Below, one piece after another: positions 1 through 64,000 of a DNA stretch of 64,000 bases. Position 1 is the first letter of the stretch; each line of letters opens with the position of its first letter. The DNA comes from Asterias rubens. Its lineage: Eukaryota. Position numbers and translations under genes: made by a program. The notes beneath the pieces are model-generated. The model saw only the letters and a list, made by a program, of their open reading frames with translations, ran no database searches and was not told the DNA's origin. Location: contig NC_047072.1 in the NCBI RefSeq assembly GCF_902459465.1, forward strand, positions 558,001 to 622,000. The letters are read 5' to 3'.

Positions 1-179
1 CCTGACACCCTTTTTAGGCATCTGAAAAGCACACAGATAAGTGCAACAAGGGTGTATTTTTCTTTCATTATTCTCGTGCAACTTCAACAAATTTATATGT
101 TGGGATGCACCAAGTGCATGAAGTGAGACTAGGGGTCTTTGGTTATTACCAAAGGTGTCCAGTGCCTTTTAAACAGTTT

Positions 180-1050
180 TGCTGCTGTTGTATTTTACCT
201 TCATCTGTTTTCCATTATTTCACCCCTTTTACTGCTTAAGAGTGTGCAATATTTGTTGTTTTCTATTCTCTTGTATTAATACGTAAGTTTGTAACAATTG
301 TTCAGCTTTTGTCTTTTGCCTTTATCTGCTTTCCAGTATTTGACCCCATTTTATTACTTGTGCATTATTTATCATTGATTATTCTCCTGTAATAATGAAA
401 TGTAGCTTTCAAACAATTTTACTGCTGTTGACTTTGCCTTTATCTGTTTTCCAGTATTTTACCCCATTTTATTACTTGTGCATTATTTATTATTGATTAT
501 TCTCCTGTAATAATGAAATGTAGCTTTCAAACAATTTTACTGCTGTTGACTTTGCCTTTATCTGTTTTCCAGTATTTTACCCCATTTTATTACTTGTGCA
601 TTATTTATTATTGATTATTCTCCTGTAATAATGAAATGTAGCTTTCAAACAATTTTACTGCTGTTGACTTTGCCTTTATCTGTTTTCCAGTATTTTACCC
701 CATTTTATTACTTGTGCATTATTTATTATTGATTATTCTCCTGTAATAATGAAATGTAGCTTTCAAACAATTTTACTGCTGTTGACTTTGCCTTTATCTG
801 TTTTCCAGTATTTTACCCGTTTTATTGCTTTAAGAGTGTGCGATATTCATTATTGTCCATTATCCTGTAATATGAAGTTTTGTAACATTTCAACAATCTA
901 CTATTGACTTTTGCCTTTATCTCTTTTCTGTTATTCACCCCTTTTTATTGCTTAAGAGAGTGCGATATTCATTATTGTCTATTCTTCTGTAATATATGAT
1001 GTTGTAGTTTGTTAACAATTGTTCTACTGTTGGCTTTTGCCTTTATGTTT
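180..1050. repeat. 118-bp tandem array in an intersectin intron
   Basis: 'actgctgttg' recurs at 421, 539, 657 and 775 (period 118): four near-perfect units plus degenerate flanking units. Confidence 0.9.
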
Positions 1051-1336
1051 TGCTTAATTTGTTTTTGTTCACAGCGCTGTGAGGCTGTTTTGCTACAATG
1101 CTTGTACTGTACATGTATCTTCTTGTAAATATTTTATAATAGATAATGTATCTCCTTGTCTTTTGCGATAGTTTTCAATTTTAATCTAATCTTATTTTTC
1201 TACGTCTCTGTGATTTCTTTTACATTGCTAATTGTATTTTTATCATAGTTTTGGGGTATAGAAGAGTTTGCGGTAACACCATGTAATGACTATCTCTAAA
1301 TGAGTTGGGGTGGTTCTGAAAAGAAACAATGGTTTA

Positions 1337-1378
1337 ACTCGACGTTTCGATCAGTATGCTCTGATCGTCTTCTGGAGT
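1337..1378 (-). ncRNA. Minimal hammerhead motif, second family, core variant CAGAAGA
   Basis: Reverse complement: actc-CAGAAGA-c-GATCAG(agcata)CTGATC-GAAA-CGTC-gagt. Perfect 6-bp stem II, ACGU palindrome, GUC triplet, 4-bp stem I, U4 replaced by A. Confidence 0.55.
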
Positions 1379-1384
1379 AAGGGG

Positions 1385-2060
1385 TGAAATAGTTTTGGGG
1401 GTTACTTCTTTTATCTAATGGCTAGGCCTAGGTTTTTGTTTGTGGTTATCTTTATATTACTTAATGTTTTATTTTGTAGGCATTTATTATTATTATTTTT
1501 TTTGTGACACTACAGACCATGTTTTGTGTTTCTAAACAGAGATAAGTAATTGTACTTTTTTTCATAGTTTTGGGGGTAACTTCTTATATATCTAGCTAGC
1601 CTAGGTTTTTGTTTTTGATTGTATTTGTATTACTTAATGTTTGATTTTGTAAGCATGCCATTTTTAGTTTTAACTTTGTGACACTACTGACCATGTTTTG
1701 TGTTTCTAAACAGAGATAAGTAATTGTATTTTTATCATAACTTTGGGGGTAACTTCTTATATCTAGCTAGCCTAGGTTTTTGGTTTTTGATTGTCTTTAT
1801 ATTACTTAATGCTTTACTTTGTAAGCATGCCATTTTTAGTTTTAACTTTGTGACACTACCGACCATGTTTTGTGTTAATAGAGATAAGTAATTGTATTTT
1901 TACCATATTTTGGGGGGATAACTTCTTATATCTAGCTAGCTAGCGTACGTTTTTGATTGTCTTTATATTACTTAATGTTGATTTTGTAGGCATGACATTT
2001 TTAGTTTTAACTTTTTGACACTACAGACCATGTTTTGTGTTTTTTAACCAAGATAAGTTA
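1385..2060. repeat. About 172-bp tandem array (about 4 units) ending just before an intersectin acceptor
   Basis: 'gaccatgttttgtgt' recurs near 1516, 1689, 1861 and 2026. Confidence 0.88.
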
Positions 2061-2092
2061 ATAAGTAAATAACCCTCTCTTGATTTCTTCAG

Positions 2093-5000
2093 CCATTATT
2101 TCTCAACGAGGTTGACGTGAAGTCGGCGAGCGAACCGGGCTCTAACGATTTCCTCTTCAACATCAACCACATCGATAAGGTGTACGCCCTCAGAGGAGAG
2201 AGTAATAACGACAAGAACCGCTGGATCGATAAGATTCAAGCCGCCTCCAAGAATTATATCGAGACAGAGAAGAAGAAACGAGAAAAAATACAGAGAGGTT
2301 GGTTCTTGACAAAATCTTCTTAAAGCCATTGGACCCTTTCGGTACAGAAAACAAATCAAAAAATCACAGATTTACAAATTATTTACAGGGTTTACAGAAG
2401 GTAGTGGTGAAAGACTTCTCTTGAAATATTAGTCCATGAAATGCTTTACTTTTTGAGAAAACGGTAAAACAATATAAATTCTCGTTAGCGAGAATTACGG
2501 ATTTGTTTTATAAACACATGTCATGACACGGCGAAACGCGCGAAAACAGAAGTGGGTTTTCCCGTTATTTTCTCCCGACTCCGATGTCCGATTGAGCCCA
2601 AATTTCCACAGGATTGTTATTTTATGTATAAGTTGTGATACACGAAGTGTGGGACTTGGACAATACTGTTTACCGAAAGTGTATAATGGCTTTAATTAAT
2701 AATAATAATACAGATTCATATAAACCCCAGACAGTTCCGCTTTTCCTATCGGTGGAGAGCATATCACGTAGGGGTTTTAATTTTAACTAAACGGCTGATA
2801 AAGAGCTGTTTGAAACCGGCTGGCTTCAGGAGTTGGGTGTGCAAGCTCATGTTTGCCAATTTTATTATTGATTTTAATTGTCATAATGGTTATAATAAAA
2901 TGGCATTTAAAGGCAGTGGACACTATTGGTAGTTGTGTCAAAGACTAGCCTTCACAGTTGGTGTATCTCAACATAAGCATAAAATAACAAACCTGTGAAA
3001 ATTTGAGCTCAATCTGTCATCGAACTTGCGACATAGTAATGAAGTTGTGTGCATTTAGATGGTTGATTTCGAGACCTCAACATGCTCAAGTTCTAAATCT
3101 GAGGTCTCGAAACCAAATTTGTGGAATATTACGTCTTTATCTAAAACATGTAAAACTATGGCACTTCAGATGGAGCCGTTTCTCACAATGTTTTATACCA
3201 TCAACCTCTCCCCATTACTTGTCACCAAGCAGTATGCCAATAAATATTTTGAGTAATTAACAATAGTGTCCACTTAAACCCTTTAAATCAAAGACCATAG
3301 CTTCATCAAGTAGCTTATACCAAGATGCTGCCGAACATGATTTTAGCTTTGACCTCTTTAAAGCAATTTGATTTGTTTTTCTGAAAATGTTTTGTTCTTG
3401 TTGTTTTTGTTGCAGCTCGTTCAATGAGAAGCAGAGGTTATGGCCGATTGTTAGTGGTCATTATGGAAGGTCATGACCTTAAACCATCAAATAATGTCAC
3501 TGGTAAGTTGAACTAAGCATTTGTGTTCTGTGAGACATGTATCTAATTTCTTTATTTTATCTGGGTAATAATGGGGTATTTCTTGCCCTGCTGTACCAAT
3601 TTTTGTGCTTTTATATTTTTGACCACACTGTTGTATTTTGTTGTTATTGCCTTTGCCACTTGTTTTCTCATCTGTCTCTTAAAGACAGTGGACATTGGTA
3701 ATCACTCAAAATAATTATTAGCATAAAACCTTTCTTGGTGACCAGTAATGTGGAGAGGTTGATGGTATAAAACATTGTGAGAAATGGCTTCCTCTGAAGT
3801 GCCATAGTTTTTGAGAGAGAAGTAATTTTCCATGAATTTGATTTCGAGACCTCAAGTTTAGAACTTGAGATCTCGAAATCAACTATCTAAACGCACACAA
3901 CTTCGTGTGACAAGGGTATTTTTTCTTTCATTATTATCTCGGAAGTTTGATGACCGATTGAGCTCAAATTTTCACAGGTTTGTTATTTAATGCATATGTT
4001 GAGATACAACAAGTGAGAAGACTGGTCTTTGACAATTACCAATAGTGTCCACTGTCTTTAAGGCCCGGTCACACACAGGCCTTGAACCCAAAATGTTAAA
4101 AATGCATGCCCTCGATTGGTTGAATAAGCATGGGCGAATTCTGCGTGGAGTAATTCAACCAATAGATTGCGTTCTCCTGGCGTCATTATCGTTATCGTTT
4201 TCATTATCGCTGCAGTGTGACTCGGCCTTTCCACCAGTTCCAGATGGGCTCTCCAGAGTCACGCTGAACTATATTCTGAAAAAAAAGTACATGAAAAGTT
4301 TTATGTCTGAAACAGTTAGGAGCGACTGGATAGGCGCTAGAAGTCGAAAGATCGACTGTTGCAGTCGTTTTGAATGACTCAGGAGCATTTTGGTTTCAGA
4401 CGTTGATCTTATCATGAGCCCCATCAGCCACTGGAAATGTTACGTTAAGTTTGCCTGTCTGAAACCAAAATTTATTTGGGTCGACCTAGAGTTGCTCTTA
4501 ATCTATTTGGTTTGGCGCAGCTCTGGTGCGCTTGTCTGGACAGGTGTATATTTTTGTTGGTGTGGCCAGAGATATCGGAATTGAAGGCTAAAGTTTTTTG
4601 GTAAATTTCTTAAATTCCGGGATTAAATGTCCCTGGATTTTGTTTAGTTTATGAATGTATTTAATGTGTGGTTTATATGCTGAATAAATAATAACAAAAA
4701 TATAAATGCACTCATGTTCACTAGTAAACTAAATGTTGTTTTATCATAAACAATCTCTCTTTAGGTCGTGCCGACCCTTACTGCGAGGTCCGTATGGGAT
4801 CCCAGGAGCATAAGACAAAAGTGGTTCCAGACACGTTAAGTCCAGTCTGGGACGCCTCTATGCAGTTCACTGTGAAAGATCTGGAACAAGATGTTTTGTG
4901 TATTACAGTGTACGACCGAGACCTCTTCTCTCCAAATGGTACAAAGCATTTTTATTTAAAAAAAAGAACAATTTTTCTTTTGGAAATCAATGAGTTATTG

Positions 5001-5711
5001 TATCAATTTCTACTCTTTTTACTCTCATCTTTCAAAGATGAGATACCAACAAGGGCAAGACTTTGACAAAAAGGAGCACAAATAAATAAAAACAGCCAGT
5101 CTTACTGGATTTAATGCTTAAAAGAACAAATGAACGTACTCATGGTGTCACTTTTGCTCATAATAACTGTATGGCGGACAAACTTTCCATAACTAGATTG
5201 TAAAAAGGGGCAAGCAGTAGAAACTGTTAATAATAAAGTTCTTACAACAGAAAAGACATCGACAATCCAGGTTGGTCAGGACTGACAAAAGTCCCTGCAC
5301 TGTCACCAAGAGGTGTGTCATTCCTACCCGCATAAGACAAAGTTCTTAAGGCCACAAACAGTTACACAACATTTAACAAAACAAACAACTGAACGAAGAA
5401 AAAACAAATTATCAAACAAACATCTCAATTAATAAATACAAACAAACAAAACCATGTGAACTAAACCAAAAGAAGCAGAAACAAAGCCACAAGACAATCA
5501 GGAAGAAACAGACAAGCTGAAAAAAAAATCCTAAACTCATAATTTTATCATTTATTCTGCAGATTTTCTTGGTCGGACTGAAGTCCGTGTGGCAGATGTC
5601 ATCAAGGAGGCTAAAGGACGTGGCCCTCTTACTAAACAGCTTTTACTTCACGAGGTTTCTACCGGCGAGGTTCATGTCAAACTAGACCTCCATCTCTTTG
5701 AGAAATCTTAA
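2093..5711 (+). CDS. ITSN1: Intersectin (long form), last four coding exons: end of PH domain plus C2 domain; the 5' part of the gene lies before the window
   Basis: GT-AG exons 2093-2297, 3416-3502, 4765-4938, 5563-5711 join in frame: PLFLNEV...[22 protein letters not shown]...[10 protein letters not shown]...[11 protein letters not shown]...[32 protein letters not shown]...[23 protein letters not shown]. This matches the remembered C-terminus of vertebrate ITSN1/2. It is probably the single invertebrate co-orthologue. Confidence 0.95.
2324..2691. mobile_element. TTAA-flanked MITE family K1 (Kolobok-like); second, oppositely oriented copy at 7889-8238
   Basis: TTAA|AGCCATT...AATGGCT|TTAA with imperfect TIRs of about 20 bp; the interior is shared in reverse complement with 7889-8238. 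Confidence 0.8.
3683..4057. mobile_element. TTAA-flanked MITE family K2, the most abundant repeat in the window
   Basis: TTAA|AG(G/A)CAGTGGACACTATTGGTAAT...ATTACCAATAGTGTCCACTG(C/T)CT|TTAA. Other full or partial copies near 2911-3283, 20099-20469, 22939-23325, 28438-28745, 34659-34810, 39603-39985, 45130-45260, 48648-49025, 52985-53200 and 57300-57456. Confidence 0.85.
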
Positions 5712-7215
5712 CGCTTGGAGAATTCTTAGAGCTACTTAAGCACAAACAGTAGCTATGAGCACAGCAAAATCATGCTTACCAGATTAAGGTCACCAGCCAA
5801 AATATCTTTTATCACATGTGCAATCTCCGACTGGTATCCTGGCAATTTTTGCTTAGCAGGTAGAGCTGTCAGGTTAAGTGTCACATCAAACTAGACCCCC
5901 ATCTTTGTTGACTAGTGTCCAATTTCATAGAGCTGCTTAAGCACAAACAGTAGCTACAAGCACAACAAAATCATGCTTATGAAGGTCACCAGCCAAAATG
6001 TCTTTGCCACATGTGCAATCTCCAAATGGTATCCTGCTTATTTTTGCTTAGCAGAAAGTTATTAAGCAATATTTCCTGATTAAGCAGCTCTATAAAATTT
6101 GGGCCAAGTAGAGATAGAACCTGATTGTTCAGCTTAATCACTTTCAACATGCGGTGCTCATGACGTACCAAAGCTAGTGTTGTGCAACTAGGTTAAATTT
6201 GCTAACCATTCTTATGAAACATGTGAAAAACTTACGTGCAGTCTTTTGAATACGCATTTGTGGGGACTTGCGTTTGTTTTGTTATTCGCTTTTCTCAAGA
6301 ATAATTCCCTTGTGGACACCAAAATGAACAAAGAAAAAACTTCTAATTTCACAATTAAAATGAAATCTTCTATTTTATTCTGTGTTCCCCCCCTGCCTTT
6401 ATATTTCAACAGAATAATTTTAAAGCATAATATAAATTTAACTTTGTATCAAAAAGATGAAATTGTGAAAAATGAGAGAGCAAAAACATTGTAAAAAGAT
6501 ATTTGAAAGGTTTATGAACTTGAAACTATATATAATAATGAATAACTTTAACAGACCATTCCGTTTTTTATTCCCCTTCCACAAAAACAAAAAACATTAA
6601 ATGTGATATAACTTATGATCTTTTTGTGAGTGGAGATTGCTTTTTTCGGTTTGTAATAAAACAAAATATAAGCATTAAATTATTTTCAGTACATTTTTGT
6701 TCACTTGGAACTTGTCTTGGTAGTTTCAGGTACTGCAAACAATTTGAGAAACTGTTTGAAAATATTTATCAAAACTACCCAAAGCTGAGACCATAAAGTA
6801 TTAAAAGGTGATGATATTAATGGTTAGTTTAAGACCCACGTTAAGTGCAGTTTTAAACCACAGCTGATCGAATCTGAGAATTTAATTGCTATTGAATTGC
6901 CTGATTGGGATCTGCTAACTCTTACAATTTATAGCTAAACACATTTCTTTACTGATGGGTTTTTATAATTGCATTCTTGCCAATGTTTACTCATACTACA
7001 CATTCATGTATGGGTGGCTTAAGTTACTATTTTTTTTAGTAGAGTGCCCAAAACAACTTTTTGCAAATTCAGGACTAAAGTTTAAGGGAAAGATGTTGTA
7101 GCTTGGATGGTGGGTGGTAAATGCCCCAGTTCAGGTATTTAATTAAACGTGGATCCTTACCTTAATATCTTTCCCCCTTTTTTCTATAAACGGGTGTATT
7201 TGTTTGTACGTGTTT

Positions 7216-7259
7216 ATGCCTCTGAAGAAGGTCCGGTTTGGATCGAAAGCTAAGGCCAT
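7216..7259 (+). ncRNA. Minimal type-I hammerhead ribozyme motif (Penelope-type), intact core
   Basis: atgcct-CTGAAGA-a-GGTCC(ggttt)GGATC-GAAA-GC-TA-aggccat: stem I, CUGANGA, one extra base, 5-bp stem II, GAAA, palindromic AGCU in place of stem III, and a CUA cleavage triplet. Confidence 0.7.
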
Positions 7260-8708
7260 CTACCCTACTCATTATAAATATTTAAAGGATATACTAATTG
7301 TTACCCACTTATCCCAATTTGGGTATACTTCTACCCAGATGAGGATATCAATTGCCCCCAGTTGGGAGACCCCGGGTGACAAAGACACCTACTAAAATAC
7401 TAACAATTAACGATCCCTGTACACCAAAAAATAGTGTCAGAAAACTAATTTTTTCTAGCCAATTTGAAAATGACAAATTAATTTATATTAATCATGAGTA
7501 TTTTATTGGACCAAAACTATGTGCTTATAGTTTATAGTTTGTGCATAAAATAAAGTGTTAACTTTGTTTTGGGGTAAAGCTTGTTGGCTTTTGGGAGGAA
7601 GGAAATTCCGAGCTTAAGTACCATGTAACATTTGTTCACAAAAAGGATGACCTTGTACAATCCAGGGCCTTTTTGGTAGGCAAGATACATTTTATGTCTT
7701 CATTTCCACTGAAATAAAGAGATATTAAAGTAACAACTGGACACGTTTTGAGATGTACCCCTGCGATTTCTTCTTGTCAGAAATTGACAACAATCTAAAT
7801 ACTGATTGTTGTCTTTCATAGAGCTGTGTACAAATCGTGCCTGCAGGAAGTTAAGTCTCTTGGGCTATTTTCGAGTATGTGATGTTAAAGCCATTGGACC
7901 CTTTCAGTAAACAGTATTGTCCAAGGCCCACACTTCGTGTATCACAACTTCTATATCAAATAACAAACCTGTGAAAATTTGGGCTTAATCGGTCATCGGA
8001 GTTGGGAGAAAACCCACCCTTGTATCCGCGCATTTCGCCGTGTCATGTGTTTAAAATAAATCCGTAATTCTCGTTAACGAGAATTTATATTGTTTTGCTG
8101 TTTTCTCAAAAAGTAAAGCATTTCATGGAATAATATTTCAAGAGAAGTCTTTCACCATTGCCTTCTGTAAACCCTGTAAGTTATTTGTAAATCTGTGAAC
8201 TTTTTTTTTCTTTTCTGTACCAAAAGGGTCCAATGGCTTTAAAGATTTTCCATATTACAGAAAAGAATACATTTGGTAGTCACTCTTAAAATTAATGGCA
8301 ATATACTTACTTGGTTAAAAGTAAAGCAGCTTTTGGTAGTATGAAGCAATTTGAAAATCATTTTACTTAGAAGCATAATGTGGTTATGTGGAAAAACATA
8401 TCAGTTTTTATCCCCCAAACTTTGAGTGTGAGAAACTTTTGCTGTCAAAGCTAAAACCCAAGTTGCTTGTGAAGATAGCATTGTTGGATGGTTGGTGGCA
8501 AGTTATCACATGCGAATCCAGTAAGTGTGGGTACAAAGTTGTGGCTACTCATGCAAAACATTTGTACAAACACTTTTTTAAAGACATTTAAAAAAAAACT
8601 TGTTCTTGTTTCTTCAACAAGAACTACACGTACTACAGTACATTCTCTGTGGTCCTCTAACACTTTACTTGTGAGTGATGGCTCAAAGTAATGATGCGTC
8701 ACACTTAA

Positions 8709-9095
8709 AGGAACGTTACAGAATTGGTTTTGCTAGCAAAAAAGTTGCTGGCAGTGTAAGCACTCTATGTAATCCACAATATACATAAACTGACAAACCT
8801 GTAGAAGTTTGAGATCGATCGGCCATCTGGGTCACGAGAGAATAGTGAAAAACCGATTAAAATTTTTGCATTGCATCGATGCCAAAACAAAGATGAATTA
8901 ATCGCTCACTGAGCGATAAACTCAAAACGCGAAATTAGATTATTCATTTCTCATCAAATATAAAATTTCAGACAGAAATATTTCAAGGGATGTTTTCTAC
9001 GATCATCTGCATCATTCATGTCATTAGACTGTGTAAGTTTTTGTTAATCTGTGATCTTCGCGATTGTTGTTTCTTACCAATTCTGTAGCGTTCCT
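8709..9095. mobile_element. TTAA-flanked MITE family K3; second, inverted copy at 23463-23836
   Basis: TTAA|AGGAACGTTACAGAATTGGT...ACCAATTCTGTAGCGTTCCT|TTAA. Confidence 0.85.
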
Positions 9096-9564
9096 TTAAG
9101 AGTGTATTCTGAATATGTTGCTATTCGCTGCTGGTGTCTCGTACCTCCTCCCATTTGTTTAGTGTAAAAAACTGTAAGCAGAATCTTTAGAACATTTAAA
9201 CATTTTTAAGGCTGTACCTCATGCGTAAACTACTAAACGCAAAAAATTTTGCTACAGTATTTTGTTTGTTTTTGTTGAAAAGTGTATGTAGTTAGTGTGC
9301 TCAATTTCTGTCTATAAGATTTAATCATTATTATAATGCTACGTACTTCATTTTGCATATATTTTAATAAGCTAGTATTATTAAGTGTCAAAGGTCAAGT
9401 TGTTAGGTAAACAAAAACTGTACATGGTGTAACCATAATGTAAATTAATAATGAAATTAAATATTGTATTGCAATGAAGACTAGAATAGGGTGAGAGTCT
9501 TTGTCATGGACAATGTCTTAAATTTGGATCATCATTTTTCGGTTTGTTGAAATGATGACATTTC

Positions 9565-10345
9565 CACCTTGTCGAGCGGATAAGAACACTGAGCTCAAGC
9601 TCTGATGTTTCTGATCAGCAGAGTGTGGGTTCGAGTCCCAGTCATGACACTTGTGTCCTAAAGCAAGACACTTTATTGCTGCATCCTTTGGATGGGACCT
9701 AAAGCCGTTGGTCCTGTGTGTTAGGAATGTATGTAAAAGAACCCAGTGCACTTATCGTAAAAAGAAGGCGTCCCCCCCGGTGTTCCTGGTTTCAAGAGGG
9801 TGGGTTCAAGTCCCAGTCATGACACTTGTGTCCTAAAGCAAGATACTTTATTGCTGCATCCTTTGGATGGGACCTAAAGCCATTGGTCCTGTGTGTTGGG
9901 AATGTATGTAAAAGAACCCAGTGCACTAATCGTAAAAAGAAGGCTTTCCCCCGGTGTTCCTGGTTTCAAAAGAGTGGGTTCAAGTCCCAGTCATGACGCT
10001 TGTGTCCTAAAGCAAAACACTTTATGGCTGCATCCTTTGGATGGGACCTAATGCCGTTGGTCCTGTGTGTTAGGAATGTATGTAAAAGAACCCAGTGCAC
10101 TTATCGTAAAAAGAAGGCTTTCCCCCCGGTGTTCCTGGTTTCAAGAGGGTGGGTTCAAGTCTCAGTCATGACGCTTGTGTCCTAAAGCAAAACACTTTAT
10201 GGCTGCATCCTTTGGATGGGACCTAAAGCCGTTGGTCCTGTGTGTTGGGAATAAATGTAAAAAGAAGGCGTTCCCCCCGGTGTTCCTGGTTTGATTGGCT
10301 GCATATTGCGCCACAGCACCTTGTTATTACCATCACATGGTGCTT
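9565..10345 (+). mobile_element. tRNA-derived SINE with an internal 175-bp segment amplified four times
   Basis: Box A-like tgtcgagcggataag, box B ggttcgagtcc, core gtgtcctaaagcaagacactt; units start near 9627, 9801, 9975 and 10150. Confidence 0.8.
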
Positions 10346-11038
10346 TGTAACAAAAGAAAACCCTGACAATGCCCCTGTCTGACCAGTGGGAAAAAAAAGG
10401 AGACCTCCAGCTGGACGGCCGTTTAACGAGCAGGATTAGATCTCTTTGCACAGAACCCGTGGAGACAAAAATTGTGAATATACACGTTTTCATGTACCGT
10501 TTGTGGTGTTTCACTGAAACATCATGGCATATTTTAACATTTTTTGTGACTTTCCGGTCACTAGCGGTGGTTCAAAATTTGGGTATTAGCACACGAGGGT
10601 GGTTGGTATTCAATTGTTCTTTCTGTGTTATATCCATACGACATACGACACCATAGTTGAGTGAAGAACCAAGTGTGCACGCGCAAAGTCACATACGCCA
10701 GGTCGCCCATTGTCTGTATAACTAATGTGGGTGATTACGAGGCGTCGTAAAACACCGCGGTACCACGAGTTTTGAAGTCCCTTCGTTCGAGCCCCTTCTC
10801 TTCCTTCCGCCATGGTCCAACCATGCTAGCTGGTGCGTCTTGAGCAAGACTACCCCTAGGAGTGAGTCTACAAGACAAAGCCTTACACCTTCTGACTTCT
10901 TCAATCCTCGATCCTAAACTGAAATCTGTAGTTATGATTCGAACCCACAAACTTGTGGTTTCAAATGTCGCAGTATCGAATACATTTGTGTCTAGTGTGT
11001 ACATTCGCTCATAGACAAATCTTTATGTATCTTGTTTT

Positions 11039-11080
11039 ATGCCTCTGAAGAAGGTCCGGTTTGGATCGAAAGCCAAGGCC
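11039..11080 (+). ncRNA. Second copy of the same hammerhead motif, U16.1 changed to C (probably impaired)
   Basis: Near-identical to 7216-7259, but GAAAGCCA replaces GAAAGCTA (position 11074). Confidence 0.55.
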
Positions 11081-12150
11081 ACCTACCCTATTCATTATAT
11101 CATTTTATGTATTTTTAAAGATATTAAAAATTTCAGACAAATGAAAATGACACAATGTGAACTGGATAAATTCAAATCACAAAAACAATCATATTTATTT
11201 GGATTTATTGTAATAGTAGAACAATCTGTTGAACAGTGAGTCTGTCTGCATCTGAAACTGTTATGGGTATTTTGTGTCAAGGAAGAAACAATACCGTGAA
11301 GACATTACAAAGCCTGGTTAAGAGTTGACACAGTTGAACTTGATACAATTTCACAGATACTGCTTGACAAATTTCTTTGCTAAGCAGAAATGTGTGTGCT
11401 ACCAAGCGTTATGGCCCTGCTGCCAAGTAAAACTGTCTTCTCAATTGAAGGTTACTTATAACTGTCTGATAAATTCTGAAATCCATGAAATTAAATACAC
11501 ACTCCAAACTCAATCATGCACCTTTTAAAGAATTTGTTTTCAAGATATGTCATCACCAACAGGCTGATAAATTCAATGCCCAGATGTCAGTCGGGCCCAA
11601 TTTCACAGAACTTGTTATTAACAACTTCCTGCTTAGCAGAAATGAGTAGGATATCAGTCACAAATGGTATATTTGACAGTGTTTTATAGCTGATAACCAT
11701 ATTCTGGTAAGCAACATTTTGTTCTGTTTAGCTTACTCTTTGTGCTTAAGCAGCTCTATGAAACTAGGCCCAGGTTGATGTTAGGCGACACTTCAATCTT
11801 CTTTGTGTCCAGGGAAAACAACCAAAGTATAGATTTTTTAAAACTGTCAAAGCCCCACCTGAAAAATCTGACATTTGTCCATTAACAAGTTTTTCTGATG
11901 ACACTATTTATGGAGTAATCCCTTAGTTATTATCCCAATCAACTTTATTCATACTTCTCATAAGATCCGACTCGGTGAATTCTTTAAACTCTATTTAAAA
12001 AAACTCTCTTCCTACAATAATATCGACAAATGCAACATGGTCAGATATCCTTCAAACTCGGCCCAAACTTAATGCATGAGAACACTGGGTACTAGACTAA
12101 AACATCTTGTCCGCACAAACTAAAACAGAATCTGTATCATTACTATGCAA

Positions 12151-12166
12151 CAGCGCCCTCTGGTGA
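12151..12166 (-). promoter_or_regulatory. CTCF-like motif in the ATP5PO 3' region
   Basis: Reverse complement TCACCAGAGGGCGCTG versus the core CCACCAG(A/G)GGGCGC; similar motifs at 37479-37494(-) and 47215-47229(+). Confidence 0.4.
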
Positions 12167-12201
12167 TATCCAAACATGCCGCAGATGTCAGCAAAGCTAA
12201 A

Positions 12202-15200
12202 TTAAATGCTCTGTTTTATCAAGTTGGTCATGTTCTTAACTTGAGTGGCTGTTGACATGTCAATGTATTTGTCGCCGATTTCTACAACCATTCCGCCGAG
12301 AATGGTGGAGTCCACCTGAAAGGGAAAAGATCAACACATAGAAGTGTTTAAAGAAAGGGTATACCTTTGGTAATTACTCAAAAAATTAATGACCACAAAA
12401 AAAATACTTGATATAAAGCAATACAGCTGTTGATAATTTATAACATTTTGAAAAACAATCCCCTTCAAAAGTTATGATTTGAGAGAGAGGGGTTCAAATG
12501 ACAAAGGAAACCAGTGATATAAACAAAGTGAGGAGTGTTTAAATATTGAGTCAAAAGAGGGTGCTGTCAAATGATTGTGCGGAGCGCACAAGTTTCAGTG
12601 TCCAGTTTAAGTTGGCAGGTCACAATGATCAGTGCCAGGCCTGATACTTCACGGAGGCGATTTCCTCCATGCCCCCTTGTCATTGCCTTGGTGCCCTTGA
12701 AATGCTCCAGTAGAAATTTACAATTTCCTCATAGGGTGCCCTTTGCCAAGGAGAAAATGCCTTGGTGCCCTTGTCCTTTCAAAAACGAAGCATACAGCCC
12801 TGGTTATGAACGATCTATTTTGTATAGGAAAGGAAAACTTATTTACCGCCATGTTTAGTTTGATGACTTCCTTCTTGTCAAGGAATCCCTGAAGAGCAGT
12901 CATAACCTCCTTCTGTTGGCTTGCGTCCATACTCTGTGTTACGACAAACATCAAGAGGAGCAATTATAGTAAAGTATCTTGCTCAAGGACACACATGTCA
13001 CGACCGGGATTTAAACCCACACTTTGATGATTTAATAACCAGGGTCCAATTTCATAGAGCTGCTAAGCACAAAAATTTGCTTAGCATGAAATTTTTGCCT
13101 TGATAACAACAGGATCACCAACCAAATATACACGCTGAATACCAGTAACAAGCAATATGCAACAAATGGAAATTTGGTTGGTGAGCTTGTTTTTATCAAG
13201 GAAGAAATTTCATGATAAGCAAAATTTTGTGCTAAGCAGTTCTATGAAATTGGGATCAGAACTTGATTTGGTGCTCTTAACCATGCGGCCATGACACCAT
13301 TATGAGTGAAGTCATTAAAGAATTTGCATAGTCGTGTAGTTAACTAAACAAGTGCCACTTCGCAAAGGGTCTTAATGCGCATACCTTGGCAGTGGTGACC
13401 TTACAGACGACCTCTCCTCGGTGCGCGCTCATGATCTGACCCCACGCATTAAGGACTTCCTTCAACTTTCCTAGTCTGTTGTTGTCCGCCATGACACCGA
13501 AGAAGTTGATGGTGATTGGTGACATCTTCTGGCCTTTCATGAACTCTGTGAGAATACCTTGGAGAGAAAAAAACAGCAGAAAAACCCTCATTTTGACATT
13601 TTCTCTCTAGAAATTTAGACAGCTTTAAATCTCTGGCCTTTCATAAAATCTGTCAGAACAACTTGGAGGAAAAAGCAGAAGAAAAAAACCTAATTTTGCC
13701 ATTTTCTCTCACAAAATTAAGACAACTTTTAAAATGCAAAATCAAAAGGGAGACTGCTTGGAACACAAAACTTTGTACTTCAGTAATTTAAACAGCAGGA
13801 AACGAAGAGCGGAAGGTATGAAATCTTTAAGAAATATTTTTATAGGCAGACTGAACCTATAGGTTGTAGAAAAATGTGCATTTTCCTCCTTAGTCTTGCC
13901 TTCTCCATATCTTTAAAATATCTTTTTTGTGTGTCATATCTCTTTTGTGTGTCATATCTCTTTTGTGTGTCATATAATAATAATAATAACCGTATTTATA
14001 ACGCGCCTTTTGCCAAAGGATACAAAGCGCCAGGTGTTATTACTGCAAGGAGTGGGGCGAATCTTTTGAGATATAAGACCTAATCCTAAGCACCATGTAA
14101 TGGTTTACAAGGTGCTGTGGCGCAATATGCTGCCAATCCAGCCAGGAACACCGGGGCAAACCCCTTCTCTATTTAAATAAGTGCACTGGGTTCTTTTACA
14201 TGCGTTTACAACACATGGGACCAACGGGTTAACGTCCCATCCGAAGGACGAAGCAATGGTTAAGTGTCTCGCTTAAGGACACAAGTGTCACAGCTGGGGT
14301 TTCGAACCACACTCTGCTGATCAGAAACACAAGAGTTTGAATTCGGTGCTCTTAACCGCTCGGCCGCGACACTTCCGTAAAGTTGTGATTGTTTTACTTA
14401 AAGATGGATTGCACATGACATCATTGATCACCCTCTTTGATGAAACGTGCACACATAAAAGGCTATCATTGGCTGAGAGTTGTGCACATGGCATACACGA
14501 GTGCCCCTTTTCATTGTACAGATCAAATAAGGCGGTTGATGACGCTATGTGCAATCCATCTATTAAACTTACTGATTTTGTCTTGTTTTCTGATGACTGG
14601 ATTGGCGACGAAGTTCGACAATATAGCATTCTTCTTCATAGTTTCCTGCAATTAAAATAAATCAAAACAAAATTGTACTTTTTATAATACATTCATAAAC
14701 ACCCGAGACAGTATCCATTCTGATTGGTCGAGAGGAGATCACATGACAATTTTTAAACGCATTAGGAAATTGAGCCATGATGATGAAATGAGGAAATTAA
14801 ATGCTTAAATCACTGGTCTCTGGCCTGCGGGCCAGTGTAAATTTGAACACTCATTCAGATTTGTAGTTGAAGTACGTAGTCCAATCTGAGTCATGACCTA
14901 ATACTAATGACCCTTCAACTTTGACCTCTCTGGCATTGACCTCTCACCTCTACTGACTTGAGCTCCTTCTCAATGACCTCTAGCTTCTTCTCCTTCATGG
15001 CTGCAGAATACAAAGCAGTGGCATAGCGTCCACCCATCCCGAAGACCTGGATAGGAGGCTGCAGAATAAAAACAGAATAAACGTCAACATAAATTGACAT
15101 CTATTAAATCGTTGAATGATCATCATTTTTGTATTGGCCGAGTGGATAAGCTCTGGTGCTTCTGCAGAGTGTGGGTTTGAATCCCGGTCGCGACACTTTT

Positions 15201-16588
15201 GTCCCTCAGCAAGACACTTAAACATAATTGCTTCTCTCCACCCAGGTGTAAATGGGTACCTGCGAGGGCAGAGGTGGTTCTTGTGTTTGGTTCAGCCGAG
15301 TAGAGCATATAATTGTCCCACAGGCTGTATACTCCCCAGGGAGTTGAGAAGGTTTAAGGAATGATTTAAAGCCCAGTGACCAGGGGTATTAATGTCGGAA
15401 GCGCTTTGAGAAGCGCTATATAAAAACTGGTTATTATTATTATTATTACTAAGGATTTGAATTGCCTCTAGGAATCTGGCTAGCTCAGTGGTATAGTGGT
15501 AATACACCTACTCTAGCGATACAAAGGTTGTGGGTTGTCCATCCATTGAGAAAAGTCGTACTTGTGCTTAAATGATTGGGATTGGAAAGGGTTGGGGAGG
15601 GCAGTTTGGGGTCGACTTTGGAAGAGAAACAAGCTTGTTGTTATTTACCTTCACCAGCTGGTGTGTAACACCAGAGGTGCTGAACTGGCGAACCTATGTA
15701 GAAGAAAAGAAAAGATCATTGATATTATTATAATATTATTATTACCGTGACCTCTAAAGAAGTCACATTTTGCAGAGTGACTCATTGTACATTTATCAGT
15801 TTCTGTTTCGAACGTGCTTCGAAAAAGAGCCAGTTGTCAAGATTGTTTAGTTGCGATAACGTAAGTTGTAACCCTCCTGCCCGACAGGAGGGTTACGTTA
15901 TCGCAACTAAAGATCGTTGAGAAAGTTCACACTCAAAATTCATTTGTTTTTTACCCAAAACTTGTAGTGTTTGAAATTGAACAATTCCAGGTGTAGGGCT
16001 AGTTCTAGAACTACATGTATATAAGGTTCAATGCCCTCGCTCATGGAGGCGATAAGAATTATGATGATCATATTCTTTCATGATGATAGAAATAGAATAG
16101 TGGAACGAACCAATTCAGAATCTCTAGCTAAGACCAGGCTAGGGCCAACTAGAATTTAGAAGTCTAGAAGTCTAAATTACAACTTCAGAAGCATGAGTGG
16201 GCAGTGGTAAGTTTTATGATGCAAATCGTTGCAGAAGGTTTTTCAAAAAATGCGAAAGATTCCGATTTAGATACCAGACGTGCTGGGGCCAAGTTCAGGG
16301 ATACGAAGTGGATTTGACCGATTGGATAGAATAAACTGGTGTTGCAGCCGAAAGTTTTGAACATGTTGAAATTAAAAAGAAACTAACACCAGGCTAAGTA
16401 AGTTTAAAGCCAGGCGAAAATGTCTTTATAAACAATATAAAAAAACGTTTACTCGACACTGCTAAAGTATCAATAACCATTAACTTCTGTATCTGAATTT
16501 AGAGGTTAAGCAGTGAATATTTTAGTGACAATTTTATGAAAATAAATCGAGATTTTTTTACCAAAAGTGAAAACTTGCAGGCAGCCAT
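12202..16588 (-). CDS. ATP5PO: ATP synthase peripheral stalk subunit OSCP, complete, 7 exons, 209 aa
   Basis: Exons 16562-16588, 15649-15693, 14948-15058, 14573-14645, 13385-13557, 12847-12933, 12202-12315; all GT-AG, 630 nt in total. Translation: [17 protein letters not shown]...[20 protein letters not shown]...NRLGKL...[13 protein letters not shown]...[21 protein letters not shown]...QSI*. Confidence 0.96.
13041..13256. mobile_element. MITE family with GGGCCCAATTTCATAGAGCTGCT termini, here inserted into a SINE
   Basis: Termini cagggtccaatttcatagagctgctaagcac / gtgctaagcagttctatgaaattgggatc. Other copies at 5915-6105, 11593-11772 and 60490-60720; a related element at 38888-39049. Confidence 0.8.
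13975..14375 (-). mobile_element. Full-length tRNA-derived SINE with (TTA)n tail; family members at 12950-13300(-), 15130-15447(+), 44710-45060(-), 46207-46375(-) and 52885-52985(+)
   Basis: Shared head (A and B boxes), core gtgtccttNagcaagacactt, and 3' end ...gcgc...ataaa...ttattatt. Confidence 0.78.
14402..14561. mobile_element. About 160-bp MITE with AGATGGATTGCACAT TIR; relatives at 25420-25556 and 31380-31537
   Basis: 15-bp TIR agatggattgcacat / atgtgcaatccatct; the interior is shared with copies in SLC16 intron 3. Confidence 0.75.
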
Positions 16589-18363
16589 TTTTTCGCCGGT
16601 TGTAGAGTGCGCCCTCTTCGGTGACCTTGTTTCGCAGCACTGCTAGTCAGCCGTTCTTATGATTGTATATATTATTTTATTGTTTTTAATATATATATTT
16701 TTTTTTTATAGCATCAAAATAATACAAACTTTAGTAAATAATTATTTTAAATTCAATTAGTTTATTAATTATATTGTATTAAATACAAATTGATAAACTT
16801 AGTAAATCATTTTCGAACGAGGTACAAACGTGTGGTCTCAAAAAAAGTGGACCCAATTTGAAGTTTGAGTCAAACAACGTGAACGACCGTCACACACTAG
16901 TGTAGACTGGCAAAGCAAGTTGCTCCGCCCGTCCAATGTTGGGGGGGGGGTGGAGTTGGCAGAATAGTTGCCCGTTTGTCTCGAATTCAAGCATCGAAAG
17001 CACACAACTTGTGCGACAAGGGTGGTTTTCGTCCATTTTTCTCTATCAACTTTGATGAATAAGAGTTCAATTATCACAGGTTTGGTATATTTGTATGCAC
17101 ATGATGGGGTACTAAACAAGTGAAAATTACCGTGTTTGCTACTATCGATTTTAAATATTATTCGATAATCAAGATACAGAAACATTGCCCGTACCTTCGA
17201 TAATGGCAAAAGAAATCCCAAATAACTTACATAGGGCCTTTTGTAAGATTTCATATAGAACAGCTTTGACGCCTTAAAATTTGCATAAAATGATCAGTCG
17301 GTCCATCCATGGAGCTATAGCTCCCTCCAGTCCATGTCCTTACTCTATGGTCTCAGCTATCCAATGCCGGTGTGGCAGGAGATCATCTGCCCCCCCCCCC
17401 CCCCCCGCAACCCCCCCCCCCCCCGCACCCGTGAGGGTCCTTTTATGTCCAGTCCCATCGCCTTAACATCAGACAACTTTTGCGAGGCTTAATGCATCCC
17501 CAACCTTTGCTTGGCCATTCCCGGGACCACAACAGCTACATGTTTGACGTCGGATATGATTAGGGACTTGTCGCACGAGAACGGGGCTTGAATCAAGTCT
17601 ATCACAAGGCTCCCTCACCATACAACGTGTACAACAAACGACATCACTCCGTTGGCATACAGACCGGACGTTGTTTCACCAAAAATAGCGTTCCCAATCA
17701 CGCAACACGGAGACTACTTATGTTTGGCGCATGCGTTGATCGATTTTCCTTATAGCGATCTCTATTGTAATCAGTAATCCCTTACGGCGTATTTTTTTTC
17801 CCCAGACGATGAGGCCACTTAGCATTAATGGGCGTGTTGAACCATGGAGGAATCAATTAATTTATTCCTCCATGGTTGAACCTTCTTTCTCACATATTAG
17901 GCGCAACCAACCAAGCGTGTCAAGAGTACTCTCTACTCGTATATTGCATACAAGTACTCTACATGTGTACATGTGTACACGCCAGCTCCTTGTTCCATCT
18001 TCCGTCTTTGCTCACACCACCACTTGGTGCCAGTGGCCTCATCTTCCCTGTGAAAACAAATATGCTGAGAATGTTGTTTACCGTCGCCTTGCTCCCTCCC
18101 GTCGTCTTGAGAAAGCTCGCTAATTTCTCGTACGGGGACCCCCTCCGGCGGACAGCAGAATTCCCTGGGACACCGGCCCAATGTCGGCATTATGTTGGAC
18201 CTTCCTATCGTATGTTTAACATGTGTTTTGAAGCCGACGTTCACCGACGTTGGCTCAACGCATGCATGTTAGCTGGGCACCTCCCATCAGAGGCTGGCTG
18301 GGACGTTCGCAGCCAGACTCAAGCGAGTAAGAGCCACCACAATGAGACAGTGGACACCTCCCT

Positions 18364-21300
18364 TCAGAGGCTGACTGGACGGCGTCTTCGCAGCCAGACT
18401 AAAGCGAGTAGAGCCACCACAGTGAGAAGTTGCACGCCTCCCATCAGAATGAAGCTAATGGTATAACTACCATAAAGGTCGTAGAGTACCCCTAAAATGA
18501 AATAAGATAAATGAGGGGTCAGAATAGATAGTTATCCTTAGTGAATAGTCTCGTAAAAAGACGTGCATTCTTATAAGTGAAATAGAAATAAAAGAAATGT
18601 TAAGACAAATGCTTTACAGCTGTTTGCGTTATATAGTGTTGAACAACTTTTTTACCAAAATGACTCCCTCATCAGTGTTTGACTGGACTTGATTCACGTC
18701 CCGTTCTCGCGTGAGAGGTCCCTGGGCATATCGCGCCAACTAGCAGACAAGCCGTATATAGCAGTGCGCCCTCGCCGTCAAAATGTGGTCCCGAGAATGC
18801 GTGCGGAACATGTTGGGGGGAATGCAGAGCTTTACAAAGCAATAGTTTTCTGGCGATGGCACGGGATTGCGACTTGAGTCAAGTCTAGTGTTTGACTGAC
18901 TCCGAACCCCAATGATCCCTTGACATGTTCCCATTGAACAAAATGTATGCATTTATTTTTACTGGACTCTACCCTCTAATATAATAATCCTTACCTGGTA
19001 AATACAATGTGAAGAGCCCGGTCACTCCAGTGAAAAGTCCATTCCAACCCATAAAGAATCCCATTTGATCAGCACCAAATGACTCTATAATGACGAGGTC
19101 AACTTGTATGTGTACCATCACTGTGAAATATCCGCAGATGAAAGCTGCCACAATGATTGGCCAATAGGACATCAGCCAGGGATCAATGAGATAATACAAC
19201 GACGATATGAATAGTCCAAGTCCTAACCACGCAGAGTTGCTTAGACTTAGTACCTGAAAGTTTTTGACCAACGGCCCAACTGTTAAACTGCTAATTATTC
19301 TCCCAATTCCATAACTGACGACAAAGTTGGAAGCGTCTCCAAGCGAAAACCCCTTGGATACGGTTGTGTATACCACAAAATATATGACCCAAGCTACGTT
19401 CATCATCATCCAAATGTTGCACATGAAGATTATAAGCCAAAATGCTGGTAAGGAGAATAAACCAAGCTTGAAAGTCTGGCTGATGAATGAGTGAACACTG
19501 TTAAAACAAGAGCAACAACGGCTGTTTGATGTTGGTTCTCCATCACCGGTGTCGTCATTTAAAGCAACTCTTTGATATTCATCGTTACTTCTTTTTACAG
19601 CGGGTTCTTTCATTAAAGCTCCACAGACAGCAAGATGGGAAAATATCGCCCCAAGTAGCAGCATGGTTCCCCTCCAGCCGTAAACATCCAAGAAGAATTG
19701 CGTTAAGGGTACGCAGGTGACGAAGGCAAGGGAACCGCCAAGTATTCCCACGCCGAAAGCTGTTGTGCTTGCTTCATTAAAGCAGCGTCCAACCAATTCT
19801 TTACTAACAATGAGTGAAAAACCAACCGCAGGCCCTGTTTGGAGTGGAAAATATCAATAGTTATAGTGTTGTCAAAAGAAACTCAGGTTTACATCCTGCC
19901 CAGCTTACATGTATCGTCGGCCCAACGTACACATTTTTGGTTGGGCAACCGTTGGCAAGTGACGTTGCTATGATGATGATTTTTCCATCGGGCCAACGTC
20001 GAGGACGTTGATCCAACGTTGACCCGACCCCACTCTGACGTTGGACTTCAAAACACTTCGTTCGCCATTTTATTTCTTCTTGATTTTTTTTTTTTTAAGC
20101 AGTGTACACTATTGGTAAATTAAAAGTATTTATTAGTATAAAACCTTACTTGGTGACGAGTAATGGGGAGAGGTTGGTGGTAAAAAACATTGTGAGAAAC
20201 GGCTCCCTCTGAATTGGAGTAGTTTTCGAGAAAGAAGTAATTTTCCACGAATTTGATTTCGAGACCTCAGATTTAGAATTTGAGGTCTCGAAATCAATCA
20301 TCTGAACACACACAACTTTGTGTGACAATTGTGTTTTTTTTTTTCATTATTCTCTTCTTCGACGACCGATTGAGCTCAAAGTTTCACAGGTTTGTTATTA
20401 TATGCATATGTTGAGATATACCAAGAGAGAAGACTTGTCTTTGACAATTACCAATAGCGTCCACTGTCTTTAAAGTCATAACGCAGTTTTTGCTTCCATG
20501 TCTTACTTACCGGCAGCTAGAGTGAGTAGAACCGTTATCTGAGACAAACTGGTGGCATAAGCCGAAGCTATCAGCGAACCACCGACGAGTAACCCACTCA
20601 CCATGACCACAACTCGCACTCCTAGTTTCTCTCGTAGTGGAGAGGCAAATAAAGCTGTGAAATTAAAGACAAGAATAATAAAATGTGTAGCTTGGTCTTT
20701 GCATTGCTTATTTTTCCAATGTCTCTTCTTTTTTCTAGTTCAAACTGTTGCCGGTTGTTTCCTTCATTCGTTTGCCTCTCTTCGGACATTTTCATGTGCT
20801 GCAGTGTATCAACCTTTATCTTTTGCCTATCATATTATTGTATCAATATTTATTGCTATCTATATGAGGACTTTCCCTTGTTCCCCTATAGTGCTATTCA
20901 CACGCCAGCAATTTAACTGGGGTCCCTTGCTTAATTTTAGCAAGTTTGTAAACTGTAGCAATGTGTGACAAGATTTTGCAAGAGAATTTGGACAGTAGAA
21001 AAAAAATTATCCTTTCACACACATTTTGTAAAATGTTACAACCGCATGCTTCAACTTAGCAAACGACCCTTTCTAAATTGTTCTCGTCACACTGTTTAGA
21101 TTTTTTCTTCTTTTCATCAGTTTCAGTTTTTCTCTGCTGTTCAACCGAAAAGTGTAATCGGGCAAAAATAGTCATGGTTTTGGCATGAGTCGCCAAGGGC
21201 CTATTTATACATACCGAATAATATAGATTCTTCAAATCTGGTACAATATTGGTGCGTTCGATAGCTTCCCCGGGTCGACCCCGGTGTGCTCATCCGGGTG

Positions 21301-21742
21301 GCGTATTTTTTTTTTCAGGACGAGCGTGTACAGATAATAAACCACGTTCTTCCTGGAAAAAAAATTACGCATCCTGGTGAGCCCCTGCCATGAGCTAATC
21401 GAACGACCACTTACCCTTCTCGTGGTGACGTCAGTGCATGCACCTGGGGCCAGCACCAAGTGACCCGATCCACACCTCTATTTTTAGTGTTTACAATCAA
21501 ATTAGCTTACCTGAAATCTGCATACTGGCGTCTATAATAGCAATCATCCAGCCAACTAACCAAGTCGAAGCGTTGAATTGTTCTTGTAGAGTTGGTAACA
21601 TCACAGCAAGACCCTTAATCAATCCTACCCACGCTATCCATGATGAAAATAAACCCAGAACAGCAAACCATCCAAGAAGACCGCCATCTTTGAAGGTTTT
21701 AACAAACCAACTTGATACACTTTGGAGAAAATTGCACCCCAT
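18364..21742 (-). CDS. SLC16/monocarboxylate-transporter-like MFS protein, copy 1, apparently intact, 447 aa
   Basis: Exons 21511-21742, 20511-20654, 18995-19834, 18364-18491; GT-AG, all introns phase 1, 1344 nt open. Motifs: DGGLLGWFAVLG, LPTLQEQFNASTWLVGW, SPLREKLGVRVVVMVSGLL, LTQFFLDVYGWRGTMLLLGAI, YDLYGSYTISF. The start at MGC is inferred from an upstream in-frame stop. Confidence 0.88.
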
Positions 21743-22560
21743 TGTTGTTCTCTTTTCTTGTAGTTTGGTTGCTGGTGATATACGCAGATCAGTTACTTAA
21801 GCCTACTTGAAAGTTTTTGACAGCTATATACACCGTAATGGCGATTGTCGCATAGTTCAGGACGTAGTGCACTTTGACCATGGTCCTTTTGTAGACTCGA
21901 TTTCAAGTCTGGGATCACTGTCTCTGCATAGTTTGGTTGTCACTTTGGTGCTTTTCCAATTGGAATTTATTAAGAGGTCCGTTTATGGCATCCGTAGGTC
22001 GATTGTTGCATGTGTTGGACGTAGTGCACTTATATCAATGTCCTATCACCCTAAAAATAAGGTCTCTCAGACTCAACTATCTCATCATGCCTGCGCTTAT
22101 CCATTGTAACGCAACAGTGACTCACGCAACGTTCAGTGCGTGTACTGTACATGTACCACACTGTACAAGTGGTATGCAAATTATGCCATTCCTACCTATA
22201 GATGAGATCTAACAAAAATACACAATACCCGACAACAACGAGGAAAAACCGTGTGACCTCGAGGTTTGAATAAAATTTGTTGAATCATTTTCATGGACTC
22301 CATTACAGCAGTAGTCTTTGCGCATTTATACTAATCTGTACAAGTACATTCACAAATAAGAACAGAACAATAGCTTGTGTTTGTCCAACTGACTGTTTTG
22401 TCCAAACCATAAAAAAACCTTACATCTGGTTTATTATGAGTAATATTAAAATCACTAAAATGAGAGTTGGGGAGAATTGTGTACAAGTCGTTGAATGTCT
22501 GTCGCGGTGATAGCATCAGTTCCGACTCTCTCCGCGATTCCCGCGACGGGCTGGCGATAT

Positions 22561-22570
22561 TCTCGCGAGA
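22561..22570. promoter_or_regulatory. Perfect TCTCGCGAGA palindrome (CGCG/BANP-type promoter motif) in a CpG-rich block upstream of SLC16 copy 1
   Basis: Exact 10-mer within the CpG-rich block 22500-22720; the paralogous block 28820-29005 has tcttgcgaga. Confidence 0.4.
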
Positions 22571-25062
22571 CTGCTGGACCCCACGAGACTACTGCTCGCG
22601 CGCTTTGCAGTCCATGGCCCTTTTTCGAATCCGCTGCTTTGGCTTTGGATTTGGCTTTGGGCTCCGTTCTCTCGTCCTGAAGCCCTGAACACGTACAAAA
22701 AGCGCGCGCAATTTGTTGAGTTGATGAACTTTGCTTGTTGTTGTTCCATGAAACATGAAACGGGTCTACAAATTGTAGCACATCCTTTCGAATATGGCCT
22801 AGGCCAGTACCTTTATTTTACCAGCTGCCGATTTCACGAAACGCAAGGATTAATCCTGTCTCGAGTTTGGACGAGTAACTAGTCCTAACTTGGGGATGTT
22901 ACAGTGCAAAATTCACCCTTGATTGCCTGCTTGCTTAAAGACACTGGACACTATTGATAATTGCCAAAGACTAGCCTTCAGAGTGGGTGTATGTCAACAT
23001 GCATAAAATAACAAACCTGTGAAAGTTTTAGCTCAATCGGTCGTCAAAGTTACGAGATATGAATGAAAGAAAAAACACCCTTGTCGCACCATGGTCATAC
23101 GAAGTTTTGTGCTTTCAGATGCTTGATTTCGAGACCTCAAATCCTAAATCTGAGGTCTTGAAATCAAATTCGTGGAAAATTACTTCTTTCTCGAAAACTA
23201 CGTCACTTCAGAGAGGCTGTTACTCTAAAATGTGTTATACTATGAACCTCTCCCCATTACTCGTAATCAAGAAAGGTTTTATGATAATAATTATTTTGAG
23301 TAATTACCAATAGTGTAAACTGCCTTTAATTAAACATTCACACGGAGGTCACGCACGAAAAACGATGAATAATTTGCAGATAAAAGAAAACGACTTTGTT
23401 TGTATCCCGGGGGATAATGGTTTATTTACAACAGTCACAAAATCGTACATCAGATCGTTTAAAGGAACGTTACAGAATTGGTAAGAAACAAAAATCGCGA
23501 AGGTCACAGATTTACATAAAACTTACACGGTTTAGTGATGATGATAGTAGAAAACATCCCTTGAAATATTTTTGTCTGAAACTTCATATTTGATGAGAAA
23601 CAAATAGTCTGATTTCGCGTTTGGAGTTTATCGCTCAGGGAGCGTTTTATTAATTTTTGTTTTGGCATAGATGCAATGCAACATTTGTAATCGGTTTTCA
23701 CTATTCTCTCGTGACCCAGATGGCCGATCGATCTCAAACTTCTACAGGTTTGTCAGTTTATATAATGGTGGATTACATAAAGTGCTTACACTGCCAGCAA
23801 CATTTTTGCAAGCAAAACCAATTCTGTAATGTTCCTTTAAACAAACATTATGGTTATAGTGGAAGCTATACACACATCGTGTAAAAAGCGAGTCAACACT
23901 TAGAACATTAATCATGGAAAATAACAAAATAACAATCCCCTTATAATAGAAACTGGCCAACGAAATTTAGTGACCTGCAGGTTGACTGCTACTATTGTAT
24001 CAAAGTGGGTTTATAATTTAACGTTGCAGCCTTATTGAGAAGAAGCTAAATTTTATTGTAAAAAGTGTCGCACAGAGGCAAACAAATGAAGATACAAGTA
24101 TAACTACATGTACATTTTTTCAGAATAAAAAGAGAGGGGGGAAATTCCTCAAAAATCCTTAGCTAGGGGGACTGAATACCCTAGGAGATTCTATCCCCGG
24201 ACCGTTGGGTGGGGGGGGGGGGGGGCAGAATTCCATGTGACAAGAGCAGTGAAGTACAGTTTTATTTTCATAAATTTAGTGAAATTTTGTTCTGGATTTT
24301 TTCTAACTGCTTTGTATGATGCAAATCTAAAAGAAAAACAAAAACATTTATATAAACTTTATAACAACAAAAAACGTATATAATTTAATAAATTATGGTA
24401 ATAATGTCATAATACATTTTTCTTTAATACAATTGTGTTAACCACAACTCTGAACTCTGAATACATTTCATGAGTCTAAAAGGATATTATGTTATACCAA
24501 TATAAGTAATTGTGGTGTCGTCAAATGAATACAAGTTTATTATTTATTTGTTGAACTATACCCTTGTAGTTTATTTGAGCATCGGCCAAGTTTTATTTGC
24601 ATTTAAGTTGTTGTTTTCCATCAATAATCAAGATGGCGCATGTGATGTGAAAATCACATGTCATGATCTTGAGACATACCTGTTTACTTAAAGCCGTTTA
24701 CGATTTCATTTAATACTGTTTGTACATAAATACTGTTCTGTGATTATTTGTTTGATAAGTTAATTAAGATAATGATTCCAGCGAAGACCTGACAACATGT
24801 ATTTTGTCTTTGTCTGTTTCAGGAAATAAAAAGGTGCACCGAGTGTAAAGAAAACAACTTGCCGTTAGCCTCTATCCTTATACGACTCTTTTAAGTGTTA
24901 GAGAGGGTCACACTAGGAAATAACTAAATATACAAGCGAGGATCAATAGCTATCGTTTAAGTACTTGTTTAAATAATGTTTGAACAGCGCGACCATGGTG
25001 AGACAGTGAACACCGCGACAGTGAGCTCCGGGATTGGCACGGATACATTTTCGGACGTCCCC

Positions 25063-27729
25063 TCAGAGGCTGGCTGGACTACGTCTTCGCAGCCAAACTA
25101 GAACAAATAGAGCCACCACGGTTAGCAGTTGGACGCCTCCCATCAGAATTAGGGCTAAGGTATAACTACCAAAGTGGTCGTAGATTAGACCTGGAATTAA
25201 ACAATATATGACGGGCCACGTTAAAGTATCGGTGTAGTCTCGTAAATAGGCGTACATAATTTTATTAGTGGTACAGAAATATAAAGACAATATTCATTCG
25301 TGTTAAACAGAAAACTTTCGAAAAAAAACCGACGCCCTCAGTGTTGACTGACTCCGAACCCCCAGGATCACTTGACATGTTCACAATGTAAACACAAAAA
25401 GCATTACAGTTTTATATGGTTGCACATGACGTCATTCCGCGCCATCTTTGATGATGAACGTGCACGCGTGAAAGGATAGCCATCATGGCTGAGAGTTATG
25501 CAGCGCGTGAACTTGTCCATTGTGCATTGGGGATCACCCTATGTGCAATCCATCTATTGGCTAGACTTGATGACAAGTCGTTTTAGGCGCTGCCAAGCTG
25601 TTACAAATACACATTCTGCCGTTCAAGCAACAGCAGTGCGATTATACGTTCATGCAACGGTCGTACGCAGCGTGGCGCCACCACTGACTCCAACACAAAC
25701 TGGGATCGAGGATGTGTGTACCGTCCACATACATAAAGGTTCTTTGTGTCTGTGGTACCGTCACCCTAACTACAACGAGCTTAACAATTACCGACTTGAT
25801 TTCAAGACTATCTATTGGCAAGCAAACTTAATACTTACCTGGGAAATACAATGTGAAGAGCCCGGTCACTCCAGTGAAAAGTCCATTCCAACCCAAAAAT
25901 AACCCCATTCGATCAGCACCAAATGACTCTATAACGACGAGGTCAAATTGTATGTGTATCATCACTTTGAAAAACCCATAGATGAAAGCTGCCACAAGCA
26001 CCGGCCAAAAAGACATCAGCCAGGGATCTATGAGATAATACAAAGATGACAAAAATAGTCCAAGTCCTAACCACGCAGAGTTGCTTAGACGTACTTTGAA
26101 GTTTTTGACCAATGGCCCAACAGTTATACTGCTAAGTATTCTCCCAATTCCATAACTGACGACACAGTTGGAAGCGTCTCCAAGTGAAAACCCCTTGGAT
26201 TCGGTTGTGTATACAACAAAATATATGACCCAAGCTGTGTTCATCATCATCCAAATGTTGCACATGAAGATTATTAGCCAAAATGATGGTAAGGAGAATA
26301 AACCAAGCTTGAAAGTCTGGCTGATGAATGAGTGAACACTGTTAAAACAAGAGCAACAACGGCTGTTTGATGTTGCTTCTCCATCACCGGTGTCTTCATT
26401 TAAAGCAACTGTTTGATATTCGTCATTGGGCCTAATTCTTGTTACAGCGGGTTCTTTCATCAAAGCTCCACAGACAGCAAGATGAGACAAAATCCCACCA
26501 AGTAGCAGCATGGTTCCCCTCCAACCGTAGATATCCAAGAAGAATTGCGTTAAGGGCACGCAGGTGACGAAGGCAATGGAACCACCAAGTATTCCCACGC
26601 CGAAAGCCGTTGTGCTTGCTTCGCTAAAGCAGCGTCCAACCAACTCTTTACTTACAACAAGTGAACAACCAACTGCAGGACCTGTTTGGAGTGGAAAATC
26701 ATCAGTTAGTGTTACAAACTTTTTTCAAATCAAGTGTTTCAATATCTTTAACGTATGTAATGGCATTTGGCTATTGATGGAAATACTACAAGCATTAAAA
26801 GCTATAAACCAAACTTCAAAGCACTACTTCACCACCTTACTATAGGCATTACTTCCATGTCTTACCGGCAGCTAGAGTGAGAAGAACCGTTATCTGAGAC
26901 AAACTGGTTGCAAAAGCCGAAGCTATCATCGAACCACCGACGAGTAACCCACTCACCATGACCACAACTCGCACTCCTAGTTTCTCTCGTAGTGGAGAGG
27001 CAAATAAAGCTGTAAAATTAAACACGATAAGAAAATTACAGCTTGATGGTCGAATTGTTTCAGAATAAATATTTCAATGTAATGTATGCGTAGCAACTAA
27101 TTTTTAATTGCTTTTTTTCTGCTTTAAAAACTTGAAAAAAGCTGATTTGCTTTTGATATTTACAAAATGTGTCTGATATTTTACAATTACTTTCAATTGT
27201 GTTCTAAACTGAACCGACGTCGCAAGCTAGAGTTTGTAGCCATAAGAGTGGTGTCTAGGTTGTATTCAATTCAATTCAATTCAATCCAATTAGTCTTTAT
27301 TAGATCCCAAAAGGGTAATTCAAATGCTCACATACAGTAAAAACATTGACACATTAAAAACATTAAAAACGGACAAGGTCTTTACAATTCGTATGCCTTT
27401 TTATGTGATACCTCTATTATTAAAGTCTAGGGCCTCACAATTATTTTGAGTAAATATATACGTAGTGTCCAGTGCCTTTAAAGTGTTACAACTTTACCTG
27501 AAATCTGCATACTGGCGTCTATAATAGCAATCATCCAGCCAACTAACCAAGTCGAAGCGTTGAATTGTTCTTGTAGAGTTGGTAACATCACAGCAAGACC
27601 CTTAATCAATCCTATCCAGGCTATCCATGATGAAAATAAACCCAGAACAGCAAACCATCCAAGAAGACCGCCATCTTTGAAGGTTTTAACAAACCAACTT
27701 GATACACTTTGGAGAAAACTGCACCCCAT
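25063..27729 (-). CDS. SLC16-like MFS protein, copy 2, apparently intact, 448 aa
   Basis: Exons 27498-27729, 26866-27009, 25839-26681, 25063-25190; same exon structure as copy 1; 1347 nt open. Confidence 0.88.
25561..25810. mobile_element. MITE with TAGACTTGATGACAAGTCG-type TIR; relatives at 31545-31685, 36795-36980 and 62152-62398
   Basis: tagacttgatgacaagtcg ... cgacttgatttcaagacta; the interior is shared among copies. Confidence 0.7.
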
Positions 27730-29084
27730 TGTCGTTCTCTTTTCTTGTTGTAGTTTGGTTGTCACTTTGGCGCTTTTCCAGTAGGAATTTATTCGGAAGT
27801 CCGATTCATCAGCAGGTTCCGTAGGGTGATTGTCGCATGTGCTGGACGTAGATGCACTTTGATCAAGGTCCTTTTGTAGACTTGATTTCAAGTCTGGGAT
27901 TAGCAAAACGCAATGTGCTAACGGCTAGACCATAGTGGTCTTTCATTACTTAAAAAACAGACTTGAAGCTATTGACCTAGGGATCATCGTATCCAAAAAG
28001 CACATTGTTAAAACTTAGCTCGGTACATGCATGACATACTGTAGGTGTTTAGAAAGCCACCCAGTGCGTGTTTTAACAGTGAGTATAGATTTGTAGAAGT
28101 TCTGAAGGCCTATAATAGACTGCATGGGGTAGTCATCGACACACAACAGTGACCCTGTACACGCAATGTTCAGTGATTGTACAGTATTGCCATCCAACCA
28201 GATGAGATCAAAACAAAATATGGCAGGTGGTACACAATTCCCGACAACAAACAGAAAAACCGTGTGACCTCATTGTTAAATAATTTTTATGGACTCTGTA
28301 TCTTAGTTGGTTTTATATTTTGAATAAGGGAATAAGAGAAGAGACGAGGTCAAAATCATTGCAGCATTTGTGTGCATGTACAAGTATAAACAAATAAAAA
28401 CAGAACATCTGTTTGTGTTTGTCATACAAACCACTAAAGGCACTGGACACTATTGGTAATTGTCAAAGACCAGTCTTCTCACTTGGTGTTTCTCAACATA
28501 TGCATAAAATAACATACCTCATTTTAGCTAATTTGGTCGTCGAAGTTGTGAGATAATAATGAAATAATAAAACACACTTGTCACTCAAAGTCGTGTGCTT
28601 TCAGATGCTTAATTTCGAGACCTCAAATTCTAAATCTGAGGTCTCAAAATCAAATTCGCGGAAAAATACTTCTTTCACGAAAACTACGTCACTTCAGAGG
28701 GAGCCGTTTCTCACAATGTTTTATACTAATAGTATCCACTGCCTTTAACGATTTTATGTATAGTTTGTTATGAGTATTTAATATTAAAATTACTATTATG
28801 AGAGCTGGGTATGTGGACAACCGACTCTCTCCGCGATTCTCGCGACACTGGCGGTATTCTTGCGAGACTGCTGGACCAACGAGACTACAGCTCTCGCACT
28901 TTAAAGTCCATGGCCCTATTCAAAACCACTGCTTCACCTTTGGATTCGGCCTCCGTTCTCACGTCCTGAAGCCCTGAGCATGTACCAAAAGCACGCGCAG
29001 TTTGTTAAGTAGGAGACTTTGGAACGCTAGGTGGCAGGGACCAGGTAAATGTCCTTTACGTAGTTCTGAGCACGCGCACATTAA

Positions 29085-29443
29085 AGGAACACGTTGCCTT
29101 GGATCGGACGAGTTGGTCTATAAAAAGCGTTTGTAACCGTTTGTTATAAAATGCATATGGTTAGAAAGATATTGTAAAAGTAGAATACAGTGATCCACAC
29201 AAGTTTGCCTCGAAACTGCGAGGTTTTCCTGTAACTTTGCGAACTAACACGGTCGACTCCCATAAATGGCCGACCGTGTAAGTCGACGAGGTAATAGGAA
29301 AACCACGCATTTTTGAGGTTTATTTGTGTAGATCATTGTATTCCACTTTTACAACATCTTTTTAACCATATATGACTTTTACAACAAACGGTTACAAACG
29401 CATTTCAAAGACCAACTCGACCGATCCAAGGCAACGTGTTCCT
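29085..29443. mobile_element. TTAA-flanked MITE family K4, nested in another MITE; truncated copy at 58688-58885
   Basis: TTAA|AGGAACACGTTGCCTTGGATCGG...CCGATCCAAGGCAACGTGTTCCT|TTAA, with a perfect 23-bp TIR. Confidence 0.88.
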
Positions 29444-31013
29444 TTAATACCGAGAACAATGTATTTTACCTGGTAAGTCTGCTGCCACCAAGCGTTCTGG
29501 AATTCTCCTATTGATGAACCTTGCTTAGTGTAATGCCATGAAATGTGTCTTCAAATTGTACCACAAACCTGTTGAATTTTATATTGCCTAGGCCTGTACT
29601 TTTATACAATTTTGGCCTAGTCGTGAGTTTGTACGTTTCGAAACAAATGTGTTTCTTGCATTTTATCCGGCAATGTCGACCAGGTGTCATTGCTGCTGGA
29701 TGAAGTAAAACAACCAAATATGGGGTCAGTTTGCAGCATGGTCCGGTCCGACGTCTTTTCCAGCGCTGTGCAGCGAGGTTGTTTTTCCATAGACCCCAGA
29801 TGTATCCCATGGGCTATTTTTATTTATTTATTTTAAATCTTTAGACATGCACAATACAAGTTGTACAGGGGCTGTCAAGGTTAAAACAAAAGTATCTGGG
29901 CTATCTGGGCATACCCAAATGGGACCATACTCGTTGGGTGCAGAATCAAAATAGGGCCCATTCATTGTAACGTTTGTTCCATCATACTCTTGTTGGGAAA
30001 ATAGTTCAATACAATGAGAATTGATCAGTACCTGGGTTACAAAATCAAAAGCGCCAAGGGCTTAACGACCTGCTTGAACGGAAATGTCAAGTCGTGAACT
30101 TTGCTGAATTCCACTTAAAATGTTTTCGATGAATAAGGAAATCGAGTCATATGATTAGATAAAGCCGCTTTGTTGCAGCGTGGATGTATAACAAAGCAAA
30201 CTCCCACAAATGTCGTCAGCGGCATTGTCCTTTGACGCCCGCTCTCAACGGCAGAAGTGTAATTACGAAAAGTTCAGAAGTGTACACATATCAAAATTAC
30301 ATTAAAATGGTGAACAAGTGCATTATAACCAAGTAAAAATACCATTTCTGTTGAAAACATTCCGCTCAGGTAGCTGTTTAAGTATACCAAATTTAAATAT
30401 TGTTAAAGCAAATAATACACACATTGTTATCTCCGTCGATAAGTGTGTTTGTTGTATTGCATTATCATTATTCCTTCAATGTATTATCCTGTGGTATTTC
30501 TATTATTGTCCCGCCCGCCTTCCCCATCATTTATTTCAACCACTGCATTGCTGGTATTTACTTTGTATTGCTTTGGAATGTCCAGTATGCCCGAGTACCA
30601 ACGAATGTGGGCGTTGGCTGCTTAATGTATTCTTGCAGCGAACACCGCATAGGCTCATTTCTGTTCCTGATTCCGTTGTGTTCTGTTCGAGGTTATTTTA
30701 GTTCTTCTCAGACATGTAATTTTCCGTAGCCATCTCCCTTTCACCTGTGTATTAAACACCGAGTGCAAATAAATGGGAAAGCTCATTTAAAGTCTCCGCT
30801 GTCTCCTTTGTACCGTGCATGTGACACACATATCTATGAAATAACTAAGTACAAGCGAGGATCGAGAGCTATCGTTTAAGTACTTGTTCAAATAATGTCA
30901 AATACATTTAAACAATGCGGAATGTAACAGAACAGCGCCACCATGGTGAGACAGTGAACACCGCGACAGTGAGCATCGGGATTGGCAGTACGGATACATT
31001 TTCGGACGTCCCC

Positions 31014-33915
31014 TCAGAGGCTGGCCGGACGACGTCTTTGCAGCCAAACTAGAACAAGTAGAGCCACCACGGTAAGCAGTTGGACGCCTCCCATCAGAAT
31101 TAGGGCTAAGGTATAACTACCAAAGTGGTCGTAGATTAGACCTGGAATTAAACAAGATATGATGGGCCACGTTAAAGTATATCGGGTGTAGTCTCGTAAA
31201 TAGAAGTACATTATTATTAGTGATAACAAAATGTAAAGACAAATACTCATTCGTGTTAAAAAAAACTTTCGAAAAAAAAAAACGAAAAACGACGCCCTCA
31301 GTGTTGACTGACTCCGAACCCCAACGATCACTTGACATGTTCACAATGTTAACACAAAAAGCATTACAGTTTCATGAAAATGGTTGCACATGACGTCATT
31401 GACCACCGTCTTTGATGAACGTGCACAGGAAAGGATATTTATCATTGGCTGAGAGTTATGCAGTGCGCGCACGCGTGGACTTGTCCTTTGTGCATCATCA
31501 AATATGGTGGTGGATGACCCCATGTGCAATCCATCTATTGGCTAGACTTGATGACAAGTCGTTTTAGGCGCTGCCTAGCTGTTCGAGGATGTGTGTACCG
31601 TCCACATAGGCCTACATAAAGGTTATTTGTGTCTGTGGTACCGTCACCCTAGCGCTTAACAGTTAACGACTTGATTTCAAGACTATCAATTGGCAAGCAA
31701 ACTTAATACTTACCTGGGAAATACAATGTGAAGAGCCCAGTTACTCCAGTGAAAAATCCATTCCAACCAAGAAAGAATCCCATTCGATCAGCACCAAATG
31801 ACTCTATAACGACGAGGTCAAATTGTATGTGTACCATCACTGTGAAATACCCATAGATGAAAGCTGCCACAAGTACCGGCCAAAAAGACATCAGCCAGGG
31901 ATCTATGAGATAATACAAAGACGACAAAAATAGTCCAAGTCCCAACCACGCAGAGTTGCTTAGACTTAGTACTTTGAAGTTTTTGACCAACGGACCAACA
32001 GTTATACTGCTAAGTATTCTCCCAATTCCATAACTGACGACACAGTTGGAAGCGTCTCCAAGTGAAAACCCCTTGGATACGGTTGTGTATGCTACAAAAT
32101 ATATGACCCAAGCTATGTTCATCATCATCCAAATGTTGTACATGAAGATTATAAGCCAAAATGCTGGTAAGGAGAATAAACCAAGCTTGAAAGTCTGGCT
32201 GATGAATGAGTGAACGCTGTTAAACCAAGAGCAACAACGGCTGTTTGATGTTGCTTCTTCATCATCACCGATGTCTTCATTTAAAGCAACTGTTTGATAT
32301 TCATCGTTATTTCGTTTCACAGCGGGTTCTTTCATTAAAGCTCCACAGACAGCAAGATGAGACAAAATCCCACCAAGTAGCAGCATGGTTCCCCTCCAAC
32401 CGTAGATATCCAAGAAGAATTGCGTTAAGGGTACGCAGGTGACGAAGGCAATGGAACCGCCAAGTATTCCCACGCCGAAAGCTGTTGCGCTCGATTCAGT
32501 AAAGCAACGTCCAATCATCTCTTTACTTACAACGAGTGAACAACCAACCGCAGGACCTGTTTGGAGTGGAACATAATCAACCGTTAGTATTATCAACTAA
32601 ACTTAGGTTTACACCCTGCCCAACTTACATCGTCGGCCCAACGTACACATTTTTGGTTGGGCAACCGTTGGTAAGTGACGTTGCTGTGATGGTGAGTGTT
32701 CCATCGGGCCAACGTCGACGACGTTGATCCAACGTTGGCTCAACCCCGTTCTGGCGTCGGCTTTTTTTGCCGACGTCTTCATATCCAACGGTAGACGTTA
32801 GGCACAATGTTTTGTACCCATTTACCATATTTTCCGACGTTGTCACAATAATTTGAAAGACCACGTTAGATTTCGCAGAAGATGCAACGAAGGCCAAAAT
32901 TAAAAGGGGGCACGGGGCCGTGGTGCGGGTGCCCAAACGAGATAGTGACCGGGTTTGTAGATTGGCTATTGGTAAAACCTACAAAAACGTAGACCCCAAA
33001 ACCTTTCAACTGAACTTCAAAACACTTCCGTTCGCCATTTTTCTTCTTCTTAGTGTGTCAATATTGCTTCCATGTCTTACCGGCAGCTAGAGTGAGAAGA
33101 ACCGTTATCTGAGACAAACTGGTTGCAAAAGCCGAAGCTATCAGTGAACCACTGACGAGTAACCCACTCACCATGACCACAACTCGCACTCCTAGTTTCT
33201 CTCGTAGAGGAGAGGCAAACAGAGCTGTGGAGTTGAAGACATGAAGACAAATGTAAAGTTTGGTCATTGCATTGTTTATTATTTCAATGTCTCTTCTATT
33301 TTCTGCTCCAACTGTTCTTGGTGTTCTCTTTAAGCTGCAATTTTGCCTATCATAATTGTATCAATATTTATTGCTCTCCGTGCGGGGACTTTCCTTTGTC
33401 CCTCTATAATGCTACTCACACGATAACAATTTAACTGTGGTCTCTGCTTAATTTTAGCAAGGTTNNNNNNNNNNNNNNNNNNNNNNNNNNNNNNNNNNNN
33501 NNNNNNNNNNNNNNNNNNNNNNNNNNNNNNNNNNNNNNNNNNNNNNNNNNNNNNNNNNNNNNNNNNNNNNNNNNNNNNNNNNNNNNNNNNNNNNNNNNNN
33601 NNNNNNNNNNNNNNNNNNNNNNNNNNNNNNNNTTATCGGTCAGCTTTTATCTAACACCTCTACTGAAGTGTTGACAATAACTTTACCTGATATCGACGAA
33701 CTGGCGTCTATAATAGCAATCATCCAGCCAACTAACCAAGTCGAAGCATCGAATTGTTCTTGTAGAGTTGGTAACATCACAGCAAGACCCTTAATCAATC
33801 CTATCCACGCTATCCATGATGAAAATAAACCCAGAACAGCCCATCCAAGAAGACCGCCATCTTTGAAGGTTTTAACAAACCAACTTGATACACTTTGTAG
33901 AAAAATGCACCCCAT
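31014..33915 (-). CDS. SLC16-like MFS protein, copy 3, apparently intact; exon 1 is joined across an assembly gap
   Basis: Exons 33687-33915, 33081-33224, 31714-32556, 31014-31141. An alternative in-frame ATG lies at 33951. An N gap (33465-33632) falls in intron 1, so the link to exon 1 is unproven. Confidence 0.78.
33465..33632. other. Assembly gap (168 N)
   Basis: Run of N in the sequence. Confidence 1.
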
Positions 33916-34884
33916 TGTCGTTCTCTTTTCTTGATGTAGTTTGGTTGTCATTTTGGCGCTTTTCCAATAGGAATTTACTCAGAAGTCCGATTCATCAGCA
34001 GGTTCCGTAGGGTGATTGTCGCATGTGCTGGACGTAGATGCACTTTGATCAAGGTCCTTTTGTAGACTCGATTTCAAGTCTGGGATTAGCAAAACGCAAT
34101 GTGCTAACGGCTAGACCATAGTGGTCTTTCATTACTTAAAAAACAGGCTTGAAGCTATTGACCTAGGGATCATCGTATCCAAAAAGCACATTGTTAAAAC
34201 TGTTGTTTAACATTGTTAAAACAAAGCACATTGTAGCTCGGTACATGCATGACATACTGTAGGTGTTTAGAAAGCCACCCAGTGCGTGTTTTAACAGTGA
34301 GTATAGATTTGTATAAGTTCTGAAGGCCTATAATAGACTGCATGGGGTATTCATCGACACACAACAGTGACCCTGTACACGCAATGTTCAGTGATTGTAC
34401 AGTATTGCCATCCAACCAGATGAGATCAAAACAAAATATATGGCAGGTACACAATTCCCGACAACAAACAGAAAAACCGTGTGACCTCATTGTTAAATAA
34501 TTTTTATGGACTCTGTATCTTAGTTGGTTTTATATTTTGAATAAGGGAATAAGAGAAGAGACGAGGTCAAAATCATTGCAGCATTTGTGTGCATGTACAA
34601 GTATAAACAAATAAAAACACAACATCTGTTTAGCTTGTGTTTGTCATCAAAACCATTAAAGGCACTGGACACTATTGGTAATTGTCAAAGACCAGTCTTC
34701 TCACTTGGTGTTTCTCAACATGCATAAAATAACATCATTTTAGCTAATTTGGTCGTCGAAGTTGTGAGTAAATAATAATAGAATAAAACACACTTGTCAC
34801 TCAAAGTCTTCTTTCACGATAGCTTCAAGTCTGTTTTTTAAGTAATGAAAGACCACTATGGTCTAGCCGTTAGCACATTGCGTT

Positions 34885-36766
34885 TTTCTCCAAAGTGTAT
34901 CAAGTTGGTTTGTTAAAACCTTCAAAGATGGCGGTCTTCTTGGATGGTTTGCTGTTCTGGGTTTATTTTCATCATGGATAGCGTGGATAGGATTGATTAA
35001 GGGTCTTGCTGTGATGTTACCAACTCTACAAGAACAATTCAACGCTTCGACTTGGTTAGTTGGCTGGATGATTGCTATTATAGACGCCAGTATGCAGATT
35101 TCAGGTAAAGTTGTAACACTTTAAAGGCACTGGACACTACGTATATATTTACTCAAAATAATTGTGAGGCCCTACACTTTAATAATAGAGGTATCACATA
35201 AAAAGGCATACGAATTGTATAGACCTTGTCCGTTTTTAATGTTTTTAATGTGTAAATGTTTTTACTGTATGTGAGCATTTGAATTACCCTTTTGGGATCT
35301 AATAAAGACTAATTGGATTGAATTGAATTGAATTGAATACAACCTAGACACCACTCTTATGGCTACAAACTCTAGCTTGCGACGTCGGTTCAGTTTAGAC
35401 CACAGTTGAAAGTAATTGTAAAATATCAGACACATTTTGTAAATATCAAAAGCAAATCAGCTTTTTCAAGTTTTTGAAGCAGAAAAAAAAGCAATTAAAA
35501 ATTAGTTGCTACGCATACATTACATTGAAATATTTATTCTGAAACAATTCGACCATCAAGCTGTAATTTTCTTATCGTCTTTAATTTTACAGCTTTATTT
35601 GCCTCTCCACTACGAGAGAAACTAGGAGTGCGAGTTGTGGTCATGGTGAGTGGGTTACTCGTCGGTGGTTCGCTGATAGCTTCGGCTTTTGCTACCAGTT
35701 TGTCTCAGATAACGGTTCTTCTCACTCTAGCTGCCGGTAAGACATGGAAGTAATGCCTATAGTAAGGTGGTGAAGTAGTGCTTTGAAGTTTGGTTTATAG
35801 CTTTTAATGCTTGTAGTATTTCCATCAATAGCCAAATGCCATTACATACGTTAAAGATATTGAAACACTTGATTTGAAAAAAGTTTGTAACACTAACTGA
35901 TGATTTTCCACTCCAAACAGGTCCTGCAGTTGGTTGTTCACTTGTTGTAAGTAAAGAGTTGGTTGGACGCTGCTTTAGCGAAGCAAGCACAACGGCTTTC
36001 GGCGTGGGAATACTTGGTGGTTCCATTGCCTTCGTCACCTGCGTGCCCTTAACGCAATTCTTCTTGGATATCTACGGTTGGAGGGGAACCATGCTGCTAC
36101 TTGGTGGGATTTTGTCTCATCTTGCTGTCTGTGGAGCTTTGATGAAAGAACCCGCTGTAACAAGAATTAGGCCCAATGACGAATATCAAACAGTTGCTTT
36201 AAATGAAGACACCGGTGATGGAGAAGCAACATCAAACAGCCGTTGTTGCTCTTGTTTTAACAGTGTTCACTCATTCATCAGCCAGACTTTCAAGCTTGGT
36301 TTATTCTCCTTACCATCATTTTGGCTAATAATCTTCATGTACAACATTTGGATGATGATGAACACAGCTTGGGTCATATATTTTGTTGTATACACAACCG
36401 AATCCAAGGGGTTTTCACTTGGAGACGCATCCAACTGTGTCGTCAGTTATGGAATTGGGAGAATACTTAGCAGTATAACTGTTGGGCCATTGGTCAAAAA
36501 CTTCAAAGTACTAAGTCTAAGCAACTCTGCGTGGTTAGGACTTGGACTATTTTTGTCATCTTTGTATTATCTCATAGATCCCTGGCTGATGTCTTTTTGG
36601 CCGGTACTTGTGGCAGCTTTCATCTATGGGTTTTTCAAAGTGATGATACACATACAATTTGACCTCGTCGTTATAGAGTCATTTGGTGCTGATCGAATGG
36701 GGTTATTTTTGGGTTGGAATGGACTTTTCACTGGAGTGACCGGGCTCTTCACATTGTATTTCCCAG
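34885..36766 (+). pseudogene. SLC16-like copy 4: inverted, near-identical duplicate of copy 2 lacking the start codon and last exon
   Basis: Exon-1 remnant 34885-35104 (MGCS deleted, in-frame TAG at 34864-34866), exon 2 35593-35736, exon 3 35921-36766. The sequence switches to another fragment at about 36985, before the last exon. Confidence 0.8.
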
Positions 36767-36996
36767 GTAAGTATTAAGTTTGCTTGCCAATAGATAGTCT
36801 TGAAATCAAGTCGGTAATTGTTAAGCTCGTTGTAGTTAGGGTGACGGTACCACAGACACAAAGAACCTTTATGTATGTGGACGGTACGCACATCCTCGAT
36901 CCCAGTTTGTGTTGGAGTCAGTGGTGGCGCCACGCGCTACGTACGACCGTTGCATGAACGTATAATCGCACTGCTGTTGCACTGACTGCTGTTGCT

Positions 36997-39900
36997 ATCA
37001 TGGATAGCGTGGATAGAATTGATTAAGGGTCTTGCTGTGATGTTACCAACTCTACAAGAACAATTCAACGCTTCGACTTGGTTAGTTGGCTGGATGATTG
37101 CTATTATAGACGCCAGTATGCAGATTTCAGGTAAAGTTGTAACACTTTAAAGGCACTGGACACTACGTATATATTTACTCAAAATAATTGTGAGGCCCTA
37201 CACTTTAATAATAGAGGTATCACATAAAAAGGCATACGAATTGTATAGACCTTGTCCGTTTTTAATGTTTTTAATGTGTCAATGTTTTTACTGTATGTGA
37301 GCATTTGAATTACCCTTTTGGGATCTAATAAAGACTAATTGGATTGAATTGAATTGAATTGAATTGAATACAACCCAGACACCACTCTTATGGCTAAAGA
37401 ATACACTTTATTTACAGCTGTAAGGCTATATCATAGTTGTTATGTTCATCTCTGCCCCCAAAGTTACGTCTTTTGGTATAGCGCCCTCTCGTGTTGCGCT
37501 AGTGCTCTTCGCCAATAAGTTTTCTGTAGAATTTGGTTTTCGTCAAACCACTCAGTAGAAAGTGCCTCTTTTTCACCTTGAAGGCCGTTTATGACCTGTA
37601 GTTACCTTGAAGTCTATCTAGTGGTAAGCTTGGATTTTATTGTAATGGTATTGTAGATTAATTTTCAGTAAAATGTTGTCTAATTAGCATGTATTTTTCA
37701 GTCATGTTTTCCCGCCGTATCATTTTCCGCCTTCTAGTTTTTCTCTCATTTACGTAGTTTTCGTTCCTTTTGTTCCCTTGATTTATCATTTTTGTGTCAA
37801 GGCCATTGTTAAGCTGTTGGGTAGTTTAGTGAACTAGCTTGTCCAGGCTCCCTTGCTTAGGGATGTTTACTCTTCATGAAGTTCTAGGGCCTTTTTATGG
37901 TTGTATAACTACGCTAATTGTGTGAGTTTAAGACTTAGTTTTTGTTTATAGCAGGGCTTGCCTAAACACTTCCACTCGCCATTTTTATTTTGGACGCTAT
38001 GAATATTCATGAGCTTGTTTCCTTATTTGGGCCTTGCCTGCTTATGACTGGAGGGCTTTCACTCGCTGTGTGTATTGAGTACATTAAATAATTTATGCAT
38101 TGTTGTTTATTTTTAGGTTGAAGATGACGAGAAGAGTAGTGTTTTGAGCAGAGGTTTATATTGTTGAGGACATCTTGAGCCCGAAGAGAGAACAATTCTG
38201 TAAGAGTAATTTCATGCTTGGGAAATTGTTATTTCTTTAATTAAGTGTTTTTTTGGTGATCTTTTTTAGTTATTTGTTATTCCGGATGTTGTTATTGTGC
38301 TATTAATCTTTATTCAGTTTGTACTTAAATATATTGCTCTGTACTTATAGTTGTTGTACTTTCTGCATTAAACTTTCAGTTTTACCGTTTTGTGGTACAC
38401 TACACATTGGTTATCTGTTTGGAGTAGAGGGCGCCCCGGCTCCCCAAGTCCTTCACAATAGTACATGTACAACGAGAGTGGAACTTTATTTGCCTGCGTT
38501 ACGTTGGCGCGTTTACGGTTGTAGCAGGCAGAGGTTGCCTGAACGGTGATCAAAAGCATACCGAAGGGACGGTATGCGCCGGGGAACAAAAACAATATTG
38601 GGAAGTGGGGGTAAAAGGGCATTTCTTTTTGCTAAAACAGCTTTTGAAATTGGGCCAAGGTCATGCAGCCTCCTGGCAAAAAGCCATACCCCATATTGGT
38701 GCAGTGAGGAAGATTGGTGTTGGGTTACAAAGGAAAATCTTGTAAAAGAATTAGACGTGCATTGATTAGAAAGCAAGAGTTAGAAACAGTGGATTGAACC
38801 ACAGTGTACCATGTTACATTGGGATAGAACAGCAGAGAATTATAACGACTTGGAATGCAGGACATTTTGTCAGGAACGGTCATGATCAGGGCCCTATTTA
38901 TTGGCATTGCTCACCGCCGATTATGCGCTTACGATCACTATTCTGCGCTGACCCGGAAATACGCTTGGCGTAAGCACAGATTTCTCCCGCCGCTTCCGTA
39001 AGCGCCGATCCTGTGCTTACGATAAGCAGAGCCATGAACATGGACCCTGTCATTGTATTATCAGAAGAGAGGGGACAGTAGAACAAAGGAACACAAAAGG
39101 AACAATGCTGTCCTCACACTGGACTCCTTTGTAATTTAATGTGTTCACATTTTATTGGAGCATAGTAACAAAAGTTTATAGAGGGACAAAAGATAGTCCT
39201 CACATAGATAGCAATTAATAATGTTACATGTATAGGAAAAGGTTGATACACTGCGGCAGGTACGAAAAAAGGCAAGCGAATGACGGAAAGAAGAGAAAAT
39301 CAGAAACAGTTTGAAGCATGCAGAACAAGAAGATACCTACTAACTGTGACATACAACCATTACATTTAAATAATTATTATAAACATTTTGATAATCAAGC
39401 TACATCTTTTGTCTTGTTTTCTTTAATTACACAGCTTTATTTGCCTCTCCACTACGAGAGAAACTAGGAGTGCGAGTTGTTGTCATGGTGAGTGGGTTAC
39501 TCGTCGGTGGTTCGCTGATAGCTTCGGCTTTTGCTACCAGTTTGTCTCAGATAACGGTTCTTCTCACTCTAGCTGCCGGTAAGTAAGACATGGAATCAAT
39601 TAAAGACACTGGACACATTTGGTCATTGTCATAGACCAGTCTTCTCACTTAGTGTATCTCATATAATGCACAAAATAACAACCCTTTGAAAATTTGAACT
39701 CAACTGTTCGTCAAAGTTACGAGAATAAGGGAAGAAAAAAATACCCTTGTCACACGAAGTTTTGTGCTTTCATTATGCTTGATTTCGAGACCTCAAAATC
39801 AAATTCTGTGGTTTCGAAATCATTTTCAAGTATTTTAGTGAGAAATAACTTCTTTATCGAAAACGACAGTACTTCAGAGGGAGCCGTTTTCTCACAATGT

Positions 39901-41438
39901 TTTATACTATCAACATCTCTCCATTGATTGCTAACAACAAGTAAGTTTTTATGCTAACAATTATCATTACCAATAGTGTCCAGTGCCTCACAAGACATAA
40001 AACAAAGCCTTGTATTCACCTGACATGACGTCAGGGTGTAAACCTGAGCTTAGTTGACAACACTAACGGATGATATTTTCCCCTCCCAACAGGTCCTGCG
40101 GTTGGTTGCTCACTTGTTGTTAGTAAAGAGTTGGTTGGACGCTGCTTTAATGAAGCAAGCACAACAGCTTTTGGCGTGGGAATACTTGGTGGTTCCCTTG
40201 CCTTCGTCACCTGCGTACCCTTAACGCAATTCTTCTTGGATATCTACGGTTGGAGGGGAACCCTGCTGCTATTTGGTGCGATTTTGTCTCATCATGCTGT
40301 TTGTGGAGCTTTGATGAAAGAACCCGCTGTAACAAGAATTAGGCCCAATGACGAATATCAAACAGTTGCTTTAAATGAAGACACCGGTGATGGAGAAGCA
40401 ACATCAAACAGCCGTTGTTGCTCTCGTTTTAACAGCGTTCACTCATTCATCAGCCAGACTTTCAAACTTGGTTTATTCTCCTTACCATAATTTTGGCTTA
40501 TAATAATTATGTGCAACATATGGAAGGTGATGAACACAGCTTGGGTCATATAATTTTGTAGCATACACAACCGTATCCAAGGGGTTTTCACTTGGAGACG
40601 CATCCAACTTTGTCGTCAGTTATGGAATTGGGAGAATACTTAGCAGTATAACTGTTGGTCCGTTGGTCAAAAACTTCAAAGTACTAAGTCTAAGCAACTC
40701 TGCGTGGTTAGGACTTGGACTATTTTTGTCATCTGTGTATTATCTCATAGATCCCTGGCTGATGTCTTTTTGGCCGGTACTTGTGGCAGCTTTCATCTAT
40801 GGGTATTTCAAAGTGTTGGTACACATACAATTTGACCTCGTCGTTATAGAGTCATTTGGTGCTGATCGAATGGGGTTATTTTGGGGTTGGAATGGACTTT
40901 TCACTGGAGTGACCGGGCTCTTCACATTGTATTTCCCAGGTGAGTATTAGAGTCTGATCAAAACTAAATGCTTACCTTTGTACAATGGGAACATGTCAAG
41001 TGATCATTGGGGGTTCGGAGTCAGTCAACACTGAGGGCGTCGTTTTGTTCAAAAGTTGTTTTTAAAGCATACCATGGGCGTCAATCTGTCTTGAAAGATG
41101 GCCGGGGACATCGTTTATTATAGTCATAGCATTTACGGCGTCAGATAAAAAACATTCGTGAACATTTGATCCCCCACCCTTGACAAGTTTAGGGGGCACA
41201 CGTCCCCTGCCCCCCCCCCCCCCCCATTAAAGCCCAAGCAATAACGCACACAACTATAAAGTATTGTCTGTTCATTTTTTTCTCGCCAATAAGAATACAG
41301 AGTACTTTTTTTACCGAGACTTTAACCTGGCCCATCATAATTATCTTATTAATTGCAGGGCTAATCTACGACCTTTATGGTAGTTATACCATAACCTTCA
41401 TTATGATGGGAGGCGTGCAACTTCTCACCTTGCTCTAG
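36997..41438 (+). pseudogene. SLC16-like copy 5, disabled
   Basis: Exon-1 fragment 36997-37130, exon 2 39435-39578, exon 3 40093-40939, exon 4 from 41359. Exon 3 has TCA>TAA at 40488-40490 and a 1-bp insertion near 40552 (847 nt versus 846). Exon 4 has a deletion giving a premature TAG at 41436-41438. Confidence 0.85.
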
Positions 41439-41880
41439 TCTGGCTGCGAAGACGCCGTCCAGTCAGCCTTTGATGGAGATGTCCACTGTCTCACTGTGGT
41501 GGCTCTACTCGCTCAAGTCTGGCCACGAAGACGTCGTCCATCCAGACTCTGATGGGAGGTGTCCACTGTCTCACGGTGATGGATCTACTCGCTCTAGTCT
41601 GGCTGCGAAGACGCCGTCCATCCAGCCTCTGATGGAGATGTCCACTGTCTCACGGTGGTGGATCTACTCGCTCTAGTCTGGCTGCGAAGACGCCGTCCAG
41701 TCAGTTTCTGATGGGAGGCGTCCACTGTTTCACTGTGGTGGCTCTTTTCGCTGTAGTCTGGCTGCAAAAACGACTTCCATCCAGACTCTGATGGGAGGCG
41801 TCCACTGTTTCACTGCGGTGGCTCTTTTCGCTGTAGTCTGGCTGCGAAGACGCCGTCCATCCAGCCTCTGATGGGAGGTG
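41403..41880 (+). repeat. 80-bp tandem array (about 6 units) derived from the last SLC16 coding exon
   Basis: Unit ctgatgggaggcgtccactgtctcactgtggtggctctactcgctctagtctggctgcgaagacgccgtccatccagcct, starting near 41404, 41471, 41549, 41629, 41708, 41788 and 41868. One extra unit also follows copy 1 (18283-18363). Confidence 0.9.
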
Positions 41881-42139
41881 CCCAGCTAACATACGTTGAG
41901 CCAACGTCGGTGGACGTCGGCAAAGTCGGCATCAAAAAACAGACGTTAAATGTCAGTGTTTAAACGTACGAACGTGGTAATATACAACAGTTAGAATTAC
42001 AGCATTGTCTGACGTAGTTATGGTGGTATGGGCAACCTAACGTCGACTAATAGGCCCCACATAGGTTGTGCACAACCTATGTGCTAAACGTCGGGAAAAG
42101 TGTTGTGCAGTGAAAAAAAAAACGATTTACAGACCGGTA

Positions 42140-42840
42140 ACGTAACATCCTCATCCTTAGATTGTACAAACGTCTTGAATTGTTATACCGTATAAATGTA
42201 ACAGGAAAAAACAAAAAAGGAATGCAAACAAAAACCAAGAGGAAAACCACGACTAGGCAAAGCTAGCAGCATTTAGCCAAGAAAGACCCGCGCAAAGCCT
42301 GTCTCTTTTTGACTAGAACTGCAGGCCAAGCAAAGCGAGATTTACTGATTGAAAATGAATGTTTTCAGAGACCTTTTGAACATGGTAACAGAGCTAGAAC
42401 TTTTGGTTGAGTTTGGAAGGGAATTCCACATCCTAGGGCCTGCAACTGAAAATGCTCCGTCTCCTGATTTTCTGGTGGGTCGAGGAATATACAAGTTGCC
42501 CTGTGAACGTAAGTTGCTCTTTGTAGCCCTGGTTTCTAATGAGTTGGAAATGTATGTGGGAAAAGTACCACCAGACATACACTTAAACATGTTTAAGGCC
42601 AATTTGAACATTATTCGTTTTTCTACTGGGAGCCAGTTCAGCTGTTTGATCAGTGGTGAAGTGGGGACATGGTTTGGGTAGGAGAAGATTATACGGGATG
42701 CTCTGTTTTGTATCTTTTGTAACTTGCCTAAATCAGATTGCTTGAGACCACTTAACAAAGAGTTGCAGTAGTCCAATCTGGAGAGTACAAGTGCCCTAAC
42801 AGCGGCGTGACAGGCTTCAGCGTCAATGTACTTCAGCATT
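42140..42840 (-). mobile_element. 5'-truncated non-LTR retrotransposon (L2/CR1 group), C-terminus of the RT ORF
   Basis: ORF 42342-42839: ALVLSRLDYCNSLLSG...LQKIQNRASRII...LNWLPVEKRIMFKL...GDGAFSVAGPRMWNSLP...FKRSLKTF. Confidence 0.9.
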
Positions 42841-44115
42841 ATAGACTGATTGAAAGGTATTGTGTGTGTGTCTTTAATAGTATATTTAATTATGATGTAT
42901 GAATAATGTGATTAATTGACAATAACAAACGACGTATGTTTACACACAAAATGTCCATTGCTGTATAGATTACACATTGGCCCAACGTTGTACCGACATT
43001 GCGTCAGTACCCTGCCAACGTATAGACCTTTATCACGGTGCAGCCATCTTGAATTTCTCCCATTGATGATAATCAATGTTACTATGAGCCGAGGCTAAAA
43101 AAAACAAAATAGTCTGGTTCCTAATTGCAAAATGATTGTTAGCATTCATTATCTATATTCGATACGAGGAACATGACCAAGATGGGGGCAGCATGATAAC
43201 GGCCTATATAGGATGAATGTTTTGAGTTGAGTCGTTGAGAGATCATCGATGCCGGCATTGGGTCAATAATACATGTAATATGAGAAAAATAATAGTACTA
43301 TGTTGTCCCAACGTACTAATTATACGTCAACTGAACATGAGAAGTTGGCCAAACAGAGTCTGACGTCGTGGCACAGTTGGGCCAGCGTTTGCCCAACGAT
43401 GGAAAAAACAACGTCACAGCAACGTCAGTGCATGCTAGAATAATCCATAGAGCCCAGCGATATGATCCATATCGGTGCTGAAATAATCCTTTATGGCTAT
43501 AAGAAGAACAACAACGGTTTTCAGGGTGCCACTAAATAAATAAAAAAATACCGTAATGAAACCTCCTAAAACAATGGTCAAATGAACCCCAACCTCGTTC
43601 ACTAGGTTATACACGCCATACTAAAACCCTTGCCCTGATAAAACCGTCCAGAAGCACAACCATAACTCCCAAAGTTCACTTTTGTAGCATTTTTATAAAA
43701 TGAAGATATATATAGGCCTACTATCATCTTCACTATATAATAGCATTTTGTATTATTCATTTTGAATTACTGTGATTTCTGATTGAATAAAGCTATCTCT
43801 ACCTCCATAAATAAACGTATTTAAAAAGATTATTTGATTAGGGCCCTTTATAGTAGATTGTCATACCATAATGGAGGTCTACCTCCATGGTCATACCGAA
43901 TGTAAGTGACGGTCTTTGACGAACAATTTAAATTCGAATCAAAATGCGGCCCAAACTCCCTCGAGAACAAGAGCACCAAAAGCCGTGCGTACACCTTACG
44001 CAACAACCGACATTGACAGACACGACTGAATGGACGCGTCGATCCATGTGTTGCATCGTTAGTTGTATAGAAATCCACTGTGTTTTGTCGTTTTTATTTG
44101 TAATACTATTTCACC

Positions 44116-45593
44116 ATGCCTGGGTACGAGCTGGCGCTGATTATGAGAGTTATGACGAGGGTAATTATGAGTTAAATAATCAGTGAATTCGCTATCTAAA
44201 TTGTCATTAGACCATCCCATGTATTTGGTAATGATGTTTTGTTAAATTAATTTTAAAAAGAGATCCAACAACTGGGGGGTTCTACCCGTAGCACTAGTTG
44301 TTGCGAATGCGATAACGTTAGTTGCGATCGTAACCCTCCTTCCGACGGTGAAGTCGGGAAGAGGGTTACGTTATCGCAACCCTTAATAAAGCAGTCAGTA
44401 GACCTTTTTTTTGAGTTATGAATATTGGAAGTAATGGTAAAGTACCAGACATTTTTCAAATCTAACTTCCCAGTGGCTCATCCTCATTCATTGGTTATCG
44501 TTTCTGTTTTTTTTTTGTTTTTGTTTTTTTGTGAATTACAGCCGGGTGTAATCGAAGGAGTAAAAAGATCGATAACCTCAATAATTGAAAGAGGAGGAAT
44601 CGTCAAGAAACTTGAAAATCTCGGTGAAAAAAGACTACCGTACAGAATGTTGGCACACACAGAAAGTTTCAGTCGAGGACAGTAAGTTTTTCATTTGTAA
44701 AAATATAAATAATAATTGATTTTTATCTAGCGCTTTGCACACCCGAAGGGCGTCTTAAAACTTAATAAAAGTGCTTCTAACATTACTACCCCTGTTCACT
44801 GGGCATTTTCTCAAACCATCTCAGCTCCCTGGTGAGTATACTGCCTGTGCTACTAAGCTAAAACAATCACAAGATTACTATCAATCTTCCCTAAAAACAG
44901 GTACATGTACCCATTTACTCCTGGGTGGAGAAAAGAGAAGCAATTATAATTTAGTGTCTTGCTCAGTAGGGACACAAGTTTCACGACCGGGACTCGAACC
45001 AACACTGAACAGAAACACCAGAGCCAGTGCTCTTGGTCTTGCCTCTTATCCGATCGGTTAGACACCCCTACAGGGATCAAAAGTCAGCAATGGAGAGCTG
45101 TTGAAAGTATTAAAAAACATTTGAAAAAACAGCTCCCTCTGAAGTAACTTAGTTTTTTTGAAAAATTGTCACAGATTTTTTTTTTTTTAATGCATATGTT
45201 GGGATACACCAAGTGAGAATGCTGGTCGTTGAGGATTACCAAAGGTTACCAGTGCCTTTAAGCAGTTCCATGAAATTGGGCCCTGCTTTTTTTTTTCTTT
45301 TTTTTTTCATTAAAATTTTGCTGCTGCTATTACCTGATATTGTTTTACTTTGCAGTTATTTTGTCGTTGAGTTTGACTCTCCGCCCGATGCCGTCATATC
45401 AATGACAGAGTATCTTCACAGAGACATCGATGTCATACGACCGACCATTCTGCGCAGAGAAACGGAGCGACAAACACCTCCCCCGTGCCGAGGTGCGCAC
45501 AACAGCCTTTACAGACCTTCCACTCGACATATAAAAAATCCAGGAAGAATCAGGAGAGACGTTGAAGAGAAAATTAAAGAGTTGTCAAAATAG
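44116..45593 (+). CDS. MRPS6: Mitochondrial ribosomal protein S6 (bS6m), complete, 3 exons, 140 aa
   Basis: Exons 44116-44160, 44542-44681, 45356-45593; GT-AG, 423 nt. Translation: MPGYELALIMRVMTR-PGVIEGVKRSITSIIERGGIVKKLENLGEKRLPYRM...HYFVVEFDSP...EYLHRDIDVIRPTI, matching human MPRYELALIL...LENLGERALPYRI...YFLVDF...RDIDVIR. Confidence 0.95.
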
Positions 45594-45799
45594 ACGATTA
45601 TAACTTTTTGTTCGATGGGATGCTGCCAGACTAATGAACCCTGACGATGAACACGATTTGTTGAACAATAGTTGTGCAACAGAGATTTTATCTTTTGTGA
45701 GAGATTGCTTAACATCACAAGTTCACAAGGCCTGAAGGCCACTTCACTATTGGGGCAACGCTGAACTGATTTGGGTTAGCCACTCGACTGTCTCAAGGC

Positions 45800-46207
45800 G
45801 CATGTTGCCACCTACTCCTGGGGCCAAAACAGGGGTACCCCCTTCACAGTCCGTAAGGGGGTAAGCATGGGTATCATCCACTAGGAGCCACCTATTCCTG
45901 GTGCTGAAACAGGGTTACCCCCTTCACAGTCCCTAAGGATGTAAGCATGGGTATCATCCACTAAGAGCCACCTATTCCTGGTGCTGAAACAGGGTTACCC
46001 CCTTCACAGTCCCTAAGGATATAGGCATGGCTATCATCCACTAGGAGCCACCTACTCCTGGGGCGGAAACAGGGTTACCCCCTTCACAGTCCGTAAGGAT
46101 GTAGGCATGGGTACCATCCACTAGGAGCCACCTACTCCTTTGGCTGAAACTGGGTTACCCCTTCACACGCCATAAGGATGTAGGCATGGGTATCATCCAC
46201 TAGGAGC
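45800..46207. repeat. 80-bp tandem array, 5 units, downstream of MRPS6 and abutting a SINE
   Basis: 'gccacct' recurs at 45807, 45887, 45967, 46047 and 46127. Confidence 0.9.
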
Positions 46208-47712
46208 CTGGCTGGTAGAGCAGAATGCACTACCTTCCAAACTGTTGACGAAGCAACTATGGTTAAGTGTCTTACTCAAGGGCACAAGTGTCATGACCGG
46301 GATTCGAACCCACACTCTGCTGCTGACAAAACCAGAGCTTGGGTCTGATGAACTAGACCCCTCGGCCACGACACACCATGCCTGTGTGACACTTATGTAA
46401 AGGCCGAAAACGATAACGATCATGATGCAAAGAGAATGCATTCTATTGGTTGAATTGCTCCACGCTGAATACGCACACGCTCATTCAACCTATAGAATAT
46501 GTTCTCTTTGCTCCGTGATCGTTTTCGTCATCGCTGCGATGCGACTCGGCCTTAACTCCAGGCCTGTTACACTAAAGGGTTGGCCCATTGTGAGTGAATT
46601 TTTACACCAGGTCTGAAAATCTATCTTCGAGAGGCCAAGGCCAGTGCTATTTTGGAATAGGCCGTTTATTGGAAAAATCTTGGGTGTTTTAGAGAAATTT
46701 CTGAAGGGGCACCAAGGCCAATACCGGTGGCAACAGAGACCATGGCCTCTATCGCCGTTGTGTCATTCCAGGTTTTTTGTATTACTTCTTACACTTCTAC
46801 ATGTATAACAGAAGTATTTGAAGCATGATGAGCCTGGTTCAATGACCTACCTAAGCACTGGGGTTTGACTTGTTAGATTCTATTGTAATCACTTTTCAAA
46901 ACAATGCATGCTATCTGAAAATAAACCATTTGCTTTATAAATAAGCCTGAGCAATGAGTACAACAGTTATTATAAAGAAACTAAGTAAAGACAATTAGAA
47001 ATGTACCCCCCCCCCCCTTGTGAGCTAAAATTGAAATCGAAGTCAAGTACTCAAATCAAATAGTAATGCAGCGGCACTCCTTCGGATTCAAAGAGGGCTC
47101 TAGAAATTATAGAAGTCGGGAGAATTTTGTTTTCCCTCCTGTTTCAAAAGGGGAAAAAAAACCAATTCATCACAACAATTTTTTTATAAAACACTGCCCG
47201 GGGAGGAAAATTCGTCGGCAGAGGGCGCTCGCTTTATTTGTAATTCGGTGTTTTTTTCATCTAGTGACCTCATCTCATGGGGTTAAAAGCCAATGTAAGT
47301 CAGACAAACACAGGTGTATGTAGGCTAATTTATTTGTGAGTGGGCAACATTTGAAATTAACCACAGCATATCAGTAACAGTGATACCGTGCAAAAAGACT
47401 GACTTAAATGCAATGATTTGGTTAAAAATCGTTGGCAGAAGAGGACAGTTCAACTTCCTCCTGTTGACAAAATTTTCGCCATTAAACTGGAGAGTTGTCG
47501 ACGGTAGAGGTCGCTGTTACTCACGTGTAAGACAAAAACATTCGTGCTTTACTTTGTTGTTCGACGGCTTGTGTTCTGACTCTGAGCTTTATCTTTTGGC
47601 ACCGAGAAAGTCAACACAAAGTGGGGTACAATACGTTCGAAAAGGACAAGAAGCTGGGCAGTGTTTAGCTTCCAGATTTTACAGTTTGGGTCCGAAGAAA
47701 ACCTCAAGGAAA

Positions 47713-50700
47713 ATGCCGAAAAGAAAGGTAACAATGGAGCTACGTGACAAAGAGAGAGAGCTGGAGTTGTTGTCATTTTGTTCAAAGCAAAGGCCAGGAC
47801 AGGAAAGTGGCACTGTGCACTCTTTTGTATAAAATGTTGTTTTGACAGCTGCGATGTTAAACAAAAAACGAGTACATCGCCCCAGTTACTGGGTCCTTCA
47901 TAATCATGGTTTAAACTTCAGCTCAAACAAGTCTCCATTCTGACTCCGAGTCCAACTCGTCAATTCCAAATCGGAGTCGAAGTCTGAATTATTATTTTAA
48001 AAATATTTTGAACTTGTTCGTTGTTTGATTTGAAGTCAAAACATTGCTATTGCTAGCCCATTATTACTTTATTGATATGGGATAAAATCCTCCGATATCC
48101 GTCACTCTTATATGAGTATATAATGGAATACTACCAAAGTATTAAAAATAATATTTTTATTTCATAACAAAGGAAAAATTGGTGGCAAGATACAGCAACA
48201 TTTTCCTTTGGCAGTTCGAACGAAGGAACTAGGACAGTAAAGAACAACACTTTAAAAGGTTTTACTTGTCATCATTTGGGATGAAATAATTTGATAATTG
48301 TTGTTTAAAGTCCTACATTAACATATTTTGTTTTTATTTATATTCTACTTCTAGAAGTTGAGGAAAAGATTGTAATATTACAAAATGTAACCACTTTTTG
48401 TTTCACTAATCTGTGATTGTTTTTAATATTCATTGTTGTTTTTTTCTTCTTTTGAATGTCCTTTTATTTAGAGTGATGGTGGGCCTGAAGCTCAATCTGA
48501 TGTAGGTCCCGATGCTGCCGAGGTGGGGAAATAATTATAGAGCATTTTTGCTGATAACAAAACCTTTTTAAGAGGCTCAAGAGCTTTTAATTTTTCGTAC
48601 TATTCTGTAGATTTGTACATGCTTTGTTTTTATAAATTCAGGGCTTAAAGACTCTGGACACTATTGGTAATTGTCAAAGACCAGTCTTCTCACTTGCCGT
48701 ATCTCAACATATGTATAAAATAACAAACCTGTGAGAGTTTGAGCTTAATTGGTCGTCGAAGTTGCGAGATAATAATGAAAGAAAAAAACACCCTTGTCGC
48801 ATGAAGATGTGTGCAGTCAGATGCTTGATTTAGAGACTTCAAATTCTTAATCTGAGGGCTCGCAATCACATTCGTGGACAATTACTTCTTCCTCGAAACT
48901 ACTCCACTTCAGAGGGAGCCGTTTCTCACAATGTTTTATACTACCAACCTCTCCCCATTACTCGTTACCAAGTAAGGTTTAATGCTAATAATTATTTTGA
49001 GTAAATACCAATAGTATCCACTGCCTTTAAGACTGTACCACAGGGCCCCGAGGCAAGTGATTTCAACACCGGGCCAGTAAGCTCAAGAAATCAACAAGTC
49101 CGACTGTCTTATGTTTTTTTTTTAAAATGCTGACTTTCAGTCTGATAAAAACATTCCGAGTCTTGAGGACTTGCTAAGAATAAAAATTAGATCAATCACT
49201 TCTCTGTCTCATCATCATCATTCGGCATAGACTTGCGTCCGTGGCCGCCTCGTCCTCAGGTTGTAATGGTGGCGCACTCCTGGAGTTGCCGCCATCACCT
49301 GGTGTCTTTCAATCGCTTCTCGTCTCAATTCTTTGACGCTTCTTCCACTCCACTTGTGACGTTTTCTATCCAGCGCAGCTTAGGGCGGCCTCTGCCTCGA
49401 ATTGTGCCTGTAGGCAGACCATCTATAGCTGCGCCGGGTAGGCCTCCCTGTCTCATCACATGAGCGCACCATTTCTCTGTCTGTGCTTGTTCAAATTAAA
49501 CGAGTTCAAATCTTTTCTTGTGACTGGTCTTGTCAAAACGGTTTTTGTTCAGTTAACATTTTTAGCCAAAGGCCACAAGTTGTGTGGACTTTCTCCCCAA
49601 ATTCGAGCCCTGAACTATAAATTATATATATTTACTACATTCTGTTTATTGCAAGTTTTATTCCAAACGTGTATCCTATTTTTTCCAAAATGTGTGTCAA
49701 TTAAATGATACATAATTAGAAGACTATTTTTGCAGATTTTCCTATCCCTAGATTAAAAAAAAAGTGTGTAATATTTATTAATTTTGGTATGTAACATTCT
49801 CTTTTTTTTATTTCTTTTAGAATGGAACAACAAAGAAACCAAAGGTATGTATCTTCTTGTTTGTGATATTTTTTGTCAACTGTATTTGGTTTTAAAGCCC
49901 TTTCCTGAACATTTAAGCTAATATTTAGTTGACTTCACTCACTCATACCCAAGCTTCTTAACATTTGATACAACTTCAGTTGACCAACCTTCTACACGTG
50001 TAAAATAGTAAAACATATATTTTGTGTGTATTAGGCAGAGAAGAAGGACCCTAACGCTGATGCAATTGCAGCTCTTAATGTTCCAGAAAAATACACGACC
50101 GACAGGAAATCGGAGGAGGGAAAGTAAGAAAGATTTATATAATTTCTTGGGTGCGATAGCACTTTGAACTTATTTTGTCAACTACACAACTAGCGAAGAC
50201 ATTTGGGGCACAGAGAATGGCAAATAGTAATACTCCCTATTCCCAGTATTTCATAACAAAGAAAGAAATAAATGTTTTTGTTAACAATGAAACTGAACTG
50301 GATTGAAGCTTTAACTCTCTTGAAAGGGTTTGTATACTTTTGGAAATAACTCTTAGAAATTAATGTAAATAAAAAATATATGTGTTACGAAGTACAGCGG
50401 CTTTGGACAGTATAACACATTTTGTGAAACGTTTCATTTTGAAGTACGGCAGTTATGGAAAAATGTTTCACTTTTCATCCCCCAATTGTTTTTTTAAAGA
50501 AGCGTTACCGATAACAATTGCGACCAATTTTTCATGGGTTAATTTTATTGTACAGGATTGAATCATCTGAAAGATACAAAAAAAAAAATTGTATAACAGA
50601 CCCTTAAAACAATACCAGGAAATACATTATGTTTGGGTGTTGTTTTTTGTAAAGAGCAAAGCAGTTGCGTTTAATCAATACCAAATTTGTGGCTTTATTT

Positions 50701-53700
50701 TTATATCTTTCAGTGAGTCCAACCTGAAAATTGCTTCATGGAATGTGGCTGGATTAAGAGCTTGGATAAAGGTAGGGATTAGTTCACTTTTATCCCATCA
50801 ATACGAACAAGTTCAAAAGTGTATTTCTGGTTCACATAACAAGCACCCTAGTTTACAAGTTTCCTCAGGCTGGCAAGCTACAGTGTAAGAGTAGGGGTTA
50901 ACCCCAGTGTTTCTGGTTCACATATCAAGCACCTATGTTTACAGGTTTCCTCAGGCTTGCAAGCTACAGTGTAAGGGTAGGGTTTACCCCTGGTGTTTCT
51001 GGTTCACATAGCAAGCACCCTAGTTTACAAGTTTCCTCAGGCTGGCAAGCTACAGTGTAAGAGTAGGGTTACCCCTGGTGTTTCTGGTTCACATAGCAAG
51101 CACCTATGTTTACAGGTTTCCTCAGGCTTGCAAGCTACAGTGAAAGAGTAGGGTTTACCCCTGGTGTTTCTGGTTCACATAGCAAGCACCTATGTTTACA
51201 GGTTTCCTCAGGCTTGCAAGCTACAGTGAAAGAGTAGGGTTTACCCCTGGTGTTTCTGGTTCACATAGCAAGCACCCTTGTTTACAGGTTTCCTCAGGCT
51301 TGCAAGCTACAGCGAAAGAGTAGGGTTTACCCCTGGTGTTTCTGGTTCACATAGCAAGCACCTATGTTTACAGGTTTCCTCAGGCTTGCAAGCTACAGTG
51401 AAAGAGTAGGGTTTACCCCTGGTGTTTCTGGTTCACATAGCAAGCACCTATGTTTACAGGTTTCCTCAGGCTTGCAAGCTACAGTGAAAGAGTAGGGTTT
51501 AACCCTGGTGTTGCTGGTTCACATAGCAAGCACCCTAGTTTACAGGTTTCCTCAGGCTTGCAAGCTACAGTGTAAGAGTAGGGTTTACCCCTGGTGGTTT
51601 CTGGTTCACATAGCAAGCACCTATGTTTACAGGTTTCCTCAGGCTTGCAAGCTACAGTGAAAGAGTAGGGTTTAACCCTGGTGTTTCTGGTTCACATAGC
51701 AAGCACCCTTGTTTACAGGTTTCCTCAGGCTTGCAAGCTACAGCGAAAGAGTAGGGTTTACCCCTGGTGTTTCTGGTTCACATAGCAAGCACCCTTGTTT
51801 ACAGGTTTCCTCAGGCTTGCAAGCTACAGTGAAAGAGTAGGGTTTACCCCTGGTGGTTTCTGGTTCACATAGCAAGCACCCTAGTTTACAAGTTTCCTCA
51901 GGCTTGCAAGCTACAGTGAAAGAGTAGGGGTTAACCCCAGTGTTTCTGGTTCACATAGCAAGCACCCTAGTTTACAGGTTTCCTCAGGTTGCGTGCAACA
52001 GTGGTTCAGTTCACTTTTGAAATCTTTAATATCAATGATCAGTCTTGTAGCTAGTACGGTGGGTGGTGCCGGATGGACATGCCCAGAGCTAAATATTTCG
52101 CCCAGCACTCTGAGCAAATTACACTGTGCCGCCCAGTACAGATTTCCCCCAGAATGCATTTCATCAATGTTGGCCCCCATTATTAAACCTTAATAATTTT
52201 AATAGATGTTTAACTTGCATCGGGGATAAAGAATGATAATTTTGGTTTAACCCTTACACCAATGTGGTATACTCAGTACTTTCCCCGGTCCTGTAAAAGA
52301 AATCACAGGCATATTACTCGGGTGGGATTTGAACCCATGACCCTTGCAATTCTAGAGCAGTCTCTTACCAACTAGACCACCCAGACTAAGAATGCCCGGT
52401 AGCTAGAGGCAGTTCGAAGCCTCTGATTCAAGAGGGTATTTAGTATAACACACAATGGTATAAGGGTAAAACTAAAATATATCATAAAAAAATTGTGTTG
52501 ATCTGCTAGCCCTTGGTGGATTTAGAGCCCACCACTTAAGTTAGTCTAGCTACAATAATGTCACTGATTTTATTTTGCGTTTTACATACAATTTGTTTTT
52601 GTTTACTTATTCAGAAAGATGGAATCTCCTACATCGCTAAGGAAGATCCCGATATCTTTTTTGTGATGGAAACGAAATGTGCCGACGATGCCATCCCTGA
52701 GGTGACTAAAGTAGAAGGGTACCATACATACTGGCATGGTGCTGCCGTTAAGAAAGGCTACTCAGGAACTGGAATGTTTACAAAGAAAGAACCAATAAGC
52801 GTCAAATACGGAATAGGTGAGTGTAAGAGACTGTCAACCAACCGATCAATCGATCAATAAAGCAATTGAACATGTGGCGTGTCATGGCCAAGTGGATAAA
52901 AGCTCCGTATTCAAGCTCTGGTGTCTCTGTACTGCAGAGTGTGTGTTCAAGTCCCAATCGTGAGTCTGACACTTCATGTCCTTAAAGGCACTGGACACCT
53001 TTTATAATTGTCAAAGACCTCAGCTGAGGTCTCAAATTCAGTTCAAATGTTTTAGTTAGAAATATCCTCTTTCTCAAAAACTTACGTTACCTCAGAGGGA
53101 GCAGTTTCTCACAATGTTTTATACTATCCCCAGCTCTCTATTGCTTGTTACCAAGTAAGTTTTTTATGCTAAACATTATTTTGAGTAATTACCAATTACT
53201 GCAAATATTATTACCTGGTGAGGTGCTGTAGTTTTTTGAGAAATTAGTAAAACAATGTCATGAAAACAAATTTCGTTTCAGTGATCATGAGACGCAAATT
53301 ATTTTAGCATGAACAATTTTTTTGTTCAAAACCTCAGCAACTAATAATTTAAGGTACGCTTTTTACTATCAATATCTTCAAACGGTGTAAGTTTAATGTA
53401 AATTTGTGGACATTGTGTTTTGTGTTACAAAAAGTTTCCCTTTGGTTTATAACAAAAACTGGTTTATGATAAAAACTTGGACCTTGTAATGTAGTTTTAC
53501 CTAGTTGTATTTGTTAGATGGATTTTGAGATTTATCTGTTGACCCCCCAGGTATTGAAGAACACGACGGTGAAGGTAGGGTCATCACTGCCGAGTTTGAG
53601 GACTTCTATTTTGTCGGCTGCTGTGAGTGACTTTCCATTCCATTCTCATTGCAAAGTTTTTTCTTTTTAAATATTTGTTTCAACATTAACCCTCTTACGT

Positions 53701-56438
53701 GGTCAAAATGAAGAACTTCCTATCACAAGGTTGTGGGTTTGAATCCTACCAAGCAAACCGTCGATTTCCCAATGGCTAGAATAAGTATTGTCGTCTAGTT
53801 ACCGAATCACAATTTCTTTATTTTGTGCAATTCATAGTCAAAAGCCATAGGCGTTAACCCAATGAGAGAGATTGGTTGTTGCCAGCCTGGTGTTATATCC
53901 CCTTGCGGGAGTTTGCAGAGTTTGCAAAATGTTTCCTTTCATTCCAATAGACCAATCCATTAAGCTCCGCCCCATTGCGTATTGACCATTCACAACCCAT
54001 TGCACAACCAAAAGTCCGACACTATAAAGTCCGACATGCGTGCGCGTATGCTTGGCGCGCGAGGTAGAGTTGTGCAGAGTGGCATTGGAGAGGCTCACGT
54101 GTTCTTGCTCACACGTGCCCTGTGGGCGGAGCCTAATGGATCGGTGTATTCAATTAACAATAATCACCGTTTGATTAAAAGTTAATTTGGTTTTGGTTTG
54201 CAGATGTGCCCAACTCCAGTCGGGGACTAGTGAGGTAAGACCATCAGGATCTCTTACCTTTCTTTGCTTTTAACTCTTTTAATTCGTGAATTCAACAGTT
54301 TTTGTGATACATTTTTCACTGAAAGTTTCACTGTGAAAAAAAAATTTTCCAAGAAAATATACGACCGACAGGAAATCAGAGGAGGGAAAGTAAGAAAAGT
54401 TATTCTATAATTCAAGAATTTGCAACGCGACAAATTTGTCAAATCAATTTGAATTTTGTTGTGTGACTCGTAGGAACATGTCTCTGTTTTGAGATTTGTG
54501 ATTATAATTTTAAATTCTTAAAATTGTAAAAATGCTTTAAAAAAAAAATGTACTTGTTATAACCGCTTCCAAGGAAATGTTTCTGACCGTAGTCTGGCTT
54601 CACACCTTCTCTCCACACTGCATTAGGTTACCATACAGGAAAGAGTGGGATGTAGCTTTCCACGAGTACCTGGTGAATCTTGATAAGAAGAAGCCATTAA
54701 TTTTTTGTGGAGACCTCAATGTTGCCCACCAGGAGATCGGTAAGTGAGTAATGAGTAACTATAATGAGTAACTATGTTTAAATGGCTCCTAGGAATAGCA
54801 CCGGGCTACTTATCATCTTGCCTTGCTCTCTACCAACCGCCACGCTCAAGCTTGCGATCAGCTTCTAACAACACACGCCTAACCGAACACTCAACCATCA
54901 GCACACTCTCATCTGCTCACAACTGGACTTTCTCCTTTGTTGCTTTGCGGATATGGAACAACCTCCCAGTATGCATCAGAAGTTTTTTTTTTTTTTGACA
55001 TTGTTAAGTCGCTTTACAAATAAGGGAATAAAAGGGTAGGGACGAGTTCTTTAACGGTCGTTTCAAACAGGTAGGGTTGTTGCCGTGTGGATGGCAACGA
55101 CCCTGCAAGGTTTTAAATGGCCGTTTAAGAATGAGTCACTACTCTTTTATTCCCATTCATTAATGCCTTTTTGGTTAATTATTTTGAGTAATTATCAATA
55201 GTGTCCACTGCCTTTGAGAGTGATAACCAATTGTCTACCTTACCTTCAAAGATTTAAAGAATCCTAAACCAAACCGCAACAAGACGCCAGGCTTCACCGA
55301 TGACGAGCGAGAAGGTTTCACAAAACTTCTTGATGAAGGCTTCGTGGACTGCCTCAGGCATCTATATCCCGACAGGGAATTTGCCTACTCCTTCTGGACC
55401 TACATGGGAAACTGCCGAGTCAAGAATGTTGGATGGTAAGACGATTAACAGGGATGAGAAATTTCAGACTTTTATCTGAGTTCAGACTGTGGTATTTTTT
55501 TCCAAATTAAAAGTCAGGCTCTTTGATCTACTTCTCTAGAGTTGAGGATACTGTTCTCAAAACCTCCTTGGAATTTATAACGCAAGGTGTTAACCAAAAA
55601 GTAGAAATGCCATCATTTCAATGTGCCTCCTAAGATCTGAATCCCAGTTTTAGACTTTATTGTCAGTCCTGCCATGCTGACTCTCACCCCTGGTTTAATC
55701 CATTATTCATAAATACCTCAGACAGTTTCGCTTTTCCTATTGGTGGACAGCGCGTCACGTGGGTGTGTATAAACCTTTGTTTATGACCAGTAAAAAGTGT
55801 TGAAACATGGGCGTGACACGCAAGCTTGCACCTGTTCTTATAAGACAGTTTCTTCATTCCTATTTGTTGAGAGCAACGGCTGAAACAGTTGTGCCACATC
55901 ACGCGATACGCGCACAGCATTCCCTTATAAGGAGTTGTTTACTCGAGGGCGGCGGAGGGCTTTACTATTTCATAGCTGGAGGGGTGTTGTGTTGAAAGAA
56001 ATCATTGAACATTTATAATTTTTGCATTTATTTTACTTTTTGACCAAAAAGTGTTGATGTTTTTGACTGAAAAAGGTATTTTTGAATGGGAATCAAAGTG
56101 TGTTGAATCGGTTTTCAACTAGTGGTTTAAACCCGCCAAGGCCTGGTTCTTGATAATTTACCTCGACTTCGTCTCGGTAAAATTATCAAGAACCAGGCCT
56201 CGTTTGGATTAAAACCACGTTGAAAACCTCTTCACCACACATTGATTCCCTTATTTTTCAACCTCCTAGAAGAGTTCCAGACACTTTTACTGACAGCCTT
56301 GTGTCTTTATTTGATTTCAGGCGTCTGGACTACTTTGTGATCTCAAAGCGTCTCCTACCGAAGCTATGCGACTCAGATTTAAGAACTTGGGTACCTGGTA
56401 GTGACCACTGCCCTATCACACTGGACATGGCTATGTGA
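47713..56438 (+). CDS. APEX1: AP endonuclease 1 (ExoIII family), complete, 11 coding exons, 318 aa
   Basis: Exons 47713-47727, 48472-48522, 49821-49844, 50035-50123, 50714-50771, 52615-52816, 53551-53622, 54204-54234, 54627-54739, 55252-55435, 56321-56438; 957 nt in frame. Motifs: [86 protein letters not shown]. The three short N-terminal exons are less certain. Confidence 0.92.
49210..49505 (-). mobile_element. 3' end of an RTE-like non-LTR retrotransposon in APEX1 intron 2
   Basis: Reverse complement encodes [39 protein letters not shown], followed by a (GAT)n tail. Confidence 0.7.
50822..51990. repeat. 86-bp minisatellite, about 13.5 units, in APEX1 intron 5
   Basis: 'ctggttcaca' recurs at 50827, 50913, 50999, 51084, 51170, 51256, 51342, 51428, 51514, 51601, 51687, 51773, 51860 and 51946. 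Confidence 0.95.
54774..55020 (+). mobile_element. 3' end of an L2/CR1-group LINE in APEX1 intron 9
   Basis: [27 protein letters not shown]...[13 protein letters not shown], the typical post-RT tail. Confidence 0.75.
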
Positions 56439-57589
56439 TGGAGAATGCTGTAGATGTCGAAATAACGGCCTGGGGTACTATCCACCTGCGCAAACAGATA
56501 GCTACCTTTACGCACAATAGGTTGTTATCGTTGGAACAACTGGTTGCCCAATTTGTGAGGTCAGCAGGGCGGCGTTCTGTAATGAAGGTGGCGACACCGT
56601 ACGTATTCTTTTGTAACGTTGTTTCTTGCTGTATTGAAGATGTTTTATTTTGAAGCCCTCTTTTGACATCATGACATCATCTTATTAGTTTGTTATTTCA
56701 ACTCCATGTGACTGCGTTTACCAACCATGAAACACAAATTATCTTCACATCAAGAAAATAATAATGTCCACTTACCATTCGTTTATCTTGTTGTCCGCCA
56801 ATTCAAAACCACCAACCAACACCTCAGAGGTATTTTCACCTATGGTTGCTAACATTCGCCAGCAACTCGTTCCATTCTTAAATGGTTGGCAAACAATGTC
56901 AACGTTGCAAGTGGAATGCACCCCTGGTATGTAACAGATGCTAAGGGTATTACCCAGTATCTGAACAAATTCTGTTTGACAAATTTCTTTAAGAACAGGG
57001 TTCACCATGTTTTTTTCGACTGCCACAGATGTGACTTTTATATATACATTGTTGGGGGAAATTATCTGTATGAACACAGACAAAGCTATTTTATCTATCA
57101 CAAAATAAAACCAAAGAATTAAATCATGAACATTCAGAGAATAAAATTGGAATGGTGAATTTTAATTACTATATTATAAGTTTAGAAATAAGTTACTTTG
57201 AACAACTTACCAGAGAGTCGAATACCATGGTAACATGAAACAAGAAAACAAAATTCTTTCCCCCGCTTGCCCCCCCCCCCTCCCAATGGCCATTTGATAC
57301 CTAAGAAAAAAATTACTTCTTTCTCGAAAACTGGCACTTCAGTGGGAGCCGTTTCTCACAATGTTTTATACCATCAACCTCTCCCCATTACTCGTCACCA
57401 AGAAAGGTATTATGCTAATAATTATTTTGAGTAATTACCAATAGTGTCCACTGCCTTTAAATATGTGTTCGTCAGAATTTAACATTCATTGCCAAACAAT
57501 AAAACTGTTTCTAAAAAAAAAAATGAGTCATCTATCTTGTTAGTGTTTTTATAAAAATATATAAGGCCACCTATAATTGTTACATTCTT

Positions 57590-58440
57590 TAAAGGCAAAA
57601 CACATTTACTTAAACCATCTCAGCTCCTGAGTAATATGCAGCATCGGCAAACGCACAGCACACACGTATGTATTCAATCACAGAACAAAAGTCTAGTTTG
57701 TTTCTTTAAGCGTGATTTTTCAGTTTTGAAAGAATGAAAGCAAAACACATTCCTGAAACCATCTCAACTCCTGAGTAATATGCAGCAGCGGTACACGCAC
57801 AGCACACATGTATATAATCAAATACAGAACAACAGTCTAGTTTACTCCTTTAAGAGCGATATTTCAGTTTTAAAGGAAAGAAAGCAAAAATGTCCGTTCA
57901 TAATCTTGCTGGAAACGACTGCTTGGTGTTTGTCTCTGTTTACTCTTTACGGTAATGCACACGCACAGCACACCCATAGATTTTCTACCACAGAACAACA
58001 GTCTAGTTTTCTCCTTTAAGCGCCATATTTCAGTTTTGACGGAATGAAAACAAAACTGTCCGTTGCTCATCTTGCTGGAAACTGCTGCCTGGTGTTTGTC
58101 TCAGTGTATTTCTGCATTGTACATGTACACACATAGCACACACACACAGATACACCATAGTCGAGTTTACTCCTTTAAGCGCGATATTTTAGTTTTGAAG
58201 GAATGAAAGCAAAGCAATCTATCCAATGGAGTCATCATCTTGTTGCCTGGTGTTTGTCACTGTGTATTTCTGCAATGTACATGTACACACATAGCACACA
58301 CGTAGATACACCATAGTCGAGTTTACTCCTTTAAGCGCAAAATTTTAGTTTTGTAGGAATGAAACCAAAGCTTCTATCAAATGGTGTCATCATCTTGCTG
58401 GAAACTGCTGCTTAGTGTTTGTCTCAATGTATTTCTGTAT
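57590..58440 (-). repeat. 146-168-bp tandem array covering the tetraspanin stop codon and 3' UTR
   Basis: 'atcttgctggaaac' or a variant recurs at 57903, 58069, 58237 and 58392; two further UTR-only units lie at 57597-57900. Confidence 0.85.
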
Positions 58441-58534
58441 TGTTCTGATGTCTCTGATCATCCAATGAGAAAGTAGTAAGGAGAACATCTGCAAGGAATG
58501 AGGAGAATATAGACGGATTTGATTCAGTCAACTC

Positions 58535-58595
<61 letters not shown>

Positions 58596-61500
58596 TAATC
58601 AGAAAACATTTACATAGTGCCAAATATGAAATCAATTCCAATTTGCTTGTTGAAAAACTTATAACATTTTGAGGACGAGGACATTAAAGGAACACGTTGC
58701 CTTGGACCGGTCGAGTTGGTCTTTGAAAAGCATTTGTAACCGTCTGTTATAAAATGCATATGGTTGGAAAGATGTTTTAAAAGTAGAATACAATGATCCA
58801 CACAAATACGCCTCGAAATTGCGTGATTTTCCTTTTACCTCGTCGACTAACACGGTTTTGACTGCCATAAATGGCCGACCGTTTTAGTTCGTAAAGTAAT
58901 TGTTCGCGAAGTAGATGTTTTTTTCTTGCACACTTTTACTTTGTTTTAAACTGAAATGCTCACCTGTAAGAACAGTGATGCAAATACCAACAGGCCAAGG
59001 AGGAGAATATTCTGCTGCATCCATAAGACGAAGGAGTCTATACAGCCATGGATGAAGATGGTGGAGTAGATCATATAGCGCTAGAAAAGATATCAATATT
59101 AAGTGTCATGAGTGATGTACAAATCTTAAAGGGTCTGGGTACTTTTTGTAGGACACAAAGCACAATGTCCACAGATTTCTATTAAACTTGCACAATAATG
59201 ATAGTATAAAGATTACCTAAAAAACATTACTTGCTGAGGTGATGTAGTTTTTTAGAAATTAGTAATGTTAATTTGGTGACATTGTGTTTTGTGTTACAAA
59301 AGGTACACCATGAGAGAGTCAGTCTCTATGGTCAAATTCAATAGGAGACTTTCCAACGCTAGGTGGCAGCAGACATACCGGGTAAATTTCCATTGTTTAC
59401 GTAGTTCTGAACATGCGCATAATTCTGAGAACAATGGATTTGCCCGGTAAGTCTGCTGCCCTCTATCGTCCCAGAAAGTCTCCCATTCAAAGATCCACTC
59501 GTTCTCAAAAGAGTCCTTGTGAAAATCAGAAAAAAGTTAACAAGTTTCTAAGAAAAAAAGTTATAAATAACAGCAAACTTGAAAAAGCTCTGAAAAGAGC
59601 CGGTTTGGTATCGACGTTTCGAACAGTATACTCTGCTCGTCTTCAGGAGAGAGCCTCTAACAAGTGTACTCTAACCGGACCTTTAAAATGACATTGTGTT
59701 TGATACCCTTTCAAGTGCAATTACTTCCGTCAATCAAAATCTTTTTGAGACGTCACATATTTTTTTTTTTTTTTGCGCGGTCCGCTCGTCAGCAAACTGT
59801 TCGTGTATAATGCTGCCAATCATTATTGCTTGCTTTGCAATGCAACTAAAATACCATTATTCTGTGATCTTTTTAATGCTTAACGTAGAAAATTCCAAAT
59901 GTTTTCATATTTTGTCTTCCGCATGTTTAAAAACATAACGTTCGGAGCTCGTAACGAAGTTTCGGCCAAAATGAATAAACGGTGACGACATGAAAAGATT
60001 TTTTTTTATAAAACTCCACATGGTGTCTGGTAACTTTTTTGATTAATACAAATACATGAATTGAAGAAAGACAGCAACTATAAATAAATGAATAAACAAA
60101 TACTTCTTCACTTTGCAAAAAAAGGAAGAAAGCAAAGAAATCCATAGACATGTTTTCCTGTGACTGGTAAATATTTTAATTTTTTTTCTACACTCCTTTC
60201 CTTAAAAGATAATGAAAACAAAATAAAAAGCTGCGTCCTATTTATTTAGCAAAAAAAATGTATAATACCGTTTGCGTTCTGATGTCCAATCCACACTGGT
60301 AGTTCATGGCCCAATCGATGCAGCATGAGTACGGGACACCACACGCTTCACGGCCCGGGGACGAACAGTCGAAGTAAGCGTTCATCTGCCAGTCGGCATA
60401 ACTTGATGCGCCACAGCATCGAAACTATATCAACACACTTGTTACATTTAACAATTATATAGGTATAGGCTACTTACTCCTGTATACATCATAGAGCTGC
60501 TAAGCACAACAATTTGCTTAGCATGAAATTTCTTCCTTGATAAAATCAGGATTACCAATCAAATTTCCTTGTGATTTTCAGGATAAGCAAACAACAGCTC
60601 AATACCAGTAACAAGCAATATGCAGCAAATGGAAATTTGGTTGGTAATCCTGTTTTTATCAAGGAAGAAATTTAATGCTAAGCAAAATGTTGTGCTTAGC
60701 AGCTCTATGAAATTGGGCCCAGTTGTATGCCTATGTAGGCTACTTATTCATGTATAAATTGAACCCATGATACTTCCAAATAGTAGATTTTTGACTGAAT
60801 TTGAGTCTGAATTATAGTCGGCAAAACATCCTAACGGAAACATCACACCAACTTGGGTAACTTGGTTTGCATGCAGGCCGCAGAGGGTGGCTGTATGTGT
60901 CAGAAATATCATATCGAAGTCTTATATAGCGCACGTATCCACCAAACAAGAAAGTCAGACTAGTATCTTCCTTCAGACATTTAAATGCTAACTTTATTTG
61001 AGAAGCTCGCGCCTTATTTTTGAAATAGATATTATGGCGCCATAAAAATACTGCGAATCGTCATCATCATCATCATACAACTCGGCCATTCCAGTAAACC
61101 CACGTTGCTCACGGGTGCGTTCGTTTAGCTTCCCCCTGTGTCTACCGAACGACTCGCCGAACGACTCGCCGAACGACTCGCCGACTCTACCGAACGACTC
61201 GCCGACTCGCCGCTCTCGTAGTGACACTGGGGCCAGCCCCCAAGTGACCCACTCCACAAGCAGGGCACTAAGGGGCTGACGGGTGAGCCCCTGGAATGAC
61301 GTCAAAGCTAGGCGAACGCACCAGGGAAGACCGGGGTCGACCCAGGAAAGCTAAACGAACGCACCCTATAATGTACTCTCTTTTCGCGCCCAAACTTTCG
61401 TCTTCAAATATCAGTCTGTAAGATGGTATCACCCTCAAGGAGCCTGCCAAGAGCAGAATGCACTGCCGTCCTAACTTTTTAGGAAAAACAGTTTGGACGT

Positions 61501-63786
61501 ACAGTCGTACACATATACCTCTTCTTGAATAAAATCGATGATATCTTGCAAATCTGCGTCGTCACGGTAACGGACGATTGCTTTCTCAAAGAAACGAAGG
61601 GACGACTCAACGACTGTTTCCTGTAGTAACATGACCAGGATGCCTCCGACGAATTGCACTATGATTAAAACAGCTAGAATAACACAATACTGTAAAGGAC
61701 AGCAGGGACATTACGTTTCAAGCGACATGAAATAGCCAAGAAGATGGAATAGAAAACACGGAAACAGAAAGAGATGAGCAAAACGGAAAAGATATTTTGT
61801 ATTAATGGCGGGCACGTGACTCACCAGCAGGCAGTAAAAACAAAACTTTATTTAGTGATTATTTTATTGCACTTTATACGAAGGGTGTAGCTCTCAGCAT
61901 AAAATTAAACATCAAAACACTCTACATACGTACAGGTATATCTTCCGGCCTATGGACAATATACTGCTAGTCACTTTTGAGGGTCCCTCGTTTTCATTAC
62001 CTAAAAGTTCTCATAATTATTAAAGTAAGTTTAGGCCTGTATGCTTCGTTTTTGAAAGGGCAAGGGCGCCAAGGCATTTTCTCTTTGGTATTTATGGCAT
62101 GCACCGTCCTATGAGGAAATTGTATGGAGCATTTCAAGGACACCATAGTCTTGAAGTCAAGACGGTAATTGTTAAGCGCGGTGTGTAGTTACAGCGCGGC
62201 GTGTTAAGCGCGGTGTGTAGTTACAGCGCGGCGTAGCTACGGGGACGATGCACACACCCTCGATCCCAGTATGTGTGTGTGAGTCAGTCGCAAGCTGCCT
62301 CGCGCTACCTACGACTGTTGCATGTGTAACATCGCACTGTGACTGTTGCATGAAAGGTAGACAAATAGGCAGCGCCTAACGACTTGTCATCAAGTCTAGG
62401 ACACCAAGGCAGTGACCACAGGGGGGGGGGGGGGGCATTGAGGCAATTGCTTTCGTTGCCTCCGTGAAGTATCGGGCATGTTAAACAAGTTAATACTCAC
62501 ACTATAAAGTAAACAGATGTTTTGTCTGAGAGAGCCGACAAACCCAAACCCAGAGACGATAAAGATGACCGCACCAATGATGATGATGTACGTTGTGGGG
62601 TCGATGTGCAGTGTAGACAGGTCTTCAAAACCATCTTTAGAGAACTTGGCCCACAGACCAACAGTCGTTAGGGTTGATGCGATCAGCTGTGTGTAGTTTA
62701 ATTATTGACAACAACAAAAATATAATCTTATAAATAAAAAATAAAGCCTTTCCCTTAGAAAGACTCCTGCTGCTAGGGTTGAAACGTCAGACCATTAACT
62801 ATGTGTTGCGTTGTCATTTTGGTTGGAAAGCAGTTTGCAACAGCTAACTCTAAATATGTTTTCTCAAATAAAATAAAATGTGTTTGTAAGAAGCATAACA
62901 CTGTCCAAGACAGACCTCGCTGTAGAACGAAGTCTGATCCCGGTTTTAGGGGGTTTCAAATTCATGTGACTTTCTCTGTGCTGTCATAACAAAATTCTTT
63001 GTTGATCAGTCATGGTTCAGGAGCCCCCACCCCTCCCCCAGTCACTTATAGAGGACTACGCGATAGTTGCGATAACGGTCAAGTGGTCAGACTGCATGAC
63101 TTGCAGTCACGAGGTTGTGGGTTCGAATCCCCCAGCTAAATACTGAATCACAATTTCTTGATTTTGTGCAATTCATAATCATAGACGTTATAATACACAC
63201 ATGTTTGTATGCGAGATTGGTTGTTGCCAGCTGGGTGTTTATTATCCCCGGGAGTTTGCCAAGTTCCCTTGATGGGAAGATCATCTAAACATGCTCCATT
63301 CAGGAAAGAGCAGTAGGATTGATGCGTTTGACGGTATACAAACCATGGAGGTATGGAAATACTTATTTCTAACTCCAGTCTAGAAAATGTAAAAGTTTCC
63401 GTATGGCGCCACCACTTTTTCATTCGATATAAAATAATATAGGAACTTATTTACCTGATTGATATATCCCTTTTTGTAAAAATGAGTGAAAAAGTGGTGG
63501 CGCCATACGGAAAGTTATCCCTAGAAAATAACTGTGAGGTTATGAGGATGTATTGTACCCTCAACCGTTATGTTTTGCTATGGAGGTAAACATCAAAACA
63601 GATACCTCTTTTGGTTATCCGTGTGGACGCAAAGACCTTCTTTAATATTTTGGGGATGGGCTCAACTCGTACCCATCTTCCACACCAAATACAAGCATGG
63701 ATGAAGGAAAAGGTACTTACCCATACTAGAAAATTAAGGACGAACAACATGTAGCGTCTGCAGACGACATATTCACCAGTCTCCAT
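58390..63786 (-). CDS. Tetraspanin of the TspanC8 subfamily (TSPAN5/14/17/33-like), complete, 6 exons, 264 aa
   Basis: Exons 63721-63786, 62501-62686, 61519-61689, 60269-60424, 58964-59080, 58390-58488; all phase 0, 795 nt. Four TM segments, YRDDADLQDIIDFIQEE, and eight EC2 cysteines (FRCCG, FDC, EACGVPYSCC, QCG, HGC). Confidence 0.92.
58535..58598. repeat. (TCAA)n microsatellite
   Basis: About 15 consecutive tcaa units in the last tetraspanin intron. Confidence 0.95.
59342..59485. mobile_element. About 144-bp MITE (TAGGAGACTTT... termini); K4-interrupted copy at 29010-29510
   Basis: Inverted arms taggagactttccaacgctaggtggcagcagac / gtctgctgccctctatcgtcccagaaagtctccca. Confidence 0.75.
59608..59651 (-). 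ncRNA. Minimal hammerhead motif, second family, intact core, weak stem I
   Basis: Reverse complement: ctctc-CTGAAGA-c-GAGCAG(agtata)CTGTTC-GAAA-CGTC-gatac. Lies in tetraspanin intron 4, in the sense orientation. Confidence 0.6.
61113..61366. mobile_element. MITE with GGGTGCGTTCGTTTAGCTT TIR containing a 12-bp CpG-rich microrepeat; partial relative at 21250-21300
   Basis: gggtgcgttcgtttagctt / aagctaaacgaacgcaccc; internal (ccgaacgactcg)x3 plus degenerate units. Confidence 0.75.
63078..63260 (+). mobile_element. Second tRNA-derived SINE family; relatives at 53720-53920(+) and 52290-52385(-)
   Basis: ggtcaagtggtc...gggttcgaatccc head; body gaatcacaatttctt...ttttgtgcaattcata...gagattggttgttgccagc shared with 53800-53915. 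Confidence 0.6.
63396..63517. mobile_element. About 120-bp MITE in tetraspanin intron 1
   Basis: tttccgtatggcgccaccacttttt / aaaaagtggtggcgccatacggaaa inverted termini. Confidence 0.75.
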
Positions 63787-64000
63787 CGTTTATAACTACC
63801 GGCAAAGCAAACACACGGCCAGCTGAGTCCCCGTGAAAAGGGCTTAAATTATGAGCACCGTGTATAACGGGCAACTTATCTGGTTTTAACCATAAAGAAA
63901 ACCAACGTCTCAAATAAACGTCAACTGTTGAGTGCTTTCGAAAGCATTGTGTGCGGTTAATGGAGATGCTCGCTACTGCAAAATGACAACCAATTCCCTT

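What the first reader, a model, noticed from the sequence alone, without database searches (positions are those of the whole stretch)
7216..7259. Intact-core minimal hammerhead ribozyme in sense orientation 1.5 kb after the intersectin stop
Seen: every conserved hammerhead element is present in order. Stem I is atgcct/aggccat, followed by C3-U4-G5-A6-A7-G8-A9 (7222-7228), one extra A, stem II GGUCC/GGAUC, G12-A13-A14-A15.1 (7245-7248), then G-C-U16.1-A17, with predicted cleavage after 7252. Stem III is replaced by the palindrome AGCU. Established: Penelope-like retroelements carry such minimal hammerheads, which cleave as dimers through the palindrome, and an extra base between A9 and G10.1 is tolerated in a viroid hammerhead. 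Inference: AATAAA signals occur both before it (6655) and after it (7489, 7713), so a long ITSN 3' UTR isoform could carry a self-cleaving, dimer-gated module. No ORF annotation would show this.
Basis: partly seen in the sequence, partly recalled or inferred. Interest (0 to 1): 0.8.

Follow-up and report, generated by a model that had tools for sequence, protein, structure and literature searches.

The report
Penelope retroelement tail with minimal hammerhead
The 44-base ribozyme-like motif is real, but it is the tail of a truncated Penelope-like jumping gene, one of at least 843 near-identical copies in this genome, and nothing shows that it cuts the intersectin messenger RNA in whose transcribed 3' region it sits.

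Summary
Window 7216-7259 (+) holds every hammerhead core element in order, one extra A after A9, a G10.1-C11.1-closed stem II, and the palindrome AGCU in place of stem III.

It is not a chance motif and not specific to intersectin. It lies in a 127-nt, 5'-truncated fragment (7150-7276) of a 4.45-kb Penelope-like element. The parent ORF has reverse transcriptase and C-terminal GIY-YIG domains. The genome holds 843 copies within 2 mismatches of the 36-nt core, and a decayed copy sits at 11026-11099.

Related elements at 40-54% protein identity carry the same motif, found in a sea cucumber, a tick, a mussel and marine metagenomes. They show compensatory changes in stems I and II and in the palindrome (AGCU/ACGU/AUAU). 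This matches the published "min-HHR" of Penelope elements.

No Rfam model scores it. RNA-derived contigs that contain the spliced gene also cover both sides of the motif out to at least 7850, so it probably sits in a long 3' UTR.

Cleavage is untested. Published min-HHRs cleave poorly even as dimers. The scan has already found such tails elsewhere in this genome. Verdict: an ordinary retroelement relic, of low interest.

The parts
7150..7276 (+). 5'-truncated fragment of a Penelope-like element: the last ~127 nt of its 3' UTR, the hammerhead and the tail
   Evidence: blastn gives 88.9% identity to L033:8983-9126, the 3' end of a copy with an RT+GIY-YIG ORF. 30 genomic copies share the same 3' end (...CTACCCTAYTCATTATA) and have variable 5' truncation points.
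7216..7259 (+). minimal type-I hammerhead motif (min-HHR)
   Evidence: Sequence read; covariation with related elements.
7222..7229 (+). core C3-U4-G5-A6-A7-G8-A9 plus an unpaired A before G10.1
   Evidence: Columns T8 to G15 are invariant in 8 sequences from 5 lineages, except N7.
7230..7244 (+). stem-loop II (GGUCC / GGUUU / GGAUC); G10.1-C11.1 is the closing pair
   Evidence: Paired in 100% of cells; 3 of 5 pairs show changes on both sides.
7245..7252 (+). G12-A13-A14, the palindrome A15.1-G-C-U16.1 (helix III only in a dimer), and A17; predicted cleavage between 7252 and 7253
   Evidence: The palindrome reads AGCU, ACGU or AUAU in relatives, and position 17 is A, U or C.
7253..7276 (+). 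3' strand of stem I (7253-7259) and the element's terminal tail, which ends at CATTATA
   Evidence: Homology among copies stops here and AT-rich or unique flanks follow.
11026..11099 (+). second, shorter truncated copy of the same element tail; the hammerhead at 11039-11082 has U16.1 changed to C (AGCC)
5562..5711 (+). last coding exon of the intersectin-like gene; stop codon at 5709-5711
   Evidence: ORF listed. Spliced contigs join 4937 to 5562 in runs X1, X2 and X7. C2 domain found in the preceding exon.

Best explanation
The motif is the minimal, dimer-dependent hammerhead that a canonical Penelope-like retroelement (PLE: RT + C-terminal GIY-YIG endonuclease, 4.45-kb unit) carries about 60 to 20 nt before its 3' end. 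The window copy is a 127-nt, 5'-truncated insertion. It landed in sense orientation about 1.4 kb downstream of the intersectin stop codon, in DNA that is transcribed.

In the parent element the motif is kept by selection. Full copies are preceded by a partial upstream copy (pLTR) that ends in the same hammerhead. Two hammerheads on one long transcript could then pair through the AGCU palindrome, with stem I formed in trans, and release unit-length RNA. This step is inferred from the literature and is not shown here.

In the intersectin 3' UTR the solo copy is most likely an inert passenger. As a monomer it has no helix III, and its only cis neighbour is mutated. Any cleavage would need a trans partner and probably the element's own protein.
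For: - Copy number: the 36-nt core occurs 843 times at <=2 mismatches, control 0, with >=1350 first-look candidates.
- Insertion signature: copies share one 3' end and differ in 5' truncation point.
- Parent ORF: L033 has a 930-aa ORF with RVT_1 (E 5.9e-11) and GIY-YIG (E 3.3e-5). L035 has a 908-aa ORF with 2106 homologues carrying RVT_1, DUF8422, HTH_animal and GIY-YIG.
- pLTR layout: hammerheads at L035:4679 and 9130, 4451 nt apart, lie in 1789-nt direct repeats that are 99.94% identical. The junction from tail to 5' UTR to ORF is present in >=8 loci.
- Homologous motifs occur next to PLE ORFs of 40-54% identity from Tara metagenomes, Apostichopus, Ornithodoros and Mytilus.
- Covariation: 97.7% of cells paired, 8 of 11 pairs changed on both sides, 0 of 500 shuffles as good, and slid registers collapse. 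Stem I and the palindrome were not part of my search filter.
- All four published min-HHR hallmarks are present: a nucleotide between 9 and 10.1, G10.1-C11.1, palindromic 15.x/16.x, and many solo copies (PMC4209133).
- Transcription: in runs that hold the spliced 4937|5562 junction, contigs tile 5562-7240 and 7247-7850. The intron is empty, or in X7 carries only one low-depth contig.
Against: - No Rfam hammerhead model reports it, although those models expect a stem III hairpin.
- Self-cleavage was not tested.
- ViennaRNA puts the active double-hammerhead fold at -22.5 kcal/mol. Two separate monomers give -25.2, and an inactive extended duplex gives -32.1.
- The contigs give no strand, no RNA ends and no continuity across 7240-7247. 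The 'RNA' label of the runs is the tool's guess, supported only by the spliced contig.
- The short copies could come from a non-autonomous derivative of the element rather than from the autonomous element itself.
Confidence: 0.9

Rival explanations
1. Exapted 3'-UTR ribozyme: the solo hammerhead is retained in the intersectin mRNA and cleaves it. It would do so in trans-dimers with other transcripts that carry the same motif, or with the copy at 11039. This would tune the stability of the long-UTR isoform, as the discontinuous CLEC2 3'-UTR hammerhead of rodents does.
For: - Sense orientation inside transcribed sequence downstream of the stop.
- The core is 100% identical to the family's commonest form over 36 nt.
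- The upstream 63 nt of the fragment are only about 87% identical to other copies.
- The insertion is shared with a second, related organism: X3 contig 7081-7245 bridges the flank and the element.
Against: - The contrast in identity is biased, because the comparison copies were selected by similarity to the hammerhead-plus-tail query. It also holds among copies in general (0.90 against 0.95). It therefore reflects selection on master elements, not on this locus.
- There are 843+ identical motifs elsewhere.
- The cis partner has lost U16.1.
- Published min-HHRs cleave poorly even as dimers (PMC4209133). No RNA-seq ends were seen at the Anolis PLE hammerhead site (PMC11167929).
- Contigs lie on both sides of the site in all three RNA-type runs.
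Confidence: 0.05
2. The copy derives from a short non-autonomous element (retrozyme- or SINE-like) that borrows the Penelope tail, not from a truncated autonomous element.
For: - Most copies sampled are short, <600 nt.
- A 258-nt tandem array of hammerhead + tail + start of the 5' UTR exists at L047:1150-1990.
- A 2026 preprint argues that animal retrozymes are non-autonomous PLE derivatives (doi 10.64898/2026.07.22.740005).
Against: - 5' ends are scattered rather than fixed, as expected for truncation.
- The window fragment is colinear with the 3' UTR of the autonomous copy.
- No distinct short-element head was seen.
Confidence: 0.05
3. Chance resemblance: a core-like string with fortuitous flanking complementarity.
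For: A relaxed descriptor hits about 4 times per shuffled 64-kb window. The single-sequence fold z-score is only -1.18. There is no Rfam hit.
Against: 843 copies, a PLE parent, and cross-phylum conservation with compensatory changes.
Confidence: 0.005

Closest known systems
Minimal hammerheads (min-HHR) of metazoan Penelope-like elements (Cervera & De la Pena 2014, PMC4209133; Lunse, Weinberg & Breaker, RNA Biol 14:1499, seen only as reference 134 of PMC6765202)
   Same: Type I topology; no stem III hairpin, with a 4-nt palindrome at 15.x/16.x instead; an unpaired nucleotide between A9 and G10.1; a G10.1-C11.1 pair; location in the terminal repeat of an RT+GIY-YIG element; hundreds to thousands of solo copies from truncated insertions.
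   Different: Nothing of kind. This family's helix II is 5-6 bp, against 7-8 bp in the Schistosoma families. The motif sits 548 nt after the ORF stop and ends 17 nt before the element's end (cleavage site 24 nt before the end). This particular copy lies in a gene's transcribed 3' region.
Anolis carolinensis Poseidon (PAc) hammerhead (PMC11167929)
   Same: A PLE-borne hammerhead. The 30-40 bp 'tail' concept matches the 24 nt that follow the cleavage site here.
   Different: In PAc the hammerhead overlaps the ORF start, cleaves only with the element's protein, and is dispensable for insertion in vitro. None of this was tested here.
Canonical type I hammerheads and animal non-LTR retrozymes (Rfam Hammerhead_1 RF00163; PMC7229834)
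   Same: The same catalytic core. Dimer-dependent cleavage through a short palindromic helix III. Tandem arrays exist for this family too (L047).
   Different: Canonical forms have a 1-2 bp stem III with a loop, and loop-loop tertiary contacts. The window motif has neither and does not score with the Rfam models.
Discontinuous 3'-UTR hammerhead of rodent CLEC2 genes (Martick et al. 2008, cited in PMC4209133)
   Same: A hammerhead in sense orientation in a 3' UTR.
   Different: The CLEC2 ribozyme is a complete, efficient monomer conserved at orthologous loci. This one is a solo half of a dimeric ribozyme and a member of a dispersed repeat.

Membership tests
PLE minimal hammerhead (min-HHR) | Conserved core C3 U4 G5 A6 N7 G8 A9 ... 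G12 A13 A14 A15.1 ... U16.1 H17, in type I order | tested here: met
   The core columns are invariant across 8 sequences except N7 and H17; one U3 variant occurs in Mytilus.
PLE minimal hammerhead (min-HHR) | [quoted passage not shown] | tested here: met
   A at 7229, invariant in all relatives. The feature is listed in PMC4209133.
PLE minimal hammerhead (min-HHR) | G10.1-C11.1 closing pair of helix II | tested here: met
   Pair 15-29 is GC in 8 of 8 sequences.
PLE minimal hammerhead (min-HHR) | Helix III absent or 1 bp; positions 15.x/16.x palindromic, so that two copies form helix III | tested here: met
   AGCU here; ACGU and AUAU in relatives, so the inner pair covaries as CG, GC and UA.
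PLE minimal hammerhead (min-HHR) | Lies in the terminal repeat (pLTR) of an element encoding RT + GIY-YIG | tested here: met
PLE minimal hammerhead (min-HHR) | Self-cleavage 3' of H17 as a dimer | not testable with these tools
   Only a thermodynamic estimate was made: double-hammerhead -22.5 kcal/mol against -32.1 for an inactive duplex.
Rfam hammerhead families (Hammerhead_1/3/II/HH9/HH10) | Scores with the covariance model | tested here: not met
   No hit at E<=10 on 3 kb or on 101 nt, and none at gathering score on the window.
Penelope-like element, canonical EN+ type (parent of the fragment) | Single ORF with RT followed by a C-terminal GIY-YIG domain, direct terminal repeats, 5'-truncated copies | tested here: met
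   RVT_1 at residues 443-594 and GIY-YIG at 835-917 of 930 aa; 1789-nt direct repeats; variable truncation points.
Regulatory 3'-UTR ribozyme of a host gene | RNA ends at the cleavage site, and locus-specific conservation beyond neutral expectation | tested here: inconclusive
   Contigs cannot show RNA ends. The insertion is shared with a related organism, but its core sequence there could not be read.

The most novel reading that the evidence does not exclude
The solo Penelope hammerhead has been co-opted in the long intersectin 3' UTR. It would cleave only when it pairs in trans with other RNAs bearing the same palindrome and stem I, for example transcripts of active Penelope copies. Intersectin long-isoform levels would then be coupled to retroelement expression.
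Probability: 0.04. Interest if true: 0.6.

Novelty: new member of a known kind. Interest (0 to 1): 0.15.

Why it matters
It matters little as a discovery. Minimal hammerheads in Penelope-like element tails, and their thousands of solo copies in animal genomes, have been described since 2014, and this scan has already met them elsewhere in the same genome.

Three points are useful:
- A clean parent element (4.45-kb unit, RT + GIY-YIG) is now tied to this hammerhead family.
- Cross-phylum covariation of the intermolecular palindrome (AGCU, ACGU, AUAU) supports the dimer model without a bench experiment.
- There is a concrete case of such a motif in sense orientation in the transcribed 3' region of a conserved gene. 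It could serve as a natural test of whether solo min-HHRs ever cleave in vivo.

Tried and rejected
- **Rfam.** Searches of 3 kb and of 101 nt at E<=10, and of the whole window at gathering score, found no hammerhead.
- **Single-sequence folding.** The z-score of -1.18 is uninformative.
- **L033.** A copy 5'-truncated just upstream of the ORF start, with no upstream repeat, so L035 was used to show the repeat structure.
- **P0016 (L039), P0028 (L041, Branchiostoma), P0086 (L044).** My descriptor found no convincing min-HHR within the fetched flanks. This is not evidence of absence.
- **Read laying.** It returned contigs only. It gave no strand, no RNA ends and no bridging of 7240-7247, so cleavage in vivo and poly(A) site use could not be assessed.
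- **Identity of the hammerhead against upstream sequence at this locus.** This was meant as a test of local constraint. I rejected it as biased by how the copies were sampled.
- **Other repeats in the window.** The CTGACGA...GAAAAC repeats (19315, 26156, 32034, 36400, 40574) and the 86-bp satellite (50815-51987) matched the loose string pattern. They fail a descriptor that requires a helix II adjacent to the core.
- **Lunse et al. 2017 (PMC5785218).** The paper is not held in the library, so I cite it only through PMC6765202.
- **The search of earlier findings by place.** It returned nothing near the finding.

Full report
**1.
Window 7216-7259 (+) reads ATGCCT-CTGAAGA-A-GGTCC-GGTTT-GGATC-GAA-AGCT-A-AGGCCAT.
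- C3-A9 at 7222-7228, and the extra A at 7229.
- Stem-loop II at 7230-7244, and G12-A14 at 7245-7247.
- A15.1-G-C-U16.1 at 7248-7251, and A17 at 7252.

Stem I is 4 contiguous pairs, and longer if one C is bulged. The upstream gene is intersectin-like and on the + strand:
- PH_13 domain at 2117-2323 and C2 domain at 4794-4940.
- Last exon 5562-5711, with the stop codon at 5709-5711.

The motif is therefore in sense orientation, 1505 nt after the stop. Two details fail. No AATAAA exists at 7489; the sites are 6655, 7549, 7713 and 8055. No Rfam hammerhead model reports the motif even under permissive settings.

**2. It is a repeat, not a singular feature.**
- A 64-nt stretch (7213-7276) recurs at 11036-11099 at 95% identity.
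- In the window's own 417.6-Mb genome, the 36-nt core occurs 843 times at <=2 mismatches. The reversed control gives 0.
- An 81-nt query raised >=1350 first-look candidates.
- Thirty sampled copies all end at the same point, ...CTACCCTAYTCATTATA, followed by AT-rich or unique sequence.
- The same copies begin at scattered upstream points. This is the signature of 5'-truncated retroelement insertions.
- By that measure the window fragment spans 7150-7276.

**3. The parent is a Penelope-like element (PLE).**
- A long copy (L033) has a 930-aa ORF with RVT_1 at residues 443-594 and GIY-YIG at 835-917.
- In L035 a 908-aa ORF (5856-8582) is flanked by two 1789-nt direct repeats that are 99.94% identical. 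Each ends in the hammerhead, at 4679 and 9130, which are 4451 nt apart.
- The junction from tail through the 1.07-kb 5' UTR to the ORF start recurs in at least 8 loci at 98-100% identity. The upstream partial copy is therefore a regular part of full insertions. This is the classical pLTR-ORF-pLTR layout.
- The ORF has 2106 scored homologues with RVT_1, DUF8422, HTH_animal and GIY-YIG. They include proteins from echinoderms, amphioxus, a newt, ticks and a mussel.

**4. The motif is under selection in the element lineage.**
I fetched contigs encoding homologues of 40-54% protein identity. A homologous motif lies beside the ORFs from Tara Oceans metagenomes, Apostichopus japonicus, Ornithodoros turicata and Mytilus edulis.

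In an ungapped 44-column alignment, the core, the extra A, G10.1-C11.1 and GAA-A are invariant. Variation falls where a hammerhead allows it:
- N7 is A, U or C.
- H17 is A, U or C.
- Loop II varies.

For the structure as named, 97.7% of cells are paired and 8 of 11 pairs change on both sides. None of 500 shuffles reaches this, and sliding the register collapses the pairing.

One caveat applies. My filter required the core, GAA and a helix II of at least 4 bp, so helix II pairing is partly ascertained. Stem I and the palindrome were not filtered:
- All 4 stem I pairs change on both sides.
- The palindrome reads AGCU, ACGU or AUAU.

The palindrome's covariation is the expected signature of an intermolecular helix III. 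It is independent support for the dimer model.

**5. Comparison with what is known.**
Cervera & De la Pena (PMC4209133) defined exactly this class. Their "min-HHRs" are type I and sit in the pLTRs of metazoan PLEs. Their listed hallmarks are:
- No stem III, or a 1-bp stem III, with palindromic 15.x/16.x positions.
- A conserved G10.1-C11.1 pair.
- Thousands of mostly solo copies per genome.
- Little or no activity as monomers, and low activity as dimers.

All sequence hallmarks are met here. A later study of an Anolis PLE found that its hammerhead cleaved only with the element's protein. That hammerhead was dispensable for insertion in vitro, and no RNA-seq ends lay at its cleavage site (PMC11167929). 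The review PMC6765202 summarises the dimer evidence, including Lunse et al., which I could not read. The failure of the Rfam models is explained by the missing stem III hairpin and the extra nucleotide.

**6. Transcription at the locus.**
Four public runs were laid on 4600-8600.
- In X1, X2 and X7, one contig joins 4937 directly to 5562. These runs therefore contain spliced cDNA of this gene.
- The intron carries no contig in X1 and X2, and only one low-depth contig in X7.
- Contigs tile 5562 onward to 7240, then 7247-7850 (7250-7817 in X7). Further contigs reach the end of the stretch at 8600: from 8239 in X1 and X2, and from 8429 in X7.
- Sequence on both sides of the motif is thus present in RNA-type assemblies. 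This is consistent with a 3' UTR of at least 2.1 kb.

The break between 7240 and 7247 is not evidence of cleavage. It lies 30 nt inside each edge of the high-copy 7213-7276 block, which is what a 31-mer assembly graph produces at a repeat (inference). Contigs give neither strand nor RNA ends, and the tool labels the runs' RNA status as a guess.

A run of a second, related organism (X3) has a contig at 7081-7245 that bridges the unique flank and the element. The insertion therefore predates that divergence.

**7. How it most likely works.**
- *Shown:* the sequence anatomy, the PLE parentage, the copy number, the covariation, and the presence of the locus in transcribed sequence.
- *Inferred for the parent element:* two hammerheads on one read-through transcript form a domain-swapped double hammerhead. 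Helix III would be AGCU:AGCU, with stem I formed in trans. Each would then cleave after H17 and release unit-length RNA.
- *Inferred for the window copy:* it is a passenger.
  - As a monomer it cannot form helix III.
  - The only same-strand neighbour (11039-11082) carries U16.1-to-C.
  - The active dimer fold is predicted to be less stable than the alternatives: -22.5 kcal/mol, against -25.2 for two monomers and -32.1 for an extended duplex.

I put about 5% on any physiological cleavage of the intersectin mRNA.

**8. Verdict.**
The gene-regulatory reading is unsupported. It is a new member of a known kind and of low interest. The scan's earlier notes report the same class of Penelope tails elsewhere in this genome, which they describe as a sea star.

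Noticed in passing
window 59609-59652 (-), hairpin at 59587-59601 (-): A second, different min-HHR family: CTGAAGA-C-GAGCAG/CTGTTC-GAA-ACGT-C. It has 1144 copies at <=3 mismatches in the genome. 11 nt downstream lies a hairpin, GGCTCTTTTCAGAGC, that resembles the histone mRNA 3' stem-loop.
   Followed up: partly
L047:1150-1990 (G000:C8:13302149-13302989): A 258-nt tandem repeat of 3.3 units at 98% identity. It carries four same-strand hammerheads of the window's family. Each unit holds the hammerhead, the tail and the first ~160 nt of the PLE 5' UTR. This is a retrozyme-like array in which cis dimers could form.
   Followed up: partly
window 11026-11099 (+): A second truncated tail of the same PLE family, 3.8 kb downstream on the same strand. 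Its hammerhead has U16.1-to-C (AGCC), so it is a decayed copy.
   Followed up: yes
window 50815-51987: An 86-bp satellite of about 14 units whose minus strand contains CTGAGGA...GAAAC. It does not fit a hammerhead descriptor, because no helix II is adjacent to the core.
   Followed up: partly
window 19315, 26156, 32034 (+); 36400, 40574 (-): Five copies of a dispersed repeat containing CTGACGACA(C/A)AGTTGGA(A/T)GCGTCTCCAAG(T/C)GAAAACCCC. The hairpin is not adjacent to the core-like string, so it is not hammerhead-like by the descriptor.
   Followed up: partly
window 5720-6120 and 7885-8240: Two very high-copy repeats inside the presumed 3' UTR. The first has inverted-repeat arms (5902-5943 / 6077-6118). 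Summed contig depth in the RNA-type runs is 10^3 to 10^6, with many alternative joints.
   Followed up: no
window 9606-10292: A tandem repeat of about 174 bp, roughly 4 units.
   Followed up: no
L043:8375-8418 (Mytilus edulis): A PLE-associated min-HHR with U3 in place of C3 while G8 is kept, and an AUAU palindrome. It is either a variant core or a decayed copy.
   Followed up: no
   Followed up: no
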